Source of the DNA: an uncultured Gammaproteobacteria bacterium | Lineage (GTDB): Bacteria; Patescibacteriota; Patescibacteriia; UBA9934 | DNA length: 64,000 nucleotides | Assembly (NCBI GenBank): GCA_964552565.1 | Contig: CAZKGL010000001.1 | Span: 237,113-301,112, forward strand | Direction of reading: 5' to 3' | Shown: piece by piece, positions 1-64,000 of the stretch | Layout of the letters: every line of letters starts with the position of its first letter | Position numbering within the stretch: the first letter of the stretch is position 1 | Program-made: the position numbers and the translations under genes | Notes under the pieces: generated by a model | Database searches by the model: none | Seen by the model: the letters and a program-made list of their open reading frames with translations, nothing else | Told to the model about the DNA's origin: nothing

Positions 1-1025
1 CCGGCGAGCGTCTTCAAGAGCGTCGTCTTGCCTTGGCCATTGTTGCCGACGATAACGACGCGCTCGCCGCGCGGGATCTCGAACGTGATGTCGCTTGCGA
101 CGACGCGGCAATCGCCCCGCCCAGCGGGGTCGCCATAGCCGATCGCGAGGTTGTCGACGCGCACGGCGGTGCCGGGTTTCGTGACGACCGGCGGGATGGC
201 GATGCGCGCCGTGGCGAGCGCATGGTCGATGGCGATCGTTTTCAGCCGCGCAATCTGCTTGAGTTTTGACTGCGCCTGCGTCGCCTTGCTCGCCTTGTAG
301 CGGAAGCGGTCGACGAATTCCTGGAGATGTTCCTTGTGCGCGAGGATCTTTTTGTTCGTCTTGGCAATGAAGTCCGCCTGCTCCTGCTTGTATGCGATGT
401 AGTCCTCGACCGGGCCGGGGAAGGTGGTGAGGCGTCCGCGTTCGATGTCGATGGTCGAGGTGCACGTGCGCTTTAAAAACTCGCGGTCGTGCGAGATGAC
501 GAGCATGCTGCCGCGGTAGGTGCGGAGGAAGCGCTCGAGGAGGAGGAGCGTCGCGAGGTCGAGGTAGTTTGTCGGTTCGTCGAGCAGCAAGAGGTTCGGT
601 TCGTCGAGCAGCATCGCGGCAAGTTTGACGCGCATGCGGTAACCGCCCGAGAGGTCGGCGGCCGGTGTCGTGAGGAGGTCGCGTTTCAGCTGGAACTGCG
701 CGGCCATCTTCGCGCACGCCCAGTCTTCTTTTCCGCTGACGCGCGTGAGGGAGGCGATGACCGTTTCGCCTGCGGGGAACTCCGCATGCTGTTCGACATA
801 GCCGATCCGCACGCCCGGCAGGTGGCGGATGGCGCCGCCGTCCGGTTCCTCCTGCCCAAGGATGAGTTTGAAGAGCGTCGATTTGCCTGCGCCGTTGCGT
901 CCGATGACCGCAGTTTTCTGCGCATCGGAAAGAACAACGCCCACCTCGTCAAAGATGACCTGGTGCCCGAATTTCTTGCTGAGGTTGGTAATCTCGACGA
1001 GGGGGCGCATGATGCGCAAGAGCAT
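1..1025 (-). CDS. ABC-F family ATPase with two ABC domains, 5' part; the 3' end runs off the window start
   Basis: Minus-strand translation from the ATG at 1025 (alternative at 1010) reads MLLRIMRPLVEITNLSKKFGHQVIFDE. A second Walker A (VVIVGNNGQGKTTLLKTLAG) is encoded at 1-60 on the minus strand. It is absent from the ORF track because the frame is open at the window edge. Confidence 0.75.
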   Translation of the reverse strand, partial: MLLRIMRPLVEITNLSKKFGHQVIFDEVGVVLSDAQKTAVIGRNGAGKSTLFKLILGQEEPDGGAIRHLPGVRIGYVEQHAEFPAGETVIASLTRVSGKEDWACAKMAAQFQLKRDLLTTPAADLSGGYRMRVKLAAMLLDEPNLLLLDEPTNYLDLATLLLLERFLRTYRGSMLVISHDREFLKRTCTSTIDIERGRLTTFPGPVEDYIAYKQEQADFIAKTNKKILAHKEHLQEFVDRFRYKASKATQAQSKLKQIARLKTIAIDHALATARIAIPPVVTKPGTAVRVDNLAIGYGDPAGRGDCRVVASDITFEIPRGERVVIVGNNGQGKTTLLKTLA

Positions 1026-1265
1026 ACACAATTGCCGCGCCTGCCGCCACGTCGCGCTTGACCGGGGGCGGGGAAGGCGTTCCCTGGAAGGTGAGGGGCT
1101 GCCAGCCCCATGTCCTTCCGCATAGGACGTCGCGCCTTGTCCGGCGAGCTGGCAGCGCCCTCTTCACCCCCTCGGCCCCAGGGATCACGGTTCCTGGGGT
1201 TTCCGATTGATTTTTTCTTGGATTTGCGCTACCATCGACGGGAAAACCCGTGCCATTCGTACCAC

Positions 1266-1339
1266 TCCGGGATCGTCTAACGGCAGGACAGCGGCCTTTG
1301 AAGCCGTGAATCTTGGTTCGATTCCAAGTCCCGGAACCA
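1266..1339 (+). tRNA. tRNA-Gln (anticodon TTG), CCA encoded
   Basis: Hand-folded cloverleaf: acceptor TCCGGGA/TCCCGGA, T-arm GGTTCGATTCC, anticodon loop CTTTGAA. Confidence 0.8.
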
Positions 1340-1345
1340 CAAGAG

Positions 1346-1384
1346 CCCCCGCAGCAAATGCTGGGGTTTTTGTGTATTTTTTGG
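1346..1384 (+). terminator. Intrinsic terminator after tRNA-Gln
   Basis: Hairpin CCCCGCAGC-aaat-GCTGGGG followed by TTTTTGTGTATTTTTT. Confidence 0.5.
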
Positions 1385-1393
1385 CCTATTTCA

Positions 1394-1422
1394 TTGACAA
1401 AACGTCATTTTTGTGCTATATT
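1394..1422 (+). promoter_or_regulatory. Sigma70-like promoter TTGACA-17-TATATT with TGc extended -10
   Basis: ttcaTTGACAaaacgtcatttttgtgcTATATT. A near-identical module occurs downstream of tRNA-Glu at 51016-51044. Confidence 0.5.
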
Positions 1423-1537
1423 GGATGGTTCCTTTCGGTGAAAAAGAGTCCCTCCAGAGGCCTGGAAATGTGCATTGCAGCGGCATATTTCCGGACCCAT
1501 GGAGGGAGTCTCCAGCTGTTCACCCCCGGAGGAACGG

Positions 1538-2392
1538 ATGAATTTCCACACGCACCCGAACGCCATCGAGGGCGCCGCCGCCCGCAGCTTCGGACGCCGC
1601 GCGTCGCCCCTGGCGTCGCAGCAGGCCGCCTCGCAGCCCTCGGGCAGCAAGCTCGTGTTCCGTGGCGGCAAGTTCGTCGACGCGGACGCGGCGCCGCCGA
1701 TGCCGGTGCCGCGCCGCACGACGAGCAAGCCCGTCGCCGCGAAGCCCGCGCCGAAGATCTCGCCCCCGCCGACCGTCATCGTCCCCGAGTCCGCCCCCGT
1801 GGTGGTCGCGAAGGTCGAGCCGGAGCCGGTGATCGACGTCGCGGCGGAGCTCGCGCGCATCGAGGCCGATCGCGCCACCGCGGAGCGGCGGAAGCGGGAG
1901 GAGCAGCGGCGGCGCGAGGAAGCGCACGCCGCGGCCGAGCAGGCCCGTCGTGACGAAGCCGAGCGCGAGGCCCGTCGCGCGGCCGAGGCCCTGCAGGTCC
2001 GACTGCGCGAGGAGGAGCGCCGCGCCGCGCAGGCCAAGGCCGAGAAGGAGGCGCAGCGCAAGCGCGACGAGGACCGCCGCAAGGAGCGCGCCCTGGCGCA
2101 GTCGCGGGCCCGCGAGGCCGAGCAGCGCAGCCGCGACCTGAACGGGTGTGTCAAGAACGCCCGGGTCGGCGTCCCGGCCGCGAAGGCGGGCGACGAGCGG
2201 CCGATCGGCGAGCGCATCGCGGCGCTCACCGACGCGGCGATCGCGCAGGCCTACGCGAACGAGCGCGAGCTCAAGTGGCGGTTCTCGGACCGCGCCAAGC
2301 TCGTGAACGCCGCGAAGAACCCGGCCGGCGCCAAGCACGTCGTCGCGTTCGTCGAGGCCTGCGAGCGCATCATGCGCCAGGCCATATCCTAG
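1538..2392 (+). CDS. Hypothetical protein with a charged Arg/Glu/Ala-rich coiled-coil segment
   Basis: GGAGG RBS 5 nt upstream of ATG 1538. In frame with track ORF 1475..2392. The C-terminal 80 aa are of normal composition. Confidence 0.45.
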   Translation: MNFHTHPNAIEGAAARSFGRRASPLASQQAASQPSGSKLVFRGGKFVDADAAPPMPVPRRTTSKPVAAKPAPKISPPPTVIVPESAPVVVAKVEPEPVIDVAAELARIEADRATAERRKREEQRRREEAHAAAEQARRDEAEREARRAAEALQVRLREEERRAAQAKAEKEAQRKRDEDRRKERALAQSRAREAEQRSRDLNGCVKNARVGVPAAKAGDERPIGERIAALTDAAIAQAYANERELKWRFSDRAKLVNAAKNPAGAKHVVAFVEACERIMRQAIS

Positions 2393-2525
2393 TACCCGGG
2401 AACGCCCGGGGAGCGGAACGTGAGGGGTCGGACGAGTCTCATCTCGCCCGGCCCCTTCACTGTTTTTTTTCATTGAAACGATGCGCCGCCCGTCTGGAAT
2501 CCAGCGGGCGGCGGAGGTTGTGCGG

Positions 2526-3060
2526 TCACGCGGTGGCGAGCGCGAGTACTTCTTCGCGCGTGGTCTCGATCCGTTCGAACGGGCACTTGGCGCGGATGAG
2601 GTGCAGCGTGACGCCACGGGCGATCTCCTCCGCACCGCTGAGGCGTCGCGCCGCGCACTCGCGCAGATGCAGCAGCAGGACATGCGCGCGCAGCACATCG
2701 AGGTTGCGCAGGAACGTCCAGACGTCGACCACCTCTGCGTAGGGCATGAGCGCGAGCACCATGTTACGGTGCATCGCGTCCTCCCAGCGGTCGAGGAGCG
2801 ACTCGTCCCACAGCCCGGCGTCGACGGCGACCGCCGCTTCGATGAGGAGCGCCACGAGACGCTGGTCGTGGACCGCCAGGAGGCTCTCGCGGAACGCCGC
2901 GAGATCGAACGGCGGCAGGGGTTCTCCTGGTCCGACGCGGGTCACGGCCTCGCGCAGCGATGCGCCGTCGCGCAGGCATCGGGTGCCGGTCGCGAGCGCC
3001 GCGTCGGTGCACGGGCACCCGCAGGTGATGCGGTGCGAACAGGTGGTCAGTGCGGTCATC
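2526..3060 (-). CDS. Hypothetical protein with N-terminal Cys cluster (CSHRITCGCPC)
   Basis: Minus-strand ORF with a GGAGG RBS 5 nt before the MTALTT start. Composition is more protein-like than the overlapping plus-strand ORF 2481..3098. A convergent bidirectional terminator hairpin lies at 2491-2521. Confidence 0.45.
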
Positions 3061-3176
3061 GGGGCCTCCGGGGGTGTGGAACGAACGGCGTACCCTAGCA
3101 AAAAAACCGCCCGATGTCAACGCAGCAACGGGCGTGTTGCCGAGGCGTCGGCTCGGCGGTACCATGGCCAGTACGT

Positions 3177-4094
3177 ATGCAGATGGCCAAGGTCGTCCTC
3201 ATCCAGGAACCGAACCGCCGCAAGGCCGTGCGCGAGGCCGTGCACCAGCTTGGTGACGCGTGGATCGATAAGGTCAAGTCCAGCCGGCGCATCATCGTCA
3301 AGGTGAACCTCGTGCACCACGAGACGCAGCTCGCGTCGACCCACGTCGATGCGGTGCGCGGGCTCCTCGACGAGATCCGCCAGCACAGCCGCGTCGACGT
3401 ATTCGTCGGCGACGCGTCGTACCACGGGACAAAGGCGGCGTTTGCGAATTTCGGTTACGAGCGTCTCATCGAGGAGTACGAGCACACGATCCTCGTCGAC
3501 CTCAACGACGACGATACCGTGCTCGGCCACAGCGTCCGCGCGGACGGCAGCCTGAACGAGATCCGCCGCTCGAGGCTCGCGAGCGAGTGCGACCTCCGTA
3601 TCTCGTTGACGCCCATGAAGACGCACCGCGACGCCGGCATCTCGCTGTCGGTGAAAAACTGGACGCTCGGCACATGGGTCGTCCCACCGCGCGTCGGGAC
3701 GCACGGAAGGGTGTGGGCGCGCTGGCCATGGTTGCACAACGAGGGCATGAAGGCGTTCCATGAGACGGTGACGACGCTGTATGAGGAGTTGCCGTGCCAC
3801 GTCGGCATCGTAGACGGGACCATTGCGATGGAAGGCGACGGGCCGACGCGCGGCGATGCCGTGCAGATGGGCGTCGTGCTCGCCGGCCTCGACGCGGTCG
3901 CGGTCGACGCGGTGGGGGCCACGCTCATGGGGTTCGATCCCGGGGAGATCGGCTATCTGGTAAAATGTAGCGAACGAGGGCTCGGCGTCGCGGAGATGAG
4001 CCGCATCGATGCCCCGCCGCTCGTCCTGGAGCAGTTGCGCCGTTCGTTTTTGCGCCCGCCGGAGTTGGCGGAGAAATTAACTGCTTGGAAATAA
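3177..4094 (+). CDS. DUF362 domain protein
   Basis: MAKVVLIQ start and the THxxAGISLSVKN and DGTIAMEGDGP motifs are typical of DUF362. Confidence 0.6.
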   Translation: MQMAKVVLIQEPNRRKAVREAVHQLGDAWIDKVKSSRRIIVKVNLVHHETQLASTHVDAVRGLLDEIRQHSRVDVFVGDASYHGTKAAFANFGYERLIEEYEHTILVDLNDDDTVLGHSVRADGSLNEIRRSRLASECDLRISLTPMKTHRDAGISLSVKNWTLGTWVVPPRVGTHGRVWARWPWLHNEGMKAFHETVTTLYEELPCHVGIVDGTIAMEGDGPTRGDAVQMGVVLAGLDAVAVDAVGATLMGFDPGEIGYLVKCSERGLGVAEMSRIDAPPLVLEQLRRSFLRPPELAEKLTAWK

Positions 4095-4098
4095 CCGT

Positions 4099-4578
4099 AT
4101 GTCTACCTGCATCTTTCCCGGTCGCTTCCAACCGTTCCACGAAGGGCACCTGATGGTCGTCCAGGGGATGGTGAAATCGTGCGGCAACGCCTGCATCGTC
4201 ATTTGTGACGAAGGAAAGGCCGGAGCGGACGCCCCGTTTACGGTCGAGCAGCGCCGCGAGATGATCAGCGCCGCGCTCCTTGCGAAAGACATCATGGACG
4301 CGACCATCGTCGTCGTGAAAGACGGCGGCGAAGACGCCCAGTGGGCGCACCGCGTGCTGGATGAGTGCGGCAACCCGGAGGGTGCGACGGTGTGGAGCGG
4401 ACGCGAAGAGGTCCGCGCGCTGTTCGAAGGCATGGGGGTCGCGACGAAAAAGGTCGTTCCGGTGCCGGGTATTTCGAGCGAGACGATCCGCGAGCAGATG
4501 GTGGCGAACAACCCCGAGTTCCGCAAGCATATCCCGAGCGGCGCTATCGATGTGGTGATGGATGCCATCAAAAAGTAA
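4099..4578 (+). CDS. nadM: Nicotinamide-nucleotide adenylyltransferase, archaeal/NadM type (cytidylyltransferase fold)
   Basis: The N-terminal FPGRFQPFHEGH motif is the (H/T)xGH nucleotidyltransferase signature of NadM-type NMNAT. Confidence 0.7.
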   Translation: MSTCIFPGRFQPFHEGHLMVVQGMVKSCGNACIVICDEGKAGADAPFTVEQRREMISAALLAKDIMDATIVVVKDGGEDAQWAHRVLDECGNPEGATVWSGREEVRALFEGMGVATKKVVPVPGISSETIREQMVANNPEFRKHIPSGAIDVVMDAIKK

Positions 4579-4650
4579 GTCATCACGCCCATCCTGAGGC
4601 GAAGCCGAAGGATCTCTTGCGAGAGATCCCTCGCTCGGCCCGGGATGGTT
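4579..4650 (+). terminator. Terminator-like repeat element of the 'catcctgagg' family
   Basis: cccatcctgaggcgaagccgaaggatctcttgcgagagatccctcgctcggcccgggatgg followed by TTTTTTGTTTG. Related copies occur at 32390-32440 and 45716-45767. Confidence 0.5.
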
Positions 4651-4656
4651 TTTTGT

Positions 4657-4685
4657 TTGACTTTTGCTTTTGTTTCTGCTAACTT
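4657..4685 (+). promoter_or_regulatory. Promoter TTGACT-17-TAACTT, with TGc before the -10
   Basis: gtTTGACTtttgcttttgtttctgcTAACTT. Confidence 0.4.
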
Positions 4686-4746
4686 TTCGCCGCCGGTTTC
4701 ACTACTCCGGACAACCCAAACGGCCATTGGCCACTGAGAGGACTGT

Positions 4747-5964
4747 TTGCCCATCGACCCCCTCGACCAGCGCTGGACCACCCCCGTCCGCACCACCCTC
4801 GTGCTCGCGGGCGGCGCGCGCACCTGCACGTGCATCGGTCTCACCGACAAGCCGCTCGCCTTCATCGAGGTCGACAGCCCGGACGGCAAGGGCGGCTACC
4901 CGCTCATCGTCGACTGGCGGATGACCAAGGCCGCGTTCGCGCGCGGCGACCACCACATGGTGTTCGCCGGGTACGACAACGTCTACGGCGCCGAACGCGC
5001 GCAGAACGGCCACGCGACGACGTGGGTCGCGCACCAACTCAAGGTGCACGGCGACTGTCGCGAGCTCTTCGCGGGCAGCCTCCTCGAGGCCTACGGCCGT
5101 CCCATCGACGACGCCGAGCGCTTCTACGCGCTGCAGGAGGAGTACGCGCGGGTCTTCGCCGACGGCGTGGATCCGAAGGACTACCCGGTGCACAACGCGG
5201 ACTTCGCCCGTTCGGTCGCGCTCATCCGCACCGCCCGCGGCGTGAAGGGGAGCCGCAAGTACCCCGGTACGGCCTCCGCGCTGCGGCGCATGACGCGCCA
5301 GCTCGTGGCGCTCCACGAGGACAAGGAGCGCGTCGTGCCGCTCGGCGCGGTGCTCGCGAGCTACATCGAGGCGGTGCTGTCGCGCATCATCCGCCACCGC
5401 GCCGCCATCGAGCAGCTCATGGCGCTCGAGCCGAAGAAGCTCCTGACGCCCAACCGTCCGGATCGGCTCAAGGAGCTGCGCGAGGCGCTCAAGGAGATCC
5501 TCGTCGCCCGCCCGTTCCGCCGGAGCCGCGACATGATCGTCGAGGAGCTCGACCAGGTCACCGAGCTCGTCATCTACGCGCTCCACAACCCGAGCGACGA
5601 GGTGCGCACGCACGTCGTCAACCTCTCCCGCAGCATCCTCGGGACGGTGCGCGACGCGCTCCTCCTGCGGGAGCGGCAGTACGAGATCGAGCGTATCCTG
5701 AAGCGCGTCGCGGTCTGGGAACGCTGGGACCAGCGTCCGACGGAGGCGCAGTGGCTCCGGCTGCACCGGGAGATCGACGACGTCCTCGACCGCACGGGGG
5801 CGGGCCTCGGCCACGGTTTCCGCCGCAACCGGGTGCACGAGATCCGCGCGTACCTCGAAGAGGCCCGTTCGGTCTCGCGTACGGTGCGGCAGTTCGAGCC
5901 CGAGCCGTCCCGGCAGCTCGCCGCCATCGGTGCCAAGCTCCGCGCCGTTTCGAAGCTCATCTAG
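4747..5964 (+). CDS. Hypothetical protein (405 aa)
   Basis: Long ORF with normal composition and a TTG start preceded by GAGAGGA. The start is uncertain. The antisense ORF 4702..5838 is Arg-rich junk. Confidence 0.5.
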   Translation: MPIDPLDQRWTTPVRTTLVLAGGARTCTCIGLTDKPLAFIEVDSPDGKGGYPLIVDWRMTKAAFARGDHHMVFAGYDNVYGAERAQNGHATTWVAHQLKVHGDCRELFAGSLLEAYGRPIDDAERFYALQEEYARVFADGVDPKDYPVHNADFARSVALIRTARGVKGSRKYPGTASALRRMTRQLVALHEDKERVVPLGAVLASYIEAVLSRIIRHRAAIEQLMALEPKKLLTPNRPDRLKELREALKEILVARPFRRSRDMIVEELDQVTELVIYALHNPSDEVRTHVVNLSRSILGTVRDALLLRERQYEIERILKRVAVWERWDQRPTEAQWLRLHREIDDVLDRTGAGLGHGFRRNRVHEIRAYLEEARSVSRTVRQFEPEPSRQLAAIGAKLRAVSKLI

Positions 5965-5968
5965 CGCG

Positions 5969-6010
5969 TCGTCATCGCGTCCCGCCCTGGGTTCATGCCT
6001 GGGGCGGGCG
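5969..6010 (+). repeat. Terminator-like repeat, copy 1 (catcgcgtcccgccc(t/g)gggttcatgcctggggcgggcgcttct)
   Basis: About 40 nt near-identical to 7040-7082. GC hairpin CCCGCCCNGG/CCTGGGGCGGG followed by a T-rich tract. Confidence 0.55.
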
Positions 6011-7032
6011 CTTCTGTTCTTGTTGAGCGAACGCGGCTGTGGTTAACTCATGTCGGCCGATTCACGGCAAGTACGACGGAAGGCTCGTCGCCCCGCAACG
6101 GTAGGGCGCCAACAGAGAGGGCCGTGCGTGCGACTCGTCGGCAGGACATGCGTGCCTGCAGCAGGGAGTGTGTGGTGAACCGCTTGCAGAAGATCGTTGA
6201 CAAGACGTCGTATAGCGCGGCCTGCGCGGCATGCAAGGCCGCGAAGGATGTAGGTCTCAACAACGAAAGCGATGTCGCGCTTCGTACGGGCCCGCTGTTC
6301 TTGCTCGTGGGTTGCGCGGTGGTGGCCTTGGGATTCCACGGCATCGAAGACGCCGACATCGCCGCGGTGATGTTGCTGGTCGGGGCCATTTTCGGACTTG
6401 TTGGTCCCATCGTGACGCTCGTTGGCGTGTGGGCAAAGCTTACCGGAGGGCCGCGGCGCTTTGACTTCCTTGTGCCCACGGAGGCTGGGCTCGAGTACCA
6501 CGCGCACCGCGAGAATCCGGTTGCGCACATCAACCTCCTCGCAAAGGGGAAGTGGCACGACGCGGCCATTGTCCTCGAGCTCGAGGGAGAACGCACGCGG
6601 TGCACGCTGCTGCGCGTGGGGTTCGCGGCGCCGTCGTGGAAGCTCTCCCGGGTGTCCGGGAATGCGATCATCCACATGTCGGACGAGTATGGCTGCAGCA
6701 TCGATACGTCGCCGCTGGAGTGCATGCGCATCCTGCTCGCCTACATCGGTTCGGTCGGCCGGATCGTCGACGAGTGCCTTGATGAGGTGCGCAACGACCA
6801 TCGCGTGGGGGTGCTCTCCCGCGGATTGGTCGCGATTGGGCTCCTCACCGGACCGGACCGCAAGTTCAGCATCACCCGCCTGGGTCCGTCGGGACGGATC
6901 GTACACGAACGCGTGCGGCAGACGCTCGCGGCTGCCGGCGACGACGTCGACCCGGCGATCGAAGGGATGGCGGAAGAGGACGCCATCAAGATCCGGGACG
7001 CCTTCAAGGAGTCTCACGGCAAGGCGTTGTAG
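5995..7032 (+). CDS. Hypothetical membrane protein
   Basis: ORF with hydrophobic segments (LFLLVGCAVVALGF, LLVGAIFGLVGPIVTLVGV). The true start is probably internal, for example M at about 6148. Confidence 0.4.
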   Translation: MPGAGASVLVERTRLWLTHVGRFTASTTEGSSPRNGRAPTERAVRATRRQDMRACSRECVVNRLQKIVDKTSYSAACAACKAAKDVGLNNESDVALRTGPLFLLVGCAVVALGFHGIEDADIAAVMLLVGAIFGLVGPIVTLVGVWAKLTGGPRRFDFLVPTEAGLEYHAHRENPVAHINLLAKGKWHDAAIVLELEGERTRCTLLRVGFAAPSWKLSRVSGNAIIHMSDEYGCSIDTSPLECMRILLAYIGSVGRIVDECLDEVRNDHRVGVLSRGLVAIGLLTGPDRKFSITRLGPSGRIVHERVRQTLAAAGDDVDPAIEGMAEEDAIKIRDAFKESHGKAL

Positions 7033-7039
7033 TATTTCG

Positions 7040-7082
7040 CATCGCGTCCCGCCCGGGTTCATGCCTGGGGCGGGCGCTTTCT
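7040..7082 (+). repeat. Terminator-like repeat, copy 2
   Basis: catcgcgtcccgcccgggttcatgcctggggcgggcgctttctcttg, matching 5969-6010. Confidence 0.55.
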
Positions 7083-7230
7083 CTTGTGGATAACTTACTG
7101 CGAAACTAAGTTTCGAAACTTCGTTTCGGGGTGTGGATGATCGCTTGCGTGTTCGTAATCTGTACGGTATCGTTCGAATACAAATTACGATAGGTACCCC
7201 TAGAGCCCCGGCTCTCGGGGCATTTGCGTT

Positions 7231-9294
7231 ATGGAGTTTTCTCTCCGCTCACAATACCAACCCGCAGGCGACCAGCCGAAGGCGATACAGGAACTCACGG
7301 ACGGCCTCCGCGAGGGTTTGTCGCGCCAAACGCTGCTCGGCGTCACCGGGTCGGGCAAGACGTTCACGATGGCGAACGTCATCCAGCGCGTGCAGAAGCC
7401 GACGCTCGTCATTGCGCATAACAAAACGCTTGCAGCGCAGCTGTGCCAAGAGTTCCGCGAGTTCTTTCCGGAAAACGCGGTCGAGTATTTCGTGAGCTAT
7501 TACGATTACTACCAGCCGGAGGCGTACTTGCCGCGCACCGACACGTACATCGAGAAGGACGCGCAGATCAACGAAGAGATCGACCGCTTGCGCCACGCCG
7601 CGACGCAGGCGCTCCTCACGCGGCGCGACGTCATCATCGTCGCGTCGGTGTCGTGCATCTACGGCCTTGGTTCGCCGGCCGAGTATAGCAAGAGCGGCAT
7701 GCGCATCATGATCGGTGACCCGCTGTCGCGCACCGAACTGCTGCGCCGCCTCGTCGACATGCAGTTCACGCGCACGACGACGGACCTGTCGCGCGGCCAG
7801 TTCCGCGCCCAGGGCGACGTCATCGAACTCATGCCGATGAACGAAGAGGTGTTGTACCGCCTCACCATCGAGGACAATCGCGTGCACGAGATGCTGCTGC
7901 TTGACCACGTCACGCGCATGGTGCGCGAACGGTTGACGCAGATGTGGCTCTTCCCGGCAAAGCACTACATGACCGATGCGCTCAGCCGTGAACGTGCGCT
8001 CCAGGACATCGAGGCCGAGCTCAAGGAGCAGCTTGCGCGGTTTGAGAAGGAGGGCAAAGTGCTCGAGTACGAGCGGTTGTCGCGCCGCACCCGGTACGAC
8101 GTCGAGATGATCCGCAACATCGGGTTCTGCAGCGGCATCGAGAACTACTCGCGCCATTTCGACGGTCGTCGCGAAGGCCAACCGCCGTACACGCTGCTTG
8201 ACTACTTCCCGGACGATTTCCTGACCGTCATCGACGAGTCACACGTCACGCTGCCGCAGATCGGCGGCATGTACGCCGGCGACCAGGCGCGCAAGTCGGT
8301 GCTCGTCGAGCACGGGTTCCGCCTGCCGTCCGCAAAGGACAACCGGCCGCTCCAATTCGATGAGTTCATCGACCGCATCGGCGCGATGGTGTACGTCTCG
8401 GCGACACCGGGGGCGTATGAAGCGACGACATCGCAGAAGGTCGTCGAGCAGATCATCCGCCCGACCGGCCTCGTGGACCCGGAGACCATCGTGCTCCCAG
8501 TGGTCGCGTCCGGCGACTACCCGGGGCAGATCGGCGATCTCATCGTGCGTATTGAAGACCGTATCGGCAAAGGCGAGCGCACGCTCGTGACGACGCTCAC
8601 GAAAAAGATGGCGGAGGACCTCACCGAGTATCTCAAAGAACGGAAGATCAAGGTGGCGTACTTGCACTCCGACGTCGAGACGCTGGAGCGCATCACGGTG
8701 TTGTCCGACTTGCGCAAGGGGACGTACGACGTGGTCGTCGGCGTCAACCTGCTGCGCGAGGGCCTCGACCTGCCGGAGGTATCGCTCATCGGCATCCTCG
8801 ACGCGGACAAGGAAGGGTTCCTGCGCTCCGAGACGTCGCTCATCCAGACCATCGGACGCGCGGCGCGCAACGTCAACGGCCAAGTCGTGCTCTACGCCGA
8901 CCAGATGACCGGGTCGCTCACGCGCGCGCTGAAGGAGACGGAACGCCGCCGCACCTTGCAGCTGGCGTACAACAAGGAGCACGGCATTACGCCGGAGACG
9001 ATTAAGAAAAAGATCGGCGACATCCGCGCCGAGCTCATGAACGAGCGGCCGGGCGACATCCAGCAGGTGCTGAAGATCGAAATGACCGCGTCGGCGAAGG
9101 AGCTGCGCGAAGTCATCGCGGAAAAGAAAGAGGAGATGGCGATGGCGTCGGCGAACCTCTTGTTCGAAACCGCCGCGATCCTCCGCGACGAGATTATTGC
9201 GCTCGAAGCCGAGCTCGCCCAAGAAAAAAAGCGGACCGCCCGCGCCTCCACGAAAGGGAAGCGGGGCGGTACACGGACGAAGACGGCGGGCTAG
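7231..9294 (+). CDS. uvrB: Excinuclease ABC subunit B
   Basis: MEFSLRSQYQPAGDQPKAIQEL, GVTGSGKTF Walker A, full-length helicase domains, C-terminal UvrB/UvrC interaction motif. Confidence 0.95.
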   Translation: MEFSLRSQYQPAGDQPKAIQELTDGLREGLSRQTLLGVTGSGKTFTMANVIQRVQKPTLVIAHNKTLAAQLCQEFREFFPENAVEYFVSYYDYYQPEAYLPRTDTYIEKDAQINEEIDRLRHAATQALLTRRDVIIVASVSCIYGLGSPAEYSKSGMRIMIGDPLSRTELLRRLVDMQFTRTTTDLSRGQFRAQGDVIELMPMNEEVLYRLTIEDNRVHEMLLLDHVTRMVRERLTQMWLFPAKHYMTDALSRERALQDIEAELKEQLARFEKEGKVLEYERLSRRTRYDVEMIRNIGFCSGIENYSRHFDGRREGQPPYTLLDYFPDDFLTVIDESHVTLPQIGGMYAGDQARKSVLVEHGFRLPSAKDNRPLQFDEFIDRIGAMVYVSATPGAYEATTSQKVVEQIIRPTGLVDPETIVLPVVASGDYPGQIGDLIVRIEDRIGKGERTLVTTLTKKMAEDLTEYLKERKIKVAYLHSDVETLERITVLSDLRKGTYDVVVGVNLLREGLDLPEVSLIGILDADKEGFLRSETSLIQTIGRAARNVNGQVVLYADQMTGSLTRALKETERRRTLQLAYNKEHGITPETIKKKIGDIRAELMNERPGDIQQVLKIEMTASAKELREVIAEKKEEMAMASANLLFETAAILRDEIIALEAELAQEKKRTARASTKGKRGGTRTKTAG

Positions 9295-9701
9295 GAGAAC
9301 TTCGGCCGACGCGGCACCTGGCTGGGGCCATCGATCTTGCAGCGCTGAAGGAGCTCCTTCAGCTCACCGGTCGACATGCTCCGCACGGTCGCCTCGTCGG
9401 GGACATCCGTGAGGCGCTTCGCGGCCGTGCCGTTGCCGATGATCTCGAGCATCACGTTCACGAGCTGGTGCTGCGTGAACGCGGCGAAGCTGCCGACCGT
9501 CGGGTCGCGCGACGTCCCTTCCGGGCGGTAGTCCTCGCTCTTCGGCGAATGCTGGCCGGGGATGCGGCGGATGCCCCGACGCATCATCGGGCCCTGGCCG
9601 GCCGGGTCGTTCGGCAGCTGCATGCTGCCGGACGTGGCGCCGGGCGCGGAACGCGGGTCGAGGTCGACGCTGCCGTCGACGCCACCCATGCCGGTGTCCA
9701 T
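9291..9701 (-). CDS. Hypothetical small protein between uvrB and uvrA
   Basis: Minus ORF whose C-terminal half is protein-like ([24 protein letters not shown]). No clear RBS. The start was chosen at MDTGMGG. Confidence 0.3.
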
Positions 9702-9762
9702 GGTGGGATCGCTTGGGTCGGTCGGACGGGTCAAGATACCTCCAAGAGCACATAAACCATAT

Positions 9763-12306
9763 ATGCAAGACCACATCATCGTCAAAGGCGCGCGGGAGCA
9801 CAACCTAAAGAACATCTCCGTGTCCATGCCGCGCAACCAACTCATTTGCATTACCGGGCTTTCCGGTAGCGGGAAGTCGAGTTTGGCGTTCGACACCATT
9901 TTCGCCGAAGGCCAGCGCCGCTACATTGAGTCGCTTTCGGCGTATGCGCGGCAGTTCCTTGGCGCCATGCAAAAACCGGACGTCGACGAGATCGAAGGCC
10001 TGTCGCCCGCGATCTCCATCGACCAGAAGGCGCACAGCCGAAATCCGCGCTCGACGATCGCGACGATCACGGAGATCTACGATTACTTGCGCGTCCTTTT
10101 TGCGCGCATCGGCGAGCCGCACTGCCCGAACTGCAGCACGCGCATCGAAAAGCTCACCGTCGACGAGATGGCGGATATTGTGGTGCGGGAGGCGGGGAAG
10201 CGGGGGGAGAAGAAGGGGAAGAAGTCGAAGCCGGAGGATCGCGAAGTGAGCATCTTGGCCCCGGTCATCCGCGGTCGCAAAGGTGAGTATTATCAATTGC
10301 TGTACGATTTGTATAACAGCGGCTTCGCGAAGGTGCGTATCGACGGCAACATGCACCGCTTGAGCGAAAAGATCAGCCTGTCGCGGTACATGCAGCATAC
10401 GATCGAGGTCGTCGTCGACACGATTCCTGTCGTCGATCTCCGGCAGCCGACGAAGGACACGCGCCAGCGCTTGAGCGAGGCGCTCGAGACCGCCACCGAC
10501 CGCGGCGACGGCGTGGCCGTCATCCTGTACGGCGAACAGGAGGAGCGCACGCTGTCCGCACGGTTCAGCTGCGTGCGGTGCGGGTTCTCGTTTCCCGAAA
10601 TCGAGCCGCGCCTGTTTTCGTTCAACAGCCCGTACGGCGCTTGCCAGGCGTGTTCCGGCCTGGGCACCGTCGACCTGTTTTCGGACGAGGTCTGCCCGAA
10701 GTGCAACGGCATGCGCCTGCGTCCCGAGGCGTTGTACGTGTGGATCGGCGAGCGCAACATCGTCGACGTCACTTCGATGTCGGTCGACGCTGCAGTTGCG
10801 TTTTTCCTTACCCTCGACCTCCAGGAACGGCAGCGCGAGATCGCGAGCACGGTATTGAAGGAGATCGAGGCGCGCTTGAGCTTTCTTTTGGACGTCGGCC
10901 TGCACTACCTGACGCTGAATCGCACTGCGGGCACGCTGTCGGGCGGCGAGGCGCAGCGCATCCGCCTCGCGTCGCAGATCGGCTCGCGGCTCACCGGCGC
11001 GCTCTACGTGCTCGACGAGCCGACCATCGGCTTGCACCAGCGCGACAACGAACGGCTCATCAAGACGCTCGAAGACTTGCGCGACCTCGGCAACACCGTG
11101 CTCGTCGTCGAACACGACGAAGACACGATCCGTCGTTCGGACTACATGGTGGAAATCGGTCCGGGGGCGGGCGTGCACGGCGGCCATGTTGTCGCGGCCG
11201 GCCCGGTGCCGGAGATTTTCAAGGACAAGAAGTCGCGGACGGCGGCGTATCTCCGTGGCGACGCGACGATTCCCGTTCCCGACACACGCCGCACAAAAGA
11301 ATCGGGCGCCATCAAAGTGCGCGGCGCGACCGAAAACAACTTGAAGAACGTCGACATCGACTTCCCGTTGCGGCGTTTCGTGTGCGTGACCGGCGTGTCG
11401 GGCAGCGGCAAGTCGTCGCTGGCGTATGACGTCATGTACAAAGCGGTCGCGAAGAAGTTGTACGGCGGCAAGGACAATCCGGGCAGCCACAAGGCGATCC
11501 TCGGCATCGAGTACATCGACAAGGCGATCCTCATCGACCAGTCCGCGATCGGCCGTACGCCGCGCAGCAACCCGGCGACCTACACCGGCGCGTGGGGCCC
11601 CGTTCGCGACCTGTTTGCGATGACCGAAGAGGCGCGCTTCCGCGGCTACAAGCCGGGGCGCTTCAGCTTCAACGTGCCGGGCGGGCGCTGCGACCATTGC
11701 GAAGGGCACGGCGTCATCGAGATCGAGATGCACTTCCTGCCGACGGTGTACGTGACGTGCGAGGTCTGCAAAGGCAAGCGCTTCAACCGCGAGACGCTCG
11801 AGGTGACATACAAGGAGAAGAACATCGCGCAAGTGCTCGAGATGACTATTGAAGAAGCGGCAACGTTCTTCGTCGACATCCCCGAAATCCACGACAAACT
11901 GAAGGCGCTGAACGACGTCGGCTTGAGCTATGTCACCCTCGGCCAGAGCGCGACGACGCTCTCCGGCGGCGAGGCGCAGCGCGTGAAGCTCGCGGCCGAA
12001 CTCAGCAAGCGCCAGACCGGCAAGACGCTGTATCTGCTTGACGAGCCGACGACCGGGCTCCATTTCGACGACGTCAAAAAGCTCCTTGAGGTGCTCCATT
12101 CGCTCGTCGACAAGGGCAACACGATCGTCGTCATCGAACATAACCTCGACGTCATCAAGACCGCGGACTACATTATCGACATGGGCCCCGAGGGCGGCGA
12201 CCAGGGCGGCACCGTCGTCGCGACCGGCACGCCGGAAGAAATTGCGCGCCGCGCGGACAGCCACACGGCGAAATACCTGCGGCCGATGCTGAAGAACAAA
12301 CGTTAG
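9763..12306 (+). CDS. uvrA: Excinuclease ABC subunit A
   Basis: [20 protein letters not shown], two ABC ATPase modules, zinc fingers CPNCSTRI and CEVCKGKRF. Confidence 0.95.
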
Positions 12307-12480
12307 CCGCGAATAACCTTCCTTGGGAGGATCTCTTCGAGGAGTTCGCGTAGATTGCTTCGTCATCGGACTCCTCCCAATGACGGATGAATAATGAGAT
12401 CTCGTATAAAGAACTTGTCGTTCTGATCCGGCGATTTACGAAAAATTCCTAGACAATATTGAAATTGACTAGGAAATACG

Positions 12481-12509
12481 TTGACGCGACGGCGTTTCGG
12501 TGCTAACCT
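12481..12509 (+). promoter_or_regulatory. Promoter TTGACG-17-TAACCT (TGc extended)
   Basis: Lies in an AT-richer intergenic region upstream of the 12597 gene. Confidence 0.35.
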
Positions 12510-12596
12510 GCACCGTTCCTTTCCTCCATCGGCGCGAGGCCTCGGGAGCTCTCAAAAGGGTTCCTGGGGCCTCGTTCTGAAGGAGGATGGAATCGC

Positions 12597-13316
12597 ATGC
12601 CCGAAGAGATCCCGATCGACGTCATGGGGGCGCTGCGCAAGGCGCCGCTCGTCGAGTTCACCCGGCACGGCCACGCCGACTACCCGGAGTACGGCCTGGC
12701 CTGCGGCCACGCCGGCGGACGGATGGTGTTCGCGCGCTACCGGTCCGGACGCATCGTGCTCGGCACGCTCGAGGCGAAGGAGGAGGTGCGCTTCATCAAC
12801 GGCGTCGGGCTTGGCGACCTCGTCGCCAAGGCGTACGACGACCCGCGTCGTCACGACGACTGGGTCCGCATCGAGTACCTCGACCCCGAGGACCAGGAGC
12901 GCGTCATCCGCCAGGTCGCCGACTTCAGCGCGTGGCGCGCTGCGGAGTTCGTGAAGTACGCGACCTTCAACGGCGCGCGCCGCATCGCGCGGAACGCTGC
13001 GCTGCCGGTCATCGTGCGCATCGCGGCTTACCCGAAGATCCGCACGCCCCGGCTGCGCGCGAAGCTCGAGGCGCTCGTCCACTCGAGCGCCTGGCCCGAG
13101 GGCGAGGCGCGGCACGAGTACATGGTTGGCGCGGCGGTCGTCGCGCTGGCGCAGATCCGCGCCGGGCAGCCGCTGACCGACCCGGATGCGCTGCCGGTCA
13201 TCGTGCAGCAGCAGATCGCGCTCAACGCGGCGGGCACGTACAAGCTTTTCGACGGCTCGTGGATGACGGAAGTCCGGGCGCTCCACGAAGCGGCGGGCGA
13301 CACGGGTATCGAGTGA
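12597..13316 (+). CDS. Hypothetical protein (239 aa)
   Basis: GGAGG RBS (gaaGGAGGatggaatcgcATG). No recognisable domain. Confidence 0.55.
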   Translation: MPEEIPIDVMGALRKAPLVEFTRHGHADYPEYGLACGHAGGRMVFARYRSGRIVLGTLEAKEEVRFINGVGLGDLVAKAYDDPRRHDDWVRIEYLDPEDQERVIRQVADFSAWRAAEFVKYATFNGARRIARNAALPVIVRIAAYPKIRTPRLRAKLEALVHSSAWPEGEARHEYMVGAAVVALAQIRAGQPLTDPDALPVIVQQQIALNAAGTYKLFDGSWMTEVRALHEAAGDTGIE

Positions 13317-13444
13317 ACGTCGGGGGTGCGGGGTTCGGGTCCATGCCCGACCTCGTACCCTCGCGAGACCAAAGATTCGAAGACCGCTTCGGTGCTTTGG
13401 CCTCGCCTGGACCAGATAGAAAGGCGCAGGGTAAGGAGGCGATC

Positions 13445-13597
13445 ATGACCCAGAAGGACAAGCTCGTGCCCACGGTGTGCCGTGGCCCCGAAGCGATTCG
13501 TGCGACGCCGCAGCCGCCGCCGAAGGGGTGCGAGCCGAAGGGATGTACGCGCGTGGGGTGCGGCCTCCGACGAGGCGTGAAGCGCGACGTCATGTAG
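13445..13597 (+). CDS. Small Cys-rich peptide (50 aa), pattern C-x16-C-x4-C-x4-C
   Basis: Strong RBS AAGGAGG 5 nt upstream. High GC3. Sequence MTQKDKLVPTVCRGPEAIRATPQPPPKGCEPKGCTRVGCGLRRGVKRDVM. It lies in a long open frame (12587..13597), so it could be spurious. Confidence 0.35.
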   Translation: MTQKDKLVPTVCRGPEAIRATPQPPPKGCEPKGCTRVGCGLRRGVKRDVM

Positions 13598-13743
13598 CGG
13601 AGGACGTTGCAGGCGCGAGGGAAGGCAATGCCTCCCTCGCGCCGCGAGACCGGACTGCTGAACCTGTTTCAGCCGCGCGGTCTCGCTGAGACGTTGGCGA
13701 GGAAATCACCAGTGTGTGGTCACCAAAGGGAGGGTATCGATCC

Positions 13744-14010
13744 ATGGTCAATCAATCCGTCGCGTCCCGTCGGGGGGACATCCAACACCGCGTGATCGAG
13801 GTCATGAACGGGTTCCGCAGCCCGGACGTCACCCGGTCGGTCACGCTCGAGGATGCGATCATCGACGTCGTCAACGATTCGATGGACTGGGTGGAGGCGT
13901 GCATGGATCTCGAGCAGCAGTTCAAGGTCACGCTCGAGATCGGCGACTACTACGAGAAGCGGAGGCCGATCCGCGACATCGTCGACGCGATCATGCAGGC
14001 CAACGCGTAG
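13744..14010 (+). CDS. Acyl carrier protein-like phosphopantetheine-binding protein (orphan)
   Basis: The DSMDWVEACMDLEQQFKVTLEI...IRDIVDAIMQ region matches the ACP helix II DSL motif and the helix III/IV pattern. GGAGG RBS 10 nt upstream. Confidence 0.6.
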   Translation: MVNQSVASRRGDIQHRVIEVMNGFRSPDVTRSVTLEDAIIDVVNDSMDWVEACMDLEQQFKVTLEIGDYYEKRRPIRDIVDAIMQANA

Positions 14011-14161
14011 GGCCGGGGTGCGGGGCAGGATGGGGTTCGCCCGTCCGCTCCGCACCCTCGCCAAGCATCTTTTTTTGTTTTAGGGTGCCTTGTTCAAAAA
14101 CTGACGATCGGCAGATTTTGAGCAGTTGCATGTGCCGTCTCTTTTCGGCAAACTGGAACGC

Positions 14162-15505
14162 ATGGTACGCGCAGATATTGTCATTAAAAACGGAGGCCTG
14201 CCCGACAATCCTGGGGTCTACTTTTATTACGACAAGAACGGCACGCTGCTGTACATCGGCAAGGCGACGAGTCTGCGGAAGCGTGTCGGGTCATACTTTG
14301 TGAAGGCGCACGACGCGCGCATCGAAGACCTTGTGCGCACCATTGCGCGTATCGAGTACATCGAGACGCCGACGGTCATCGAGGCGCTCGTGCTTGAGGC
14401 GAACCAGATCAAGAAGCACCAGCCGCCGTACAACGTCATGCAGCGGGACGACAAGAGCTTCTTGTACCTGTGCATCACGAATGAAGACTTTCCGAAGCCC
14501 GTGCTTTTGCGCGGCTTCGATCTCGAGCGCATGGGCATCAAGCCGTTCTCGCGGACGCTTTCGCTTGCGGCGCGCCGGAAGTTTCTTGGCGTCTACGGCC
14601 CCTACATCAGCGGCCGGTCGCTGCGCACCGCGCTTGAGCTCGTTCGGAAGTCGATTCCTTGGTCAACCTGCGCGCCCGGCCAGAACCGTCCGTGTTTTGA
14701 TGCGCAAATTGGGAAGTGCCCGGGCGTGTGCGTCGGTGTCGTATCCAAAAACGCATACCGCAAAACGATGCGCCAGCTCATGCTGTTCTTTTCCGGCAAG
14801 AAGGACCAACTGCTGCGCCAGCTGACGCGCGAGATGCAGCGTGCCGCAAAAGCGGGAAGGTTCGAAGAGGCCGCGAAACTGCGCGACCGTGTCTTTGCGC
14901 TCGAACACATTAAAGACATTTCGCTCATCACCCGTGAAGAGGAGGATTTGCGCGCGAAATGGCGCAGCGATAACGCGGTGCGCCCGTTCATCGACATCGA
15001 CGGGCGTATTGAGGCGTACGACATCGCGCATCTTTCCGGCACGTCGAACGTCGCGTCGATGGTCGTGTTTGAGGGTGGCCGCCCGAGCAAGAGCCAGTAC
15101 CGCCGGTTCCGCATCAAAGGGTTTGAGGGCGCGAACGATGTCGCCGCGATGGAGGAGGTGATTCGCCGTCGTGTCAAACGGAACGTGGTGACGCCGAATG
15201 CTTGGCCGCTGCCGGAGCTGATGGTGATCGATGGCGGCGAGTTGCAGGTGGCAGCGGCGCAGCACGTACTCGACGAACTCGGCGTGAAGGTGCCGGTCGT
15301 CGGCATTGCAAAGGGCGTTGACCGGAAACAGGATCGTTTGGTGTATGACGAGTCGGATGCAGAGTTGAAACGCGTCGTCACGAGTTTTAAAACCGTGCTG
15401 CAGGCCGCGCGCGACGAAGCGCACCGGTTTGCCGGGGCGTATCATCGCGTGCTCCGCAGCAAGCGCTCGCTGGGCATTTCGCCGATCAAAAAGAAGCGCG
15501 CATAA
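14162..15505 (+). CDS. uvrC: Excinuclease ABC subunit C, short form (447 aa) lacking the C-terminal HhH region
   Basis: GIY-YIG N-terminus (GVYFYYDKNGTLLYIGKATSLRKRVGSYF), UvrBC-interaction region and RNase H-like endonuclease domain. Ends at SKRSLGISPIKKKRA. Confidence 0.9.
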   Translation: MVRADIVIKNGGLPDNPGVYFYYDKNGTLLYIGKATSLRKRVGSYFVKAHDARIEDLVRTIARIEYIETPTVIEALVLEANQIKKHQPPYNVMQRDDKSFLYLCITNEDFPKPVLLRGFDLERMGIKPFSRTLSLAARRKFLGVYGPYISGRSLRTALELVRKSIPWSTCAPGQNRPCFDAQIGKCPGVCVGVVSKNAYRKTMRQLMLFFSGKKDQLLRQLTREMQRAAKAGRFEEAAKLRDRVFALEHIKDISLITREEEDLRAKWRSDNAVRPFIDIDGRIEAYDIAHLSGTSNVASMVVFEGGRPSKSQYRRFRIKGFEGANDVAAMEEVIRRRVKRNVVTPNAWPLPELMVIDGGELQVAAAQHVLDELGVKVPVVGIAKGVDRKQDRLVYDESDAELKRVVTSFKTVLQAARDEAHRFAGAYHRVLRSKRSLGISPIKKKRA

Positions 15506-15563
15506 CAACACCGAACCCCGCGCGAAGCGAGGTTCGGCGGGGTGGAGACGACGGAGGGGTGCG

Positions 15564-15872
15564 CTAGTGCGGAGGGTTGTTGCAGTCCTCGACGGCTTCG
15601 TCGAACGACCAGCCCTCGTTGCGGACGCGGTAGCTGACGCACGCCCGAGTCTTGCTCGACTCAGTGGAGCTGGTGAGCCAGGCGCTGAAGGCGGCATCTT
15701 CTTCCGGGACGAGCATCCCGTCCTCGTCGAGGAACGGGAGGCGATCCGCGCCGCCATCGGCGGTGGTGCCGTCGGCGTCGTGGTCGGGTTGCGTGGGGCA
15801 GGCGGCCAGGGTGCTGCCGAGGACGGTTCCCATGAACGCGATGAGCAGGAAGGAGCGGAGAAGCGAGGACAA
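15564..15872 (-). CDS. Small secreted lipoprotein (hypothetical)
   Basis: TTG start 7 nt after GGAGG. Lipoprotein signal peptide MSSLLRSFLLIAFMGTVLGSTLAAC with LAAC lipobox. Convergent with uvrC. Confidence 0.4.
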   Translation of the reverse strand: MSSLLRSFLLIAFMGTVLGSTLAACPTQPDHDADGTTADGGADRLPFLDEDGMLVPEEDAAFSAWLTSSTESSKTRACVSYRVRNEGWSFDEAVEDCNNPPH

Positions 15873-16037
15873 GACGGGGCCTCCGGAGTGCGCATACAGG
15901 ATACTGCTTCCACGTGAAAATGCAACGTCCGGTGGGGAATCGATGTCGGGAACGTTTATGCACAAGAACAAACGCCGAACGCGTTTTTTGTTTTGTGCCA
16001 GCGGAAAACTTCGTCGTGAGCAATTTGGAACGTTGTG

Positions 16038-16090
16038 TTGACCTTTGGAGTGTCGTGGGGTAAAGTGGTGTTGTTAGGCATGAAGTGGGG
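16038..16090 (+). promoter_or_regulatory. mraZ promoter (TTGACC-17-TAAAGT) with three GTGG(G/T)G MraZ-box-like direct repeats at 10/20-bp spacing
   Basis: GTGGGG 16055, GTGGTG 16065 and GTGGGG 16085 resemble the known MraZ autoregulatory arrangement. Confidence 0.45.
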
Positions 16091-16192
16091 CATGCGCCGG
16101 CAACTAGAGGCCGGACGTAGGCAACACTTCTTTTTGTGGAAAGAGCAGGGCGCTTCACCCCGGTGAGGAGTCCGAAGTAAGTCACGATCGCC

Positions 16193-16624
16193 ATGTTCCT
16201 TGGCGAATACCATCATTCCATCGACGACAAGGGGCGCGTCAGCGTCCCTACGAAGTTCCGCGACGACCTCGCAAAAGGGGCGGTCGTGACTCGAGGTCTC
16301 GACACTTCACTGTTCCTGCTTCCCTTGGAGGAGTGGGGCAAGCTTGCTGAGAAATTGGCAGGTTTGCCCCTGGGGCAGGCCAATTCACGTGCGTTCTCCC
16401 GACTCATGCTTGCGGGGGCAATGGACGTGCGGCTTGACGGGCAGGGACGGTTCGTCATTCCGGAGTACTTGCGAGAGTACGCCGGTCTCAAGAAGGACGT
16501 GGTGGTAGTAGGCGTCCACAACCGTTTGGAGTTGTGGGACGAGGAGGAGTGGAAGACGTACACCGCGAAGACAGAGGAGGATGCGGAAACGATCGCCGAA
16601 CAGCTCGGCGGCCTCGGCATCTAG
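16193..16624 (+). CDS. mraZ: Transcriptional regulator MraZ
   Basis: MFLGEYHHSIDDKGRVSVP. Duplicated MraZ domain. Confidence 0.9.
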   Translation: MFLGEYHHSIDDKGRVSVPTKFRDDLAKGAVVTRGLDTSLFLLPLEEWGKLAEKLAGLPLGQANSRAFSRLMLAGAMDVRLDGQGRFVIPEYLREYAGLKKDVVVVGVHNRLELWDEEEWKTYTAKTEEDAETIAEQLGGLGI

Positions 16625-16626
16625 CT

Positions 16627-17502
16627 ATGGAACACATCCCGGTACTTGCGAAGGAGGTTCTTGACGGTCTTGCGCTCCGCCCGGGCATGACGGTTCTTGA
16701 CGGCACCCTCGGCCTTGGCGGCCACGCGAACCTCATGCTCGACGCGACGGCGCCGGATGGGCAGTTGGTCGGCTTCGACCGTGACGCACGCAACCTTGCG
16801 CGGGCACAGGAACGGCTGGCGCGGTTCGCCGGACGGACGACGCTCGTCAACGACTCGTTTGGCAACGCCGCACAGTACGACATCCCCGCGCTCGACGCCG
16901 CACTGCTCGACCTTGGCTTCTCGTCGCTCCATGTGGACGACCCCGCACGCGGGTTCTCGTTCATGCACGACGGGCCGCTCGACATGCGGTACGACACGCG
17001 CCAGGAATTGACGGCCGAAGCGGTCGTCAACGGATGGTCGCGCGACGACCTTGCGCAGCTCTTCCGCGCATACGGCGAAGAACCGTACGCGAGCGGCATC
17101 GCGAAGGCGATCACCGAGGCGCGAAAGAAGCAGCGTATTGCGACGACGGGACAATTGGCAGACCTGATTTCATCACTCGCCGGAAGGCCCGCTGGGCGGG
17201 CCGGTGGAGGGCGCCGAACGCATCCTGCAACACGCGTGTTCCAGGCCCTGCGCATTGCGGTGAATGATGAGCTCGGAGAGCTCGCACGCGGACTCACGGC
17301 GCTTACCGAACGGTTGAAACCCGGCGGAAGGCTCGCGGTCATCACGTTCCATTCGCTCGAAGACCGGGCGGTGAAGCGGTTCATGAAGGAGACGGAGGGG
17401 CTCGCGACGTTGACGAAGAAACCGGTCGTCCCGTCCCGCGACGAAGTGGTCCGCAACCCGCGGTCGCGCAGCGCAAAGCTGCGGATCGCCATCAAGCAGT
17501 AA
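16627..17502 (+). CDS. rsmH: 16S rRNA (cytosine1402-N4)-methyltransferase
   Basis: MEHIPVL start and the DGTLGLGGH SAM motif. Adjacent to mraZ. Confidence 0.9.
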   Translation: MEHIPVLAKEVLDGLALRPGMTVLDGTLGLGGHANLMLDATAPDGQLVGFDRDARNLARAQERLARFAGRTTLVNDSFGNAAQYDIPALDAALLDLGFSSLHVDDPARGFSFMHDGPLDMRYDTRQELTAEAVVNGWSRDDLAQLFRAYGEEPYASGIAKAITEARKKQRIATTGQLADLISSLAGRPAGRAGGGRRTHPATRVFQALRIAVNDELGELARGLTALTERLKPGGRLAVITFHSLEDRAVKRFMKETEGLATLTKKPVVPSRDEVVRNPRSRSAKLRIAIKQ

Positions 17503-17519
17503 CGCATACGAAGGAGGAT

Positions 17520-17837
17520 ATGTCGGAGGCACGCACACGCATCGCCGTCTTACTCGGCAACAAAAAGCTCCTCAACACCGTCGTCGCCGGTCTCATCGTT
17601 GCGTTCGGCGTGTTGTACATCGCCCAAGTGAACGCCGCGGCGAGCAAGGGCTTGGCGTTGCGCGCCCTCGAAGAGCGGAACGACGCGCTGCGCGTTGAAG
17701 TGCAGATGACTGCGGCGAAAATCGATGAGCTGCGTTCGCTCGACAGCGTCATGCAGCGCGAACAATTGCTTGGCCTGGTAAAGGCGGAACGCGTTTCGTA
17801 CGTCAGCGTACCGAGCGGCGCCGTGGCGCTCCGTTAG
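17520..17837 (+). CDS. ftsL: Cell division protein FtsL-like (single TM plus coiled coil)
   Basis: Position after rsmH, AGGAGG RBS, TM helix, leucine-zipper-like segment. Confidence 0.6.
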   Translation: MSEARTRIAVLLGNKKLLNTVVAGLIVAFGVLYIAQVNAAASKGLALRALEERNDALRVEVQMTAAKIDELRSLDSVMQREQLLGLVKAERVSYVSVPSGAVALR

Positions 17838-17851
17838 GAAATGGTGCTACA

Positions 17852-19459
17852 ATGACGGCATCTATGCCGTCTGATGGTTCGAACACTCGACGACCGCGAC
17901 CGGCGGTTCTTGTTGTTCTCGACGGGTTTGGCGTTGCGCCGGACGGCGAAGGGAACGCCATCGCGCAGGCCGACGCACCGACGTTCGCCATGCTCACGTC
18001 GCGCTATCCTGTGATGACGCTGCGCGCATCCGGGGAGACCGTTGGGCTCTCATGGGGCGAGATGGGCAACTCGGAAGTCGGCCACCTCACGATCGGCGCG
18101 GGCCGCGTGTACTACCAGACGCTGCCGCGCATCAACCGCGCCATCCAAGACGGGAGTTTTGCGACGATGCCAGCGTTTCTCGGCGCGGTGGAGCACGTCA
18201 CACAGTCAAAAGGGACGCTGCACCTGCTTGGCATCGTGTCGGCCGGCAAGGTGCACGGGTTCGACGAACATTGCGTCGAGCTGTTGAAGGTTGCGAAGGC
18301 AAACGGGCTGAAGGACGTTGCGGTCCATGCCATCCTCGACGGCCGCGACACGCTGTACAACTCGGGCATCGATTTTCTCACTGCGCTCGAAGCGAAGATG
18401 GCGGAGATCGGCGTCGGGCGTATCGCGTCCTTGTCCGGCCGCTATTACGCGATGGATCGCGACAACCGTTGGGACCGCGTCGAAAAAGCGTATCACGCCA
18501 TCGCGCTCGGGCAGGGCAATACCGCGACGTCGGCGCGCCAGGCGATAACCGATTCCTACGCGAAAGAGGTCTACGACGAAGAGTTTGTCCCCACCGTGCT
18601 CACGGAGAGCGGGAAACCGGTCGCGCCCGTCGCGGAAGGCGATGCGGTCATCTTTTTCAATTTCCGTCCCGACCGCGCACGCGAACTCACGAAAGCGTTC
18701 GCGTTGCCGTCGTTCGACAAGTTTTCCCGCGCCTACATCAAGGACCTCATGTTCGTGACGTTTACGGAGTACGAAGAAGGGCTGCCGGTCACGGTCGCGT
18801 TCCCGCCGGTCGCGATTACGAATACGCTTGCCGAAGTGCTGTCGCAGCACGGGCTCGTGCAACTCCACATCGCCGAGACGGAAAAGTACGCCCACGTCAC
18901 GTTTTTCATGAACGGCACGCGGGAAGATCCGTTCCCGAACGAAGACCGCGTCATCATCCCGTCGCCGTCGGTCGCGAGTTATGACAAGGCTCCGGAGATG
19001 TCGGCGCGCGCCATTGCGGACCGCGTTGTCAAAGAGATCGGGACCGGCAACTACGACGCCATCATCATGAACCTCGCGAATCCCGACATGGTCGGCCACA
19101 CCGGCGACCTCCTCGCGACGAAGAAGGCGGTCGAGGTCGTCGACGGCTGCGTGCGCGACATCGTCGACGCGGCGCTTGCGGCGGACGGCGTGGTGTTCAT
19201 TACCGCCGACCACGGCAACGCGGAAGAGGTGCTCAACCTGCAAACGCGCGGCGTGGACAAGGAGCACAGCACGAACCCGGTGCCGTTTTGGATCGTCGGC
19301 AAGCAGTTTGAAGGGAAGACGTCGCCGAGCGGCGACGTCCCGAACGGCGACCTGTCGCTCGTCCCGCCGGTCGGTATGCTCGCCGACGTCGCCCCGACCA
19401 TCCTCAAGGTGCTTGGCATCCCCCAGCCGCCGGACATGACCGGCGCGCCACTGATTTGA
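17852..19459 (+). CDS. gpmI: 2,3-bisphosphoglycerate-independent phosphoglycerate mutase
   Basis: VLDGFG, SEVGHLTIGAGR and ADHGNAE motifs across the full length. Confidence 0.9.
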   Translation: MTASMPSDGSNTRRPRPAVLVVLDGFGVAPDGEGNAIAQADAPTFAMLTSRYPVMTLRASGETVGLSWGEMGNSEVGHLTIGAGRVYYQTLPRINRAIQDGSFATMPAFLGAVEHVTQSKGTLHLLGIVSAGKVHGFDEHCVELLKVAKANGLKDVAVHAILDGRDTLYNSGIDFLTALEAKMAEIGVGRIASLSGRYYAMDRDNRWDRVEKAYHAIALGQGNTATSARQAITDSYAKEVYDEEFVPTVLTESGKPVAPVAEGDAVIFFNFRPDRARELTKAFALPSFDKFSRAYIKDLMFVTFTEYEEGLPVTVAFPPVAITNTLAEVLSQHGLVQLHIAETEKYAHVTFFMNGTREDPFPNEDRVIIPSPSVASYDKAPEMSARAIADRVVKEIGTGNYDAIIMNLANPDMVGHTGDLLATKKAVEVVDGCVRDIVDAALAADGVVFITADHGNAEEVLNLQTRGVDKEHSTNPVPFWIVGKQFEGKTSPSGDVPNGDLSLVPPVGMLADVAPTILKVLGIPQPPDMTGAPLI

Positions 19460-19460
19460 T

Positions 19461-19592
19461 ATGTCCCCCCAAGATAAAAAAGTCCTCATTGTGTGCGGCA
19501 TCGTGCTCGTCGTCGGCGTTGTCATCCTCGCGGTCGCGGTGAGCGGCGGCGACTTCCGCTACGCCCCGGGCGGTTGGGTGCCGAACGCATAA
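19461..19592 (+). CDS. Small membrane peptide (43 aa), not in ORF track
   Basis: ATG 1 nt after the gpmI stop, single hydrophobic helix (VLIVCGIVLVVGVVILAVAV), high GC3. Confidence 0.35.
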   Translation: MSPQDKKVLIVCGIVLVVGVVILAVAVSGGDFRYAPGGWVPNA

Positions 19593-19594
19593 TT

Positions 19595-20314
19595 GTGCCC
19601 ACGCCTGCGCACATCGCCACGGCACTTAAGCGGCTCCGCGCGAGGTATCCCTCGAGCGGGGCGCTTGAAATCGGGACGCCGTACCACATGGTGTCGCTCG
19701 TCATCATGTCGGCGCGGACGCGCGACGACCAAGTGCTCAAACTCGCGCCGCGGTTTTTCCGCGCCTTCCCGACGGTGCACGACCTCGCAAGGGCCGACGT
19801 CGCGACGGTCGCGGCGACCATCAACACGATTGGCATGTACAAGCAGAAGGCGAAGAACCTCTGCGCGATGGCGCAGCGTCTCGTGAACGATTTCGGCGGC
19901 AAAGTTCCGAGTACGATGGACGAGCTCGTGTCGCTCCCGGGCGTGGGGCGCAAGACGGCGAGCGTCATCCTCGTTGCCGCGTTCGACGTCCCCGCGATCG
20001 CCGTCGACACGCATGTGCACCGCGTTACGAACCGTCTCGGCTGGGTGAAAACGAAAACGCCTGCGGAGACGGAACGGGAACTTCGCCGCCGTGTCGCGGA
20101 AAAGGACTGGCCGACCATCAACAAGGTCTTCGTCCCGTTCGGCCGCGCCATTTGCATTCCCGGGTCGCCGCGTTGCTCCCTGTGCCCGCTTGTCGATGTC
20201 TGCCAATTCAAGAAGAAAAACCTCGATGCGCCGCGCAATGTCGAGGCGATCACAGCCGCAATCGCACGCCAGGAGGCCGCACTTGCCCGGCTGAAAGCAA
20301 ATGCCGTACAGTAG
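19595..20314 (+). CDS. nth: Endonuclease III (DNA glycosylase/AP lyase)
   Basis: HhH-GPD (LPGVGRKTASVIL) and FeS cluster CxxxxxxCxxCxxxxxC (CIPGSPRCSLCPLVDVC). The start is uncertain (GTG assumed) because no in-frame ATG precedes the conserved N-terminus. Confidence 0.85.
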   Translation: MPTPAHIATALKRLRARYPSSGALEIGTPYHMVSLVIMSARTRDDQVLKLAPRFFRAFPTVHDLARADVATVAATINTIGMYKQKAKNLCAMAQRLVNDFGGKVPSTMDELVSLPGVGRKTASVILVAAFDVPAIAVDTHVHRVTNRLGWVKTKTPAETERELRRRVAEKDWPTINKVFVPFGRAICIPGSPRCSLCPLVDVCQFKKKNLDAPRNVEAITAAIARQEAALARLKANAVQ

Positions 20315-20323
20315 GGTCTCACT

Positions 20324-21076
20324 ATGGCAAAGATCCAGGCGGTTATTTTGGCCGGCGGGAAGGGGACGCGCCTTGCGCCGCTGACGGACAATCTCCCGAA
20401 ACCGTTGGTGCAGGTCGCGGGCGTGCCGATTCTTTGGTACGTGCTTGGCCATCTCCGCCGCGCCGGCATGACCGACGTCGCCATCTCCGTCGCGCACCTC
20501 GGGCACATGATTGAAGACGCGCTCGGCGACGGCGGCGCGTTTGGCATGCGGGTGACGTATCTGCGCGAACCGGAGCCGATGGGGACCGGTGGGTGGGCGA
20601 AGCTCGTCGATTGGGATGCGCTCGACGACCATTTCCTCGTGTTGAACGCCGACAACATGTTTTGGATCGACCTCCCGCAGTTCCTGGCGCGGCACCACGG
20701 CGAAGGCGGCGTCGCGACGCTCGCGGCGATCGAGCTGCCGGCGGGCGACATCATGAACTATGAAATCCTCCGGCCGTCAGACGCGAAGACACGGCTCGAC
20801 GCGTGGGTCGATCGTTCGCGCACCGCGGAGGAGCTTGCGGGGAAGGCGAGCGGGTTCATCAACTCCGGTTGGTATGTCATGACGCCGGCCGTGCGGCCGT
20901 TCGTGACGGACGTGTTGCCGTTCTCAAACGAAACGCATTTGTGGCCTGCGCTTGCCGCGTCCGGCGAAACGATTGGGTTCTACCACGCAACCGAACCGTG
21001 GTTTGATTCCGGCACGCACGAGCGGCTCGCCCGCATTGAAGAATTTTTGAAGAACAATCCGAACTATGGTGCGTAA
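20324..21076 (+). CDS. Sugar-phosphate nucleotidyltransferase (NTP_transferase domain)
   Basis: MAKIQAVILAGGKGTRLAPLT...PKPLV motif. Confidence 0.75.
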   Translation: MAKIQAVILAGGKGTRLAPLTDNLPKPLVQVAGVPILWYVLGHLRRAGMTDVAISVAHLGHMIEDALGDGGAFGMRVTYLREPEPMGTGGWAKLVDWDALDDHFLVLNADNMFWIDLPQFLARHHGEGGVATLAAIELPAGDIMNYEILRPSDAKTRLDAWVDRSRTAEELAGKASGFINSGWYVMTPAVRPFVTDVLPFSNETHLWPALAASGETIGFYHATEPWFDSGTHERLARIEEFLKNNPNYGA

Positions 21077-22085
21077 GATTTTGCTCGGACTTGTTGCGCT
21101 CGGCGCCGTCGTTCTCATCTTCATCGGCATCGCCGCGCGCCAAGCGTATCGGTTTTGGATCGCAACACCCGAATCGCTCGACACGGCGGAAATTATCGTC
21201 GAGGAAGGTGAGACGTTGTCGGAAGTCGTTCCCGAGCTCGCTGATGCCGGTCTCGTGAACCCGTTCTGGTTTAAAGTGTACGCAAAGCTTTTTGGCGGCA
21301 GTTATATCCAGGCCGGGGAGTACCAAGTCACGTATGGGACGAGCTACGCCGCTATCCTCGACACGCTGCAACACGCGACCGTGGGGGAGGTTTTTGTCAC
21401 GTTCCCCGAGGGCTTTACCATCGCGCAGATGGGGGAGCGAGTCGTCGCGAGTTTTCCGGAAATTACCCAAGAAGAATGGGCGAAGATGACCGGCCAGTTT
21501 TCGCCGCTAGAATCGCATGCCTTCATTGTTGCGGCGGAGAAGCCGGACGGCGTTGACCTCGAAGGATACCTCTTTCCGGACACCTACCAGTTCTTCGAAG
21601 ACGCGACGGCCGAGCAGATCGTCACGATCATGATCGACACGATGGCGGAGCGCGTGCGGACGGTCGGGCTCGCGGAACATCTGTCCGACGAGATCCCGAC
21701 GTTGCACGACGCGCTGACGCTCGCGTCCATCGTTGAGAAAGAGGTCCGCCAGCCCGAGACAATGGCGAACGTCGCCGACATTTTTTTGAAGCGCCTGGCG
21801 ATCGGCATGGCGTTGCAATCCGACGCGACCATCAACTACGTCACAGGCGGCGACGACCCGAGCGTGTCGCTTGCCGATCTCGAGATCGAATCCGAGTACA
21901 ACACGTACAAATATCCCGGCCTTCCGCCGGGCCCCATCAGCAACCCCGGACTGAACGCGCTTGCCGCGGTCGCAACGCCGGCGCAGAACAACTATTACTA
22001 CTTCCTCACGACCGACGACGGTGAGGTGTATTACGCGACAACGCACGACGAACACGTCGCCAACAAGGCGCGCTACTTGCGCTAA
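21066..22085 (+). CDS. mltG: Endolytic murein transglycosylase MltG (YceG family)
   Basis: N-terminal TM segment, YceG core and C-terminal motifs (EYNTYKYPGLPPGPISNPG). Confidence 0.85.
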   Translation: MVRKILLGLVALGAVVLIFIGIAARQAYRFWIATPESLDTAEIIVEEGETLSEVVPELADAGLVNPFWFKVYAKLFGGSYIQAGEYQVTYGTSYAAILDTLQHATVGEVFVTFPEGFTIAQMGERVVASFPEITQEEWAKMTGQFSPLESHAFIVAAEKPDGVDLEGYLFPDTYQFFEDATAEQIVTIMIDTMAERVRTVGLAEHLSDEIPTLHDALTLASIVEKEVRQPETMANVADIFLKRLAIGMALQSDATINYVTGGDDPSVSLADLEIESEYNTYKYPGLPPGPISNPGLNALAAVATPAQNNYYYFLTTDDGEVYYATTHDEHVANKARYLR

Positions 22086-22531
22086 TGGTTGACGCTGCTC
22101 GTACGGCGTGTAGGATAGAAACGCAGCCGTACCCGGCCTGGAAGGCGTGAGGGCTTTACTAGTGGGCCCGATCGACGACCTTGCTTGTGGTGAACCCCCG
22201 CGTCACATGTCTGCGCCTGTGGCGGGCGCATCCGGTAGTAGCATTGGGGACCGGCTCCCCCATGTGACGTGCCGTGCACTCCGGTGGCCGTGTCGTGTAA
22301 AGAAGCACGGTGGGAATGGTGAGGGTGTACGGCGCAAGAACGCCTGCATCCGGGAAGCGCCAGGGCTACCGTGGCGCGGTCGGTCCATCCGACTTGGGCA
22401 GTGCCGCACCGAGCGTCGATCCGTCTCCTCCATCTCGGCACGCCCACCCTCTCCTCGTCGACGAGCCCCTGTGCGCAGGGAATCGCGACCCAGTGCGGCG
22501 ACGTCCTTCGGGACGTCGCCGCTTCATTTTT
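22086..22531 (+). other. Long non-coding, structured region ending in a strong intrinsic terminator (candidate ncRNA or long 3' UTR)
   Basis: No credible ORF. Perfect terminator GCGGCGACGTCC-ttcg-GGACGTCGCCGC + TTCATTTTT at 22495-22531. No match recognised to RNase P, tmRNA or SRP consensus. Confidence 0.3.
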
Positions 22532-22593
22532 AGCCAAATTTTGTTCTGAATCCGGGTGACTTAGACACACGGGTGTGGTAAAATCCACGCATT

Positions 22594-24714
22594 ATGAAAG
22601 AGTTCGTGCTCAGCGGTGCCGGGTTCGGCAGCCGGAAGATCGACTACGCCGCGGAGCTGAACGACGAGCAGCGCGAACCGGTCGTGCACGGTGACGGCGC
22701 GACCCTGGTGCTCGCCGGCGCGGGAAGCGGCAAGACGCGCGTCATCACGTACCGCGTCGCATGGCTCCTCGAGCAGGGCGTGCCGCCGGAGCGCATCCTG
22801 CTCCTCACGTTTACCAACAAGGCGGCGCGCGAAATGGTGAGCCGCGTCGAAGCGCTGCTTGGCGTCTATCCGCACGGGCTGTGGGCCGGCACATTTCACT
22901 CCATCGCCAACCGCATCTTGCGCATGTACGGCAGCCGCGAGGGCTTTGCGCCGAACTTTTCTATCCTCGACGAAGAGGACGCGGGCGACCTCATCAAGTT
23001 GTGCACGAAGCACCTGAAGATCGACACCGCGGGCAAGCGCTTCCCGAGTCCGAACGTGCTGAAGGGCGTCATCTCGTACCGCCGCAACGCCGCCATGTCG
23101 ATGGAAGACGTGCTCAGCCGCAAGCATCCGCACCTCTTGCCGATGCTCGCGGACATCGAACGCGTCGCGGACATGTACGAACGCCAAAAGGCGGAGCAGC
23201 AGGCGATGGACTTCGACGACTTGCTGACGGTGCTCTTGCGCCTGCTCCGCAACCATCCGGACGTGCGCGAAAAACTCGCGGACCAGTTTGCGTACATCCT
23301 CGTCGACGAGTTCCAGGACACGAACGTCATCCAGGCGGACATCGTCCACGCGCTGGCCGGGACGCACGGCAATATCCTCGCGGTCGGCGACGACGCGCAG
23401 AGCATCTACTCGTTCCGCGCCGCGGAGATCCGCAACATCCTCGACTTCCCGCGCCGCTACCCGGACGCGAAGGTGTTCCGTTTGGTGACGAATTACCGCT
23501 CAACGCCGCAGATCCTCGCTATCGCGAACAGCGTCATCGCGCACAACGAAAATCAGTTTGCAAAAGAACTCGTCGCCGCGGTGCACGACGGGGAGAGGCC
23601 GCAGCTCGTCCCTGCGAACTCCGCGTCGCAAGAGGCGCAGTTCGTCGTGGAACAGATCTGTGCGCTGCTTGACGAGGGCGCGGCGCCATCGTCCGTCGCC
23701 GTGCTGTTCCGCGCGGCATTCCACTCGCAACAAGTGGAATTCGAACTCATGAAGCGCGGTATTCCGTACGAGTACCGCGGCGGCATGAAGTTTTTCGAAC
23801 GCGCCCATGTCAAAGACGCGTTGGCGCATCTGCGCACCATCCATAACGTCAAAGACCTCATGGCGTGGAACCGCGCGCTGACGCTCCAGCCCGGACTCGG
23901 CCTCACGACCGCAAACAAGATCGCGACGACGCTCGCGCAGGCGGCGACGATCGACGAGGCGGTCGCATCGACGCCGGTGACGGCGCCCAAAGCACGGGCC
24001 GGATGGGAGGGGACGCAGCGTATGCTCCGCGCCATGCTCGCGGCACGGCCGTCGGTCGCCGACGTGCTCCGTGCGTTCGCCGCAAGCGACGACTACCGCG
24101 CGTATCTCGAAGGGGAATACCCGAACTGGCGCGAGCGCCTCGATGACGTCGAACAGCTCGCCGTGTTTGCGGAGCAGTACCAGGAACTCGGCGGGTTCCT
24201 CGACGCGGTGAGCTTGACCGCGGAATTCGGGGCGCGCATCGACGACCCGGCGCAACCTGAGGATGAAGCGGAAGGCGACGCGCTCGTGCTTTCAACGATC
24301 CACCAGGCCAAGGGGCTCGAGTGGGACACCGTCTTCATCATCAACCTTTCGGAGGGCGGGTTCCCGAGCGGACGCGCGCTCGACGAAGAGGGTGGGCTTG
24401 AAGAAGAGCGTCGGCTGTTCTATGTTGCCGCCACGCGCGCGCGGAAAAAACTCTTCCTCACATACCCCATCACTGCGGGCTACGAGCACGTGGAGCTCCG
24501 CCAGCCGTCGACGTTCCTCACGGAGATTCCCAAGCACGAGCTCGAAGAAGTGCGCTTGCGGTACGGCGGATCATGGCAAGCGACACAAGAACATCGCCGG
24601 GGTCCCCGCACCCCGGCATGGGACGACGAACCGACGATCGTGCTCGACGACGACGGCGAGCGCGTCACGAAGCCTGCGCCGAAATCATTCTTGCGTGATC
24701 TCGATGACCTGTAG
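22594..24714 (+). CDS. uvrD: ATP-dependent DNA helicase UvrD/PcrA family
   Basis: Walker A LAGAGSGKT, helicase motifs I-VI, 706 aa. A REP-like palindrome is embedded in-frame near the C-terminus (24596-24617). Confidence 0.9.
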   Translation: MKEFVLSGAGFGSRKIDYAAELNDEQREPVVHGDGATLVLAGAGSGKTRVITYRVAWLLEQGVPPERILLLTFTNKAAREMVSRVEALLGVYPHGLWAGTFHSIANRILRMYGSREGFAPNFSILDEEDAGDLIKLCTKHLKIDTAGKRFPSPNVLKGVISYRRNAAMSMEDVLSRKHPHLLPMLADIERVADMYERQKAEQQAMDFDDLLTVLLRLLRNHPDVREKLADQFAYILVDEFQDTNVIQADIVHALAGTHGNILAVGDDAQSIYSFRAAEIRNILDFPRRYPDAKVFRLVTNYRSTPQILAIANSVIAHNENQFAKELVAAVHDGERPQLVPANSASQEAQFVVEQICALLDEGAAPSSVAVLFRAAFHSQQVEFELMKRGIPYEYRGGMKFFERAHVKDALAHLRTIHNVKDLMAWNRALTLQPGLGLTTANKIATTLAQAATIDEAVASTPVTAPKARAGWEGTQRMLRAMLAARPSVADVLRAFAASDDYRAYLEGEYPNWRERLDDVEQLAVFAEQYQELGGFLDAVSLTAEFGARIDDPAQPEDEAEGDALVLSTIHQAKGLEWDTVFIINLSEGGFPSGRALDEEGGLEEERRLFYVAATRARKKLFLTYPITAGYEHVELRQPSTFLTEIPKHELEEVRLRYGGSWQATQEHRRGPRTPAWDDEPTIVLDDDGERVTKPAPKSFLRDLDDL

Positions 24715-24890
24715 AAGTGGCCGGGTCCTGCCGCCTCGGACCCCGTCGCGCTAAGCGCGACCCCGCTGGGTGCTCGAGTCGCTTCGCTCCCTGTGCGCCC
24801 ATCGGGGGCCTCCCTCGGCGTCACCCCTTTATTGGTCGAGGCGCAGCGTTCATGTCTCGCATTGTCACGCGACCGCATACAAATTCTTCT

Positions 24891-26027
24891 ATGAACTACG
24901 CTGAACGATCCCTCGAAGCACACGCGACGCACCGCGGAAAGTGGACGATTGCGAGCAAGATGCCGCTCGAAACAAAGGATGATTTGTCGATCGCCTACAC
25001 GCCCGGCGTCGCGGAGCCGTGCCGCGCGATTGCCGCAGACCCCGCGAAGGCCATGACGCTCACTATGAAAGGGAATGCGGTTGCGGTGGTGAGCGACGGT
25101 TCGTCCGTGCTCGGGCTCGGCAACATCGGTCCCATGGCCGGGCTTCCGGTGATGGAAGGGAAGGCGGTGTTGTATAAAAAATATGCGGATATCGACGCGG
25201 TGCCGATCGTGCTTGCGTCGCAGGATGTGGACGACATCGTCCACGCCGTTGCAATGATTGCGCCGACGTTCGGCGGCATCCACCTCGAGGACATCGCCGC
25301 GCCCGCGTGTTTTGCCGTCGAGCGCCGGCTGTCGGAGATGCTCGACATCCCGGTGATGCATGACGACCAGCACGCGACCGCGATCGTGACCGTCGCCGCG
25401 CTCACGAACGCGCTCAAGGTCGTCGGCAAGGAGATGGCCGGCGTGCGCATCGTCGTGAACGGCGCGGGCGCAGCTGGCATTGCCATCACGAAGCTCCTCC
25501 TTGCCGCCAGTGCGACGCAACTCGTGCTTGTCGATTCGAAAGGCATTATCGCCACCGGCCGTGAAGGGATGAATGCGGAGAAAGAAGAGCTCGCGGCGCG
25601 GATCAATCCGTCTGCTGCGACAGGGACGCTTGCCGACGCGTTGGCGGGAGCCGACGTCTTCATCGGCGTCAGCAAGCCGAACCTCGTGACGCAAGAGATG
25701 GTGCGTTCGATGCGTCCGTCGCCGATCGTCTTCGCGCTCGCGAATCCCGATCCGGAGATCCGTCCCGAGGATGCAAAGGCTGCGGGCGCCGCCGTCGTCG
25801 CGACCGGCCGGTCGGACTTCCCGAACCAAGTGAACAACGTGCTCGTGTACCCCGGGCTGTTCCGCGGCTTGCTCGATACGCATCGGAAGCTCGACGACAC
25901 GGCACGCATCGCCGCAGCGCGGGCGCTTGCCGCGATGGTCGCCGAACCGACGGCGGAGCAGATCATTCCGTCTATTTTGGATGTGAACCCCGCGCCGGTT
26001 ATCGCCGACGCGATCCGCGGGCTATGA
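24891..26027 (+). CDS. NAD(P)-dependent malic enzyme (short, MaeB N-domain type)
   Basis: Malic enzyme N-terminal and NAD-binding domains (AYTPGVA, VNGAGAAG). Start chosen at MNYAERSLEAHATHRGK. Confidence 0.8.
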   Translation: MNYAERSLEAHATHRGKWTIASKMPLETKDDLSIAYTPGVAEPCRAIAADPAKAMTLTMKGNAVAVVSDGSSVLGLGNIGPMAGLPVMEGKAVLYKKYADIDAVPIVLASQDVDDIVHAVAMIAPTFGGIHLEDIAAPACFAVERRLSEMLDIPVMHDDQHATAIVTVAALTNALKVVGKEMAGVRIVVNGAGAAGIAITKLLLAASATQLVLVDSKGIIATGREGMNAEKEELAARINPSAATGTLADALAGADVFIGVSKPNLVTQEMVRSMRPSPIVFALANPDPEIRPEDAKAAGAAVVATGRSDFPNQVNNVLVYPGLFRGLLDTHRKLDDTARIAAARALAAMVAEPTAEQIIPSILDVNPAPVIADAIRGL

Positions 26028-26632
26028 ACTACATGTACCGTAGCTCGTATTCCGCAAACCGCGGCGGCCGAGGTCCGTCGCGGTTCGGTGCGATTGCGCG
26101 CATCGCCGCGCTCGTGCTGCTCGCCGTCGGCATCTTCGTGCTGGCGGTGTGGTGGTTCCGCCGCGACGCGTCCGACGCCGAGACCGCAGGTGCGGAATCG
26201 CCGGTGGAGGACGGCGCCGACGCGACGGTTGCAGAAGATGGTAATGCACTTCCAAATGGGAATGCATTACCATTTGCGGCCGCGTCCACTGTCGCGTTGA
26301 CCGCACGCGGGGGGAGCGGCGCAGCGGGCACGGCGATGCGGACGCAAGAGTCCGGCGCGTTCCGCATCACCATCGTGGCCGACATGCCTTCGATCGATAG
26401 CGCCACGACGACGTATGAAGCGTGGTACGTGAAGCCGGGCATCACGGATTTTTTCTCGCTGGGTGAATTGTTCCCGCGCGACGACGGCAAGTGGGGCTTG
26501 GTGTGGGAGACGACCGACGCCCTTGCGCGCACCGATATTTTGGAGTTCAATCGCATCCTTGTTACCCGGGAAGCGCGGGACGGAAATCCTGCGGTATCCG
26601 CGGACCAAGTGTTGGATGGGACGTTTGAATGA
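26024..26632 (+). CDS. Hypothetical membrane-anchored protein
   Basis: ATGA start/stop overlap with the upstream gene. N-terminal TM (IARIAALVLLAVGIFVLAVWWF). Confidence 0.5.
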   Translation: MNYMYRSSYSANRGGRGPSRFGAIARIAALVLLAVGIFVLAVWWFRRDASDAETAGAESPVEDGADATVAEDGNALPNGNALPFAAASTVALTARGGSGAAGTAMRTQESGAFRITIVADMPSIDSATTTYEAWYVKPGITDFFSLGELFPRDDGKWGLVWETTDALARTDILEFNRILVTREARDGNPAVSADQVLDGTFE

Positions 26633-26733
26633 GCGATGAAAGATGGAACCATCCCGAGGCGGCTGCCGAGGGACCTCGCAAACGCTCTAGGCCCCTCCTG
26701 GCGTCGGGGTGGTTGCATGGAGCGACGACCAAT

Positions 26734-28041
26734 ATGAAAATCGCAATTATTGGAACCGGCTATGTGGGACTCGTGTCCGGCGCGGATTTCGCGTCGCGGG
26801 GGTTTGACGTCGTCTGCGTTGACATTGACGCCGGACGTATCGCGGGACTGCAGCAGGGCGTCATGCCGTTTTTCGAAGAGGGGCTCGAGCGGTTGGTGAC
26901 GGACGGCGTTGCGGCGGGGACGCTGTCGTTTACGACGGACGGCGCGACGGCGATCGTCGGTGCCGACGTCGTCATGACCGCGGTTGGGACGCCGCTTGGC
27001 GCCGACGGACGCGCGGACCTTTCTGCGGTGTACGACGTTGCCGCGCAGTTTGGCGCATCGGTCACGGGCCGCGCCGTCCTCGTCAACAAGTCAACGGTCC
27101 CGGTCGGCACCGCGGAAGCGTGCGAGGCGATCGTCCGCGGCGCGCTCGCAAAACGCGGCGTCTCGTTCGATGTCGCCGTGGTGTCGAACCCGGAGTTTTT
27201 GAGCCAGGGGACTGCGGTACGCGACACGGCGCGACCGTCGCGCATCATCGTCGGTGCGGAAGAGGATTGGGCGCGCGAGGTCATGCGGGAGCTCAACGCA
27301 TCCTTCATCGATGCGGGCGTGCCGTACCGCGAGATGTCGCGCCGCAGCGCGGAGATGGCGAAGGTCGCGGCGAACGCGTTCCTTGCGACGAAAATCAGTT
27401 TCATTAATGAGATCGCGAACCTCTGCGAGCGGACCGGCGCCCGCGTCGACGAGGTCGCGGAGAGCATGGGCCTCGACAGCCGTATCGGCCCCGCATTTCT
27501 CCGTGCCGGCCTCGGCTACGGCGGCGGGTGCATCCCGAAGGACGCCGCGGCGCTCATTGCCGCCGGCCGCGACGTTGGCTACGACTTTCGCATCCTTCCG
27601 GCGGTCGAGGAAGTCAACGCGCTCCAGCGCGAACTGTTGTACGCCAAGTTGTGCGAGATGCTTCCGGAACGCAAAGGGACGCGCGTCGCGGTTTGGGGGC
27701 TGGCGTTCAAGCCGGGAACCGACGACCTGCGCCTTGCGCCGGCGCTTTCGCTTCTCGCCCACCTTCTCGACGACGGCGTCGACGTCGTCGCGTTCGACCC
27801 CGCCGCGGCGGCGAATGCGGCGAAGCGTTTCCCGTCCGTCACGTTTGTCGACGACCCGATGGCCGCGCTTGCGGGCGCCGATGCGCTCGCCATCTGTACG
27901 GAGTGGAATATGTTCTCTTCCTCTACGCTCTCCGACATCCGCGATGCGTTGCGCGGCGACATTGTGCTCGACGGCCGCGGAGTTTTTCGCACGCAAAAAC
28001 CGCCGCAAGGACTGCGCTATTGGAGCATCGGATGTGGATAA
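26734..28041 (+). CDS. ugd: UDP-glucose 6-dehydrogenase
   Basis: MKIAIIGTGYVGLV Rossmann motif and catalytic Cys region (GYGGGCIPKD). Confidence 0.9.
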   Translation: MKIAIIGTGYVGLVSGADFASRGFDVVCVDIDAGRIAGLQQGVMPFFEEGLERLVTDGVAAGTLSFTTDGATAIVGADVVMTAVGTPLGADGRADLSAVYDVAAQFGASVTGRAVLVNKSTVPVGTAEACEAIVRGALAKRGVSFDVAVVSNPEFLSQGTAVRDTARPSRIIVGAEEDWAREVMRELNASFIDAGVPYREMSRRSAEMAKVAANAFLATKISFINEIANLCERTGARVDEVAESMGLDSRIGPAFLRAGLGYGGGCIPKDAAALIAAGRDVGYDFRILPAVEEVNALQRELLYAKLCEMLPERKGTRVAVWGLAFKPGTDDLRLAPALSLLAHLLDDGVDVVAFDPAAAANAAKRFPSVTFVDDPMAALAGADALAICTEWNMFSSSTLSDIRDALRGDIVLDGRGVFRTQKPPQGLRYWSIGCG

Positions 28042-28113
28042 CTAACGTTGAAAAACGAGCAGGGCATTCGGAATAGAGGTATCATATGTCCAAGTAATAA
28101 ATGCCTTATTCCT

Positions 28114-31100
28114 ATGCTCGCACGTTTGTTGACGTTTCGGCAGGCCCGTCCTTTGGCCTACCTCCTCGCCATTCTTGGCGCAGGTATCGTGTTTCTCCTC
28201 ACCGCGCAAAGCGCGTTTGCGGCGAACACTATCAGCACGAGTAAGTACGAAGAGTCGGGTACCGCGGACGGTACGCTCGACCGCATCCGCTTCGCGATGG
28301 ACGAGAACGTCACGGCGTGCACGTACGAGTCGGGCGACTGGAGTATCGACGCAGCGGGTACCGTTGGCCTGACCGCGATCACCGCGGTCTCCTGCACGAC
28401 GCTCGACGTGAACCTCGACATCACCGCGACATTTACCGCGAACATCACGGGCGGCGCAGTGAACCCGCAGATTGACTATAACAACCAGGGTCAGCCAAAC
28501 AGCATCTACCTCACGAGCGGCGCGATGACGAACAAGTTGAACCAGGCGATCACGGACGGCGCCAAGCCGCAAGCGAACGCGTTCACCTATGCCGACAACG
28601 ACGGCGACGGGAAGATTGACCGCGTGACCATCACCTGGTCGGAAGAAGTAGCGGCAGGATCTGTCATTGCGAAAAACGACCTCACCTTCCAGAACGTCGG
28701 TGACTTCACGGGCATTGCATTCGGTACGGATAACACCGACCTCATCACCGGCTCGACGTCAACAACACTCCTCGACCTCACGGCAGGTGCCGGCGCCGCA
28801 GAAGCGACTGCGCTGGACACGGCCGATTCCGGCAGTATCCGTATCGACTCGCAGAACGCCTGGTCCATTACTGACGGTACGAACGCGAACACCACGCTCG
28901 GTTCGCAGTCGGCGATTGCGACATATACTGACGGTGCCAAACCGGTCATCTCGACATTCGACTATTCGGACGCGGACGATGACGGCAAGGTCGATACCAT
29001 CACCGTCAACTACACGGAAACGGTTACGGCCGCATCGGTGCTCGCGGCAAACGACCTTACGCTCTCCGCGGTCGGCGACTTTACCTCGCTCGCATTCGGC
29101 GCCAACTCCACGGACCTTATTACGGGTTCGGTGACCTCTACCGCAATTACGCTCGGCACCGAGTCGACGGTAAAGGATACCGAAGACAACGCCGGCACGC
29201 TCGCCATCACGTCGCAAAATCTCTTCTCGCTGACGGACGGTACCAACACGAACGCCGACCTCGAGGCGCAGGCGCAGGCGACTGCGGTGGACGAGGCGAA
29301 GCCGGTCATCACCGCCTTCGACTACCAGGACGCGGACGATGACGGCAAGATCGACACGATCGTTACGAACTTCTCTGAAGAAGTCGTCGCGGGTAGTGTG
29401 TTGCGTCCGGCAGACTTGACGTTCTCGGCGGTCGGCGACTTTACGGCCGCGGCATTCGGCGCGAACACGACCGATGCGATCACCGGTACGGTCACCTCCG
29501 CGACGCTGACGCTCGGTACGGAATCCACGGCGAAGGACACTGCGGAAGGCGCCGGAACCATCGCCATTACCGCGCAAAACAACTTCTCCCTTGTCGACAC
29601 CGCGACGGCCGCGAACACGAACAACACCCTCGATGCACAGAGTTCGAGCGCGACGTTCGTGGACGAAGCCGCTCCGCAAATTGCGACGGTTACTTACTCT
29701 GATGCGGACGGCGATGCCAAAGTCGACACGCTAACCCTCGCCTACACCGAAACCGTGACTGCCGCGAGCGTCCTTGGCCAAAACGACCTCACGCTCTCCG
29801 CAGTCGGCGACTTCACGGCGCTCGCGTTCAGCAACTCGGCGACGGACCTTATTACCGGTTCGGTCTCGAGCACGGCGATCACCATGGGTACCGAATCGTC
29901 CGCGCAGGATACGGGTGACGATAGCCCGGCGCTCGCGATGACGAGCCAGAACCTCTTCTCCCTTACGGACGGCACGAACGCGAACGCCGAACTCGAGGCG
30001 CAGATGTCGAGCAGCGCGACGGTCGCCGACGGCGCACGTCCGATGCTCCTCACCACGTCGCCGGTAAACGGCGCCACGGGCGTCTCGGCCACGGCGAACA
30101 CGGTGCTCACGTTCTCCGAACCGATCAGCACCGGCTCGTTCACCTGGACCTCGACCGGCGGCCCTGCAATGGCAGACTTCGCGGCGGCGTGGACGGTTGG
30201 CGACACGGTCGTTACGCTGAACCCGCCGGGCAACATGGGCGGCGGCCTCCATACGGTCGACGTCACCGCAGCGCCGGACACTGGGAGTAACACGTATAAC
30301 GGCGCGGTCGCAGCGATCGCCGATCCATTCACTTTCACGGTGTCGACAAGCGGCACCACGAGCACGGGCACCTCGAGCACGGTTGGTGGCTCGGCAAACT
30401 ACTCGGTCCTCGTCGAGGCGCCGAACGGCGGCGAGACGCTGACTCCGGGCGAGAGCTACGACATCCGCTGGTCGACCGACGGCGGTTCGACAATGAGCGC
30501 GATGAACATTGCATACTCGACGAACAACGGCGACAGCTACACGGCGATCGTCTCTGACACGGCAAACGACGGCAGCTACACCTGGACCGTGCCGGACATC
30601 GATTCCGACCAGGTCTTCATCCGCATCCAGGGCACCGACCTTGCGACCGTCCTCGCGTACGACCGCTCGGACAGCGAGTTCACCATCGGTACCGTCGCGG
30701 CATCCGATGACGAGGATACGACGGACGAAGATGAGGACACGTCGAGCGACGACTCGGATACGGCGGAAACGTCGGATGATGTCACGGTCCCGTCGAGCGG
30801 TGAAACCGGCGCGTCGCCGGTGACCGGCGAGACGGAAGAGATCTCCGCGGTCGAGGCCGGCATGTACGTGCGCAGCGTGTACTTCGACACCGTCTACTAC
30901 CTGGAAGGCCAGGATGACGGTTCGATCGTCCGCCGCCCGTTCATGGACTCCCAGACCTACTTCACCTACTTCGACAGCTGGGATGAAGTGGAGACGGTGA
31001 CCGACGCCACGCTTCCGACCTTGACCCTCGGCGCCCCGATGCTTCCGCAGGCCGGCGTGGTCCTGGTCAAGATCCAGAGCGTCGCCAAGGTCTACGCCAT

Positions 31101-31293
31101 CGAAGGCGACGGCGAGCTCCGCTGGGTCACCAGCGAGTCGGTCGCCGAGGAGATCTACGGCGAAGACTGGGCCGACTACGTCATCGACATCCCGGACACG
31201 CTCTGGCCGCGGTTCGACCAGGGTGATGACATCGACTCGGATGAAGGCTTTGACACGAGCAACATGAAGACCCGCATGGAGGTGAACTCCTAG
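28114..31293 (+). CDS. Giant secreted surface protein with four tandem ~122-aa repeats, an Ig-like region, a Kre9/KNH-like beta-sandwich, an acidic linker and a conserved C-terminal domain
   Basis: Signal peptide MLARLL...SAFA. Repeats begin AFTYADNDGDGKIDRVTITWSEEV, AKPVISTFDYSDADDDGKVDTITVNYTETV, AKPVITAFDYQDADDDGKIDTIVTNFSEEV and AAPQIATVTYSDADGDAKVDTLTLAYTETV. The C-terminal module is shared with the 31389 gene. Confidence 0.8.
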   Translation: MLARLLTFRQARPLAYLLAILGAGIVFLLTAQSAFAANTISTSKYEESGTADGTLDRIRFAMDENVTACTYESGDWSIDAAGTVGLTAITAVSCTTLDVNLDITATFTANITGGAVNPQIDYNNQGQPNSIYLTSGAMTNKLNQAITDGAKPQANAFTYADNDGDGKIDRVTITWSEEVAAGSVIAKNDLTFQNVGDFTGIAFGTDNTDLITGSTSTTLLDLTAGAGAAEATALDTADSGSIRIDSQNAWSITDGTNANTTLGSQSAIATYTDGAKPVISTFDYSDADDDGKVDTITVNYTETVTAASVLAANDLTLSAVGDFTSLAFGANSTDLITGSVTSTAITLGTESTVKDTEDNAGTLAITSQNLFSLTDGTNTNADLEAQAQATAVDEAKPVITAFDYQDADDDGKIDTIVTNFSEEVVAGSVLRPADLTFSAVGDFTAAAFGANTTDAITGTVTSATLTLGTESTAKDTAEGAGTIAITAQNNFSLVDTATAANTNNTLDAQSSSATFVDEAAPQIATVTYSDADGDAKVDTLTLAYTETVTAASVLGQNDLTLSAVGDFTALAFSNSATDLITGSVSSTAITMGTESSAQDTGDDSPALAMTSQNLFSLTDGTNANAELEAQMSSSATVADGARPMLLTTSPVNGATGVSATANTVLTFSEPISTGSFTWTSTGGPAMADFAAAWTVGDTVVTLNPPGNMGGGLHTVDVTAAPDTGSNTYNGAVAAIADPFTFTVSTSGTTSTGTSSTVGGSANYSVLVEAPNGGETLTPGESYDIRWSTDGGSTMSAMNIAYSTNNGDSYTAIVSDTANDGSYTWTVPDIDSDQVFIRIQGTDLATVLAYDRSDSEFTIGTVAASDDEDTTDEDEDTSSDDSDTAETSDDVTVPSSGETGASPVTGETEEISAVEAGMYVRSVYFDTVYYLEGQDDGSIVRRPFMDSQTYFTYFDSWDEVETVTDATLPTLTLGAPMLPQAGVVLVKIQSVAKVYAIEGDGELRWVTSESVAEEIYGEDWADYVIDIPDTLWPRFDQGDDIDSDEGFDTSNMKTRMEVNS
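28560..30040 (+). repeat. Intragenic tandem repeats (4 copies, period about 366-375 bp) in the surface protein gene
   Basis: Visible periodicity of DxDxDGKxD-containing units at the protein level. Confidence 0.7.
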
Positions 31294-31388
31294 CGGCCAC
31301 AACCAAGAGACGGGGGACGCGTCCCCCGTCTCTTGTGTTTTTGATCGCGTTCAGGTAAAAAATCACCGTCATTTTTCTTTCTCACCTT

Positions 31389-32375
31389 ATGATGTCGCGT
31401 TGGATACTCTTGGGAGGAGTTATTGCGCTGTCATTCGCGCTTGTGCCGCACGCGTTCGCCGCAGACACGGTGGACCATGACACCTCGGTCGACCTCATCG
31501 GCAACGATGCGAGCGGCCATACCACCCAGGTGGAGGGTGAGCTCGCGAAGCCGTTCACGGTCGTCTCCTCAATCTCATTCCGGACGTTCAAGGACGCCAC
31601 GGTGACGGTGTTCGCACCGGCCACGGGCGACGCGTTCGTCCCGGGCACGTCGCATGACATCCGTTGGGAGTGGGACAGTCAGGCGATGTCCGCGGTCAAC
31701 CTTTTCTACTCGAAAGATGGCGGCGCGACGTACACGGCTATCGCCACGAACGTCCCGAACCGCGGCTACTACGCGTGGAACGTCCCGGATGTCGTGACGG
31801 AGCACGCGAAGGTCCTGGTGCAGGGCACGGACGGCCTCGACGTCTTCGTGGAGGACGTTTCCGACGAGTTCACGATCCTCGGCACGGTCGAGTACGGCAC
31901 GTCGCCGGTCGACGGCACGACCGAGGAGCTCGCCGACGTCGATGCGGGACAAGTCGTCATGAGCCCGTCGTTCAGCGAAACGTATTACGTCGCCGAAGAC
32001 GGGACGCGCCGGCCGTTCATCGACACGCAGAGCATGTACACCTACATCCGCCATGCCGATGACGTCGCCATGGTGACCGACGCGACGGTCGCCTCGCTCG
32101 CGCTCGGCGCGCCGATGCTTCCGAAGTCCGGGACCGTGCTCGTCAAAGAGGCCATCTCGCCGGATGTGTACCTTGTGACGGGCGATGTCGAATCGCCGGT
32201 CATTCGCCACATCACGAGCGAACGGATCGCCGCCGAGATGTTCGGCGAGGATTGGGCCGACTACGTCATCGATGTACCGCCGACGGTCCTCGTCCGCTAC
32301 GCGCGCGGCGAAGCCATCGATCGCGCGATCATGGTGGATACCTCCGGCATGCGGAAACGAGAGACATTGCAGTAA
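31389..32375 (+). CDS. Secreted protein, paralog of the C-terminal half of the giant surface protein
   Basis: Signal peptide MMSRWILLGGVIALSFALVPHAFA. Shares the Kre9-like domain and the C-terminal domain (FGEDWADYVIDVPPTVL versus YGEDWADYVIDIPDTLW). Confidence 0.8.
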   Translation: MMSRWILLGGVIALSFALVPHAFAADTVDHDTSVDLIGNDASGHTTQVEGELAKPFTVVSSISFRTFKDATVTVFAPATGDAFVPGTSHDIRWEWDSQAMSAVNLFYSKDGGATYTAIATNVPNRGYYAWNVPDVVTEHAKVLVQGTDGLDVFVEDVSDEFTILGTVEYGTSPVDGTTEELADVDAGQVVMSPSFSETYYVAEDGTRRPFIDTQSMYTYIRHADDVAMVTDATVASLALGAPMLPKSGTVLVKEAISPDVYLVTGDVESPVIRHITSERIAAEMFGEDWADYVIDVPPTVLVRYARGEAIDRAIMVDTSGMRKRETLQ

Positions 32376-32389
32376 CGCTCCGAGCAACA

Positions 32390-32440
32390 CACCCATCCTG
32401 AGGCCGTCGGCTGACGCCTCCTCAGGATGGGTGTTTGGTG
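32390..32440 (+). terminator. Intrinsic terminator (14-bp stem CACCCATCCTGAGG/CCTCAGGATGGGTG), member of the 'catcctgagg' repeat family
   Basis: Hairpin followed by TTTGG. Shares the catcctgagg core with 4579 and 45716. Confidence 0.5.
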
Positions 32441-32447
32441 CTATACT
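32439..32447 (+). promoter_or_regulatory. Extended -10 TGcTATACT only 9 nt before the LOG start codon (leaderless-type)
   Basis: tgcTATACTggagcaagtATG. Confidence 0.4.
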
Positions 32448-32456
32448 GGAGCAAGT

Positions 32457-33212
32457 ATGGACATCTTCACGCAGCGCAAGAACGGCGCGACCGGGGTGAA
32501 AGACCCGTCGCGTGTTTGCCGCATCCCGCTGACGCCGGAGGAGCGCGCCATGTGCGCGACGCCGGACCAGGCGCCGAAGATGTCGGACATCACGTGGCGC
32601 ATCTTCCGCATCATGGCGGAGTTCGTCGAGGGCTTTCAGTTCTTGTCGACCACGACGCGCGAAGTCACGGTGTTCGGGTCCGCGCGCCTGCCGCCGACGA
32701 ACCGTTGGTACCAAGAGGCGGTGAAGTTCGGGCGGTTGCTTGGCGAGCACGGGTTCAGCGTCATCACCGGCGGCGGTCCGGGCATCATGGAGGGCGCGAA
32801 CAAGGGCGTATACGAGGTCGGCGGGGAATCCATCGGCCTGAATATCCAGTTGCCGCACGAACAGCGCATCAACCCGTACGTCACCCGGTCGCGCGCGTTT
32901 TACTACTTCTTCACGCGCAAGGTCATGCTCGCGGCGAGCGCCCAGGCCTACGTCTATTTCCCCGGCGGGTTCGGCACGCTTGACGAGCTGTTTGAAATTT
33001 TGACGCTCATCCAGACCAAGAAGTCCGAGAAGATCGCCGTCGTGCTCGTCGGCCATGCGTTTTGGGATCCGATGGTCGAATGGATCCGCGAGACCATGCT
33101 CGGCACCTTTGATGCGATTTCCGCCGAGGACCTGCATCTGTTCACCGTGGTCGATACCGCGGAGGAGGCCTTCGAACTTGTGAAGACCTCCCAGGAACGG
33201 TCATTCTTCTGA
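32457..33212 (+). CDS. LOG family protein (cytokinin riboside 5'-monophosphate phosphoribohydrolase-like, TIGR00730)
   Basis: TVFGSARL...GGGPGIMEGANKG...PGGFGTLDELFE motifs. Confidence 0.85.
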   Translation: MDIFTQRKNGATGVKDPSRVCRIPLTPEERAMCATPDQAPKMSDITWRIFRIMAEFVEGFQFLSTTTREVTVFGSARLPPTNRWYQEAVKFGRLLGEHGFSVITGGGPGIMEGANKGVYEVGGESIGLNIQLPHEQRINPYVTRSRAFYYFFTRKVMLAASAQAYVYFPGGFGTLDELFEILTLIQTKKSEKIAVVLVGHAFWDPMVEWIRETMLGTFDAISAEDLHLFTVVDTAEEAFELVKTSQERSFF

Positions 33213-33216
33213 TGCT

Positions 33217-34788
33217 ATGGCAGAACGCTTGCGCGCCCTGGCCCACGTGTTTGAAAAGCCCGACGGCTTTTCCGCGGCGGTCGGCGAAGAAGTCATCGAA
33301 GTCAGCGTGCCGGTGAGCACGGCTGCCGTGTTATACGAGAAGGTCCGCAACACGCTCGAATACCAGGAGGAGCATCTCCTCCGGCGCGGCGCCATCGAAC
33401 GGTTCTTCCAGCGCCACCTCGGAGAGCAGACCGCGCTGTCGTCGCTGTCGGGCGACCTCTTGCGGGAGCTCGTGTGGGCGAAGTACCTTCCGAACAAGGC
33501 GGTGCCGACGCACCTTGCGGACAAGGTCGCCGCGGTCGTCGCGAAGTACGACACGCTATTCAAGGCGGCAGAAGGGAAAGGCGATGCGCGGGAGCGCATT
33601 TCGGGCTTCGTGCTCGACACGCTTGCGACCGAAGTCGAGTACACCATCGCCCCGCCGCACCACGACGAGGCGTTGGCGAGTTACATGTACGAGGAGATGC
33701 GCGAGCGGACGGAATGGGATCCGGCGTACGGACTTTCGGACGAGGCGAAGGACCTCCGGCTGTTTATTGCCGTGCACCGCACGCTCCTCAAGTCGAACCA
33801 AGAAACGCTCCGGTTCCGCGTCCTGTCGCTGTACTACCCCGACTGGCCGGGCGCGAGCACGCCGGAACGTATCAACGAGATCGCGGCCAACCTGGTGAAG
33901 GTCGCGGACATGGTGGACGGCGAAAGCATGCATCCGTTGACCGACCGCGTGTCGCGCATGCTGCGCCGACGCGCAGGCGTGTTCCGCGTCGTCCGCGACG
34001 TCATCGACCATCACCCGGAGCACTTCCACGAACTCCTCGAAGACCCGGATGCGCTCGACCGGCAGGTCGGGGAAGCGCTGCACCACCGCACGGACCTCTT
34101 CCGCACCAGGCTCCGCCGTACCGTCGTCCGCGCCATCCTTTTCCTGTTCATCACGAAGATGCTGTTGGCGCTTGTCATGGAAGTCCCGTACGACCTCCTC
34201 GTCGTCGGCGAACTGGCGATGGGCCCGCTCCTCATTAACATCCTGTTCCCGCCGTTCTTCCTCGCGCTCCTCAGCCTGACGGTGACGATCCCGGAGAAGC
34301 GCAACACGGACGACTACCGGGCCGCCGTGCGCGCACTCGTCGTCCATGCCGACCATCCGGTCCTGAACCTCCGCATCAAGAAGGAGACGCGAAGCGCGTG
34401 GGCGACGATCTTTAACGTGCTTTACGCCGGGACGTTCATCTTCGTGTACGGCGTGATTGCGAGTTTCCTCCATAACGTCGGTTTCCATGCGCTGTCCATC
34501 GGGCTGTTCCTGTTTTTCCTCTCGCTCGTCACGTTCTTCGGCATCCGCATCCGCAGTTCCACCCGCGATATCGTCGCGCTCGACGCGCGCAGCGGCATCA
34601 TCGGCACGGCGTTCGACATCTTCATGCTCCCGATCGTCCGCGCCGGCTCCTGGCTTTCGGTGAAGGTCGCGAAGATCAACGTGTTCATCTTCTTCTTCGA
34701 CTTCATCATCGAGGCGCCGTTCAAGGTCGCGATCCGATTCATGGAAAGCTGGCTGAACTTCGTCCGCGAAAAGAAGGAAGAAATTTAA
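33217..34788 (+). CDS. Hypothetical membrane protein (about 300-aa soluble N-domain plus C-terminal TM bundle)
   Basis: ORF of 523 aa with normal composition and several C-terminal hydrophobic helices. Confidence 0.55.
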   Translation: MAERLRALAHVFEKPDGFSAAVGEEVIEVSVPVSTAAVLYEKVRNTLEYQEEHLLRRGAIERFFQRHLGEQTALSSLSGDLLRELVWAKYLPNKAVPTHLADKVAAVVAKYDTLFKAAEGKGDARERISGFVLDTLATEVEYTIAPPHHDEALASYMYEEMRERTEWDPAYGLSDEAKDLRLFIAVHRTLLKSNQETLRFRVLSLYYPDWPGASTPERINEIAANLVKVADMVDGESMHPLTDRVSRMLRRRAGVFRVVRDVIDHHPEHFHELLEDPDALDRQVGEALHHRTDLFRTRLRRTVVRAILFLFITKMLLALVMEVPYDLLVVGELAMGPLLINILFPPFFLALLSLTVTIPEKRNTDDYRAAVRALVVHADHPVLNLRIKKETRSAWATIFNVLYAGTFIFVYGVIASFLHNVGFHALSIGLFLFFLSLVTFFGIRIRSSTRDIVALDARSGIIGTAFDIFMLPIVRAGSWLSVKVAKINVFIFFFDFIIEAPFKVAIRFMESWLNFVREKKEEI

Positions 34789-34797
34789 CCCACGCCC

Positions 34798-35787
34798 GTG
34801 ACGCGGAGGACCGCAGCACTTCGGATCGTCTTTACGCTGACGCTCGCCCTCTCGGCCTTCGCGTCAACCGTGTTCGTATTGACGCGCCGGGTGGTTATAC
34901 CGGATGCGGCGACCGAGTTTGGCATCACGTTTTCTCCCCGTACCGCGTCGTACTACGGCGTCGACCCCCGCGCGGCATACACCGCGGCGCTCGACGAACT
35001 CGACGTGCGGCTCGTCCGCCTGCCCGTGTATTGGGACGACGTCGAGCCGTCCGACGACGCGTACGCATTCACGGACACGGATTGGTACATGGACGAGGCG
35101 GCGGCGCGCGGGGCGAAGGTGACGCTCGTCATCGGCATGAAGGTTCCGCGCTGGCCCGAGTGCCACGTGCCGGACTGGGTGCCGAGTGATGCGCCGCGCG
35201 AAGCGCTCCTGGATTACCTCGAAGCCGCCGTCGTGCGCTACGCGCACCATCCGGCATTGTATCGTTGGCAGGTCGAGAACGAGGTGCGGTTCCCGTTTGG
35301 GGAATGCCCCGCGCCCGACCTCGCGTTGTTCGCGGACGAGGTCGCGCTCGTCCGGAGTCTCGATGCCGATACGCCGATCCAGCTCACGGTGAGCGGCGAG
35401 CAAGAGGCATGGGCGGCGACCGCGGAGGACGCGGACGTGCTCGGTGCGAGCCTCTACCGATTTGCCTGGAACTCGACGTTCGGGCTCGTCGTCTTCCCGC
35501 ACCCGCCGTCGTATTACCGGTTGCAGTGGCGTACGCTTGGCGACCGCGTCGACACCGCGGTCATCTCCGAGCTGCAGGCGGAACCGTGGTTTGACGGCGA
35601 TGTCCCTGCGGACGTTGCGGAGCGGTATGCGCTCTTCCCTGAAGAGCGGCTGCGCGACCATGCGCGGTTTGCCGAGGCGACGGAGTTCCCCGAGGTGTAC
35701 CTCTGGGGGGCCGAATGGTGGTATGCTTTGCGTATCGCGGGCGAACCGCGGCTTTGGGATACGGCAAGGGATATTTTGCAGGAGTAA
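34798..35787 (+). CDS. Putative glycoside hydrolase (TIM barrel, GH5-like) with N-terminal membrane anchor
   Basis: WQVENE motif (catalytic acid/base NE(P)-like), GTG start, TM segment IVFTLTLALSAFASTVFVL. Confidence 0.5.
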   Translation: MTRRTAALRIVFTLTLALSAFASTVFVLTRRVVIPDAATEFGITFSPRTASYYGVDPRAAYTAALDELDVRLVRLPVYWDDVEPSDDAYAFTDTDWYMDEAAARGAKVTLVIGMKVPRWPECHVPDWVPSDAPREALLDYLEAAVVRYAHHPALYRWQVENEVRFPFGECPAPDLALFADEVALVRSLDADTPIQLTVSGEQEAWAATAEDADVLGASLYRFAWNSTFGLVVFPHPPSYYRLQWRTLGDRVDTAVISELQAEPWFDGDVPADVAERYALFPEERLRDHARFAEATEFPEVYLWGAEWWYALRIAGEPRLWDTARDILQE

Positions 35788-35788
35788 C

Positions 35789-37186
35789 ATGCCAAGGAGG
35801 ATTCCGACGACATTCGATGTCATCGTCATCGGCGGCGGTTCCGCAGGGATCGCCGCGGCTGATGTTGCGCGCCAAAACGGTGCGCGCGTGTGCATGATTG
35901 AGGCAGACCGCCTTGGCGGCGAGTGCCCAAATTGGGCGTGCGTCCCGACGAAGGCGATGCTGCGCGCGGCGATGCTCTATGACGAGATCCGGCACGCCGC
36001 GCCCGAGGCCGGCATCCGCACCGGCGACGTACAGTTCCATTTCGGCCGGCTCATGGCGCGCAAGGACGCGGTCGTCGATGCGGTGACGGGACATGGCAAA
36101 CGGCTTGCGGCATGGGCGAAGGCGAACGACATCGAGGTCGTGCGCGGCGACGCGGCGTTCGCCGACCCGCATGCGATCCGCGTCGGGACCATGAAGCTCC
36201 GGGCGCGCGCGTTTGTCATCGCGACCGGTTCGGTTGACGCCATCCCGCCCATCGCGGGCATCGAGGACGTCGACTATGCGACGTCGCGCGACGTCGTGTC
36301 GCTGAAGACGCTGCCCGACCGCATCGCCGTCATCGGCGGCGGCCCGGTCGGCATGGAATTCGCCACGTTCTTCTCGCTCTTGCGCAGGAAGGTGACGCTC
36401 ATTGAAGCCGGCAAGGCGGTGCTGCCGCGCGAGGATGCGGAGGTCGCGGCGCTCGCCGCAGCGGCGCTGCGCGGGCACGGCGCCGCGGTGTATGAGCATG
36501 CAAAGGTCCTTGCCGTGCGCCGCAAAGGGAAAACGACGGAGATCACGTTCCAGCGGGGGACGAAGCGGCGGGAAACGCTCCGGGCCGACCTGCTGCTTGT
36601 GGCGACCGGCAAGCGGCCGAATGTCGCCCACCTCGGCCTTGATGTCGCGGGCGTCCGGCGGGATGACCGCGGGCGGCTCGTCCTCAACCGCAACCTCCAG
36701 ACATCGGTACCGCACATTTATGCCGCGGGCGACGTGACATCGGGATATCTCTTTACGCACACGGCGCATGCGGAGGGGGCGTTTGTCGGCGCGTTGGCCG
36801 CCGGCGCGCCGGCGCCGCGCACCACAAAGCCGCTCTTGCCGGTTGTGCCGCGCGTCACGTTCGTCGTGCCCGAGGTCGCGTCGGTCGGCATGACGGAAGC
36901 CGCGGCGCGCAAGGCCGGAAAGAAGGTCGCCGTCGCGCGGTTCCCGATCGGCGCATTGAGCCGAGCGGTGATCGACGACACGCGTGACGGCCTCGTGAAG
37001 GTCGTCATGGAAACACGGACCGGAAAAATCCTCGGTGCCCACATCATCGGCAGCCGGGCGGGGGAGTGCATCCACGAACTTGCGCTCGCAATTCATGCGG
37101 GCATCCCATTTGACGAGGTCGCGGCCATGCTGCACGCTTTTCCCACGTATTCGGAGGGCATTGCCGCCGCGGCGGGGTCGCTATGA
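35789..37186 (+). CDS. FAD-dependent pyridine nucleotide-disulfide oxidoreductase, dihydrolipoyl dehydrogenase family
   Basis: FDVIVIGGGSAGIAAA FAD motif, redox-active GGECPNWACVPTK, C-terminal HAFPTYSE interface motif. Confidence 0.8.
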   Translation: MPRRIPTTFDVIVIGGGSAGIAAADVARQNGARVCMIEADRLGGECPNWACVPTKAMLRAAMLYDEIRHAAPEAGIRTGDVQFHFGRLMARKDAVVDAVTGHGKRLAAWAKANDIEVVRGDAAFADPHAIRVGTMKLRARAFVIATGSVDAIPPIAGIEDVDYATSRDVVSLKTLPDRIAVIGGGPVGMEFATFFSLLRRKVTLIEAGKAVLPREDAEVAALAAAALRGHGAAVYEHAKVLAVRRKGKTTEITFQRGTKRRETLRADLLLVATGKRPNVAHLGLDVAGVRRDDRGRLVLNRNLQTSVPHIYAAGDVTSGYLFTHTAHAEGAFVGALAAGAPAPRTTKPLLPVVPRVTFVVPEVASVGMTEAAARKAGKKVAVARFPIGALSRAVIDDTRDGLVKVVMETRTGKILGAHIIGSRAGECIHELALAIHAGIPFDEVAAMLHAFPTYSEGIAAAAGSL

Positions 37187-37680
37187 AGGAACACTTTCCG
37201 ACAATCTGGTCGCTCGTGACGCGCACAAGGCCGATGTGGGGCATGATCCCGCTCCGCGTCATGTTCGGCGTCATTATCATCCTCCAGGGCGTCGACCGCT
37301 TGACCGGCGTCCGCGAGGCGGGGAGCATCCTCGAGTCGTTGTCGCACGAGTGGCAGCTTGCGGTCGTGCTGATATTCAGCATCATCGAGATCCTTGCCGG
37401 CGTCATGGCGATCCCGGGGATCCTTGTCCGGCTCGTCGGTTTTGCCATCGTCATCGAGATGGCGGTCGCCATCTTCTTCGAGCGTATCCCGCTCGAGTTC
37501 AGCGGCAACCTCCAGGCGCAGCTCCTCATGACGGCCATCGCGGCCATGATGGTGTTTAGCGGCGCAGGACGGCATTCCGTCGACCATTGGCTGGCGTGCC
37601 GGCATTTGGTACGGTACCCGAATAAGAAATGGGAGTTGTACTGCCTCGCCGAGACGCCGTATACGAAGTGGTGGGAATAA
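37183..37680 (+). CDS. DoxX family membrane protein
   Basis: Four TM helices with a DoxX-like pattern. ATGA overlap with the upstream gene. Confidence 0.6.
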   Translation: MKEHFPTIWSLVTRTRPMWGMIPLRVMFGVIIILQGVDRLTGVREAGSILESLSHEWQLAVVLIFSIIEILAGVMAIPGILVRLVGFAIVIEMAVAIFFERIPLEFSGNLQAQLLMTAIAAMMVFSGAGRHSVDHWLACRHLVRYPNKKWELYCLAETPYTKWWE

Positions 37681-37731
37681 GGATTCCTCCACTCGGCCGT
37701 TTGGCGGCCTCGGTCGGAATGACATCATGTC

Positions 37732-38349
37732 ATGCCGAGCGCAGTCGAGGCATCCTTGCATCCTATGGATAGCGTCATGCTTACCGCTCTTGTCATTTTG
37801 CTCGTCATCCAACTTGTCGTGCTTTTCGTGCTGCTGAGCTTTGGCATCACGTTGTTTTTTGGCTCTCCATGGGTGCCGACGCATCCGTCGCGCGCAAAGC
37901 GCATGTTTGCATTTGCCGCATTGCAGCCGGGGGAGACGGTGCTTGACCTCGGAAGCGGCGACGGCGCCATCCTCATCTGCGCCATTGAAGACTTCGGCGC
38001 GCGGCATGCGTTCGGCTATGAGATTAACCCCGTGCTCATCGCCATGGCGCGCGTCCGCGCGAAGCTGCGCGGCATCCGCGACCGGGTGACGACCATCCGG
38101 GCGAACATCTTCACGGACAAAATCATCCACGCCGACGTCATCACGACGTTCCTTATTCCGAGCACCATGAAGCGCCTCCTGCCGCGCCTCGCCGCCCTGC
38201 CGCCGGAAACCCGCATCGTCTCGCGCGGGTTCCAAATCCCTGGCGTCGCTGCGACGAAGAAACAAGAAGGCCCGGAGGAGTGGCTGTACCTGTACACAGC
38301 GGGGGATTTGGCGGGAAGCGTGGGGCTGGAAGCGAAGGATGGGGTTTGA
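37732..38349 (+). CDS. Class I SAM-dependent methyltransferase with N-terminal TM helix
   Basis: VLDLGSGDGAI motif I. Confidence 0.6.
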   Translation: MPSAVEASLHPMDSVMLTALVILLVIQLVVLFVLLSFGITLFFGSPWVPTHPSRAKRMFAFAALQPGETVLDLGSGDGAILICAIEDFGARHAFGYEINPVLIAMARVRAKLRGIRDRVTTIRANIFTDKIIHADVITTFLIPSTMKRLLPRLAALPPETRIVSRGFQIPGVAATKKQEGPEEWLYLYTAGDLAGSVGLEAKDGV

Positions 38350-38941
38350 TAAACTGCCGCCAGCTATGTCGAATGAAATCGTCCTGGACATCGAGACCCA
38401 GAACACGTTTGAAGAGGTCGGTGGGTACTTTACGGACAAGCTGAAGGTCTCGCTCGTCGGCGTCTATTTTTACGAGACCGATGCGTACGAGAGCTTCCTC
38501 GAGCCCGACTTGCCGGCGCTGTTCCAGCGGCTGGAGAAGGGCGGGCGCATCATCGGCTATAACTCGATCGGCTTCGACATGCCGGTCATGAATAACTATT
38601 ACTCCGGCGACCTCCTCAAGCTGCCGCAGCTCGACATTCTCCGTGAGATTGAGAAGGCCCTCGGGCACCGCATCAAGCTCGACGATGTTGCGAAGGCGAC
38701 GCTCGGCACGCAAAAATCCGGCCATGGGCTCCAGGCCGTGACGTGGTGGAAACAGGGAAACATCGACGCCATCCGGGAGTACTGTTTGCAGGACGTAAAA
38801 GTGACCAGGGAGGTCTACGAGTTCGGATTGAAAAACGGGTTTGTGTTGTTTGACGACCGCATGGGCGAGCGCCGCGCCGTGACGGTCGATTTCCGCGCGC
38901 CGATCGCCGCGTCCCAGTTCAACATGACGATGGGGTTTTAG
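38339..38941 (+). CDS. 3'-5' exonuclease, DEDDy (DnaQ-like) family
   Basis: VLDIETQN (Exo I), YNSIGFDMPV (Exo II), YCLQDVKVTREVY (Exo III with Tyr). Confidence 0.65.
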   Translation: MGFDKLPPAMSNEIVLDIETQNTFEEVGGYFTDKLKVSLVGVYFYETDAYESFLEPDLPALFQRLEKGGRIIGYNSIGFDMPVMNNYYSGDLLKLPQLDILREIEKALGHRIKLDDVAKATLGTQKSGHGLQAVTWWKQGNIDAIREYCLQDVKVTREVYEFGLKNGFVLFDDRMGERRAVTVDFRAPIAASQFNMTMGF

Positions 38942-39417
38942 AGCCTTCCCGCGAACCAAAGCGCGGCCAGGATGCCGAGGATGCCGACGAGGCCGACGAG
39001 CGGAATCCAGGTCGGGTTGGGGAAGAGATGGCTTTTCGTCGGGTCGTCGGTCTGGTAGGTGACGGTCACCGTGGTGCCGACCGGATGCGTTTCGACGTAC
39101 GTCCGGAGCCCCGATGAGTTCATTGGGTTGTAGTAGACGTCGGAACCCTCGAATGTTTGCCCGTCTTCGGCCATGAACGTGTAGCGGAACGTCGCTTTCA
39201 TGGCGATGTCGCTGTTGGCGCCGGTCCATGGGTCGCGTCCTTCGGGAATGTCGGCCCACGAGCGGGTGTGGAGTGCGACGCTCGTGACGGTCGCTTCCGC
39301 CTTGGCGCGTTTTGCGAAGAGGTCGGAGAAATACCCGCTCCGTGCGGTCGTCACAAGTCCGAAGACGACGGCGACGGCGGCGATGCCGAGGGCGATGAAC
39401 GGGAGCTTGTCTTCCAT
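38938..39417 (-). CDS. DUF3592-like membrane protein (TM, beta-rich domain, C-terminal TM), paralog 1
   Basis: MEDKLPFIALGIAAVAVVFGLV start. Same architecture as the paralog directly upstream. Confidence 0.5.
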   Translation of the reverse strand: MEDKLPFIALGIAAVAVVFGLVTTARSGYFSDLFAKRAKAEATVTSVALHTRSWADIPEGRDPWTGANSDIAMKATFRYTFMAEDGQTFEGSDVYYNPMNSSGLRTYVETHPVGTTVTVTYQTDDPTKSHLFPNPTWIPLVGLVGILGILAALWFAGRL

Positions 39418-39418
39418 A

Positions 39419-40033
39419 CTATTTTCCGAGCGCGCCGGACACGATTCGATAGACGATGCCGAGCATGACCGCGGTGGCGAGTACGACGAACACGATATAG
39501 CCGGTCCCGTTGCCGCTCCGCAGCGCTTCTTTGATGATGACATGATAGACGAGGCCGCCGATCATTACGATGCCGAAAAGCGACAGGAAGATGGACCACG
39601 CGATGTGGCGCTCCCGGAAGAGCATGTGGTTGTACGGGTCTGCGGGGTCGTACTGCACGGTGATCGTCGAAGCGGGGGGGTGCGCGTCCGCATAATTCTC
39701 CGCGGTGAACGCCCATGCGAATTTCCTGCTGTCCGTGCCCTGCAGCATGATTGAGGCATTCTCCGGATTGGGGAACGTGTAGCTGACGTACACGTCGTAG
39801 TTGTGCCCAGTGCCCCACGTTGGTTTGCCGGTCGGCGCAGGCACGCTGGTTTCGACGATGCGGACATCCGTGACGGTCGCGGTTGCGGTCGCCGTGAGGT
39901 CCGCGCCCTCCGATGCGTCTTGGAAGCCGCCCCAGACGAGGATGCCCATGGGGACGGACACGATGCCAATGATGAGGAGCACGACGAGGAACATGATGAC
40001 GTCGCCCATACGAGATCCCTTGGGGGTGTGCAT
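39419..40033 (-). CDS. DUF3592-like membrane protein, paralog 2
   Basis: N-TM, about 110-aa domain, two C-terminal TMs. Alternative start at 40009 (MGDVIMF). Its stop abuts the paralog 1 start. Confidence 0.5.
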   Translation of the reverse strand: MHTPKGSRMGDVIMFLVVLLIIGIVSVPMGILVWGGFQDASEGADLTATATATVTDVRIVETSVPAPTGKPTWGTGHNYDVYVSYTFPNPENASIMLQGTDSRKFAWAFTAENYADAHPPASTITVQYDPADPYNHMLFRERHIAWSIFLSLFGIVMIGGLVYHVIIKEALRSGNGTGYIVFVVLATAVMLGIVYRIVSGALGK

Positions 40034-40170
40034 AGGTGAAAGATTGTTCCTCCCCAGTATACATCGCGCGGTTCTCGCGACGAAAATGCGCTGTGCGCAC
40101 GACCCCGTTTGTCGTCTTGCCGCGGACGGTTCCCGTTATCCCCATCCCCCTCCTTCACCACAACCGCTAG

Positions 40171-40206
40171 TGGTATACTTTGGGGTACGGACACAACATG
40201 TTGTGT
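40171..40206 (+). promoter_or_regulatory. nrdJ promoter (extended -10 TGgTATACT) followed by a perfect 16-bp palindrome ACACAACATGTTGTGT (NrdR-box-like operator)
   Basis: The palindrome at 40191-40206 matches the NrdR box consensus acaCwAtATaTwGtgt. It sits about 12 nt downstream of the -10, overlapping the likely transcription start. Confidence 0.5.
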
Positions 40207-40337
40207 TCGGATGGAATGGTGGAGGGACAAAGCAAAACCCCTCGGTCGGGTTATTTTTTTCCCAAATTCACGGTTTTTTCACGAAACACGAGTCCGGGTA
40301 ATCTCATAAACCCATAAGATTACTTCCTTCACGGGCT

Positions 40338-43300
40338 ATGTCAGAAATCACAGCGCGCGTCGCCCCCCAGGCGGCGTCGGAAGGTCAGATTGCAGGTGCG
40401 GTTTGGCAGTTTATGACCTCGGTCAAAGAAGTGAAAAAACGCGACGGAGCAAGCCAGGCGTTTTCCGCTGACAAGCTTCGTGCGTCCGTCGAGAAGGCGC
40501 TCGCCGCAGCCGGGCAGAACAATGCCGACGCCTATGCCGGCCGCATCACGTCGCAGGTCGTGTCCCGCCTGACGCGCCAGTTTGACGGACACCGCGTTCC
40601 GACCACGTCGGAGATCCGCGAAGTCGTGTCCGTTGCCATCATCGACAACAACCTGATCCACGTCGCGAAGGCGTACATGGGGTTCAAGGCGCGGACGGAG
40701 GCTGCGGTGCCGGGCGAGAAGTACGGCAAGGGCCTTCCGTTCAGCCGCTACTTTACGAAGGACGGCGTGGCGCCGTACGCCATGCTCGAGTGGGAGAAGC
40801 GCAGCGCGGTCATCACGAACGAGAAGGGCAAGGTCGTGTTCGAACAGCACGACATCGAGGTTCCGAAGGGGTGGTCGCAGACCGCCACGAACATCGTCGC
40901 CCAGAAGTATTTCCGCGGGAAGGTCGGCACGCCGGAGCGCGAGACGTCCATGAAGCAGCTCATCGACCGCGTGGCCAAGACCATGGCGAACTGGGGCCGC
41001 AAGGACGGTTATTTCGCGACGAAAGAGGATGCGCAGGTTTTTGAAGATGAACTGACGTGGATTCTCATTAACCAGATGGCCGCGTTCAACAGCCCGGTCT
41101 GGTTCAATGTGGGCATTAATCCGCACCCGCAGTGTTCCGCGTGCTTCATCAACTCCGTGCAGGACGACATGCGTTCGATTTTGAACCTCGCGGTCACGGA
41201 AAGCATGCTCTTCAAGCAGGGCTCGGGCACGGGCAGCAACCTCTCCAAGCTCCGCTCGTCGCAGGAATACCTCGGCGGCAGCAACGGCAAGTCGTCCGGC
41301 CCCGTATCGTTCATGAAGGGCCTCGATGCCTTCGCGGGCATCGTCAAGAGCGGCGGCAAGACGCGCCGCGCGGCGAAGATGGTCATCTTGAACGTCGACC
41401 ATCCCGATGTCATGCAGTTCATCGAGTGCAAGGCGAAGGAGGAGCGGAAGGCCTGGACGCTGGTCGACGCCGGCTACGACAGCAGCATGGACGGCGAGGC
41501 GTACTCGAGTATTTTCTTCCAGAACGCGAACAACTCGGTGCGCGTGACGGATGGCTTCATGCGTGCGGTGGAGAAGGACGAGGAGTGGGTGACGAAGGAG
41601 ATTACGACCGGTAAGGATTCGCTGAAGTACAAGGCGCGCGACCTTTTCCGCGCCATGGCCGAGGCGGCGTGGCAGTGCGGCGACCCGGGCATCCAGTACG
41701 ACACGACCGTGAACCTCTGGCACACGAGCAAGAATACGGACCGCATCAACGCGTCGAACCCGTGCTCGGAATACATGTTCCTCGACGACACCGCCTGCAA
41801 CCTTTCGTCGCTCAACCTCATGAAGTTCCGCAAGGAAGCAAACGGCGTCATGGAGTTCGACGTGGAGGCGTTCACGAAGGCGTCGGAGGTCATGATTACC
41901 GCGATGGAGATCACGGTCGGCAACTCGAGCTACCCGACGCCGGCCATCGAGCAGAACAGCCACGACTTCCGCCCGCTCGGTATCGGCTACGCGAACTTGG
42001 GCGCGCTCCTCATGAGCCGGGGCCTTGCATACGACTCGGACGAGGGACGCAACCTCGCCGCCGCGATTACCGCGCTCCTTTCGGGCGCGACCTATGCGCA
42101 GTCGGCGCGCATCGCCGAGAAGATCGGCGCGTTCTCGGCCTTTGCCGTGAACCGCGAGCCGTGCATGGGCGTCATGGAGATGCACCGCCGCGCGTCCTAC
42201 GAGATGGCGCCCGCGGGCGTCCCGGCAGACCTCATGGCGGCGGCGAAGAAGAGCTGGGACGAGGTCGTCGACCGCGGCTACCAGCACGGGCTGCGTAACG
42301 CGCAGATTTCGGTCATCGCCCCGACCGGCACCATTTCGTTCCTCATGGATTGCGACACGACCGGCATCGAGCCGGACATCGCGCTCGTGAAGTACAAGTG
42401 GCTTGTGGGCGGCGGCATGCTGAAAATCGTGAACAATACCGTCCCGGAGGCGCTGACCCGCCTTGGCTACGGCGAGGCGGAGTGCAAGGATATCCTCGCC
42501 TACATCGACGAGAAGGACACCATTGAAGGCGCCCCGCACCTGAAGCCGGAGCACGTCGGCGTGTTTGACTGCGCGTTCAAGGCGAAGAACGGGACGCGCA
42601 CCATCCACCACATGGCGCACATCAACATGATGGCCGCGGTGCAGCCGTTCGTGTCCGGGGCCATCTCGAAGACGGTCAACATGCCGAACGAGGCGACGGT
42701 CGAAGATATCATGGACGTCTACATGAAGGGCTGGAAGCTCGGCTTGAAGGCGATCGCCATCTACCGCGACGGCAGCAAGCGCCAACAGGCACTTACCACG
42801 TCGAAAGAAAAAGACTCTGCGAAGGCGAATGCGAAAGAACTAGGCGGGGCCACCGCGCCCCGCCCGGAAGAGAAGAAGGATGAAACGGTCGCCGCGGCGA
42901 TCGAAACCGTAAAGGTGCAGGTGAACCCCGCAACCGCGTCGCGCCGCCGCCGCTTGCCGGACGAGCGCCGCGCCCTCACGCACAAGTTTGCGATCGGCAG
43001 CCACGAGGGCTATATCACCATCGGCCTCTACGACGACGGGACGCCGGGCGAGCTCTTCGTCACCATGTCGAAGGAAGGTTCGGTCATCAGCGGCCTCATG
43101 GATGCGTTCTCGACCAGCGTGTCGATTGGCCTGCAATACGGCGTGCCGCTCCACGTGCTCGTGAACAAGTTCGCGCACATGCGCTTTGAGCCGTCGGGCT
43201 TCACGAACAATCCCAACATCCGCATCGCGAAGTCCATCATCGACTACATCTTCCGCTACCTCGCCATGAAGTTCCTCCCGGTCGATGCACAGCTCCAGGT

Positions 43301-43601
43301 CGGCATCAACGTCGTCGAGACGCATGGCAATGACATAGGCGGGGTCACCGCGCCCCGCCAGGAAACGGTCGTGCAGCCGATCACCGACGCACAGCCGACG
43401 ATCTTCGCCTCACCGCTCGCGACCGACACGAACCCCGTCATGTCGCCGGGCACTGCGCCCGCGAAGACGACGCCCGGCCTCACGGCGACGTTCGACAACC
43501 AGTCGGACGCCCCGACGTGCGACACGTGCGGCAGCATGATGGTCCGCAACGCCGCGTGCTACAAGTGCCTGAATTGTGGGAGTACGAGTGGATGCAGTTA
43601 A
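40338..43601 (+). CDS. nrdJ: Ribonucleotide reductase class II (adenosylcobalamin-dependent), with N-terminal ATP cone and C-terminal zinc ribbon
   Basis: ATP cone, NPCSEY active-site motif, C-terminal CDTCGSMMVRNAACYKCLNC. Two REP-variant palindromes are embedded in-frame (42843-42864 and 43338-43359). Confidence 0.9.
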   Translation: MSEITARVAPQAASEGQIAGAVWQFMTSVKEVKKRDGASQAFSADKLRASVEKALAAAGQNNADAYAGRITSQVVSRLTRQFDGHRVPTTSEIREVVSVAIIDNNLIHVAKAYMGFKARTEAAVPGEKYGKGLPFSRYFTKDGVAPYAMLEWEKRSAVITNEKGKVVFEQHDIEVPKGWSQTATNIVAQKYFRGKVGTPERETSMKQLIDRVAKTMANWGRKDGYFATKEDAQVFEDELTWILINQMAAFNSPVWFNVGINPHPQCSACFINSVQDDMRSILNLAVTESMLFKQGSGTGSNLSKLRSSQEYLGGSNGKSSGPVSFMKGLDAFAGIVKSGGKTRRAAKMVILNVDHPDVMQFIECKAKEERKAWTLVDAGYDSSMDGEAYSSIFFQNANNSVRVTDGFMRAVEKDEEWVTKEITTGKDSLKYKARDLFRAMAEAAWQCGDPGIQYDTTVNLWHTSKNTDRINASNPCSEYMFLDDTACNLSSLNLMKFRKEANGVMEFDVEAFTKASEVMITAMEITVGNSSYPTPAIEQNSHDFRPLGIGYANLGALLMSRGLAYDSDEGRNLAAAITALLSGATYAQSARIAEKIGAFSAFAVNREPCMGVMEMHRRASYEMAPAGVPADLMAAAKKSWDEVVDRGYQHGLRNAQISVIAPTGTISFLMDCDTTGIEPDIALVKYKWLVGGGMLKIVNNTVPEALTRLGYGEAECKDILAYIDEKDTIEGAPHLKPEHVGVFDCAFKAKNGTRTIHHMAHINMMAAVQPFVSGAISKTVNMPNEATVEDIMDVYMKGWKLGLKAIAIYRDGSKRQQALTTSKEKDSAKANAKELGGATAPRPEEKKDETVAAAIETVKVQVNPATASRRRRLPDERRALTHKFAIGSHEGYITIGLYDDGTPGELFVTMSKEGSVISGLMDAFSTSVSIGLQYGVPLHVLVNKFAHMRFEPSGFTNNPNIRIAKSIIDYIFRYLAMKFLPVDAQLQVGINVVETHGNDIGGVTAPRQETVVQPITDAQPTIFASPLATDTNPVMSPGTAPAKTTPGLTATFDNQSDAPTCDTCGSMMVRNAACYKCLNCGSTSGCS

Positions 43602-43610
43602 ACGAGAGAG

Positions 43611-43640
43611 CATAGACGGGGTCCCCGCACCCCGTCTATG
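43611..43640 (+). repeat. REP palindrome, copy 1 (catagacggggtccccgcaccccgtctatg)
   Basis: Perfect 10-bp stem ATAGACGGGG/CCCCGTCTAT with loop TCCCCGCA. Confidence 0.8.
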
Positions 43641-43650
43641 ATTTTCCTGT

Positions 43651-44049
43651 ATGCGCCAAATCACCAAGCGTCTCCTACCAGGACAGGATCTTCGCGATGA
43701 AATCGAGAAGGTCGTCCATGACCATGATGTGAAAGCAGGAGTTCTGCTTTCCATCGTCGGATGTCTTACGTCCTTACGGCTTCGCGTCGCTGACGGGGTG
43801 ACGGTCAAGGAATGGAGCGAGAAGTTTGAAATCGTATCCGGCACCGGGACGGTATCGGTCAACGATAGCCACATCCATATCGCGGCCGCAAACCAGGAGG
43901 GCATGACGATTGGCGGGCATCTTAAACAGGGCTGCATCGTGGGAACGACGGTAGAGCTCGTGGTTCTTGCGTTCGATGACATTGCATATGTTCGCGAACC
44001 GGATGCTGCGACCGGATACGATGAGCTCGTTATCCGCGAAAAACCATAG
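43651..44049 (+). CDS. PPC/DUF296 domain protein (PD1-like DNA-binding)
   Basis: DUF296 fold pattern (IHIAAANQEGMTIGGHL...GTTVELVVLAFDD). The stop codon lies inside REP copy 2. Confidence 0.55.
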   Translation: MRQITKRLLPGQDLRDEIEKVVHDHDVKAGVLLSIVGCLTSLRLRVADGVTVKEWSEKFEIVSGTGTVSVNDSHIHIAAANQEGMTIGGHLKQGCIVGTTVELVVLAFDDIAYVREPDAATGYDELVIREKP

Positions 44050-44075
44050 ACGGGGGTCCCCGCACCCCGTCTATG
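44045..44075 (+). repeat. REP palindrome, copy 2
   Basis: catagacgggggtccccgcaccccgtctatg. Confidence 0.8.
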
Positions 44076-44082
44076 CTGTTCT

Positions 44083-44553
44083 ATGCGAACCTTTCGATGG
44101 CACGACGAACTGAAAAACGATAACGCGATTCATTTTGTTACTTCGGTGACGAAGGGGCGTACGCGGACTTTTGATGACGTGGCGCTCGCACTGTTACTGC
44201 TCGGAGAGATTCACGGATATGCGGAGAGATACTCGATGACGTTGTTTGCGTCGGTGGTCATGCCCGACCACTTCCATGCAATCCTTTGGCCGCAAGGGAA
44301 ACGGACTGTTCCGGAGTTTATGAAAGGGGTGAAGGGTTTTACCGCAAAGAAGGTCGCCGAGTATAGGCGGGGTGCGGGGACCCCGCCTATGGACGTGTGG
44401 CAAGACGAGTATTTTGATCACCTGATTACAGATGAGACTACGCTTGAAGAAAAGATTTGGTACATCATCCGCAATCCGATTGAGGACAACCTCATTGCCG
44501 AAGGCGGCGAGTACCCGTACCTTTTCGTCCAGCCCGATTACGATCCTCGCTAA
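44083..44553 (+). CDS. REP-associated tyrosine transposase (RAYT; IS200/IS605-like Y1 HUH transposase)
   Basis: HUH motif PDHFHAIL and C-terminal WQDEYFDHLI matching the RAYT WQxxY(F/W)DH motif. It contains an in-frame inverted REP copy (44363-44392) and is flanked by REPs. Confidence 0.75.
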   Translation: MRTFRWHDELKNDNAIHFVTSVTKGRTRTFDDVALALLLLGEIHGYAERYSMTLFASVVMPDHFHAILWPQGKRTVPEFMKGVKGFTAKKVAEYRRGAGTPPMDVWQDEYFDHLITDETTLEEKIWYIIRNPIEDNLIAEGGEYPYLFVQPDYDPR

Positions 44554-44579
44554 AGGCGGGGTGCGGGACCCCGCCTATG
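44552..44579 (-). repeat. REP palindrome, copy 4 (inverted), spanning the RAYT stop and the ATG of the next gene
   Basis: aaaggcggggtgcgggaccccgcctATGa. Confidence 0.7.
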
Positions 44580-45176
44580 AAAAAGAACGAACAGCCGGTT
44601 CTCGACGAACGCATCAAAGGCTTCCAAGGTTACGGCTTGGTGCAGCTCATCCATGGCACGGGGAAGGGGAAGACGACCGCTGCGCTCGGGCAGGCTATCC
44701 GGTGCGTGGGTTCCGGCCGGCGCGTCTGCATCGTCTACTTCGACAAAGGCGGAACGACGCACTACAGCGAACGGAAGGTGCTCGATGCGCTGGATGGCAT
44801 CGACTATGTCGCGTCCGGTCGTGACCGCATCGACCCGGTGACGGGACGATTTGATTTTTCGATCACCGACGAGGACAAGGCCGAGGCGGCGCGGGGGCTT
44901 GCTGCGGCGCGCGATGCATTGGCGGGCGACCACGAGGGTCGCCCCTACGATCTCGTTATTCTCGATGAGATCAATTCCACCGTCGCGCTCGGCATGCTTG
45001 GCGAGCAGGATGTGCTCGATGTGCTCGCGAAGAAGCGTCCGGACGTCGAAGTCATCCTCACGGGACGCAATCCGCCCCAGGCGTTCATCGACGCCGCACA
45101 TCTTGTCACCGAAATGACACTGCAGCGTCACTACTTCTATTCCGGCGTGAAGGCGCGGGAGGGGCTTGACTACTAG
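44577..45176 (+). CDS. Cob(I)yrinic acid a,c-diamide / cob(I)alamin adenosyltransferase (CobA/CobO/BtuR type)
   Basis: P-loop HGTGKGKTTAALG, conserved DE and TGR motifs. About 200 aa, typical of this family. Confidence 0.8.
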   Translation: MKKNEQPVLDERIKGFQGYGLVQLIHGTGKGKTTAALGQAIRCVGSGRRVCIVYFDKGGTTHYSERKVLDALDGIDYVASGRDRIDPVTGRFDFSITDEDKAEAARGLAAARDALAGDHEGRPYDLVILDEINSTVALGMLGEQDVLDVLAKKRPDVEVILTGRNPPQAFIDAAHLVTEMTLQRHYFYSGVKAREGLDY

Positions 45177-45282
45177 CCCACCGCCCGCTACAACTCCGCG
45201 CGAACGGTGTGGATATCCGGCCGCTGGCCAAAATCCGCGAGCCGGGTATACTCAGCACCAGCATATTTTTCGCAACGGAATT

Positions 45283-45714
45283 ATGACCATCAACGAAGTG
45301 CTCGAGGCGCTGCAGAATGACTGCGCAGTCGTCGTCGGGGACAGCACGTTTGACCCGCGCGGGCTCGACGCCGTGACGCTGGAAACGGGCGAGACCGTGT
45401 ACTGGGCGTACGAAAAGGACGGCAGCTGGTTGTCCATCGACCCGTCTGGCGAAGAGATCATCCTGTTTGAAGACATCGATGAGGAACTCGAGCCCGAGGA
45501 TGACGTCGTGGTGTACGGCGGGGAGGACTACGAGTTCTCCTACGAAGGGACGGCGACGATTACGAGCGAAGACGGCGAAGAGACGGTCATGACGTTCCGC
45601 GAGTTCGAGTCGCCGGAAGGGGAGATCATCCGTCTGACCGAATCGGAATCGACTGGGGACACGCGTGTTTCCGTCGGCACGAAGCTGACGGAGGACGAAC
45701 TCCAGCCGGCCTAA
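45283..45714 (+). CDS. Hypothetical acidic protein
   Basis: ORF with Asp/Glu-rich sequence. TATACT -10 at 45247. Confidence 0.4.
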   Translation: MTINEVLEALQNDCAVVVGDSTFDPRGLDAVTLETGETVYWAYEKDGSWLSIDPSGEEIILFEDIDEELEPEDDVVVYGGEDYEFSYEGTATITSEDGEETVMTFREFESPEGEIIRLTESESTGDTRVSVGTKLTEDELQPA

Positions 45715-45715
45715 A

Positions 45716-45807
45716 CCATCCTGAGGAGCGTTAGCGACGAAGGATCCCTGGCGAGAGGTCCATCACTTCAACTTGGAAGCTGAGCTTCGAAGCTCAGCTT
45801 CCAAGTT
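45716..45807 (+). repeat. 'catcctgagg' family element followed by a perfect 38-bp palindrome (AACTTGGAAGCTGAGCTTCGAAGCTCAGCTTCCAAGTT)
   Basis: The palindrome at 45770-45807 sits immediately upstream of the GGAGG at the 5' end of the PBP2 gene. Confidence 0.6.
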
Positions 45808-45838
45808 CAGGAGGGATTTATGGTAAAATGGTCCCGGT

Positions 45839-47689
45839 ATGGCATACGAGCGTATGGCCACGCGGGGACCGGGAGCGTGGCGCCTGAGGGCGCTTCGCTT
45901 TTTCTTTCTCGCGTTCCTGTGCCTGATCGGCGTGCGCCTGTTCGTGCTCCAGGTCGTCGATGCGGCATGGTACCAGGCGCTGTCGCAGGGGCAGCACTCT
46001 ATCTACGAAGAATTGGTTCCGAAACGCGGAAGTATCTACGCAAAAGATTATGGCGACGATACGGAGTACGCGGTTGCGACAAACGAACCGCGTGCATTCG
46101 TCTATGCCGACCCGCGGCTCATCCTTGAACCGATCAACACCGGCCTTGCCATCGCAAAGATATTGCAGCTGGAAGGGTGGGATACGTACGGAAACGACCC
46201 CCTGGCCCCCATGAATGGGGGTAGCCTCGATGGTCAGGAAACCCCCTCCATTGATGGAGGGGGCACGGGGGTGGTCCCGACCGATACGGAAGTGCTCATC
46301 GAGCGCCTGTCGAAAGTCGATGACCCCTACGAACCGGTTGCGCGCGATGTCCACCAGGACGCGCTCGACCAGATTATCGCGCTCGACATCGACGGCATCG
46401 ACTACGTGCTCGAAGAGGCGCGCGATTACCCGGAGGAGAACTTTGGGGGGCATGTCCTCGGTTTTTTGGGACGCGATGACGAGGCCCGCCGCATCGGGTT
46501 GTATGGGCTTGAGGGATATTTCGACGAGTTCCTCGCCGGGCGCGCAGGGTCGCTCTACTCGCAGACCGACGCGACCGGCCGCTGGACCGGCGTCGGCGCG
46601 CGCAGCTTCACCCCGGCCGTGGACGGCGGCGACCTCCTCCTCACCATCGACCGCACCGTGCAGTATATGGCGTGCGCCATGCTGCGCGAGGGCATCGAGC
46701 AATTTGACGCGGACGGCGGCGCGCTTGTCATCTTGGAGCCGTCGACAGGGCGCGTGCTCGCCATGTGCGGCGGGCCGGACTTCGACCCGAACGAGTATGG
46801 CAACGTCGAGGATGTCAGCGTGTACAACAACCCGGCGATTTTTGAGCCGTACGAGCCGGGTTCCATCTTCAAGCCGGTGACGATGGCCGCGGCGATCGAC
46901 GCGGGCGTGGTCACGCCGCACACGACGTTCGAGGATACGGGCGAAGTGAAAGTCGACGACCGCACGATCCGCAACTCGGACCTCAAGGCGCACGGCGTGG
47001 TGACGATGACCGAGGTGCTCGACGAGTCGCTGAACACCGGCATGGTGTGGGTCATGCGCAAGATGGGGCGCGACGTGTTTGAAGCCTATGTGCGGAAATT
47101 CCACTTCGGCGACCTGTTCGGCATCGAGCTCGACACCGAAGTCGCCGGCACCATCGCGTCGCTCGACGAGTCCGCGGAAGTGTATGCGGCGACCGCGAGT
47201 TTCGGCCAAGGTATCACGGTGACGCCGCTCCAGATCGCCGCGGCGTATGCGGCGATCGCGAACGGCGGCGCACTCATGAAGCCGTACATCGTCGAGGAAG
47301 TGCGGTATGCGGATGGCACGGTGGAGACGCGGCGGCCGGAAAAAGTCGAGCAAGTCATTTCGCAAAAGGCCGCCACGACCGCGAGCGCGATGCTGGTCTC
47401 TGTGGTCGAGAACGGGCACGGCAAGCGCGCCGCGGTGCCCGGCTACTATATTGCCGGCAAAACCGGTACCGCGCAGGTTGCGGGCCAGGGCGGGTACCTC
47501 GAAGGGGTGACGAACGGCTCGTTCGCCGGCTTTGGGCCGGTCGGTAACCCGCGGTTCGCCATGGTGGTCAAACTTGAGAATCCGAAGACGGTTGAATGGG
47601 CCGAGTCGTCCGCCGCCCCGATCTTCGGCCGCATCGCCGATTTCCTTCTCGAATATTACGACATCGCTCCTGAACGGCCCTTGCCATAA
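45839..47689 (+). CDS. Penicillin-binding protein 2 / FtsI-type transpeptidase
   Basis: N-terminal TM (LRALRFFFLAFLCLIGVRLFVLQV), dimerisation domain, transpeptidase motifs SxxK (SIFK), SxN and KTG(T). The start is uncertain because the GGAGG is 24 nt upstream. Confidence 0.85.
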   Translation: MAYERMATRGPGAWRLRALRFFFLAFLCLIGVRLFVLQVVDAAWYQALSQGQHSIYEELVPKRGSIYAKDYGDDTEYAVATNEPRAFVYADPRLILEPINTGLAIAKILQLEGWDTYGNDPLAPMNGGSLDGQETPSIDGGGTGVVPTDTEVLIERLSKVDDPYEPVARDVHQDALDQIIALDIDGIDYVLEEARDYPEENFGGHVLGFLGRDDEARRIGLYGLEGYFDEFLAGRAGSLYSQTDATGRWTGVGARSFTPAVDGGDLLLTIDRTVQYMACAMLREGIEQFDADGGALVILEPSTGRVLAMCGGPDFDPNEYGNVEDVSVYNNPAIFEPYEPGSIFKPVTMAAAIDAGVVTPHTTFEDTGEVKVDDRTIRNSDLKAHGVVTMTEVLDESLNTGMVWVMRKMGRDVFEAYVRKFHFGDLFGIELDTEVAGTIASLDESAEVYAATASFGQGITVTPLQIAAAYAAIANGGALMKPYIVEEVRYADGTVETRRPEKVEQVISQKAATTASAMLVSVVENGHGKRAAVPGYYIAGKTGTAQVAGQGGYLEGVTNGSFAGFGPVGNPRFAMVVKLENPKTVEWAESSAAPIFGRIADFLLEYYDIAPERPLP

Positions 47690-47699
47690 AAAAGAACGC

Positions 47700-47727
47700 G
47701 CCGCCCGGTAGAGCCGGGCGGCGAGGT
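47700..47727 (-). terminator. Intrinsic terminator of glmS (minus strand)
   Basis: GCGCCGCCCGG-tagag-CCGGGCGGCG with a T-run on the minus strand (plus-strand aaaaagaac). Confidence 0.5.
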
Positions 47728-47849
47728 GTTGGCGCACATGCGGTTGCCGGGAAGGAGCAGCTGTGCACAGGGCCCGAGCGTGCTTATCCGGATTGTGCCC
47801 ACGTACGCCAACCCCCTATCTTCCACGTCCAGATTCTCCTGTCAAGGGT

Positions 47850-49673
47850 CTAGTCGACGGTCACGGCTTTTGCGAGGTTTCTGGGCTTATCTGGGTTAAG
47901 GCCTTTCATGACCGCGAGTTCGTAGGCGATGCATTGGAAGGGGACGACGGCGAGGAGCGGGGTCAGCACCCCGTCGTGCGGGATGACGATGGTGGCATCG
48001 GCAACGCCCTCGGCGAGCGCGGGCTTGTCCGTGACGACGATGGTGCGCGCCCCGCGCGCACGGACCTCTTCCGCCGCAGTGCGCATGAGACCGGCGTGGT
48101 TGTCGTCGATGATGATCAGGAAGACCGGCGTGCCATGCTCGATAAGCGCAAACGGGCCGTGCTTGAGTGCGCCGGCGGCGTACCCTTCGGCATGGATGTA
48201 CGTAATCTCTTTTATTTTCAGTGCGGCCTCGTGTGCGATCGGCTCCGCCGCGCCTTTGCCGAGTATGAAGCAATGCGCCGCGCCGCGGAGCGTTTCGGCG
48301 ATCGCGCGGTACCGGTCCCGGGATTGGAGTGCGAGCCCGATGTTCGTCGGCAGGCGATGGAGGTCTTCGATGACTTTGCGCCGCCGCCCCTCTTCGGCGC
48401 CGCGCCGCTCCGCAAACCATGCCGCAACAAGCTCGAGCGCCGTGACTTGCGTGACGAACGCCTTCGTTGACGCCACGCCGAACTCGCGGCCCGCGTTCAG
48501 GTAGACGCCGCACTGCGTGGTGCGGGCGATGAGCGATCCGACCGCGTTCACGACGGAGAAGACGGGCACATTCCGTTTTTCCGCAAGCATGAGCGCGCGG
48601 TGCACGTCCTTCGTCTCGCCGGACTGGGAAATGACGAGGAGTCCTGCGCCTTCGGGGGCGAAGTGATGGAACGTGAGCTCCGACGCATCGACGACCTGCA
48701 CGGTATCGAACGCCTTCATGGCGCGCATGGCGAGCGCGCCGAACAGTCCGGCGTGGTACGACGTGCCGCACGCCGCGATGACGAGGTGTCGGATGCCGCG
48801 CAACCGTTCCTCCGCGCGTTCAAGGCCTCCGAGTTTGACCCCGCTCTCGCCGTTGATGCGCGCGCCGTGGTTCAGGGTACGGAGCACGGCGTCGGGTTGC
48901 TCCATGATTTCTTTTTCGGTCCAGTGGGTGTATGGGGCGGGGGAGAGCGCGACCGTTTCTTCCGGTGCGCGTTCCATGCGCGTCGTCGCAAGCGAGTGGC
49001 CGTCTTGCGTGATGCATGCGAGTTCGCCGTTTTCGAGCGCAATGAAGTTGCGCGTGGATGGGCCGAACGCGACCGGTTCGGACGCGATGAACATCTTGCC
49101 CTCGCCGACGCCGATGACGAGCGGGCTACCGTTGCGCGCAGCCATGATCGTACCCGGCATCGTCGTCGAAAGGATGCCGAGGCCCCATGTGCCTTCCAGC
49201 CGGGCGATTGCGCGGCGCACGGCGTCGGTCAGCGGGTCGCCGTGGTCAAGGTAGTGTCCGATGAGCTGGGCGATGACTTCGGTGTCGGTTTCGGACCGGA
49301 ACGCGACGCCGAACCCCTCGAGCTCGCGCCGCAGCGCGTGGGAGTTTTCGATGACGCCGTTATGCACGACGGCGACGCGATTGTTCGCGTCGAGGTGGGG
49401 GTGGGCGTTCGGGTCGGTCTTGCCGCCATGGGTCGCCCAACGGGTGTGCCCGATGCCGATGGTGTGGCCGACGTGGCGCGCCGCTTCGCCTTTGCAGCGG
49501 GCGATCGCGTCCGAGGTCCCCTGGCTTGCGTATTTGGTTACGACAAATCGGTTTTCAGGCGCGAGCGTAGCGATACCGGCAGAGTCATAGCCGCGGTTTT
49601 CGAGTATGGTAAGACCGTCAAGAATAACATTGACAGCATCTTCCCGTCCTACGAATCCGATAATGCCACACAT
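47850..49673 (-). CDS. glmS: Glutamine--fructose-6-phosphate aminotransferase
   Basis: MCGIIGFVG N-terminal nucleophile, two SIS domains, 607 aa. Confidence 0.95.
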   Translation of the reverse strand: MCGIIGFVGREDAVNVILDGLTILENRGYDSAGIATLAPENRFVVTKYASQGTSDAIARCKGEAARHVGHTIGIGHTRWATHGGKTDPNAHPHLDANNRVAVVHNGVIENSHALRRELEGFGVAFRSETDTEVIAQLIGHYLDHGDPLTDAVRRAIARLEGTWGLGILSTTMPGTIMAARNGSPLVIGVGEGKMFIASEPVAFGPSTRNFIALENGELACITQDGHSLATTRMERAPEETVALSPAPYTHWTEKEIMEQPDAVLRTLNHGARINGESGVKLGGLERAEERLRGIRHLVIAACGTSYHAGLFGALAMRAMKAFDTVQVVDASELTFHHFAPEGAGLLVISQSGETKDVHRALMLAEKRNVPVFSVVNAVGSLIARTTQCGVYLNAGREFGVASTKAFVTQVTALELVAAWFAERRGAEEGRRRKVIEDLHRLPTNIGLALQSRDRYRAIAETLRGAAHCFILGKGAAEPIAHEAALKIKEITYIHAEGYAAGALKHGPFALIEHGTPVFLIIIDDNHAGLMRTAAEEVRARGARTIVVTDKPALAEGVADATIVIPHDGVLTPLLAVVPFQCIAYELAVMKGLNPDKPRNLAKAVTVD

Positions 49674-49778
49674 AGCTCTTACGCCATTAATAGTGTCAGC
49701 ATTTATTTTGACACATGTGAGGCTCTTCCGGAAGTGGAAAACAAAACTCCGCGAGCACTCGCGGAGTTTTGTTGTTTG

Positions 49779-50552
49779 TTACGCGGCCTCTTTGTCAAAC
49801 CACGCTTTTTCTTGAGGTTCAAAGTCCTTTGTTTCGTCGAGTGGCATCATTGCGGCCGCATCAAGCGCCGCCGCGCCCCGTACCTCGCGCTTCGGCTGTT
49901 CGAAGAGCGCTGCTGCCACCGCGCCGACCGGGGAGGTGGTTACGAGTTTTGACCGCATCTGGAGGGCTTCGTTGCGGGAACGGAGGTTTGCGAGCTGCGC
50001 GTCGATGTCGCGGATGCGCCCCCAGTGGAACGGGTTCCAAAGTTTCAGCTTGCTGCGTTCTTCCTGCATGCGCCCAATCTGACTCTGGATGCGCGTTGTG
50101 TCTTTGCGGATTTTTTCGCGTTCGCGTTCGACCCGCAATCGCTTGGAAAGATGGCTCTCGTCGCCGTAGGGCGTCGCCGCCGACGGGGCGAGCTCTTTGT
50201 CGAGCGCCATCTGCTTCATGCGAAGGAACGCGAGCTCCTTCATCTCCTCGTCGCTCAGGTCTTCCTGATCCTTTTCGAGCTTCTTGATCTTCTTGTCGAG
50301 CGCTTTGCGGTAGGTGTCAATAGAAAAATTCGCAAGCTCGCGGTGCACCTCGTGGCGCGCCTCCGCGAGATCGATGTCGCGATTGACGGCGGCGGTGTCG
50401 GCGAAATGTTGCCGCTGCTCGAATTCGTCGAGCGCCTTGAGCTCCGGCGTCAACTCCACCGCGCCGCGACGGTGCACATCCGTCGCGCGGACGCCGCGTT
50501 CTGTGCGCGTCGTTTCGCGCTCAATCCTCCCTTCGCGCAGGAACTCGTTCAT
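49779..50552 (-). CDS. Hypothetical coiled-coil protein
   Basis: Start MNEFLREG. A TGCTATACT extended -10 lies only 9 nt upstream of the ATG (leaderless-type). Confidence 0.5.
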   Translation of the reverse strand: MNEFLREGRIERETTRTERGVRATDVHRRGAVELTPELKALDEFEQRQHFADTAAVNRDIDLAEARHEVHRELANFSIDTYRKALDKKIKKLEKDQEDLSDEEMKELAFLRMKQMALDKELAPSAATPYGDESHLSKRLRVEREREKIRKDTTRIQSQIGRMQEERSKLKLWNPFHWGRIRDIDAQLANLRSRNEALQMRSKLVTTSPVGAVAAALFEQPKREVRGAAALDAAAMMPLDETKDFEPQEKAWFDKEAA

Positions 50553-50576
50553 AGTGCTTGCAGTATAGCATGCGCG

Positions 50577-50618
50577 GAACTGAAAACGCACCCGAGGGCA
50601 GTGCGCCTTCAGGGTGCG
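50577..50618 (-). terminator. Terminator repeat, copy A (42 nt identical to 53106-53147 in inverted orientation)
   Basis: aactgaaaacgcacccgagggcagtgcgccttcagggtgcgt. On the minus strand it reads ACGCACCC...GGGTGCGTTTTCAGTT, immediately after the stop of the 50641 gene. Confidence 0.6.
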
Positions 50619-50640
50619 TGCGTCGCAACCGGACGTTCGT

Positions 50641-50991
50641 CTAGCCCTCCTCGGCCAGCTTCTTCAGGATCTCGCGGACCTGGCCGTCAGTCCTGAAGTT
50701 GGTGTGGAACATGTCGCCGCTGTCGATGACGACGTAGTAGGACATGAGCCCCTCGATGACGCGCGGGTTGTCGTCCTTGATGGACTCCCAGCCCTGCGGG
50801 GTCTGGATGAGCGTCGACTCGCCCTGGTCGTTGAAGAGGTTGCCATCGAGGCGCCAGCGCGCGACCTCCTGATCGACGATCATGACGAGCACGCAGAGCG
50901 CCGCGGGCGCGCCGGCGAGGATTGCGACAGTGTTGACGATGTCTGCGATCGACATCTTCTGCCGCGGCGAGGCGGAACGGGAAATGGACAT
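50641..50991 (-). CDS. Small hypothetical membrane-anchored protein
   Basis: Start MSISRSASP. Hydrophobic segment IVNTVAILAGAPAALCVLVMIV. GGAG RBS. Confidence 0.45.
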   Translation of the reverse strand: MSISRSASPRQKMSIADIVNTVAILAGAPAALCVLVMIVDQEVARWRLDGNLFNDQGESTLIQTPQGWESIKDDNPRVIEGLMSYYVVIDSGDMFHTNFRTDGQVREILKKLAEEG

Positions 50992-51015
50992 GTAAAGGCT
51001 CCGGGTTGCAGGAGA

Positions 51016-51044
51016 ACTGTAGCATAAAAATGGTGTTTTGTCAA
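51016..51044 (-). promoter_or_regulatory. Promoter TTGACA-17-TACAGT (minus strand), near-identical to the one after tRNA-Gln
   Basis: Minus-strand ttcaTTGACAaaacaccatttttatgcTACAGT, to be compared with 1394-1422. Confidence 0.45.
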
Positions 51045-51060
51045 TGAAATTTCCATAAAT

Positions 51061-51103
51061 TCTGCAAAACAAAAGCGCCCTCGGCCGAAGCCGATGGCGC
51101 TTT
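51061..51103 (-). terminator. Bidirectional terminator hairpin following tRNA-Glu
   Basis: GCGCCCTCGGC-cgaa-GCCGATGGCGC flanked by A-run and T-run. Confidence 0.45.
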
Positions 51104-51178
51104 TGGTGACCCTACGGGGATTCGAACCCCGATTTGATCCGTGAGAGGGATCCGTCCTAGCCCTTAGACGATAGGGCC
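51104..51178 (-). tRNA. tRNA-Glu (anticodon CTC), CCA encoded
   Basis: Hand-folded: acceptor GGCCCTA/TAGGGTC (one G-U pair), T-arm CGGGGTTCGAATCCCCG, anticodon stem GATCC/GGATC with loop CTCTCAC. Confidence 0.7.
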
Positions 51179-51209
51179 GCACTTTTGCGGCGGAATCATA
51201 ACAAAATGA

Positions 51210-51593
51210 TCACCGCCCGTCAACGATCGGGTCTCCGGTTTCCGGAGTCCGCCACCCACGGCTGATTTCTTCGTGCTCGAGCGCATCGTCGTCCCAGCCG
51301 AGATGATGGCCGATTTCGTGCCAGAGCGTGCGGCGGATTTCTTCACGAATTGCCTCAGGATCGTCGCCGCATTCGTTTTCGATGGCGCGTTGGTAGATGG
51401 CGATTTTGTCCGGCAGCATGCCGGTCGGGTCGCCGATTCGGTCCACGCGCGGCGTGCCGAAATACTCGCCAAGCGGCCCGTCGTCCGTCCCCGGTTCCGC
51501 GCAGAACGCCACGTTATCGAGCGCGGAAAGCACATCGGGAGGTAGTTCATTTACTGCGCGTTCAACTTCGGCAAGGAATGCGTCGGGGGACAT
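51210..51593 (-). CDS. Small zinc metallopeptidase family protein (Zincin_1 / DUF1025-like)
   Basis: HExxH motif in LWHEIGHHLG. About 127 aa from MSPDAFLAEVERAV. Confidence 0.55.
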   Translation of the reverse strand: MSPDAFLAEVERAVNELPPDVLSALDNVAFCAEPGTDDGPLGEYFGTPRVDRIGDPTGMLPDKIAIYQRAIENECGDDPEAIREEIRRTLWHEIGHHLGWDDDALEHEEISRGWRTPETGDPIVDGR

Positions 51594-51636
51594 AGTAAGA
51601 CTATTTTTCCGAATTCGGATGAAAAGGGAAAGAGAC

Positions 51637-51665
51637 TTGCAAAAAGTGCAAAAACTTGCTAGTAT
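51637..51665 (+). promoter_or_regulatory. Promoter TTGCAA-17-TAGTAT for the B12-rSAM gene
   Basis: cTTGCAAaaagtgcaaaaacttgcTAGTAT. Confidence 0.4.
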
Positions 51666-51727
51666 TCGGACAGTTCTTTGGGACGAGAGTCCCGTTTTTC
51701 GTATCAACCCAAACCATAGGAGGCGAC

Positions 51728-53095
51728 ATGAAGGTCGTCCTGGTCCAGCCTCGCTCCCCATGGGGCAAGCAACCGTACCTCCCGAACGGCCTCCTCATGG
51801 TGGCCGCGCAGCTCATGTCCGTGGGCGTCAAGGTCGTCATCCTCGACGAGAACCTCGGCGACCGCATCGACGCGCTCGGCATGTGCGAGCACTTCGCGGA
51901 TGCGGACGCCATCGGCATCGGCGCGCTCGGCGCGCCGTACGTCCCGGAGGCGATCCGCGTGGCGGAGCGGCTGCGCAACCGTTACGGCACCCCGATCTTC
52001 GTGGGCGGTGAGGTCATCAACAACCTCGCGCCGGCGCAGTTCGTCCGCATGTTCGGCCACGTCGGGAGCATCGTGCAGATCAACGGCGACGCCGTGCTCG
52101 GCGAGAAGCTCGGGCTGGCGCTGCCGTCGATGTACGACACCTCGATGGCGCCGGCGATCGCCGCGCTTCCCGAGCGCGCCAAGGAGGCCTACTTCCGCAA
52201 GGAGTGGTGCCTCTTCACCTCGCAGGGCTGCATCTTCAACTGCAACTTCTGCGCGGCGGCGAAGGACCGGCGCGAGCGTTTCCGCGACCTGGATGCCTTC
52301 CGCGACGAGGTCACGTACCTCGCGCAGATGGTGCGGCGCTACGCCGGCCGCACGCCGCGGTACGAGGTGTACTGCTCCACGCTCGACGGGTGTCAAAACC
52401 CGGACGAGATGGAGCAGACGCTCGCGACCGTCACGGAAGTCTGCGCCGATGTCGACGTGTTCTTCCCGTTGCGGTTCCTCGCGACGGCGACGTGCACGGC
52501 GCGGGCGGTCCGCAAGGACCCGGACGTACTCCGGCGCTGGGGCGGCTACGGGCTCGGGTGCATCGGCATCGGCGTCGACGGCAACGACCCCGCGGTGTGG
52601 GCTCGCGAGAACAAGCGGCACAACACCGAGTCGGTCATCGCCGAGGCGCTCGCGCAGATCGCCCGTGCCGGGATCCAGCCCGAGGCCTTCATGGTCATGG
52701 GACTCCCCGGGGATGACATCGACGCGGTGGCCCGCGGCATGCGTGCGTGCTTCCGCTTCGCGGCGGAAGGCATCCGTCCCCGGCCGTACCTCGGCAAAGG
52801 GCATGCGCCGGGATCGGTGGGCTGGAAGGCGGGTGGGGCGGTCGTGGACGAGTTCCTGGAGCGCCCCGAGCGCCTGCTCGAGCTCGACTACGGCGGCCTC
52901 GCGTCGCCGGCCACCCACCCGGAGAGCCGCGCGAAGCGCTGGGCCGCGAACGCCGCGTTCCTCGCGACGTGCTACGGCCTCAAGCTCACCGAGGTCGGGT
53001 GCCCGACCCAGCCGCTGTTCCCGACCGAGAGCGTGTCGTTGCCCTGGCGCATGTTTGGCCGCGTAGCGAACCGCTTCGCCGGGCAGGACCGATAG
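51728..53095 (+). CDS. Cobalamin (B12)-binding domain radical SAM protein (class B radical SAM)
   Basis: N-terminal B12-binding Rossmann-like domain (MKVVLVQPRSPW...) and radical SAM CxxxCxxC (SQGCIFNCNFCAA). GGAGG RBS. Confidence 0.7.
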   Translation: MKVVLVQPRSPWGKQPYLPNGLLMVAAQLMSVGVKVVILDENLGDRIDALGMCEHFADADAIGIGALGAPYVPEAIRVAERLRNRYGTPIFVGGEVINNLAPAQFVRMFGHVGSIVQINGDAVLGEKLGLALPSMYDTSMAPAIAALPERAKEAYFRKEWCLFTSQGCIFNCNFCAAAKDRRERFRDLDAFRDEVTYLAQMVRRYAGRTPRYEVYCSTLDGCQNPDEMEQTLATVTEVCADVDVFFPLRFLATATCTARAVRKDPDVLRRWGGYGLGCIGIGVDGNDPAVWARENKRHNTESVIAEALAQIARAGIQPEAFMVMGLPGDDIDAVARGMRACFRFAAEGIRPRPYLGKGHAPGSVGWKAGGAVVDEFLERPERLLELDYGGLASPATHPESRAKRWAANAAFLATCYGLKLTEVGCPTQPLFPTESVSLPWRMFGRVANRFAGQDR

Positions 53096-53105
53096 GACAA
53101 TCCGT

Positions 53106-53147
53106 GACGCACCCTGAAGGCGCACTGCCCTCGGGTGCGTTTTCAGT
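53106..53147 (+). terminator. Terminator repeat, copy B (inverted duplicate of 50577-50618)
   Basis: ACGCACCCtgaaggcgcactgccctcGGGTGCGTTTTCAGTT directly after the rSAM stop. Confidence 0.6.
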
Positions 53148-53258
53148 TTCCACTGAGCCAATAAGGCCCCGATCGGCCCGTTATTGGATACGAGGCTCTC
53201 CACAAAAGAAGAACCGCCCGACGAAGCGCCGGGCGGTGCTTCATCGGACGGGAGGAGT

Positions 53259-53783
53259 TCAGCTCGCGCGCAGGAGGCCGGGGCGGGTGATGCCGTCGGT
53301 CGCGTGGCGGACGGCGTTCAGCTCGGCGATGATCTGCGAGGTCATCCAGCGGCGGCCGTCGACCATCAGGCGTTCGAGGACCGCGGGAACCTCCGCGGGG
53401 ATCGAGTTCGCGAAGAGCTCGTGCCAGCTCGAGTGCCAGCCTCGCGGCAGCACGACGATGTTTCCATCGCGGGTGCCGCCTCGCGAATCGGGCCGGATGT
53501 GGTGGTCCGTCGGCTTCGTGTCGAGTCCCTCGCTGCACGTGATGCGACGACGGATGACGCGCTGGCCGACGCCCGCCACCGCGTAGCGCGCTTCGAGCAG
53601 GCGCGCCACGTCCCATTTCTTGCCAGGGGTCATCACCTCCGTGACGTATGGCATGACGAGAGAGAGGGGGAGATCGCCGAAGACGCGAGCCCATTCGAGT
53701 GCGAACCGGGGCGGAACCCACATGACGAGGGTATCCTGGTCATCGGCGGTGCGGGAGATGGCGAACTTTTCGAAATCCTGCAA
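53259..53783 (-). CDS. Hypothetical protein with HNH-nuclease-like motif
   Basis: DHHIRPDSRGGTRDGNIVVLPRGWHSSWHELF resembles HNH (H-H...N...H) but lacks the Cys zinc ligands. Confidence 0.35.
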   Translation of the reverse strand: MQDFEKFAISRTADDQDTLVMWVPPRFALEWARVFGDLPLSLVMPYVTEVMTPGKKWDVARLLEARYAVAGVGQRVIRRRITCSEGLDTKPTDHHIRPDSRGGTRDGNIVVLPRGWHSSWHELFANSIPAEVPAVLERLMVDGRRWMTSQIIAELNAVRHATDGITRPGLLRAS

Positions 53784-53854
53784 AGAGCCTCCGCATGGCG
53801 CGTTTCTAGTCTGTCGAATTTTCCTCAGGTTGGCAACTCAACCGTTCCACAGGG

Positions 53855-53863
53855 TGGTATACT
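53855..53863 (+). promoter_or_regulatory. Extended -10 TGgTATACT 16 nt before the antiporter ATG
   Basis: agggTGgTATACTgaaggcaaccatcggtATG. No SD sequence. Confidence 0.4.
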
Positions 53864-53879
53864 GAAGGCAACCATCGGT

Positions 53880-55541
53880 ATGGAGGGCTATTTGTTCGTG
53901 GAAGTCGGAGCGGTCATCGTCGTCGCAGGGCTCTTTTCGGTATTGGCGTACCGGCTCCGGCAGCCGCTGATCATTGCATACATCCTGACCGGCGTCCTCG
54001 TGGGGCCGGGCGTGTTCGGGCTCGTCCATTCGCCCGAGATCTTCGCCGGGCTCTCGCAGATCGGCATCGCGTTCCTCTTGTTCATCGTCGGCCTCAACCT
54101 GAACTGGCGCAACGTGCGTGAAGTCGGCGGCGTGGCGTTCCTCGGCGGCGTCTCGCAGGTCGTCTTCACCTCGCTCCTCGGGTACGCCATCGCGCGGCTC
54201 CTCGACTTCGACGCGACGACCAGCATCTTCCTCGCTATCGCGTTCTCGTTCTCGTCGACCATCATCATCGTCAAGCTGCTCTCGGACAAGGAGGACCTCG
54301 ACCGGCTGTACGGACGCATCGCCGTCGGCATGCTCATCGTGCAGGACATCATCGCGATGTTCCTGCTCCTCGGTATCGCCGCATTACGCGACGGCGGCGC
54401 GCTCACGACGGTCCTCACGGTGTCGCTCGGCAAAGGCGCGCTGGTCCTCGTCGCGCTTTTCGTCATTACGCGGTTCATGCTCCCGCCGCTCTTCAAGTTC
54501 GCCGCACGGTCGCAGGAGCTGCTCTTCCTTATCGCCATCGCGTGGTGTTTCGCCATCGCGTCCGCGCTCCTTGCGGTCGGCTTCGGCATCGAGATCGGCG
54601 CGCTCATGGCCGGCATCAGCCTCGCGGGGACCGGGTTCCAGCACGACATCGAGGCGAAGGTGCGCCCGCTGCGCGACTTCTTCCTCATCATCTTCTTCAT
54701 CGTGCTCGGCACGCAGCTCACCGTGTCCGCGGTGGCGACGCTGTGGCTGCCGGCGCTCATCATGAGCCTCTACGTCCTCATCGGGAACCCGCTGATCGCC
54801 ATGGCCATCATGCGCCTCATGGGCTACCACCCGCGCAGCGCGTTTTTGACCGGTACGACCGTCGCGCAGATCAGCGAGTTCTCGTTCATCTTGCTCTCCG
54901 GCGGCATGGCGGCCGGGCTTGTCGCGCAGGAGTCCATCCCGCTCGCGACCGCCGTGGCCCTCGTGACGATTACGCTTTCGTCGTACCTCATCGAATACAA
55001 CGAACAGGTCTACGAGCGCCTCGCATTCGTCTTTGAGCGGTTCGGCCTCGGTCACCGCGCCGAAGGGCATCGCGCGAAAGTCCCGGACTATATCCTCTTC
55101 GGGTACAACCGCATGGGCAGGCGGCTCTTGCCGCAGCTCGAGGCGTTGCCGGGGCAGACGGTCGTCGTCGACTACAACCCTACGGTCATCGACGAGCTTG
55201 CGGAACACGGCGTCCCGAGCATGTACGGCGACGCGGGCAGCGAGGACGTGCTGCGGTTCCTCCACGCGGAGAAAGCGAAGCTCCTTGTGTCGACCGTGCC
55301 CGACATCGAAGTGACGAAGGACATGTTGGACTATTTCCGCGCCCACCGCGCGCGCGGCACCATTATCGTCACGGCGCGCAGCGCCGACGAAGCGGCGCAG
55401 TGCTACGGCCTTGGCGCAACGTACGTGGTTATCCCCAGCGTGCTTGGCGGCGAGGCCTTGGGGCAGTACCTTAAGGCGAAGAAGACGACAAAGTCGGGCT
55501 GGCAGGCGCTGGCGCGAAAGCAAGAACATCATGAACGATAG
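53880..55541 (+). CDS. Monovalent cation:proton antiporter-2 (CPA2, Kef-type) with C-terminal TrkA-N/RCK domain
   Basis: Twelve to thirteen TM helices with Na_H_Exchanger motifs, then an RCK Rossmann domain (ILFGYNRMGRRL). Confidence 0.85.
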   Translation: MEGYLFVEVGAVIVVAGLFSVLAYRLRQPLIIAYILTGVLVGPGVFGLVHSPEIFAGLSQIGIAFLLFIVGLNLNWRNVREVGGVAFLGGVSQVVFTSLLGYAIARLLDFDATTSIFLAIAFSFSSTIIIVKLLSDKEDLDRLYGRIAVGMLIVQDIIAMFLLLGIAALRDGGALTTVLTVSLGKGALVLVALFVITRFMLPPLFKFAARSQELLFLIAIAWCFAIASALLAVGFGIEIGALMAGISLAGTGFQHDIEAKVRPLRDFFLIIFFIVLGTQLTVSAVATLWLPALIMSLYVLIGNPLIAMAIMRLMGYHPRSAFLTGTTVAQISEFSFILLSGGMAAGLVAQESIPLATAVALVTITLSSYLIEYNEQVYERLAFVFERFGLGHRAEGHRAKVPDYILFGYNRMGRRLLPQLEALPGQTVVVDYNPTVIDELAEHGVPSMYGDAGSEDVLRFLHAEKAKLLVSTVPDIEVTKDMLDYFRAHRARGTIIVTARSADEAAQCYGLGATYVVIPSVLGGEALGQYLKAKKTTKSGWQALARKQEHHER

Positions 55542-55546
55542 ACCAT

Positions 55547-56080
55547 ATGGAACGACAAGAATGGCGCGGCGCGCCGCCGATTGACCTGCGCAAGCAAGAA
55601 GTCCGCGAATGGGCGGAGGAGCGCGGGCCCGAAGACGAACCGACGAACGTGGAGGAGTTGCCTGCGGCCGAACCGGAGCCGACGTCTGAAGCGGATGCAC
55701 TCGAGGAGTTGCGGCAGGACGAGGACTTCGCACATGCCGAGCGCTACCATGAAGGTCTTGAGCACTTCCGTGGTGACTTGCAGCACATCGTCGAAACCGG
55801 ATCGCTTGGTTCGTATGACAATGAAGGCAACCTCTCGTCTGTCGTCAACAAGGATTTGTCGAAGCAGGTTGCGGAGGTCATGAAATCGCGCGACTGGGAC
55901 GAGGCCGCCGCGGCGCTGTACGTCGCTGCGCAATGGCGCCAACATGCGCTCGAGTCGTATAGCGCCATCCTTGACCGTGCGAATGACGCGACCATGCGCC
56001 GGATCATTATCGAAAAGATGCATGCAGTCGAGAAGATGGTCGTCCACGGAGCCGACCAGAAACGCGTGTCCAGCATGTAG
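55547..56080 (+). CDS. Hypothetical acidic protein
   Basis: ORF of 177 aa with normal composition. Confidence 0.4.
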   Translation: MERQEWRGAPPIDLRKQEVREWAEERGPEDEPTNVEELPAAEPEPTSEADALEELRQDEDFAHAERYHEGLEHFRGDLQHIVETGSLGSYDNEGNLSSVVNKDLSKQVAEVMKSRDWDEAAAALYVAAQWRQHALESYSAILDRANDATMRRIIIEKMHAVEKMVVHGADQKRVSSM

Positions 56081-56107
56081 TTTCCGCGGCGCTTGACGAC
56101 GGTTCAG

Positions 56108-56134
56108 TTAGCACTCTATAATCCCGAGTGCTAA
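56108..56134 (+). promoter_or_regulatory. CIRCE operator (TTAGCACTC-N9-GAGTGCTAA), HrcA binding site
   Basis: Perfect match TTAGCACTCtataatcccGAGTGCTAA ending 2 nt before the hrcA ATG. The spacer contains TATAAT. Confidence 0.9.
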
Positions 56135-56136
56135 CT

Positions 56137-56850
56137 ATGTTGAACGATCGTCAAGCGAAAATTTTGCGCGCCGTCGTCGAGGAGTACATCCGTACTGCCG
56201 AGCCGGTGGCGTCAAAGACGATTACGGACAAGTACGTGTCGGCGGTATCGCCGGCCACGGTTCGCAATGATTTGATGGCCTTGACTGAGGCCCTCTTTTT
56301 GTTGCAGCCACACACCTCTGCCGGCCGCGTGCCGACGGAGCAGGGGTACCGCTATTACCTCGACAACTTCCTCAAGGTGGAGCGCGCCGAACGTGTCGCC
56401 GCGGAGCTGAAAGCTGCGGTGACGCATGCGCAGACGCCGGAAGCCGTGCTCCGCGCCGTGTCGCGCGCACTCGTCGACCTGTCCGGGGAGACCGCGTTCG
56501 TGGCGAGCGACGAACACGGCTCGCAGTATGCCGGCCTGGCGAACCTCATGCGCAAGCCCGAGTTCGAGGACGCGGAGCGGCGCGAGAAGATTGCGCACGC
56601 CATCGACCACGTCGATCACGCCGTGGCCGAACTGCTGGAACTCGCCGGCGAAGACGTCCGCGTGTGGATGGGAAACGAAAATCCGTTGTCTGCCGAAATG
56701 GCGACCGTCGTCGTGCGCGTCCGCCTGCCGGACGGCAGCATCGGCCTCCTCGGCCTCCTCGGCCCCTTGCGTATGCGCTACGGCCGCAACATCGGCCTCC
56801 TCCAAGAGGTGAAACGCATGCTCGATACCACATTTGAAGAACGTGAATAG
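56137..56850 (+). CDS. hrcA: Heat-inducible transcription repressor HrcA (short, 237 aa)
   Basis: N-terminal wHTH (DRQAKILRAVVEEYIRTAEPVASKTI), CIRCE upstream, followed by grpE-dnaK. Confidence 0.85.
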   Translation: MLNDRQAKILRAVVEEYIRTAEPVASKTITDKYVSAVSPATVRNDLMALTEALFLLQPHTSAGRVPTEQGYRYYLDNFLKVERAERVAAELKAAVTHAQTPEAVLRAVSRALVDLSGETAFVASDEHGSQYAGLANLMRKPEFEDAERREKIAHAIDHVDHAVAELLELAGEDVRVWMGNENPLSAEMATVVVRVRLPDGSIGLLGLLGPLRMRYGRNIGLLQEVKRMLDTTFEERE

Positions 56851-56852
56851 CT

Positions 56853-57350
56853 ATGACGGATGAACAGCACAACACAATAGACGGGGTCCCCGCACCCCGT
56901 CCGAGCGATGACCTCCAAGCGAAGTGCGACGAGTATCTCGCCGGATGGAAACGCGCGCTGGCCGACTACGAAAACTTGCAAAAGCATAACGCACAGGAAC
57001 GCGAGAACGACCGACGCCGCATCCGCACGAACCTCGCGCTCGACCTCCTGCCCGTCGTCGACAACTTCGACCAGGCGCTCAAGTTCGCTCCGAAGGACGT
57101 CGATGCGAACTGGTTCGCCGGCGTCGCGCACATCGCGCGGCAGTTCGCGGAGGCGCTCAAGAACATGGGCATCGAACCCATCGAGTCCGTCGGCCATGTC
57201 TTTGACCCGAACCTCCACGAGAGCGGCGGGTCGCGCTGGGAGGACGACACGCCGGAGGGCGTGGTCATCGAAGAAGTCATCCGCGGATGGAAGATGGGCG
57301 ATATGGTCATCCGTCCTGCAAAAGTCATCGTGAACCAAAAATCCGAATAA
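56853..57350 (+). CDS. grpE: Nucleotide exchange factor GrpE
   Basis: GrpE coiled coil and C-terminal beta domain. A REP palindrome (56887-56913) is embedded in-frame near the N-terminus ([12 protein letters not shown]). Confidence 0.9.
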
Positions 57351-59249
<1,899 letters not shown>

Positions 59250-59252
59250 CCT

Positions 59253-59849
59253 ATGCGCAAATTAAGTAGTGAGACAAAGATGGGCCAGGTTCTAGAAACC
59301 GCAAATTATATCTCACGCTTAATTTCTCAGATAGAACAGGGGGATCTTGATGCGGCAAGAAGTCTTGCGACAAACGTCTCGAAAGTTCTTCTTAAGGACA
59401 AGTATGCCAGGACATCACGCCTGTCCGACCTTGCAACCGAAGTTGGTGTCCCGTTGAACGTTTTCTTCAAGCCACCCGTCGATACCGTGCAAAAACTTGC
59501 AAGGATTGGGATCCCGGCCCCTACGATTGTGTACGAAGGAGAAACGTTCTCGTGTGAGCCCACTGAACCGTGGCAGGTCCAGACTTCCCTTGAAGAATTC
59601 CTGGGTTCGCGTTGCTTCTGGATTAAAGGAACAGAGATTTCATTCGAAACGGTTCTGAAGACTGTGCGAGATAAGTTGGATGCGCACTTAGACGACGCAC
59701 TACCCGATGAGTACATTCTTATGCAGGGGGTCGGCATCGGAGGTGCGCAAGGTTACGGGAGGCCTATCTACGCCCTGGGTAAATTGACCCTTGAGTTAAT
59801 CGATGTGGTGTATGGAGGATGGAAGATGCGCTACGGCGAGCTTCGATAG
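59253..59849 (+). CDS. Hypothetical protein encoded in a low-GC (about 50%) segment inserted after dnaK
   Basis: ORF of 198 aa. Its nucleotide composition is clearly lower in GC than the flanking sequence. Alternative start at 59280. Confidence 0.5.
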   Translation: MRKLSSETKMGQVLETANYISRLISQIEQGDLDAARSLATNVSKVLLKDKYARTSRLSDLATEVGVPLNVFFKPPVDTVQKLARIGIPAPTIVYEGETFSCEPTEPWQVQTSLEEFLGSRCFWIKGTEISFETVLKTVRDKLDAHLDDALPDEYILMQGVGIGGAQGYGRPIYALGKLTLELIDVVYGGWKMRYGELR

Positions 59850-60321
59850 ACAACCTACGGAGATTCACAGGCGCATCATCGCGTTATTAGATGAGAAGGA
59901 CGTCCAGTACACGACGGCGCATCATGACCCGACGTATACGAGCGAGCAAGCGTCACAGATGCGCAACGTCCCGATGCATGCCGGCGCAAAGGCGCTGGTG
60001 ATGCGCGGGAAGAAAACCGGGGCGCACTGGCTGTTCGTCATGCCGGCCGACCTTCGGCTCGACACGAAAAAGGCGCAAGCGGTCGTTGGCGAACCTGTCT
60101 GCTTTGCACCGGAACCCGAGGAAGTGACCGGGTGCGTGAAGGGGAGCGTGCCGCCGTTCGGGAGCGCCATCGGCCTGAAAACGTACTGCGACACGCGACT
60201 CGCCGAGAACGAAACGATCCATTTCAACGCCGGCAGCCTCACGGATTCCGTCTCGATGCGTTATCATGACTACGTCGCCATCGAGCAGCCGACACTTGTC
60301 GAGATTGCCGCAGCGGCCTAA
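59812..60321 (+). CDS. YbaK/ProX-type aminoacyl-tRNA deacylase domain protein
   Basis: YbaK domain pattern (HHDPTYTSEQAS...GAKALVMRGKKTG...GSVPPFG). The start is uncertain: no in-frame ATG after the upstream stop, so the overlapping ATG at 59812 was used. Confidence 0.6.
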   Translation: MEDGRCATASFDRQPTEIHRRIIALLDEKDVQYTTAHHDPTYTSEQASQMRNVPMHAGAKALVMRGKKTGAHWLFVMPADLRLDTKKAQAVVGEPVCFAPEPEEVTGCVKGSVPPFGSAIGLKTYCDTRLAENETIHFNAGSLTDSVSMRYHDYVAIEQPTLVEIAAAA

Positions 60322-60332
60322 GGTCCCTCTCT

Positions 60333-61295
60333 ATGCGCAGATTCGAAACCGGAGGTTTCCTCCTCGGTGTCGTCGCCGTCATGGCGGTCGCCACCTTCGC
60401 GTACATCGGCTTCATGCTTGCCCGTGACCCGCAGAAGGCGGAGACGGTGTCGGAAGGCATTGAAGAGGCGACCGAGACCACCGAGGTCGTGGCGGCGACG
60501 GAGGCGACTGCGGAGTCGCAGGCGCTCCACGACCGGTATGTCGCACTCGGGTACCCGGACGACGCCGCATTGCCGGCGGAGTTCGTTGCGGAAATCCTCG
60601 TCGCGTACGAGTCTGGGAAGCTCCCGGTGGTCGACCAGCTCGCGCACGGCGACGACGGCAATTACGCCGTCATCGTCTCGGCGGCGGAGATCGGTGCGCC
60701 CAATCCGAATTACTGCGGCCTCTACGGCCAAGATGTCTGCTTCTTGCTCTACCATGATGACGAGGGGACCGAGGTATTGACGGTATTCGACGCGATCCGC
60801 GGAAGCCCGCAGGCGACCATGGGCAGCCCGATCCTCGAAGAGTTCCTTGGCGACGGCTCGTTGCTTGTCGTCGCGGCGTCCGGCGACGGACCGGAGGTGA
60901 ACGAAAAGGGATATGCGGTCGTGCCGGGGTCGCCGGGGAACGTGTTCGAAGTCGCTGCGGTCAGCATGACGCTGTCGCCGCCGCTGCGGGCCACCGTCTC
61001 GGTTCGCGGCGAGGCCGAGCACGCGCTGACATTCGCCATGGAAGAAACCGGGCAGAAAGTCGCCGGCGACCTCGTCATCACCGACATGCGCATTGCGGTG
61101 TCCGATGACAGCGGCGACCTTGGCGTTCTCGAAGGTTCGTACAACGCGGACACGGAGACCGCAGTCAGCGTCGACTACGCGAAGACGTTTTCGGACAGTC
61201 TGTTCGTCATCGACGACCGCTTCGGCATCAACGTCTGGGTGCTCGGCACCCTGTACCGGTACGACGGCAGTACGTTTACTGAAGTCACTGAATAA
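60333..61295 (+). CDS. Hypothetical membrane-anchored protein
   Basis: N-terminal TM (FLLGVVAVMAVATFAYIGFML), acidic linker, about 250-aa extracytoplasmic domain. Confidence 0.5.
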   Translation: MRRFETGGFLLGVVAVMAVATFAYIGFMLARDPQKAETVSEGIEEATETTEVVAATEATAESQALHDRYVALGYPDDAALPAEFVAEILVAYESGKLPVVDQLAHGDDGNYAVIVSAAEIGAPNPNYCGLYGQDVCFLLYHDDEGTEVLTVFDAIRGSPQATMGSPILEEFLGDGSLLVVAASGDGPEVNEKGYAVVPGSPGNVFEVAAVSMTLSPPLRATVSVRGEAEHALTFAMEETGQKVAGDLVITDMRIAVSDDSGDLGVLEGSYNADTETAVSVDYAKTFSDSLFVIDDRFGINVWVLGTLYRYDGSTFTEVTE

Positions 61296-61303
61296 TCTCT
61301 CGC

Positions 61304-61690
61304 ATGAACCCGCAAAAAGAATACGCGCTCCTGTGTGAATTCCTGACGCAGTCCGCGAACGGCTTGTACAGTTACCTGCATGTGTTCGACCGCACCAACT
61401 TCAAGGAGGGCGCGCCGCTCATGCTGAACGCCAACCTCGCGGTGCGCTTCCGTGGCATGCCGGACGGCGCGAACCTCGAAATCTACATGACCGACGACAC
61501 GAACACGCTGCTCGACAAAGGCACGGTGTTCAAACAGCAGGTGAAGGGCAGCAACGTGCATATCATCGCGAAGATCCGCGGTCTCGTCGTGCCGCGTCAC
61601 GGCGAGTACCGCTTCGCCGCGCGCATCGACGGGGGCGAGCCGGTCGCGTTGTGCGCGTGGATGGCGGACAAAGCCCCGGTGTCCTCGTGA
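61304..61690 (+). CDS. Hypothetical protein (128 aa)
   Basis: ORF with normal composition. Confidence 0.45.
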   Translation: MNPQKEYALLCEFLTQSANGLYSYLHVFDRTNFKEGAPLMLNANLAVRFRGMPDGANLEIYMTDDTNTLLDKGTVFKQQVKGSNVHIIAKIRGLVVPRHGEYRFAARIDGGEPVALCAWMADKAPVSS

Positions 61691-61691
61691 T

Positions 61692-61853
61692 ATGCTGATC
61701 CGCCGTCTGCTTGTTCGTACATTCTCGGCAATCTTCTCGGCGCTGTTGTGGTTGCTGACATTCAAGCGCGTCCGCTCCTGGCTTTGGCGCCGGGTGACGC
61801 GTCCGCCAAAGGCAGGGAAGGTGATCGATGCGGAAGGAAAGGTCATCGAGTAG
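61692..61853 (+). CDS. Small membrane peptide (53 aa), not in ORF track
   Basis: ATG 1 nt after the upstream stop. Hydrophobic helix FSAIFSALLWLLTF. Confidence 0.3.
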   Translation: MLIRRLLVRTFSAIFSALLWLLTFKRVRSWLWRRVTRPPKAGKVIDAEGKVIE

Positions 61854-61871
61854 GACACCCGCTCGTTTGCT

Positions 61872-62927
61872 ATGGCAAAAGATTATTACGCAATGTTGGG
61901 TATCACGAAGTCCGCGAGTCAGGACGAGATTAAGGCCGCGTTTCGCAAGCTCGCGCACCAGCATCACCCGGACAAGGGCGGCGACGAGGCGAAGTTTAAG
62001 GAGATCAACGAGGCATACCAGATTCTTGGCGACGAAAAGAAGCGCGCACAGTACGACCAGTTTGGCGGTGCGGCGTTTGACGGTACCGGCAACTTCAACG
62101 GGGGTTTCGGCGGTTTCGGCCAAGGATTCGACCCCTCGATGTTTGGCGACCTCGGCGATATCCTGGGCGGCATGTTTGGCGGCATGGGGGGCGGGACGCG
62201 GCGCGCACGCGGCGGCGACATCGCGGTCGACGTCGCGCTGAGTTTTAAGGAGGCGGTGTTCGGCGTGGAAAAAGAGATCCCGCTCAACAAGTCGTTTGCG
62301 TGCGACCGTTGCGGCGGCGTCGGCGCGGAGCCGGGGACGGGCATGAAGAAATGCCACACCTGCAACGGCCAAGGCTACACCGTCGGTGCGCAGCGCACGG
62401 TGTTTGGCACCATGCAAACGCGCAGCGCATGCGGTACGTGCCACGGCCGCGGCGAAATCCCGGAAAAGCCGTGCAGCACCTGCAGCGGCAGCGGCGTCGT
62501 GCACACCCGCAAGACGATCCGCGTCGACATCCCACCTGGCGTCGAGGACGGCGTGCAGATCCGCGTGCGCGGGCAAGGAGAGGCGATCGGGGCGGCAGGC
62601 GAACCGGGCGACCTGTACCTGCAGGTCCACGTGCAGTCCGACCCGCGCTTCACGCGGGAAGGTGCTACAATTTACGTCACGAAGCCGGTTGGCTTTACGC
62701 AGGCCGCGCTCGGCGACGAGGTCGAAGTCGACACGGTTGACGGGAAGGTCAGCATGAAGATCCCGCCCGGAACGCAATCCGGCGACGAGTTGCGCTTGCG
62801 CGGCAAGGGCGTTGCAATCGGACGCGGGCGCGGCGACCAGATCGTCGTCATCCAGGTCGTGACCCCGAAAAAGCTTGGACGCAAGGAGCGGGAACTGCTC
62901 GAAGCATTGAATCTGCGCGAATCGTAA
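61872..62927 (+). CDS. dnaJ: Molecular chaperone DnaJ (short, 351 aa)
   Basis: J domain with HPD (HHPDKGG), G/F region, four CxxCxGxG zinc-finger repeats, C-terminal domains. Confidence 0.95.
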   Translation: MAKDYYAMLGITKSASQDEIKAAFRKLAHQHHPDKGGDEAKFKEINEAYQILGDEKKRAQYDQFGGAAFDGTGNFNGGFGGFGQGFDPSMFGDLGDILGGMFGGMGGGTRRARGGDIAVDVALSFKEAVFGVEKEIPLNKSFACDRCGGVGAEPGTGMKKCHTCNGQGYTVGAQRTVFGTMQTRSACGTCHGRGEIPEKPCSTCSGSGVVHTRKTIRVDIPPGVEDGVQIRVRGQGEAIGAAGEPGDLYLQVHVQSDPRFTREGATIYVTKPVGFTQAALGDEVEVDTVDGKVSMKIPPGTQSGDELRLRGKGVAIGRGRGDQIVVIQVVTPKKLGRKERELLEALNLRES

Positions 62928-62928
62928 T

Positions 62929-63630
62929 ATGGCGACACTGCTCGTCCTGCACGGCTGGGGGCACCACAAAGGAATGTGGACGTCGTTTGCGTCCATGATG
63001 CAGCCGGCGCTCCCGACGGTCGTCCTCGACCTGCCGGGTTTCGGCGACGAGCCGCTTGTTGACGCGAACTGGCAGATTCCCGACTACGCCCGTTGGGTCG
63101 CGGACGAGGTTGCGAAGCGCGGGCTCACGGATGTCATCATGCTCGGTCATTCGTTTGGCGGGCGGATCGCCGCATCTCTCGCCGCACAGCGACCGTCATG
63201 GCTCTGCGGACTCATCTTGTACGGCGCGCCGTGCCTGTACCGGCCGACTGCGCGCGTCGCGCTCCAAAATAGCGTTGCCCGGGTTCTCGGCCGCTTGCCG
63301 ATCCCCGCGTCGCTGCGCGCGATGGCGCGGAACGACGAAGACCGGGCGGCGCATGACGGCGGCCTCGGCGCCGTCTTCCGCAACACCGTGCGCTTCGACC
63401 AGACGTCGACCTTGCCGCGCATCGCCGTGCCGACGCTCCTCGTGTGGGGCGCGGAGGACGCGGACGTACCGCTTGGCATCGCGCGTGCAATGCTGGCGCT
63501 CATCCCGGGCGCAGCACTCGAGGTCATCGACCGCGCCGGTCACAACGCCCACCTTGACCAACCCGTGCTGTTTTACGGCATCATCACCCGCTATGTCGAA
63601 GCGCTCACGTCCGCTCATCCCGCTGCGTGA
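62929..63630 (+). CDS. Alpha/beta hydrolase fold protein
   Basis: LVLHGWG, nucleophile elbow GHSFGG. ATG overlaps the dnaJ stop region. Confidence 0.7.
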   Translation: MATLLVLHGWGHHKGMWTSFASMMQPALPTVVLDLPGFGDEPLVDANWQIPDYARWVADEVAKRGLTDVIMLGHSFGGRIAASLAAQRPSWLCGLILYGAPCLYRPTARVALQNSVARVLGRLPIPASLRAMARNDEDRAAHDGGLGAVFRNTVRFDQTSTLPRIAVPTLLVWGAEDADVPLGIARAMLALIPGAALEVIDRAGHNAHLDQPVLFYGIITRYVEALTSAHPAA

Positions 63631-64000
63631 TTTTCTCTACATCCTGCAGCTTGAGGAATACGAGACGCTGCAGTACGCGCGGAGCGCCCGCCGGCTGTGG
63701 TGGGGGCATCATTTCGAGCGGCGTGACCGGCTCCGCTTTACCGCCCGCGCCAAGGCGACGTTCGCGGTTTCCGTCGTGCTCTTTATCGCGCTTGTGCTCC
63801 TGGCGGGCGTTCTTGCGAAAGGCCATGGTCTTGTCATGCTGGGATCGGCGGTCATTGGGTCGCTCCTGACGCCGCTCATCGTTGGCGTTGCCAACGTCCT
63901 GCTCCTGCCGGTGACCGCCGTCGCGAAGTGGCGCGTCGTCCGCGCGGCGTCGAAACGCATGGCGCACGCCGGCGGCAAGGCGACGGTCGTCGCGGTGGCG
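63593..64000 (+). CDS. Hypothetical membrane protein, N-terminal part; the 3' end runs off the window
   Basis: Open frame from ATG 63593 (MSKRSRPLIPLRDFLYILQLEEYETLQY...) to the window end, with hydrophobic helices. Not in the track because it is truncated. Confidence 0.4.
   Translation, partial: MSKRSRPLIPLRDFLYILQLEEYETLQYARSARRLWWGHHFERRDRLRFTARAKATFAVSVVLFIALVLLAGVLAKGHGLVMLGSAVIGSLLTPLIVGVANVLLLPVTAVAKWRVVRAASKRMAHAGGKATVVAVA

Follow-up and report, generated by a model that had tools for sequence, protein, structure and literature searches.

In-frame REP hairpins in coding genes, a RAYT-type transposase gene included, of a Candidatus Uhrbacteria genome

The locus and its hairpin family

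The stretch of DNA analysed here, which we call the window, is 64 kb long and comes from a genome of ~839 kb with 63% GC, in which non-coding DNA makes up only ~10%. A coding fraction of ~0.87 is a rough value from a GC3-based gene caller. As this caller got a number of genes wrong, among them grpE/dnaK, the PCC gene and RAYT, the gene assignments rest on Pfam and homolog searches. Pfam identifies a class II ribonucleotide reductase with ATP-cone and TSCPD domains, GrpE, UvrD and a Y1 transposase (Y1_Tnp), and an Rfam scan returned two tRNAs only, with no known RNA family at the repeats.

The window holds one hairpin family with eight copies, against a chance expectation of ~0.1. The core of the family is G[ACG]CGGGG-N8-CCCCG[GCT]C, and an ATAG tag is usual. 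Five copies are genic and lie in frame with their ORF: nrdJ has two, while uvrD, grpE and the RAYT-type transposase gene have one apiece. The remaining three, which are not within coding sequences or only touch their ends, lie around RAYT and the adjoining PCC gene (Table 1). RAYT and the PCC gene, with these three surrounding REPs, constitute a typical REPtron. Six of the eight copies are found within 1.7 kb of RAYT, and the other two stand apart, one at 24.6 kb and one at 56.9 kb. A search with GGCGGGGYCACCGCGCCCCGCC that allowed up to three mismatches gave three matches in the window where 0.05 were expected, a number given by 0 of 100 shuffles; with up to five mismatches, no further copies in the window rose above shuffle noise.

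Table 1. Positions of the genes and REP copies in the 64-kb window
Feature	Position	Strand	Remarks
REP in uvrD C-terminal linker, GCCGGGGTCCCCGCACCCCGGC	24596..24617	+	Read RRGPRTPA (HRRGPRTPAW with flanks); uvrD ORF 22594-24714
nrdJ, class II B12-dependent ribonucleotide reductase, 1087 aa	40338..43601	+	Pfam; ATP-cone, barrel, TSCPD, C-terminal Cys4 tail
REP of nrdJ site 1, (CTAG)GCGGGGCCACCGCGCCCCGCC	42843..42864	+	Read LGGATAPRP; barrel-TSCPD linker
REP of nrdJ site 2, (ATAG)GCGGGGTCACCGCGCCCCGCC(AGGAAACG)	43338..43359	+	Read IGGVTAPRQET; linker from TSCPD to zinc-finger-like C-terminal tail
Canonical intergenic REP, CATAGACGGGGTCCCCGCACCCCGTCTATG	43611..43640	+	12-bp stem; 10 nt past nrdJ stop; DNA fold -12.8 kcal/mol, z = -7.4
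PCC-domain gene	43651-44049		TAG stop provided by ATAG tag of REP 44046-44077
REP upstream of RAYT, ATAGACGGGGGTCCCCGCACCCCGTCTAT	44046..44077	+	
RAYT-like Y1 (HUH) transposase gene, 156 aa	44083..44553	+	Pfam Y1_Tnp; stop codon 44551-44553
REP within RAYT ORF, opposite orientation, TATAGGCGGGGTGCGGGGACCCCGCCTATGG	44363..44392	+	Read YRRGAGTPPM; loop between helix 76-96 and strand 111-115
REP between RAYT stop and cobO, GGCGGGGTGCGGGACCCCGCCTAT	44555..44578	+	CTAT tag overlaps cobO start ATG 44577-44579
REP in grpE N-terminal tail, ATAGACGGGGTCCCCGCACCCCGTC	56877..56901	+	Read IDGVPAPR; grpE ORF 56853-57350

DNA folding predicts a hairpin for all eight copies, with stems of 7-12 bp, loops of 5-9 nt and energies of -8.5 to -12.8 kcal/mol; the genic stems, at 7-8 bp, are shorter and weaker than the intergenic ones. 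A 5' tag, ATAG or CTAG, is present in six of the eight copies and departs from GTAG at its first base, unlike the published degenerate GTAG tags, which change at other positions. The complement of the tag, CTAT, stands on the 3' side of four copies, including the one downstream of RAYT, which has AAAG on its 5' side, and the uvrD copy has no tag.

These are GC-rich imperfect palindromes that would form stem-loops, they occur in several copies in the window, and the RAYT gene is flanked by repeats of the family, all of which is characteristic of REPs. The extragenic location typical of REPs does not apply to the five copies found within ORFs of Pfam-confirmed identity, but this does not bar REP membership, because published exceptions exist. 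Judged by their sequences, the palindromes within genes do belong to the REP family: the grpE copy matches the intergenic REP at 43612-43636 in 25/25 nt, the uvrD copy has an identical 8-nt loop and a compensatory stem change, and the nrdJ variant recurs unchanged as the REP adjoining RAYT in the relative L076. Against this, the nrdJ copies differ from the window's other REP variants by 2-5 nt in a 22-nt distance matrix. No inverted REP doublets (REPINs) occur in the window, where no inverted pair lies within 100 nt. CRISPR repeats and intrinsic terminators were considered as the identity of the repeats and rejected, as their spacing and context do not fit. Elsewhere in the window, a hairpin at 31309-31330 that falls outside the REP family is terminator-like.

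Genic copies and their orthologous sites

A preliminary description, made from the letters alone, had reported GGCGGGGYCACCGCGCCCCGCC twice within nrdJ in one shared codon phase, and both copies are present exactly as reported, read as ELGGATAPRPEE and DIGGVTAPRQET in the 1087-aa ORF. The uvrD copy (GCCGGGGTCCCCGCACCCCGGC) and the RAYT-internal copy (TATAGGCGGGGTGCGGGGACCCCGCCTATGG) were likewise placed correctly. For grpE, the 12-residue peptide that it gave holds, and the position shifts from 56887-56913 to that in Table 1. Its broader proposal, that REPs had inserted into tolerant linkers, stands in so far as the copies are REP members in variable, indel-rich segments; a gain in length is seen in nrdJ only.

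In alignments of NrdJ, GrpE, UvrD and RAYT, each of the genic copies falls in a linker, tail or loop that is hypervariable and rich in indels. The presence of the REP is patchy among relatives of 70-87% identity, and the encoded residues are therefore not conserved ancestral sequence, a possibility that the preliminary description had named as the one that would speak against it; they are missing from most orthologs. Codon alignment of filled and empty orthologs defines no exact insertion boundaries and no target site, as the linkers are too diverged to provide a clean filled/empty pair at the base level.

The nrdJ orthologs compared are 66-100% identical and come from Candidatus Uhrbacteria wherever a source names them. 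At site 1 the linker is hypervariable and the REP peptide is found only in the window, P0001, P0002 and L076, and the REP of site 2 is common to the window, P0002, P0003 and L076 and decayed in L117/P0004. Both sites lack a REP in P0005-P0040. Linkers with a REP are 6-8 codons longer than empty ones. The window's site 2 is identical over 22/22 nt to the REP past the RAYT stop codon in L076, and in L076 itself the REP of nrdJ site 1 is identical to the one after RAYT. Moreover, site 2 of the window and site 1 of L076 are 97% identical over 37 nt, a stretch that extends into the flanks outside the palindrome. In an AF2 model of NrdJ, pLDDT falls below 50 at residues 812-870 (site 1) and 993-1087 (site 2), which is supportive only, because the model is mediocre (mean pLDDT 66) and parts of its core also fall below 50.

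GrpE homologs keep the start MTDE whether or not they have the REP. The peptide encoded by the REP is scattered over ~6 clades and missing from the sister sequence P0122, and the tail that carries it shows a net gain of only ~3 aa. The REP variant at this site changes from genome to genome and in each case matches an intergenic REP of the same genome. In L198, for example, the grpE copy is identical to the intergenic REP, whose loop differs from that of the window, and L198 and L199, whose GrpE tails are almost the same, have different REP variants at exactly the same 27 nt. The occurrence of different variants at one site in many lineages indicates turnover rather than one-off insertions, and the match of the GrpE variants to the REPs of their own genomes, as read from the sequences, likewise points to turnover or homogenisation and not to single clean insertions.

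The C-terminal linker of uvrD is hypervariable across 40 orthologs. In L116 (87% identical) unrelated DNA of equal length occupies the REP position, and REP-bearing and REP-free orthologs are equal in length. The REP-bearing glmS gene of the relative L074 also has the same length as its REP-free orthologs. No REP hairpin was found in the closest relatives L116 and L200, which together comprise 20 kb. The equal lengths in uvrD and glmS and the small gain in GrpE depart from what a simple insertion of 22-30 nt would predict.

The RAYT gene and its internal copies

The RAYT product matches Pfam Y1_Tnp (PF01797) with 37.6 bits against a cut-off of 23. It has the HUH motif H63-F-H65 and a predicted catalytic tyrosine, Y127, and H63, H65, Y127, N131 and P132 are invariant in alignments. 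The AF2 model has a pLDDT of 93.5, and a PDB search returned IS200/IS605 TnpA (ISDra2/IS608-type) at E about 4e-4 to 7e-4 and, weakly and over a longer stretch, TnpA_REP 4ER8 at E = 0.018. The 64-kb window contains one RAYT copy and no TnpB-like neighbour. The REPs that bound the gene, at 44046-44077 and 44555-44578, are in opposite orientation. RAYT is flanked by REPs in the same way in L076 and L206, and in L202 the upstream REPs are present on the part of the locus that its contig covers. The locus follows nrdJ and is syntenic in four relatives, consistent with vertical inheritance.

The AF2 model places the internal REP in a surface loop. REP-derived units occupy the same loop in P0362-P0369, L076, L202, L203 and L206 and not in the wider family, and the loop is occupied in ~8/10 of the closest relatives, with RAYT genes of the clade carrying 1-3 REP copies there. 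The ORFs of L202 and L206 contain inverted REP pairs with spacers of 66 and 44 nt. In the four loci for which DNA was available, the internal REPs resemble the flanking REPs of their own locus; the covariation of internal and flanking copies, clear in L206 and L076 and modest in the window and L202 (22-nt distance matrix), is suggestive at the level of sequence. Distant metagenomic RAYTs (≤38% identity), found with the RAYT alignment and used as a control only, had an interior REP shared with their flanks in 2/80 cases among the matches listed.

We tentatively raise the idea, which we would not yet call probable, that the RAYT of this clade has, in one conserved surface loop, a cognate REP or inverted pair that changes along with the flanking REPs, and that genic REPs in grpE and nrdJ match the current variant of their genome. 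If so, REP turnover or homogenisation would be actively operating within the coding sequence of an ultra-small genome, and the RAYT-internal copy might be a site of self-recognition or autoregulation, or might mark cis-preferential action of the transposase.

Interpretation and known systems

We consider it likely that the genic copies represent the genome's own REP family, fixed in coding sequences as near-neutral passengers that are still turning over. The REPs, short GC-rich hairpins with an ATAG foot, would belong with, and be mobilised by, the product of the RAYT-type gene at 44083-44553, a single-strand transposase of the Y1/HUH class, and their clustering around and inside RAYT suggests that it acts preferentially near its own gene. 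A REP entering a gene would survive only if the reading frame is kept, if the phase avoids the TAG of the tag, and if the site is a disordered linker, tail or surface loop; the survivor would then encode a predicted peptide of 8-11 residues, rich in Gly, Pro, Arg, Ala and Thr, that the protein tolerates. Such copies would most likely be near-neutral passengers rather than functional modules, and they would not be fossils: new ones would arise while others disappear, decay or are replaced by whichever REP variant is current in the genome.

It is possible, though we are inclined to doubt it, that the REPs did not insert at all but were copied over existing GC-rich linker DNA, the length staying the same. 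Conceivable routes are short-patch gene conversion, template switching and an exchange with another REP copy mediated by RAYT, and an old degenerate copy could have been refreshed in this way to the current variant of the genome. Such copying would account for the equal lengths of UvrD and GlmS with or without the REP, for the different variants in the same 27 nt of the L198 and L199 GrpE tails (the L198 variant being that of its own intergenic REP), for the 37 nt, flanks included, shared by the nrdJ sites of the window and L076, and for the resemblance of RAYT-internal copies to the flanking REPs of their locus. However, it does not explain the 6-8 additional codons of REP-bearing nrdJ linkers, linker lengths are so variable that equality may be coincidence, and no conversion tract was demonstrated in the sequences compared. 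A role of the hairpins as nucleic acid, such as pausing of the ribosome or RNA polymerase at domain boundaries, protection of mRNA or, for the internal copy, autoregulation by binding of RAYT to its own gene or mRNA, seems improbable to us. Di Nocera et al. (PMC3733652) view insertion into unrelated proteins as an argument against functional constraint, the genic stems are the shorter and weaker ones, the copy in L117 is in decay, and the close relatives P0122, P0005, P0006 and P0365 have no hairpins, even though every genic copy falls on a domain boundary or in a tail, the same site is filled in several lineages with the palindrome kept while the loop changes, the internal REP of L203 remains GC-rich in a contig of 38% GC, and the RAYT loop is filled in most of the closest relatives. 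The repeated occupancy of the same GrpE and RAYT sites across lineages could instead mean that a function is under selection or that these sites are strong hot spots.

Selection on the peptide, in which the proteins would require a conserved motif of Gly, Pro and Arg (GGxTAPR / RRGxxTPP) and the palindrome would be its by-product, has very little to recommend it. The phase I-G-G-x-x-x-P-R does recur, twice in nrdJ and in the GrpE of many relatives, but the absence of the motif from most orthologs effectively refutes this reading; furthermore, three different phases are used in different genes, identical DNA occurs in intergenic copies, and the host proteins are unrelated. Finally, the genome is GC-rich, and a degenerate pattern, the one whose contig search provided the relatives L076, L029, L074 and L082, matches many unrelated genomes, mostly GC-rich ones such as actinobacteria among the matches listed. 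Whether the repeats are palindromes arisen by chance at 63% GC, or a product of the assembly, was also considered. We give this practically no credence: it is refuted by the shuffles, none of which reached the observed count, by the identity of copies over 22-25 nt including the tag, and by the recovery of the same peptides in independent assemblies or samples (P0001, P0002, P0003, L076, L198, L199 and L201).

The RPE-1 elements of Rickettsia are ~100-150 bp long, encode 30-50 aa, are unrelated in sequence to the REPs here and are not known to have an associated RAYT. At 22-30 nt and 8-11 aa, with a cognate Y1 transposase adjoining, the units here fall outside the size of RPEs, and the resemblance is one of behaviour, not of family. 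As far as RPEs are described in PMC3733652 (citing Ogata et al. 2000), they too are in-frame palindromic repeats in genes for functional, often essential proteins, in a genome that is small and reduced, and linkers or the protein surface are where they are tolerated as 'selfish DNA in protein-coding genes'.

Closer parallels are found in Di Nocera, De Gregorio and Rocco (2013, BMC Genomics 14:522; PMC3733652), who described GTAG/CGTC-tagged REPs contained entirely within the ORFs for known proteins, with two copies in some genes and many hosts in DNA synthesis or repair (UvrD/REP helicase is named explicitly), tags that give TAG stop codons to neighbouring ORFs, and associated RAYT 'REPtrons'. 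The window matches this in its short, tagged, GC-rich intragenic hairpins, a gene with two copies, a UvrD host, a TAG stop taken from the tag and a RAYT. It differs in the tag (ATAG, once CTAG, rather than GTAG), in mostly single units of 8-11 aa where the published copies are dimers of 20-30 aa, in copies interior to RAYT where only overlaps at the gene ends were reported, and in the host, a Candidatus Uhrbacteria genome of ~0.84 Mb; that study did not include this group (CPR/Patescibacteria). In the literature searched, CPR/Patescibacteria were not found paired with RAYT/REPIN. The window's single Y1 HUH gene between inverted cognate hairpins, the dispersed hairpin family and the syntenic position of the locus in relatives are shared with RAYT-REP/REPIN systems (Nunvar 2010, PMC2817692; Bertels & Rainey 2011, PMC3116915; Messing 2012, PMC3479197; Corneloup 2021, PMC8266576). 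Unlike those systems, copies in the window are few and mostly genic with no REPINs between its genes, the similarity of the transposase to E. coli TnpA_REP is weak, and the RAYT ORF carries 1-3 cognate REPs in a surface loop.

Since intragenic REPs were already reported in PMC3733652, and Rickettsia RPEs earlier, the effect itself is known and is new mainly for this lineage; the freshest point is the presence of REPs in one surface loop of RAYT that resemble the flanking REPs of their own locus. REP/RAYT and 'selfish DNA inside protein-coding genes' are thereby extended to the candidate phyla radiation, whose genomes are minimal and have scarce intergenic space, with a concrete case of mobile hairpins that would supply essential proteins with short stretches of disordered peptide. 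How fast and by what mechanism REPs turn over is still poorly understood, and the series of orthologous sites (the GrpE variants, the filled, empty and decayed NrdJ sites, and the RAYT loops with 1-3 REPs) could be used to study this. For annotation, it is worth noting that in such genes these segments rich in Gly, Pro and Arg, as well as contig breaks, derive from repeats.

REP copies in the window

The 22-mer GGCGGGGYCACCGCGCCCCGCC occurs exactly at the two positions in nrdJ that the preliminary description gave for it, far above chance expectation: with three mismatches allowed, the window contains three matches (0.05 expected), a number reached by none of the shuffles, and the looser pattern GGCGGGG-N8-CCCCGCC finds the same three sites (0.09 expected). 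Scanning for hairpins, together with fuzzy searching, put membership of the REP family in the window at eight copies (table below); at up to five mismatches, the fuzzy search revealed no further members above shuffle noise. The earlier REP coordinates stand except at grpE, where the start was about 10 nt off, and the quoted peptides were all right.

REP copies in the window and their positions
Location	Coordinates
uvrD	24596-24617
nrdJ, sites 1 and 2	42843-42864, 43338-43359
3' of nrdJ stop	43611-43640
5' of RAYT	44046-44077
Within RAYT ORF	44363-44392
RAYT stop to cobO start	44555-44578
grpE	56877-56901

The copies share the core G[ACG]CGGGG, an 8-nt loop region and CCCCG[GCT]C. The main variant is GACGGGGTCCCCGCACCCCGTC, and the variant in the opposite orientation, GGCGGGGTGCGGGGACCCCGCC, has compensatory stem changes. 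Intergenic copies lengthen GACGGGGTCCCCGCACCCCGTC to ATAG...CTAT, with stems of 12 bp (-12 to -13 kcal/mol); genic copies have stems of just 7-8 bp (-8.5 to -11 kcal/mol). Six of the eight, counting the one in its interior, lie less than 1.7 kb from RAYT.

A perfect 10-bp GC-rich hairpin followed by a T-run, GAGACGGGGGACGCGTCCCCCGTCTC (31302-31345), lies directly 3' of a 1081-aa ORF (28048-31293); it was rejected as a REP, having five mismatches and resembling an intrinsic terminator. Rfam matches in the window were two tRNA genes only, at 1266-1336 (+) and 51107-51178 (-).

Genic copies and their turnover

The presence of in-frame REPs inside genes of the window is confirmed. Their proposed origin, by insertion into tolerant linkers of essential genes, is supported in that ortholog alignments place the REP residues as lineage-specific segments in tolerant regions of NrdJ, GrpE and UvrD; a gain in length, however, is demonstrated in nrdJ alone, uvrD being equally long with and without the REP.

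Both nrdJ copies sit in the hypervariable linkers of the NrdJ C-terminal region, which vary in length and sequence among 40 orthologs, and linkers with a REP exceed empty ones by 6-8 codons. In an AF2 model of moderate overall confidence, pLDDT falls below 50 at residues 812-870 and 993-1087, spanning both sites. Among the aligned orthologs, the site 1 REP is limited to the window/P0001 and to P0002/L076 (protein/locus). The site 2 peptide GGVTAPR is common to the window, L076 and the homologs P0002 and P0003, is reduced to a decayed remnant, CTTGGTGGCGCGAGTATTGTGACC, in P0004/L117, and is absent from P0005-P0040 in the alignment.

The GrpE start, MTDE, is conserved in homologs both with and without a REP, so the grpE copy is predicted to be translated. 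Its peptide, I[DG]G[AVG][TP][AIT][PL][RQ], occupies the same tail position in 9/50 aligned homologs (window entry P0121 counted), scattered across an NJ tree in about six clades; the sister sequence P0122 is without it. The uvrD copy falls within a C-terminal linker whose length across orthologs ranges from a few residues to over 30, and L116, the locus of an 87%-identical UvrD ortholog, has unrelated DNA of exactly equal length at that position. In the related locus L074, a further REP (3322-3347) falls in the part of glmS that encodes the glutaminase domain, where it is read TAGCGDPAYDG; this loop is as long as that of the L205 ortholog, which has no REP.

The genic copies still form part of the living REP population. 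In the window, the grpE copy and the intergenic REP are identical along 25 nt. Likewise, the grpE site of L198 (GCA_040960375.1), ATAGGCGGGGGTCCCATCCCCCGCC, has an identical intergenic copy 4.7 kb off, while in the closely related grpE tail of L199 these same 27 nt read GGTGGGGCCACCGCGCCCCGCC. No REP hairpins were found in L116 and L200, the closest sampled relatives (one sample, 20 kb together). To judge from these sequences, the genic/intergenic identity, the variant swaps at one site and the REP-free relatives indicate permissive sites, limited in number, at which REP sequence is gained, lost, decayed and replaced. The nrdJ-type REP is identical to the L076 REP adjoining RAYT and to that of L076 nrdJ site 1, and differs by 1-2 nt from the REPs in grpE of L199 and L201; it is therefore a variant found across the clade rather than a private oddity, and probably an older one.

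Another small hairpin, ATCCCCGC(C/A)T(A/G)CGCGGGGAT, occurs three times in the grpE-dnaK-dnaJ region of L198 (10526-10545, 10963-10982, 13530-13549), two copies flanking a GIY-YIG gene between grpE and dnaK and the third lying downstream of dnaK. It could represent a second family of repeats, or else an element associated with a homing endonuclease.

The RAYT locus

The 156-aa ORF at 44083-44553 encodes a Y1/HUH transposase (PF01797, 37.6 bits) with H63, H65 and Y127 invariant in alignments and a confident AF2 model (pLDDT 93.5). REPs in opposite orientation flank it, which makes the locus a REPtron. The TAG stop of the PCC-domain gene comes from the ATAG tag of the 5' REP, and the CTAT tag of the 3' REP overlaps the cobO start codon, a habit that Di Nocera et al. 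(PMC3733652) noted for GTAG REPs.

The PCC-domain gene (43651-44049) and RAYT form a low-GC island between nrdJ and cobO (43602-44580; GC 54% vs 62% in the surroundings), bounded and subdivided by REPs. It is absent from the P0003 contig and L205, where cobO directly follows nrdJ, and L202 and L206 have RAYT alone at its position. The REPs here may mark a site prone to recombination or insertion.

A search for RAYT homologs covered 1.84 billion representative proteins. In the wider family nothing is inserted between the conserved WQ..[FY][FY]D strand and the helix that ends at about residue 96; in the closest subfamily (P0362-P0364, P0366-P0369 and L076), one to three units R-G-x-x-(T/A)-P-P-(I/M), the translation of CGGGG-loop-CCCCGCCTAT, sit exactly in this helix-strand loop. 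All four RAYT loci with DNA (window, L076, L202 and L206) share the synteny nrdJ-REP-RAYT, and their internal REPs show 1-3 mismatches to the flanking REPs of their own locus vs 2-5 to flanks elsewhere, with loops that differ from locus to locus. This co-variation stands out in L206 and L076 but is modest for the window and L202, and we therefore regard it as suggestive. L202 and L206 each have two internal REPs, inverted and REPIN-like, and L203 retains a GC-rich internal REP despite a 38% GC contig. Among the matches listed, 2/80 distant RAYT loci share an interior repeat with their flanks. The homolog P0365 lacks the loop REP. The 3' end of its gene, where PDYVPPKAGSGDPAYK appears twice in tandem in the C-terminal tail, resembles a pair of REP units read in a third phase.

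Proposed spread of the REPs, and related systems

The best-supported account is passenger-type spread by the adjacent Y1 transposase, which, by analogy with the biochemistry of IS200/IS605 TnpA and TnpA_REP (PMC3479197, PMC8266576), would serve the REPs as single-strand hairpins and, as their clustering suggests, act preferentially near its own gene. With little non-coding DNA available (coding density of the window is roughly 0.87), REPs in genes would last only in disordered segments and in frames without the TAG of the tag, where they would be translated into short peptides rich in Gly, Pro, Arg, Ala and Thr. Where the genic copies lie, and in which frames, is plain, and we infer that these copies are neutral. 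As to how they enter, overwriting at equal length, through conversion or template switching, as opposed to true insertion, carries real weight given the equal-length pairs with and without a REP and the variant swaps at one and the same site, but the longer REP-bearing nrdJ linkers argue against it. A selected nucleic-acid function of the genic hairpins, in pausing, mRNA stability or RAYT autoregulation, is less likely, since close relatives do without the REP, stems inside genes are weaker and copies can be seen to decay.

Intragenic REPs are already known: in several species, REPs wholly inside ORFs were described by Di Nocera et al. (2013; PMC3733652). Many of the genes concerned, UvrD/REP helicase explicitly included, serve to synthesise or repair DNA, some contain two copies, and intragenic GTAG copies are most numerous in Opitutus terrae. 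The REPs of the window behave alike but differ in their ATAG rather than GTAG tag, in their CPR host, in being mostly single short units, and in occurring within the RAYT ORF. Rickettsia RPEs, the classic analogue, are longer. No paper in the searched literature paired RAYT or REPIN with CPR terms, and the text-searched RAYT papers held no mention, by the terms used, of REPs inside the RAYT ORF. The points worth pursuit are the suggestive co-variation of RAYT-internal REPs and the turnover of variants at the same site.

A near-identical core, GGCGGGGTCACCGCACCCCGCC, one base from the nrdJ-type REP and GTAG-tagged (occasionally GCAG/GTAA), occurs among the matches listed in Opitutales, other Verrucomicrobia, Hebobacteria and the unclassified MAG DeMMO6_30 (loci L005, L008, L012, L022, L025, L032, L042, L066, L079, L080, L097, L107 and L112). 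It suggests that this REP type may be widely shared; the likeness could reflect common ancestry of the type, horizontal transfer of a RAYT/REP pair, or convergence.

The host is a small CPR/Patescibacteria genome. Database entries 100% identical to its NrdJ, GrpE and UvrD exist, the latter two on one 838,942-bp contig, with UvrD (MBI1908541.1) annotated as Candidatus Uhrbacteria bacterium. Four loci titled 'uncultured Gammaproteobacteria bacterium' (L076, L029, L074 and L082; CAYHFQ01, CAZPQJ01 and CAYRYG01 records) all carry the same REP family. L076, L029 and L074 are homologous to the window, collinearly in the first two (nrdJ of L076 at 72.6% nt identity); L082, from the same MAG as L074, has the REP alone in common with it. 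From such comparisons the four labels look wrong. P0001, a partial, 100% identical NrdJ on a 12.5-kb contig, comes from a separate assembly of the same organism; the contig breaks at residue 939, between both REP copies, and this break may be repeat-induced.

Follow-up and report, generated by a model that had tools for sequence, protein, structure and literature searches.

Tyrosine transposases associated with repetitive extragenic palindromes (REPs) are best known from Escherichia coli, where TnpA_REP (YafM; PDB entry 4ER8) and inverted copies of its REP make up a REPtron (Nunvar 2010, PMC2817692; Messing 2012, PMC3479197). In that system, each single-base change of the GTAG guide tetranucleotide abolished cleavage. 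The sequence motifs described for these transposases (RAYTs) include a conserved threonine in the N-terminal region and NP(L/V)(R/K)xG after the tyrosine (Nunvar 2010, PMC2817692). Also close to the locus considered here is subclass 2.4 of the TnpA_Y1 proteins (Quentin, Siguier, Chandler and Fichant 2018, bioRxiv 10.1101/279083), which equals group 4 of the RAYT classification (Bertels et al. 2017, PMC5581495). This subclass has a scattered distribution across many phyla, with mostly vertical inheritance, and REPs lying inside tnpA_REP genes have already been published for it. Intragenic REPs are also on record from Di Nocera et al. 2013 (PMC3733652), who defined the GTAG-REP superfamily as stem-loops of 20–40 bp with a GTAG or degenerate tag at one end, the variants keeping the first G.

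We conclude, with a probability of roughly 0.85, that the present locus is the REPtron of a Candidatus Uhrbacteria-like (Patescibacteria/CPR) genome, made up of a single-copy, vertically inherited RAYT and its cognate REPs, and that a neighbouring PPC/DUF296 gene lies outside the system. The RAYT belongs, as an ordinary member, to a system already known; it is domesticated and has long resided between two vitamin-B12-related genes. What is new is the host lineage, the ATAG tag of the repeats, the loop of the protein that carries an insertion and the conserved synteny.

The RAYT gene and its product

The RAYT (TnpA_REP) gene spans positions 44083..44553 on the forward strand of the window, the whole 64-kb stretch of DNA analysed, and is present there in one copy. 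Its 156-residue product matches the NCBIfam model REP_Tyr_transpos (NF047646) with 97.4 bits, above its cutoff of 80, and the Pfam model Y1_Tnp (PF01797) with 37.6 bits; the IS200 model NF033573 scores 27 bits, under its cutoff of 55. These profile searches bear out the assignment made in an earlier, sequence-only reading of this DNA. That reading had pointed to an HUH motif (HFHAIL) and a C-terminal WQxxYFDH motif, and both are found, as H63-F-H65 and W106-Q-D-E-Y-F-D-H113, together with Y127 and N131-P132. In 81 relatives, H63, H65, W106, Y127 and N131 are invariant and Q107 and P132 nearly so. A word-indexed search for homologues yielded three relatives, and a profile search was needed to go further; an exact look-up of the RAYT matched only two Logan contigs, both short and with the same sequence as the window.

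Residues H63/H65, Y127 and N131, the last of these four positions past the tyrosine, are the counterparts of H59/H61, Y115 and N119 in E. coli TnpA_REP; a YafM sequence included in one alignment serves for orientation only and supports no conclusion. As to the motifs of Nunvar 2010, T20 is nearly invariant, and the basic residue of NP(L/V)(R/K)xG is missing because NP is followed by I-E-D-N (clade consensus V-E-D-G-L). The AF2 model has a pLDDT of 90.8, and a Foldseek comparison with the PDB places 4ER8_A, the structure of TnpA_REP bound to REP, at the top (E 1.1e-8, TM 0.66), with the transposases of ISDra2 and IS608 next in rank. Family membership, fold and catalytic residues are shown by these comparisons. 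If it works as its E. coli homologue TnpA_REP does, the enzyme would bind a folded REP and its foot on single-stranded DNA, cleave through Tyr127 with a metal held by H63, H65 and N131, and rejoin the strands; it would spawn and replace REP copies, mostly near its own gene and occasionally elsewhere.

ATAG-tagged palindromes between and within genes

All four palindromes that had been claimed are present where they were placed, two forward copies before the PPC gene and before the RAYT gene, one inverted copy in the RAYT ORF and one inverted copy at its 3′ end. The consensus is ATAG-RCGGGG-(7–9 nt loop)-CCCCGY-CTAT, in outline a G+C-rich hairpin of 10 bp with a loop of 8 nt and ATAG as its foot. 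The form first proposed carries one G too many, and the motif reads ATAG-RCGGGG because the G of the tag is the first base of the stem.

REP-a (43612..43639, + strand), 10 nt past the nrdJ stop, is a double-foot copy with the sequence ATAG-ACGGGG-tccccgca-CCCCGT-CTAT and a hairpin energy of -12.8 kcal/mol (z -7.4). The T-rich tail behind it makes it terminator-like, and a terminator scan lists it as such a site. A forward REP stands in the corresponding place after nrdJ at four related loci (L014, L017, L105, L107). REP-b (44046..44074, + strand; -11.9 kcal/mol), which is REP-a with one extra G, lies 8 nt upstream of the RAYT ATG, and the TAG of its ATAG tag is the stop codon of the PPC gene. 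It matches the conserved upstream REP of the clade, a forward copy 29–58 nt before RAYT in L017, L109 (from the true start), L111, L112 and L113. REP-c (44363..44390, - strand) is an inverted copy with the loop tgcgggga inside the RAYT ORF, where it encodes Y94–M103 (YRRGAGTPPM). REP-d (44552..44578, - strand; -11.8 kcal/mol), also inverted and with a 7-nt loop, occupies the entire gap between RAYT and cobA; on the left, its foot shares bases with the TAA that ends RAYT, and its CTATG contains the start codon of cobA (ATG, 44577–79). Its counterpart is an inverted REP 4–7 nt past the RAYT stop in L105, L107, L112 and L113, and at these same four loci, as here, the gene is flanked by inverted REPs, a forward copy upstream and a reverse copy after the stop. 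REP-a, REP-b and REP-c have double feet, ATAG...CTAT. Overall, the copies fold as DNA hairpins of 9–12 bp with energies of -11.8 to -12.8 kcal/mol and z-scores of -4.3 to -7.4.

The REP pattern occurs six times in the 64-kb window, against 0.22 matches expected. Four further copies had been overlooked, two in nrdJ, one in the gene for GrpE and a degenerate one in the gene for a UvrD-family helicase, so that 6/8 copies fall within 1.74 kb around the RAYT gene and 2/8 lie far off in the window. In a related MAG, a contig scan found 11 exact copies of the tagged 22-mer dispersed across 10 contigs. A RAYT gene between cognate inverted REPs, with the repeat enriched at the gene and present in two copies farther off in the window, upholds the description of the locus as a REPtron. 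Apart from the degenerate copy, which has no tag, the repeats of the window and of all relatives carry ATAG (CATAG), and the REPs are mostly singletons, not REPIN doublets. A palindrome at 31309–31330 that fits a loose form of the pattern was left out of the family, since its loop differs and the ATAG foot is missing.

Five of the eight copies in the window are intragenic. Both nrdJ copies have the loop YCACCGCG and lie in frame in C-terminal linkers. The first (42841..42864, + strand; cTAG-GCGGGG-ccaccgcg-CCCCGC) encodes LGGATAPRP, a peptide that an alignment shows in the window and L105 and as a gap in L014, L107, L109 and L111. The second (43334..43359, + strand; CATAG-GCGGGG-tcaccgcg-CCCCGC) encodes IGGVTAPRQ; L014 and L105 share it with the window, whereas L107, L109 and L111 have a gap of 9–11 residues. 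The copy at the N-terminus of GrpE (56877..56901, + strand; ATAG-ACGGGG-tccccgca-CCCCGT) is read in frame as IDGVPAPRP, and the GrpE domain begins at residue 19. The degenerate copy (about 24594..24618, + strand; cgCCGGGG-tccccgca-CCCCGGc) is read in frame as HRRGPRTPA in the C-terminal tail of the helicase, whose domains finish at residue 622 of 706. In the related MAG, uvrA also carries a REP; copies there were called genic only by orthology to genes of the window, as ORF length is unusable for genic or intergenic calls because spurious ORFs are long in high-GC DNA.

Copies would persist where they are harmless or useful. Those between genes would double as terminator or attenuator hairpins, even donating TAG stops and ATG starts, and those surviving in frame would do so in flexible protein linkers (twice in nrdJ, in GrpE and in the UvrD-type helicase) or, in RAYT, in a surface loop.

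In the AF2 model, the peptide encoded by REP-c forms this surface loop between helix 76–96 and strand 106–115. An insertion of the repeat in the ORF is not an undescribed feature, an idea we dropped, since Quentin 2018 shows it to be a published hallmark of subclass 2.4. The conservation of REP-c allows the proposal that selection, as opposed to tolerance of a passenger, maintains it as a cis element: either a hairpin, in DNA or mRNA, that RAYT binds to regulate itself, or a protected "master copy" that secures the co-inheritance of enzyme and substrate. Site and orientation are kept in 18/18 clade members despite protein identities of 44–56%. The constraint, moreover, is on the DNA and not on the peptide: the codons xGG CGG GGn ... 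nCC CCG CCT are fixed in 9/9 genomes (with an ATn codon next in eight), even in a genome of 44% GC where CGG makes up 5% of Arg codons, and one stem pair shows compensatory change (UA in four, CG in three, GC in one). Loop sequences are specific to each genome across the related loci, and the loop within the ORF follows that of its own genome, differing from the flanking loops there by a mean of 0.33 nt and from those of other genomes by 4.04 nt; 0/20,000 permutations did as well. The covariation of RAYT loci with genome-specific REP loops is a direct observation. The site is the αC–β4 loop, and Quentin et al. put that loop near the REP-recognition region. The same pattern is nevertheless expected from a cis-preferential RAYT that renews nearby copies, combined with a permissive loop. 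In other lineages the REP insertions in tnpA_REP genes sit at other loops and in variable numbers, which looks like tolerance and not design, and Quentin et al. (bioRxiv 10.1101/279083) judged their own insertions peripheral and probably neutral. We regard selection on REP-c as possible but rather unlikely. More doubtful still is a fuller version, in which REP-c would act as a self-sensing and self-limiting hairpin, or as a master copy renewing the REP population, and the embedding between nrdJ and cobA would tie RAYT expression to deoxynucleotide synthesis and hence to replication, when single-stranded substrate is available.

Synteny and the probable origin of the PPC gene

The RAYT segment is preceded by nrdJ (40338..43601, + strand), which encodes a class II (B12-dependent) ribonucleotide reductase (PF02867, 480 bits; with ATP-cone, Ribonuc_red_2_N and TSCPD domains), and followed by cobA/btuR (44577..45176, + strand), the gene for ATP:corrinoid adenosyltransferase (PF02572, 165 bits). 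An Rfam search upstream of nrdJ found no cobalamin riboswitch. Among related Patescibacteria loci with a readable upstream side, a RAYT orthologue stands directly after nrdJ in 6/7 (L017, L105, L107, L109, L111, L112). Every related locus carries a REP some 30–40 nt before RAYT, another within the RAYT ORF and, in many cases, a third just past the stop. Downstream, cobA is usually found: it comes directly after RAYT in L018 and L109, after a 68-residue ORF in L111 and after two or three ORFs in L107 and L112.

The PPC/DUF296 gene (43651..44049, + strand; 132 residues) was correctly identified beforehand, matching PF03479 over its full length with 92.6 bits. It had been offered as a partner or cargo of the transposase, and this suggestion fails: a PF03479 gene is present at 0/8 RAYT loci of the clade and 0/80 distant (metagenome) RAYT loci. 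Conversely, RAYT was found at 0/3 loci of PPC homologues; these homologues (65–72% identity) have unrelated genes around them and neither RAYT nor REPs nearby. We conclude that the PPC gene, whose absence from the related RAYT loci is observed directly, is a later, lineage-specific insert between nrdJ and RAYT, unrelated to the REPtron. It is bracketed by two near-identical direct REPs, REP-a and REP-b. The gene is a common stand-alone one in CPR genomes; in this lineage it would have arrived between nrdJ and RAYT, the upstream REP being duplicated in the process, and recombination at the REP is the most probable route.

These comparisons also bear on the view that the whole unit, whether a mobile REPtron or IS200-like, inserted recently between nrdJ and cobA with the PPC gene as cargo or partner. 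It is true that GC content dips to 0.52–0.55 across 43600–44550, against 0.63 for the window; that third-position GC is low in both RAYT (0.62) and PPC (0.60), the neighbours having 0.76–0.88 (nrdJ 0.88); that the entire segment is bounded by REPs; and that one locus of a related MAG (L014) reads nrdJ...cobA without RAYT or PPC. However, RAYT orthologues of 40–56% identity take the same position behind nrdJ in six further genomes (GC 0.44–0.56), all of them without PPC; the IS200 model scores under its cutoff, RAYT is present in one copy in the window, and PPC homologues were never beside a RAYT in the loci examined. Synteny thus largely refutes a recent insertion, which we consider very improbable. 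The order nrdJ–RAYT(–cobA) is common to relatives whose RAYTs have diverged to this extent, which marks RAYT as an old resident passed on vertically; what was inserted is the PPC gene. Low third-position GC is common to RAYT and PPC, and the two may therefore have been jointly replaced by recombination from a relative of lower GC.

Just as improbable is the proposal that an nrdJ–cobA operon uses the palindromes as ordinary intrinsic terminators or as regulatory hairpins, with no link to the transposase: the T-rich tail of REP-a, its detection by the terminator scan and the exact placement of the hairpins in the intergenic gaps speak for it, but the same sequence lies in frame within five coding regions and recurs with its ATAG tag 11 times in the related MAG, loop sequences change together with the RAYT locus from genome to genome and an Rfam search of the locus gave no match, and a terminator role is in any case compatible with the REPtron explanation and no substitute for it.

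The REPtron reading extends REP/RAYT systems into a CPR lineage whose genome, a contig of 838,942 bp (about 0.84 Mb), is not expected to tolerate repeats. Even so, several housekeeping genes contain the repeat in frame, as does the transposase gene. The nine orthologous loci form a compact natural experiment on RAYT–REP co-evolution, with common synteny and a common internal REP site but genome-specific loops. A false lead, PPC as a REPtron partner, is removed, and one public MAG is flagged whose taxonomic label looks wrong.

Comparison with known systems

Insertion sequences of the IS200/IS605 family (IS608, ISDra2) share the Y1 HUH fold with the RAYT described here and recognise, as the RAYT would, a hairpin with a guide tetranucleotide on single-stranded DNA. 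The differences are clear. IS200/IS605 elements are often accompanied by tnpB, and the RAYT neighbourhood contains none; their left and right ends lie on the same strand, whereas the hairpins at the RAYT are inverted; and they are multicopy, whereas the RAYT is single-copy in the window and syntenic across genomes. The NF033573 score (27 against a cutoff of 55), the single copy in the window, the inverted hairpins and the lack of tnpB nearby speak against an IS200/IS605 insertion sequence.

E. coli TnpA_REP has the same fold, 4ER8 being the best PDB match, and shares the HUH motif, the catalytic tyrosine, the asparagine four residues on and the single copy, at a sequence identity of 17%. In both systems inverted REPs flank the gene, and each REP folds into a hairpin whose 4-nt foot has AG as its last two bases. 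The RAYT of the window is without the inhibitory C-terminal tail of the E. coli protein (156 against 165 residues), its chain stopping about 24 residues past NP. The foot is ATAG here and GTAG in the E. coli REP/BIME, the stems are perfect here and mismatched there, and the present system differs further in its low copy number, the absence of BIME arrays and its CPR host. ATAG is taken as the counterpart of the GTAG guide tetranucleotide; given the loss of cleavage in E. coli on any change of GTAG, recognition here must differ in detail. Literal membership of the GTAG-REP superfamily is rejected because of the ATAG tag, here and in relatives, the stem-loop itself being present; the repeat would work as a GTAG REP does.

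The GTAG/CGTC REPs of Di Nocera 2013 (PMC3733652) and the Rickettsia palindromic elements are, like the present repeats, short palindromes read in frame in gene linkers or termini. Genes of DNA synthesis and repair are often the targets, UvrD and UvrA in Di Nocera 2013, nrdJ and the UvrD-type helicase here and uvrA in the related MAG, and REP feet donate stop codons in both cases. The present REPs are, with their ATAG foot, a different sequence family, and the intragenic share (5/8 copies seen, in a genome of about 0.84 Mb) is unusually high.

A further likeness is to subclass 2.4, or group 4, whose hallmarks the RAYT of the window shows (REP-c in the ORF, double feet and an end 24 residues past NP), a match by features. 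In-frame REP insertions within the gene, double-foot REPs, the lack of a C-terminal extension and a stem bottom of G–C pairs are common to both. Subclass 2.4 is described mainly from Cyanobacteria and Bacteroidetes, with feet GT[AG]G in place of ATAG, and its variable insertion lies between β3 and αC, whereas that of the window clade is conserved and lies between αC and β4. Unlike subclass 2.4, moreover, the window clade holds its single copy at one site.

The transposase gene and its palindromes

The feature at 43611-44579 lies within a run of genes on one strand: nrdJ (40338-43601), a gene for a 132-residue PPC/DUF296 protein (PF03479; 43651-44049), a Y1_Tnp gene encoding 156 residues (44083-44553), cobA (44577-45176), a DUF4178 gene and a gene for a PBP2-type transpeptidase. 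The three short intergenic gaps are each nearly filled by a single copy of one palindrome.

The 156-residue protein is a REP-associated tyrosine transposase (RAYT). It scores 97.4 bits against the NCBIfam equivalog model for this family, where the cutoff is 80, and with 27 bits falls short of the IS200 cutoff of 55; with the flanking cognate REPs, this bears out a sequence-only reading of the locus as a REPtron. The AlphaFold model, built from 81 relatives, has a mean pLDDT of 90.8, and among solved structures it most closely matches 4ER8, Escherichia coli TnpA_REP with a REP hairpin bound, followed by the ISDra2 and IS608 transposases. The family alignment shows no variation at H63-F-H65, W106, Y127 or N131, the last of these, four positions beyond Y127, corresponding to N119 of E. 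coli TnpA_REP. Of the RAYT motif NP(L/V)(R/K)xG described by Nunvar et al., the protein keeps only a part (NPIEDN). The gene is present as a single copy within the window.

All four palindromes reported earlier were found in place: REP-a (43612-39; ATAG...CTAT), REP-b (44046-74), which is REP-a with one extra G, REP-c (44363-90), inverted and within the 156-residue ORF, and REP-d (44552-78), whose loop is inverted. The unit is ATAG-RCGGGG, a loop of 7-9 nt (tccccgca or its complement) and CCCCGY-CTAT; the consensus first proposed had the palindrome right with one G too many. A pattern search of the window gave 6 matches against 0.22 expected, and every copy forms a DNA hairpin of 9-12 bp at about -12 kcal/mol, far beyond shuffled controls. 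A terminator-like pattern is seen for REP-a only. The ATAG or CTAT feet are shared with the genes: the PPC stop codon TAG is that of the ATAG in REP-b, the RAYT stop codon TAA overlaps the left foot of REP-d, and the ATG of cobA is that of CTATG in REP-d. Feet of GTAG REPs are likewise used by neighbouring genes (Di Nocera et al. 2013, PMC3733652).

Four further copies, absent from the earlier list, all lie in frame within coding sequence. Two encode LGGATAPRP (42841-64) and IGGVTAPRQ (43334-59) in separate variable C-terminal linkers of nrdJ, one lies at the N-terminus of GrpE (56877-901), and a UvrD-family helicase carries a degenerate copy in its C-terminal tail (about 24594-618). Alignment of nrdJ orthologues reveals the nrdJ peptides to be presence/absence insertions of ~9-11 residues; the window and relatives L014 and L105 have the second, which L107, L109 and L111 lack. 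A stretch of 1.74 kb around the transposase gene contains six of the eight tagged copies.

The window contains other repeats. Around a B12-binding radical SAM gene (51656-53095; PF04055 and PF02310) lies a perfect 42-nt inverted pair (50578-50619 and 53107-53148, 2487 nt apart); its arms are each partly palindromic, and it has no relation to the REP family. A 31-nt inverted repeat (1388-1418 and 51020-51050), 90% complementary and containing TTGACA, adjoins at each copy one of two tRNA genes (1266-1336, plus strand; 51107-51178, minus strand) and is probably a shared tRNA promoter or leader sequence. Three tandem units of ~360 nt, 61-81% identical, at 28852-30010 in a 1081-residue ORF (28048-31293) suggest a repeat-domain surface protein. 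The palindrome GACGGGGGACGCGTCCCCCGTC that follows this ORF (31309-31330) was ruled out as a REP family member, having a different loop and no foot, and is probably the terminator of that ORF.

Gene order in relatives and the PPC gene

The RAYTs recovered by a profile search, 40-56% identical, make up a small clade within the Patescibacteria, with only 16 clusters at E <= 1e-30 among 1.84 billion representatives. Synteny was compared at the eight clade loci with readable DNA. In L017, L105/106, L107/108, L109/110, L111 and L112, nrdJ is the immediate 5' neighbour of the RAYT gene. On the other side of the RAYT gene, cobA comes next in L018 and L109, beyond a 68-residue ORF in L111, and beyond two or three ORFs in L107 and L112. 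In L109 and L111 the order nrdJ-RAYT-cobA-(143-residue gene)-PBP2 is that of the window minus PPC, and L113 alone of the eight has another context. We conclude that the nrdJ-RAYT-cobA arrangement is ancestral and the RAYT gene an old resident; the proposal that the element had been inserted between nrdJ and cobA is wrong, as the RAYT gene follows nrdJ in six relatives too. By tblastn, the RAYT orthologue 5' of cobA in L018 (249-774) gives matches in two reading frames, one over 249-593 and the other over 460-744, which reflects an assembly error or else a pseudogene with a frameshift; its in-ORF REP is intact.

In the window (40338-45176) as in L105, L107, L109, L111 and L112, the RAYT gene is situated between the genes for a B12-dependent ribonucleotide reductase and for the maker of its adenosylcobalamin cofactor, a functionally linked pair whose proximity is kept throughout the clade. 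A search 5' of nrdJ found no cobalamin riboswitch.

The PPC gene had been suggested as a possible partner of the transposase. It is absent from all eight readable clade loci and from 80 more distant metagenome RAYT loci, which refutes this role. Its homologues number >300, mostly in Patescibacteria, and the closest three with long contigs (65-72% identity, host GC 0.39-0.47) occupy three different neighbourhoods, with no RAYT, nrdJ, cobA or REP-like hairpins around them. In the window the gene is flanked on both sides by near-identical direct copies of the upstream REP, and its GC3 is 0.60 against 0.88 for nrdJ. On the simplest reading, this lineage gained a common CPR gene between nrdJ and the RAYT gene, with the resident REP being duplicated; the gene may have arrived by recombination at the REP or by a RAYT-mediated event.

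A search of a species-representative collection with the REP 22-mer gave 11 copies, all of the form (c)ATAGGCGGGGTCCCCGCACCCCGCC, on 10 contigs of the metagenome-assembled genome CAYRYG01 (GenBank CAYRYG010000002 and others), titled 'uncultured Gammaproteobacteria'. Its nrdJ, uvrA and cobA have 54-70% protein identity to those of the window and are partly syntenic, which identifies it as a relative of the window's organism; nrdJ is 77-81% identical in DNA. An NrdJ >90% identical to the window's is named Candidatus Uhrbacteria. CAYRYG01 is likely an Uhrbacteria-like CPR genome, and its label is probably wrong. Among its REP copies are some within the orthologues of nrdJ and uvrA and in what is probably that of glmS. 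In its locus L014 (1735-5174), nrdJ and cobA are separated by ~2.8 kb that contains other ORFs but no RAYT, a REP with a T-run still follows nrdJ, and a Nudix-like ORF is apparently either fused to cobA or its immediate 5' neighbour.

Loop matching and the palindrome within the coding sequence

Across nine genomes of GC 0.44-0.66, seven loci have a REP ~30-60 nt upstream of the true RAYT start with its ATAG foot toward the gene; translation of this REP accounts for the annotated N-terminal extensions of relatives P0133 and P0136. An inverted REP lies ~290 nt into the ORF in all nine, and another 4-7 nt after the stop codon in five. The stems CGGGG/CCCCG are invariant and the 8-nt loops vary by genome, the in-ORF loop differing from its own flanking loop by a mean of 0.33 mismatches and from other genomes' flanks by 4.04 (permutation test, 0/20,000 as good). 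The matched loops are RAYT-REP co-evolution, as described by Nunvar et al. (Nunvar 2010, PMC2817692), here at orthologous loci. In L109 (9975-10075), two REPs in inverted orientation ~72 nt apart between nrdJ and RAYT form a REPIN-like doublet, whereas the window has singletons only.

REP-c encodes Y94-M103 (YRRGAGTPPM), in the model a coil between helix 76-96 and strand 106-115. All 18 clade members have RRG-x3-PP-[IM] here, several with a second copy 10-60 residues beyond, and outgroup RAYTs have only RRSKG, then LWQDE. The codons xGG CGG GGn nnn nnn nCC CCG CCT are kept in 9/9 genomes, with ATn next in eight, including a genome of 44% GC, where CGG is 5% of Arg and CCG 17% of Pro codons, and the window, whose Pro codons are 3% CCT and Arg codons 1% AGG. 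The loop-adjacent stem pair co-varies (UA in four, CG in three, GC in one, one mismatch). The constraint at REP-c acts on the DNA. As an alternative, selection may have kept REP-c as an autoregulatory or master copy, which we consider unlikely.

Expansions of at least 19 residues between HUH and WQ occur in 65 of 228 relatives surveyed, 12 of these with exact tandem peptide repeats, and at four distant loci they are copies of the palindromes flanking the gene. In-ORF REP insertions are widespread, in agreement with Quentin et al. Many relatives of the RAYT in other lineages (P0248, P0259, P0271, P0290, P0315, P0333, P0337 and P0349) have long tandem peptide repeats, of up to ~100 residues, in the helix-to-WQ loop, such as 3 x SRRQEPPLL... 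and 5 x SWFAD..., which presumably are translated REP or BIME arrays.

Proposed action and relation to known systems

By homology with E. coli TnpA_REP, the enzyme would bind single-stranded DNA at a folded REP with its 5' foot, use Tyr127 for cleavage and then rejoin the strands. The AG of the E. coli foot, which there pairs with the cleavage site, is retained here; the first base is A instead of G, so recognition must differ in detail. The clustering of copies at the gene and their matching loops fit an enzyme acting mainly nearby and repeatedly renewing its neighbours, and distant copies may survive only in intergenic gaps or flexible protein segments, a pattern matching the GTAG REPs of Di Nocera et al., who report that DNA synthesis and repair genes often carry REPs (PMC3733652). 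Once transcribed, the hairpins probably work as terminators or attenuators and occlude the start of cobA.

We considered the in-ORF REP as an undescribed feature and dropped this, as it is published for TnpA_Y1 subclass 2.4, a grouping equivalent to RAYT group 4 of Bertels and characterised by 'double-foot' REPs and no C-terminal extension (Quentin, Siguier, Chandler and Fichant 2018, bioRxiv 10.1101/279083). The present system is of a known kind, probably this subclass. The published insertion lies between β3 and αC, whereas here it lies between αC and β4, with one copy held at a single site across the whole clade. The new traits are minor: a CPR host, the ATAG foot, the conserved αC-β4 REP and the nrdJ-RAYT-cobA synteny.

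Follow-up and report, generated by a model that had tools for sequence, protein, structure and literature searches.

The window analysed here, that is, the whole stretch of 64,000 nucleotides from an 839-kb genome, contains a 42-nt inverted repeat whose arms are 100 % complementary and lie 2487 nt apart (50578-50619 and 53107-53148). These arms are probably two copies of one Rho-independent terminator, and the block that they bracket is probably neither mobile nor acquired, its radical SAM (rSAM) gene being native to the host. An earlier note on this DNA had reported identical 42-nt sequences in opposite orientation, which was borne out with coordinates shifted by 1 nt (those given had been 1 nt low). 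The gene content listed there for the bracketed block, namely a small membrane protein, tRNA-Glu(CTC), a Zincin with an HExxH motif and a 455-aa rSAM protein, was confirmed as well, and all gene models equal the database gene calls. The features of the block and its flanks are as follows:

49779-50552, minus strand: left flank, 257-aa lineage-specific coiled-coil-like protein (hyp257), upstream of glmS
50578-50619, minus strand: left 42-nt copy, predicted intrinsic terminator of the small membrane-protein gene
50641-50991, minus strand: 116-aa protein with one N-terminal hydrophobic segment and no family match (small membrane protein)
51016-51044, minus strand: sigma-70-like promoter of the small membrane-protein gene, TTGACA-17-TACAGT with TG, found by scan
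51060-51105, minus strand: tRNA-Glu's own terminator, hairpin and U-tract (-27 kcal/mol, z = -5.0)
51104-51178, minus strand: tRNA-Glu(CTC)
51195-51223, minus strand: sigma-70-like promoter of tRNA-Glu, TTGACG-17-TATGAT, found by scan and conserved in relatives
51210-51593, minus strand: 127-aa Zincin_1 (PF06262) protein with HEIGH motif
51637-51665, plus strand: putative rSAM promoter, TTGCAA-17-TAGTAT with upstream TG, found by eye and below the scan threshold
51728-53095, plus strand: 455-aa radical SAM protein (profile match, structure model)
53107-53148, plus strand: right 42-nt copy, predicted intrinsic terminator of the rSAM gene
53213-53783, minus strand: right flank, 174-aa ORF with its own terminator (53213-53237)

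Within the 64 kb covered, the repeat is restricted to these two sites; further copies may exist elsewhere in the 839-kb genome. A search allowing up to 3 mismatches returned the two copies only (dinucleotide shuffles of the 64-kb window expect 0.00), blastn-short detected no diverged copies in the window, and the 42-mer was the sole repeat of at least 24 nt there with 100 % identity. The identity between copies stops sharply at both ends and the flanks are unrelated. Three independent Logan unitigs (SRR12113420, k = 31) were 100 % identical to the window and ended inside the repeat copies, each exactly 30 nt (k-1) into a 42-mer: at 53136 (L001) and 53119 (L016), which enter the right copy from either side, and at 50607 (L017) for the left copy. 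The 42-nt repeat is thus present in the raw reads and is no artefact of assembly. The hairpin pattern ACGCACCC N4 GGC N5 GCC N3 GGGTGCGT gave 0 matches across 185,579 species genomes. Its sole match in JGI metagenomes (L011) was attributed to chance, as it falls within a GC-rich coding region and is devoid of a U-tail. The earlier note had considered that the 42-mer might prove to be a common terminator used at many loci; neither the window nor the public collections point to such a family.

Read on the minus strand, the left copy consists of ACGCACCC-U-GAAGGC-GCACU-GCCCUC-GGGUGCGU followed by UUUUCAGUU. It folds into an 8-bp outer stem and a 6-bp inner stem that enclose a 5-nt loop and are interrupted by a single bulge and a single A-C mismatch, so that the module comprises a 34-nt bulged hairpin and then UUUUCAGUU, which lies directly 3' of the stem on the coding strand in both copies. 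The minimum free energy was -27.8 kcal/mol in the right-hand context (z = -3.0), and in the left-hand context the fold was no better than shuffles (z = -0.5). The U-tract is short and interrupted (4 U, then CAGUU), like those of other terminators of the locus. As for position, the right copy starts 11 nt past the rSAM stop codon on the plus strand, the small membrane-protein stop codon stands 21 nt ahead of the left copy on the minus strand, and 8 nt separate the end of the left copy from the extended -10 (TGCTATACT) of hyp257-glmS, a promoter that is conserved in relative L012. Its bulge and mismatch caused the hairpin to be missed by a simple terminator scan. The features expected of an intrinsic terminator, a stable GC-rich stem-loop, a 3' U-tract and a location past a stop codon, are nevertheless all present. 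Because hairpin and U-tail follow the stops of the outward-facing genes by 11-21 nt, the 42-mer is most likely a duplicated intrinsic terminator, and the suggestion that the repeats serve as terminators for these genes is thereby upheld by hairpin, U-tail and position alike.

Each of the four genes of the block has its own promoter-like site. A near-identical 31-mer to the promoter of the small membrane-protein gene follows tRNA-Gln at 1388-1418. A terminator-like hairpin in the rSAM 5' leader (51679-51699) was discarded as no better than shuffles (z = -1.0), and the recurrence at 59487 of the promoter-like 25-mer of rSAM was considered coincidental, that site being within coding sequence. On the left, hyp257 is the first gene of a conserved syntenic block, and a single homologue was found, on a 1.4-kb contig. 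On the right, the 174-aa ORF belongs to the variable interval described below but is not enclosed by the repeats, and relatives lack it. Its assignment as an HNH nuclease, based on a motif seen by eye, was abandoned: Pfam (E up to 10), NCBIfam, PHROGs and PDB sequences gave no support, and a single-sequence AF2 model was unusable (pLDDT 36.6).

Comparison with related genomes placed the block in a rearrangement hotspot of this Patescibacteria lineage, the interval between glmS and the gene of a CPA2 transporter. L012-L014 retain both surrounding blocks, RNR-CobA-PBP-glmS and CPA2-HrcA-GrpE, with proteins 63-82 % identical, and the gene content of the interval differs in each genome compared. 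The rSAM, Zincin, small membrane-protein and 174-aa genes are all missing from it in L012-L014, a pattern that an insertion would also give. tRNA-Glu(CTC) is present wherever the interval is covered (L012 and L013), in the opposite orientation relative to glmS in L012 and in the same one as in the window in L013. It is orthologous to these tRNAs and to the rSAM-adjacent one of L018 and L019, and it is ancestral at the glmS-CPA2 locus. A 26-nt inverted repeat around tRNA-Glu in L012 was dismissed as a chance match, one of its arms lying in lysine codons of the hyp257 orthologue. In L018 and L019, whose rSAM is the second-closest relative (62 % protein identity), the divergent tRNA-Glu/rSAM pair recurs, the Zincin_1 gene is absent from the corresponding position, and in L018 the 3' end of tRNA-Glu(CTC) is directly adjoined by a large serine recombinase gene. 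Sequence downstream of rSAM differs in every relative, and the 42-mer is conserved in none of them.

The rSAM gene has a GC3 of 0.94 and a CAI of 0.77, the second of 31 genes; the CAI was 0.75 for the small membrane-protein gene, 0.67 for the 174-aa ORF and 0.56 for the Zincin gene (window range 0.54-0.79), and 0.45 for the foreign RAYT and PCC genes. The high GC content of rSAM (0.70, the 99th percentile of the window) is explained by this GC3 with host-preferred codons. The genes between 47.8 and 56.1 kb were all free of resolvase and integrase domains in Pfam scans, and tblastn probes for large serine recombinases, Hin and XerD returned nothing real in the 64 kb: a XerD-like match at 20.4-20.5 kb was a shadow frame of an endonuclease-III-like gene, and a serine recombinase match at 51040-51141 merely reflected tRNA overlap. 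A search of the window with 18-mers from the tRNA and its flanks, allowing up to 2 mismatches, gave no second occurrence such as an att-type repeat would produce, and no transposase, target-site duplication or tRNA fragment was found at the block.

Taken as a duplicated terminator, the repeat would act as follows. The left copy would end the small membrane-protein transcript on the minus strand and the right copy the rSAM transcript on the plus strand, and both would insulate the four independently promoted genes from hyp257-glmS on the left and from the convergent gene on the right. The glmS-CPA2 interval, anchored by tRNA-Glu(CTC), has been remodelled repeatedly in the lineage, and in a relative the tRNA serves as an integration site for mobile elements. 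During one such rearrangement the terminator may have been copied through short-patch conversion or illegitimate recombination, and both copies would have been kept because both work. The perfect identity of the arms could equally stem from ongoing recombination between them.

An alternative is that the population contains both orientations of the 2.5-kb tRNA-Glu/rSAM segment, the 42-bp inverted repeats being recombined by RecA or by a recombinase encoded elsewhere; since each arm carries a terminator, both orientations would stay properly terminated. Besides the identity of the arms, this would agree with the varying orientation of tRNA-Glu relative to glmS among relatives, with a left arm flush with the synteny breakpoint, and with a geometry reminiscent of the phage Mu G segment, which spans about 3 kb between inverted repeats of 34 bp. 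Like the G segment with Gin, or hin of Salmonella, the locus consists of a few kb of DNA between perfect inverted repeats some tens of bp long. Unlike them, it has no adjacent invertase (Pfam scans and tblastn probes detected none, either within 5 kb or in the rest of the window) and no switched promoter or gene ends, its repeats being terminator hairpins outside coding regions. Every promoter would keep its own gene after inversion, which leaves no evident phase-variable output. A length of 42 bp is close to the minimum for homologous recombination, and the flipped tRNA of relatives is without a comparable bracketing repeat, that of L012 being the chance match into coding sequence mentioned above. 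We therefore regard an invertible segment as unlikely. An acquired cassette, with the repeats as terminal repeats of an element that brought rSAM and its neighbours into the tRNA-Glu locus, seems very improbable, and the possibility of an acquired segment, raised in the earlier note, found no support. The absence of the rSAM, Zincin_1, small membrane-protein and 174-aa genes from the interval of L012-L014, the use of the tRNA as an integration site in L018 and the GC content of rSAM would all fit acquisition, and the locus shares with tRNA integration hotspots of serine or tyrosine recombinases its variable genes at a conserved tRNA-Glu(CTC) and a recombinase in a relative. It differs from them in that the window is devoid of an integrase and of an att duplication of the tRNA end, and in that its genes are compositionally native: rSAM uses host-preferred codons, unlike the foreign RAYT and PCC genes. 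Moreover, the tRNA inside the supposed cassette is the orthologous chromosomal one, its adjacency to rSAM is shared with L018 and L019 and hence old, neither transposase nor target-site duplication accompanies the block, and the repeats are oriented as terminators of the inside genes rather than as element ends.

Two further explanations concern the hairpin itself. The 42-mer might represent another REP- or MITE-like family of this genome, spread in the way the resident RAYT spreads its REPs, with two copies lying 2.5 kb apart by chance. This RAYT (NF047646, 97 bits) is flanked by inverted REP hairpins, and at least eight REP copies in the window indicate that hairpin dispersal is active in this genome; REP elements, moreover, often occupy terminator-like positions, and the 42-mer resembles REP/REPIN sequences with a RAYT in being a short, imperfectly palindromic intergenic hairpin in such a position. 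It has no sequence similarity to the REP of this RAYT, however, and its two copies do not form tight doublets. Neither of these copies has diverged and no others occur in 64 kb, whereas variants of the REP family are 66-93 % identical, and the genuine pattern is absent from the 185,579 species genomes and the JGI metagenomes. Dispersal of this kind consequently appears to be an improbable origin. Alternatively, the hairpin may be a shared mRNA 3' end through which one RNA-binding factor or sRNA regulates both the small membrane-protein and the rSAM gene, with identity maintained by selection. Both transcripts would indeed carry the same, and not a complementary, 42-nt 3' end, and the identity extends over loop, bulge and 8-nt tail. 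Against this, which we consider quite unlikely, the hairpin matches no Rfam family and is not conserved in relatives, and the two genes do not co-occur elsewhere.

A genuine REP/RAYT system is located 6 kb away from the 42-mer in the same window, and some REP copies lie in frame inside essential genes. A limited literature search found no report of REP/RAYT in Patescibacteria/CPR; its presence here means that even reduced genomes can host hairpin-repeat replicators.

The rSAM protein matched PF04055 with 41.3 bits (cutoff 29.5) and carries a Cx3Cx2C motif at C168, C172 and C175 that is invariant in 32 homologues. Its N-terminal domain is a B12-binding-like Rossmann fold, the domain by which class B is recognised, with a Pfam B12 match below threshold, and its C-terminal domain contains invariant THP and GCPTQPL motifs as well as an invariant D284-G285. 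In the AF2 model (pLDDT 94), the best fold matches were AprD4, MgmA, TsrM and CysS. AprD4, the top match, is cobalamin-free and the next matches are cobalamin methylases. Identity to the class B structures AprD4 (6fd2), MgmA (9ccb), TsrM (6wte), CysS (9n1b), TokK and OxsB was 12-17 %, and the protein differs from known class B enzymes by its own invariant motifs and by having neither a biosynthetic gene cluster nor an MCR context. Against the named NCBIfam class B subfamilies (TIGR04013, HpnR, PhpK, rSAM_ladder_B12, BchE and MgmA/TIGR04014), it scored 14.8-26.9 bits versus cutoffs of 251-650, in each case less than 15 % of the cutoff, and 10 distant family members were likewise below the named-family cutoffs. 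No SPASM match (PF13186) was found, one invariant Cys (C425) being C-terminal to the core, and the protein has neither the N-terminal three-Cys auxiliary cluster nor the TRAM domain of MiaB/RimO. A B12-domain-type fold with no SPASM domain, named family or conserved pathway context agrees with the orphan B12-binding rSAM described in the earlier note, and the protein did not turn out to belong to a well-known housekeeping family.

The host encodes a B12-type class II RNR and a CobA/BtuR adenosyltransferase, which implies that corrinoids are available, and cobalamin dependence is plausible. Most likely, the enzyme would modify its substrate with a [4Fe-4S] cluster, SAM and perhaps cobalamin. 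The clade comprises about 160 clusters at 50 % identity, its identified members are all Patescibacteria, and no literature on the family was found. A TrmB-family gene occurred within 5 kb of rSAM in 6 of 12 loci and was directly divergent in 4; in relatives, such a divergent TrmB-type regulator would usually control rSAM. N-terminal extensions of distant family members yielded no domains, just signal-anchor or TM-like segments. Proximity to a tRNA was also set aside as a functional clue, since a tRNA within about 3.5 kb, seen in about half of the loci, is not clearly above expectation for small genomes. The protein thus belongs to an uncharacterised clade of class B type, centred on Patescibacteria and kept in genomes of 0.6-0.9 Mb. 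Tentatively, this clade may perform a reaction not yet described, usually under a regulator of TrmB (sugar-sensing) type. The reaction might be methylation with cobalamin, or dehydration without it as in AprD4, the substrate being a sugar or a cell-envelope precursor that these symbionts scavenge.

The 42-mer itself is a small curiosity; it would show that exact copies of a module the size of a terminator can arise at a tRNA locus prone to rearrangement. As for the enzyme, Patescibacteria have very few enzymes, so that a radical SAM protein shared by several of their classes merits biochemical work: this rSAM is codon-adapted, is paired with a regulator in relatives and fits no known family.

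The perfect inverted repeat has its arms at 50578-50619 and 53107-53148, with 2487 nt between them in the 64-kb window; the earlier note had described these identical 42-nt copies correctly, with coordinates one base too low. As to further occurrences, a point raised in the same note, only these two copies were found in the 64 kb at up to three mismatches, while dinucleotide-preserving shuffles expect none. Short-word blastn revealed no diverged copies in the window, which held no other 100 % identical repeat of 24 nt or more. Identity stopped abruptly at both ends of the 42-mer and the flanks of the two copies were unrelated. An independent check was performed with k=31 unitigs from a separate assembly of run SRR12113420. 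Three of them were 100 % identical to the window and each ended exactly 30 nt (k-1) into an arm: L001 entered the right arm from inside (end at 53136), L016 entered it from outside (53119) and L017 entered the left arm from outside (50607). A true repeat that exceeds k in length should behave in this way, and the 42-mer is no long-contig artefact. Since such unitigs halt inside the arms, the orientation of the segment cannot be told from the SRR12113420 assemblies. The hairpin pattern was absent from 185,579 species-representative genomes; its sole match in JGI metagenomes was rejected as a chance hit.

On the strand of the preceding gene, the 42-mer reads ACGCACCC-U-GAAGGC-GCACU-GCCCUC-GGGUGCGU, then UUUUCAGUU. 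It forms a 14-bp hairpin that contains a bulge, and a U-rich tail follows; the fold has -27.8 kcal/mol and z = -3.0 in the right-hand context. The block is organized as follows, the five gene models all agreeing with database gene calls (5/5).

Features of the block
50578-50619 (-): left 42-mer copy, starting 21 nt past the stop codon of the 116-aa protein gene
50641-50991 (-): gene for a 116-aa single-TM protein (small-TM), with its own promoter TTGACA-17-TACAGT
51104-51178 (-): tRNA-Glu(CTC), served by a promoter-like site and a strong terminator hairpin of its own
between the arms: gene for a 127-aa Zincin_1 protein with a HEIGH motif
51728-53095 (+): gene for the 455-aa radical SAM (rSAM) protein, with a promoter TTGCAA-17-TAGTAT and an upstream TG, assigned by eye
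53107-53148 (+): right 42-mer copy, starting 11 nt past the stop codon of the rSAM gene

Hairpin, U-rich tail and position shortly after the stop codons of both outward genes uphold the proposal that the 42-mer copies are intrinsic terminators, an assignment inferred from structure and position. The block would thus consist of four separate transcription units, of which the two outermost transcripts share one 3'-end hairpin. A gap of 8 nt separates the left arm from the extended -10 (TGCTATACT) that precedes a gene for a 257-aa coiled-coil-like protein and then glmS; this promoter is conserved in the relative L012. To the right lies a convergent 174-aa ORF (53259-53783, -) with a separate terminator of its own. 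A stretch of this ORF, DHHIRPDSRGG...N...H, resembles an HNH nuclease motif; no match was found in Pfam, NCBIfam, PHROGs or PDB sequences, and its structure model was unusable (pLDDT 37). A 31-nt promoter-like sequence (ATTTCATTGACAAAAC..CATTTTT.TGCTA) was also observed at 1388-1418 (+) and 51020-51050 (-), the copies being 90 % identical and each lying about 50 nt 3' of a tRNA gene (tRNA-Gln and tRNA-Glu, respectively), from where it drives the next gene.

GlmS homologues placed the organism, whose contig is 838,942 bp long, in Patescibacteria (Uhrbacteria-like), and three relatives with GlmS 74-76 % identical (L012-L014) served as the syntenic comparison set. The flanks were common to all (class II RNR, CobA, DUF4178, PBP and glmS on one side, CPA2, HrcA and GrpE on the other; 63-82 % protein identity with the window), and the gene content of the glmS-to-CPA2 interval differed genome by genome. 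The three relatives lacked the rSAM, Zincin_1, small-TM and 174-aa genes in this interval, and the genes that they carry there were not found in the window. The constant was tRNA-Glu(CTC) with its promoter and terminator, and nothing else; relative to glmS, the tRNA is oriented in L013 as in the window and oppositely in L012. Two further contigs (L018/L019), carrying the second-closest rSAM homologue (62 % identity), have tRNA-Glu(CTC) directly upstream of and divergent from the rSAM gene, which is the layout of the window without the Zincin gene. In L018, the 3' end of tRNA-Glu(CTC) (1408-1482, -) is abutted and overlapped by the gene for a large serine recombinase (24-1448, +) with Resolvase, Recombinase and Zn-ribbon domains, an arrangement that indicates a mobile element integrated into the tRNA gene; the rSAM gene is on the opposite side of the tRNA. 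The variable interval, the flipped tRNA and the abutting recombinase show that tRNA-Glu(CTC) anchors a repeatedly rearranged hotspot, a target of mobile elements. Judged from these layouts, the tRNA-rSAM pairing is old, and it is found on the tRNA side away from the integration site. Between PBP and glmS (regions compared: L012 11909-13939, L013 11824-13119, L014 3725-5014), the relatives carry a Mur ligase gene, which in L012 is joined by a 198-aa gene; a DUF2207 gene lies near CobA in both L012 and L014. The PBP-glmS gap is only 160 nt in the window (47690-47849), and none of the L012 copies of these genes could be matched to any part of the 64 kb.

The suggestion that the segment was acquired did not withstand analysis. 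The GC content of the rSAM gene (0.70, 99th percentile of the window) is high because its GC3 of 0.94 results from codons preferred by the host, and its codon-adaptation index (CAI) of 0.77 was the second highest among 31 genes. Values typical of the window were also obtained for the small-TM gene (0.75) and the 174-aa ORF (0.67); the foreign RAYT and PCC-domain genes had a CAI of 0.45 and a GC content of 0.52-0.54. Genes from 47.8 to 56.1 kb contained no recombinase or transposase domains, tblastn with serine integrase, Hin and XerD queries gave nothing real anywhere in the window, and no fragment of tRNA-Glu(CTC) recurred as an att-type repeat. The block is not an acquired or mobile cassette.

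A complete REP/RAYT system was observed at 44046-44579. Its 156-aa REP-associated tyrosine transposase (gene at 44083-44553, +; NCBIfam NF047646, 97 bits versus a cutoff of 80; HUH motif PDHFHAI) has inverted copies of the hairpin ATAGACGGGGTCCCCGCACCCCGTCTAT on either side; the hairpin occurs at least eight times in the window. Foreign composition marks both the RAYT gene and its PCC-domain neighbor (43651-44049), and the syntenic relatives lacked the two genes. A limited literature search found no paper discussing RAYT/REPIN systems in Patescibacteria. Five hairpin copies sit in frame within protein-coding genes and encode a G-V/A-P/T-A-P-R-like peptide (frames read by eye); they may have been inserted and tolerated, or the peptide motif may have arisen by convergence.

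Further REP copies
24599-24614: in frame in the ORF 22594-24714
42846-42861 and 43341-43356: in frame in the class II RNR gene
43618: further copy
44369-44384: in frame within the RAYT gene itself
56883-56898: in frame in the GrpE N-terminus

Regarding the origin of the terminator pair, we favor, with moderate confidence, a rearrangement at the tRNA-Glu locus that would have duplicated one terminator module, both copies then persisting as useful insulators. Perfect arms and the flipped tRNA of L012 would also fit a 2.5-kb segment that is currently invertible, but no invertase was found and regulation would be unaffected by an inversion, making this unlikely. The resident REP/RAYT system lends some plausibility to the 42-mer being a second dispersed hairpin family; however, a family of two identical copies, unrelated to the resident REP, is a doubtful one. 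That the hairpin common to both outer transcripts is a shared 3'-end regulatory RNA element is quite improbable, and an acquired island, given the host-like codon usage, is highly improbable.

The 455-aa enzyme was an orphan in the earlier note and remained so upon profile search. Its one match above threshold was to the generic Radical_SAM model (41 bits); it stayed below threshold with the B12-binding model (27.9 versus 32.1 bits), reached none of the named NCBIfam class B families (15-27 bits versus cutoffs of 251-650) and lacks a SPASM domain. Searched by word index, 5.8 billion clusters yielded 33 full-length relatives at 41-64 % identity, and an exhaustive profile search retrieved 159 cluster representatives at E < 1e-30; ten distant members likewise fitted no named family. 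Identifiable sources were Patescibacteria (Uhrbacteria, Saccharibacteria, Gracilibacteria and an unclassified group), with the exception of one MAG labelled Gammaproteobacteria. Invariant positions were CX3CX2C (C168/C172/C175), D284-G285, E319, R352, K357, T396-H397 and C425, the latter within a GCPTQPL motif. The AlphaFold model built from the family alignment was of high confidence (pLDDT 94, pTM 0.92) and had MgmA (23.3), TsrM (23.1) and CysS (21.9) among its best structural matches, followed by RimO (20.1) and MiaB (17.8), all best matches being at 12-17 % identity. Its N-terminal domain aligned with the MetH cobalamin domain over SxL-like and GG motifs. Because of the likeness to AprD4, which is not known to bind cobalamin, cobalamin dependence should not be assumed. 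Corrinoids are available to the organism, as the window contains genes for a class II ribonucleotide reductase that depends on B12 (40338-43601; ATP-cone and TSCPD domains) and for a corrinoid adenosyltransferase of the CobA/BtuR type (44577-45176), indicating that this reduced genome salvages and uses cobalamin.

Comparison of neighborhoods over 12 loci showed that context is not conserved across the family, with one exception: a TrmB-family gene (~250 aa) lies within 5 kb of the rSAM gene in six of them, directly divergent from it in four loci of at least two independent lineages. The window has no TrmB homologue.

TrmB-family genes at rSAM loci of relatives
L002 506-1258
L005 5049-5816
L007 2417-3190
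L008 6976-7778, apparently split into two ORFs
L009 6235-7020
L010 6402-7198, apparently split into two ORFs

The split ORFs may reflect frameshifts or assembly errors. The TrmB partner, the similarity to AprD4 and the membrane-anchor extensions carried by some distant members lead us to guess at a sugar or envelope precursor as substrate.

We take the 455-aa protein to be native and probably well expressed, and to belong to a class-B-type clade that is uncharacterised. Nothing categorically new is at hand in a probably duplicated terminator within a tRNA-anchored hotspot and a new, uncharacterised radical SAM protein of the superfamily with B12 domains. The interest lies mainly in the enzyme family and secondarily in the REP/RAYT system 6 kb away.
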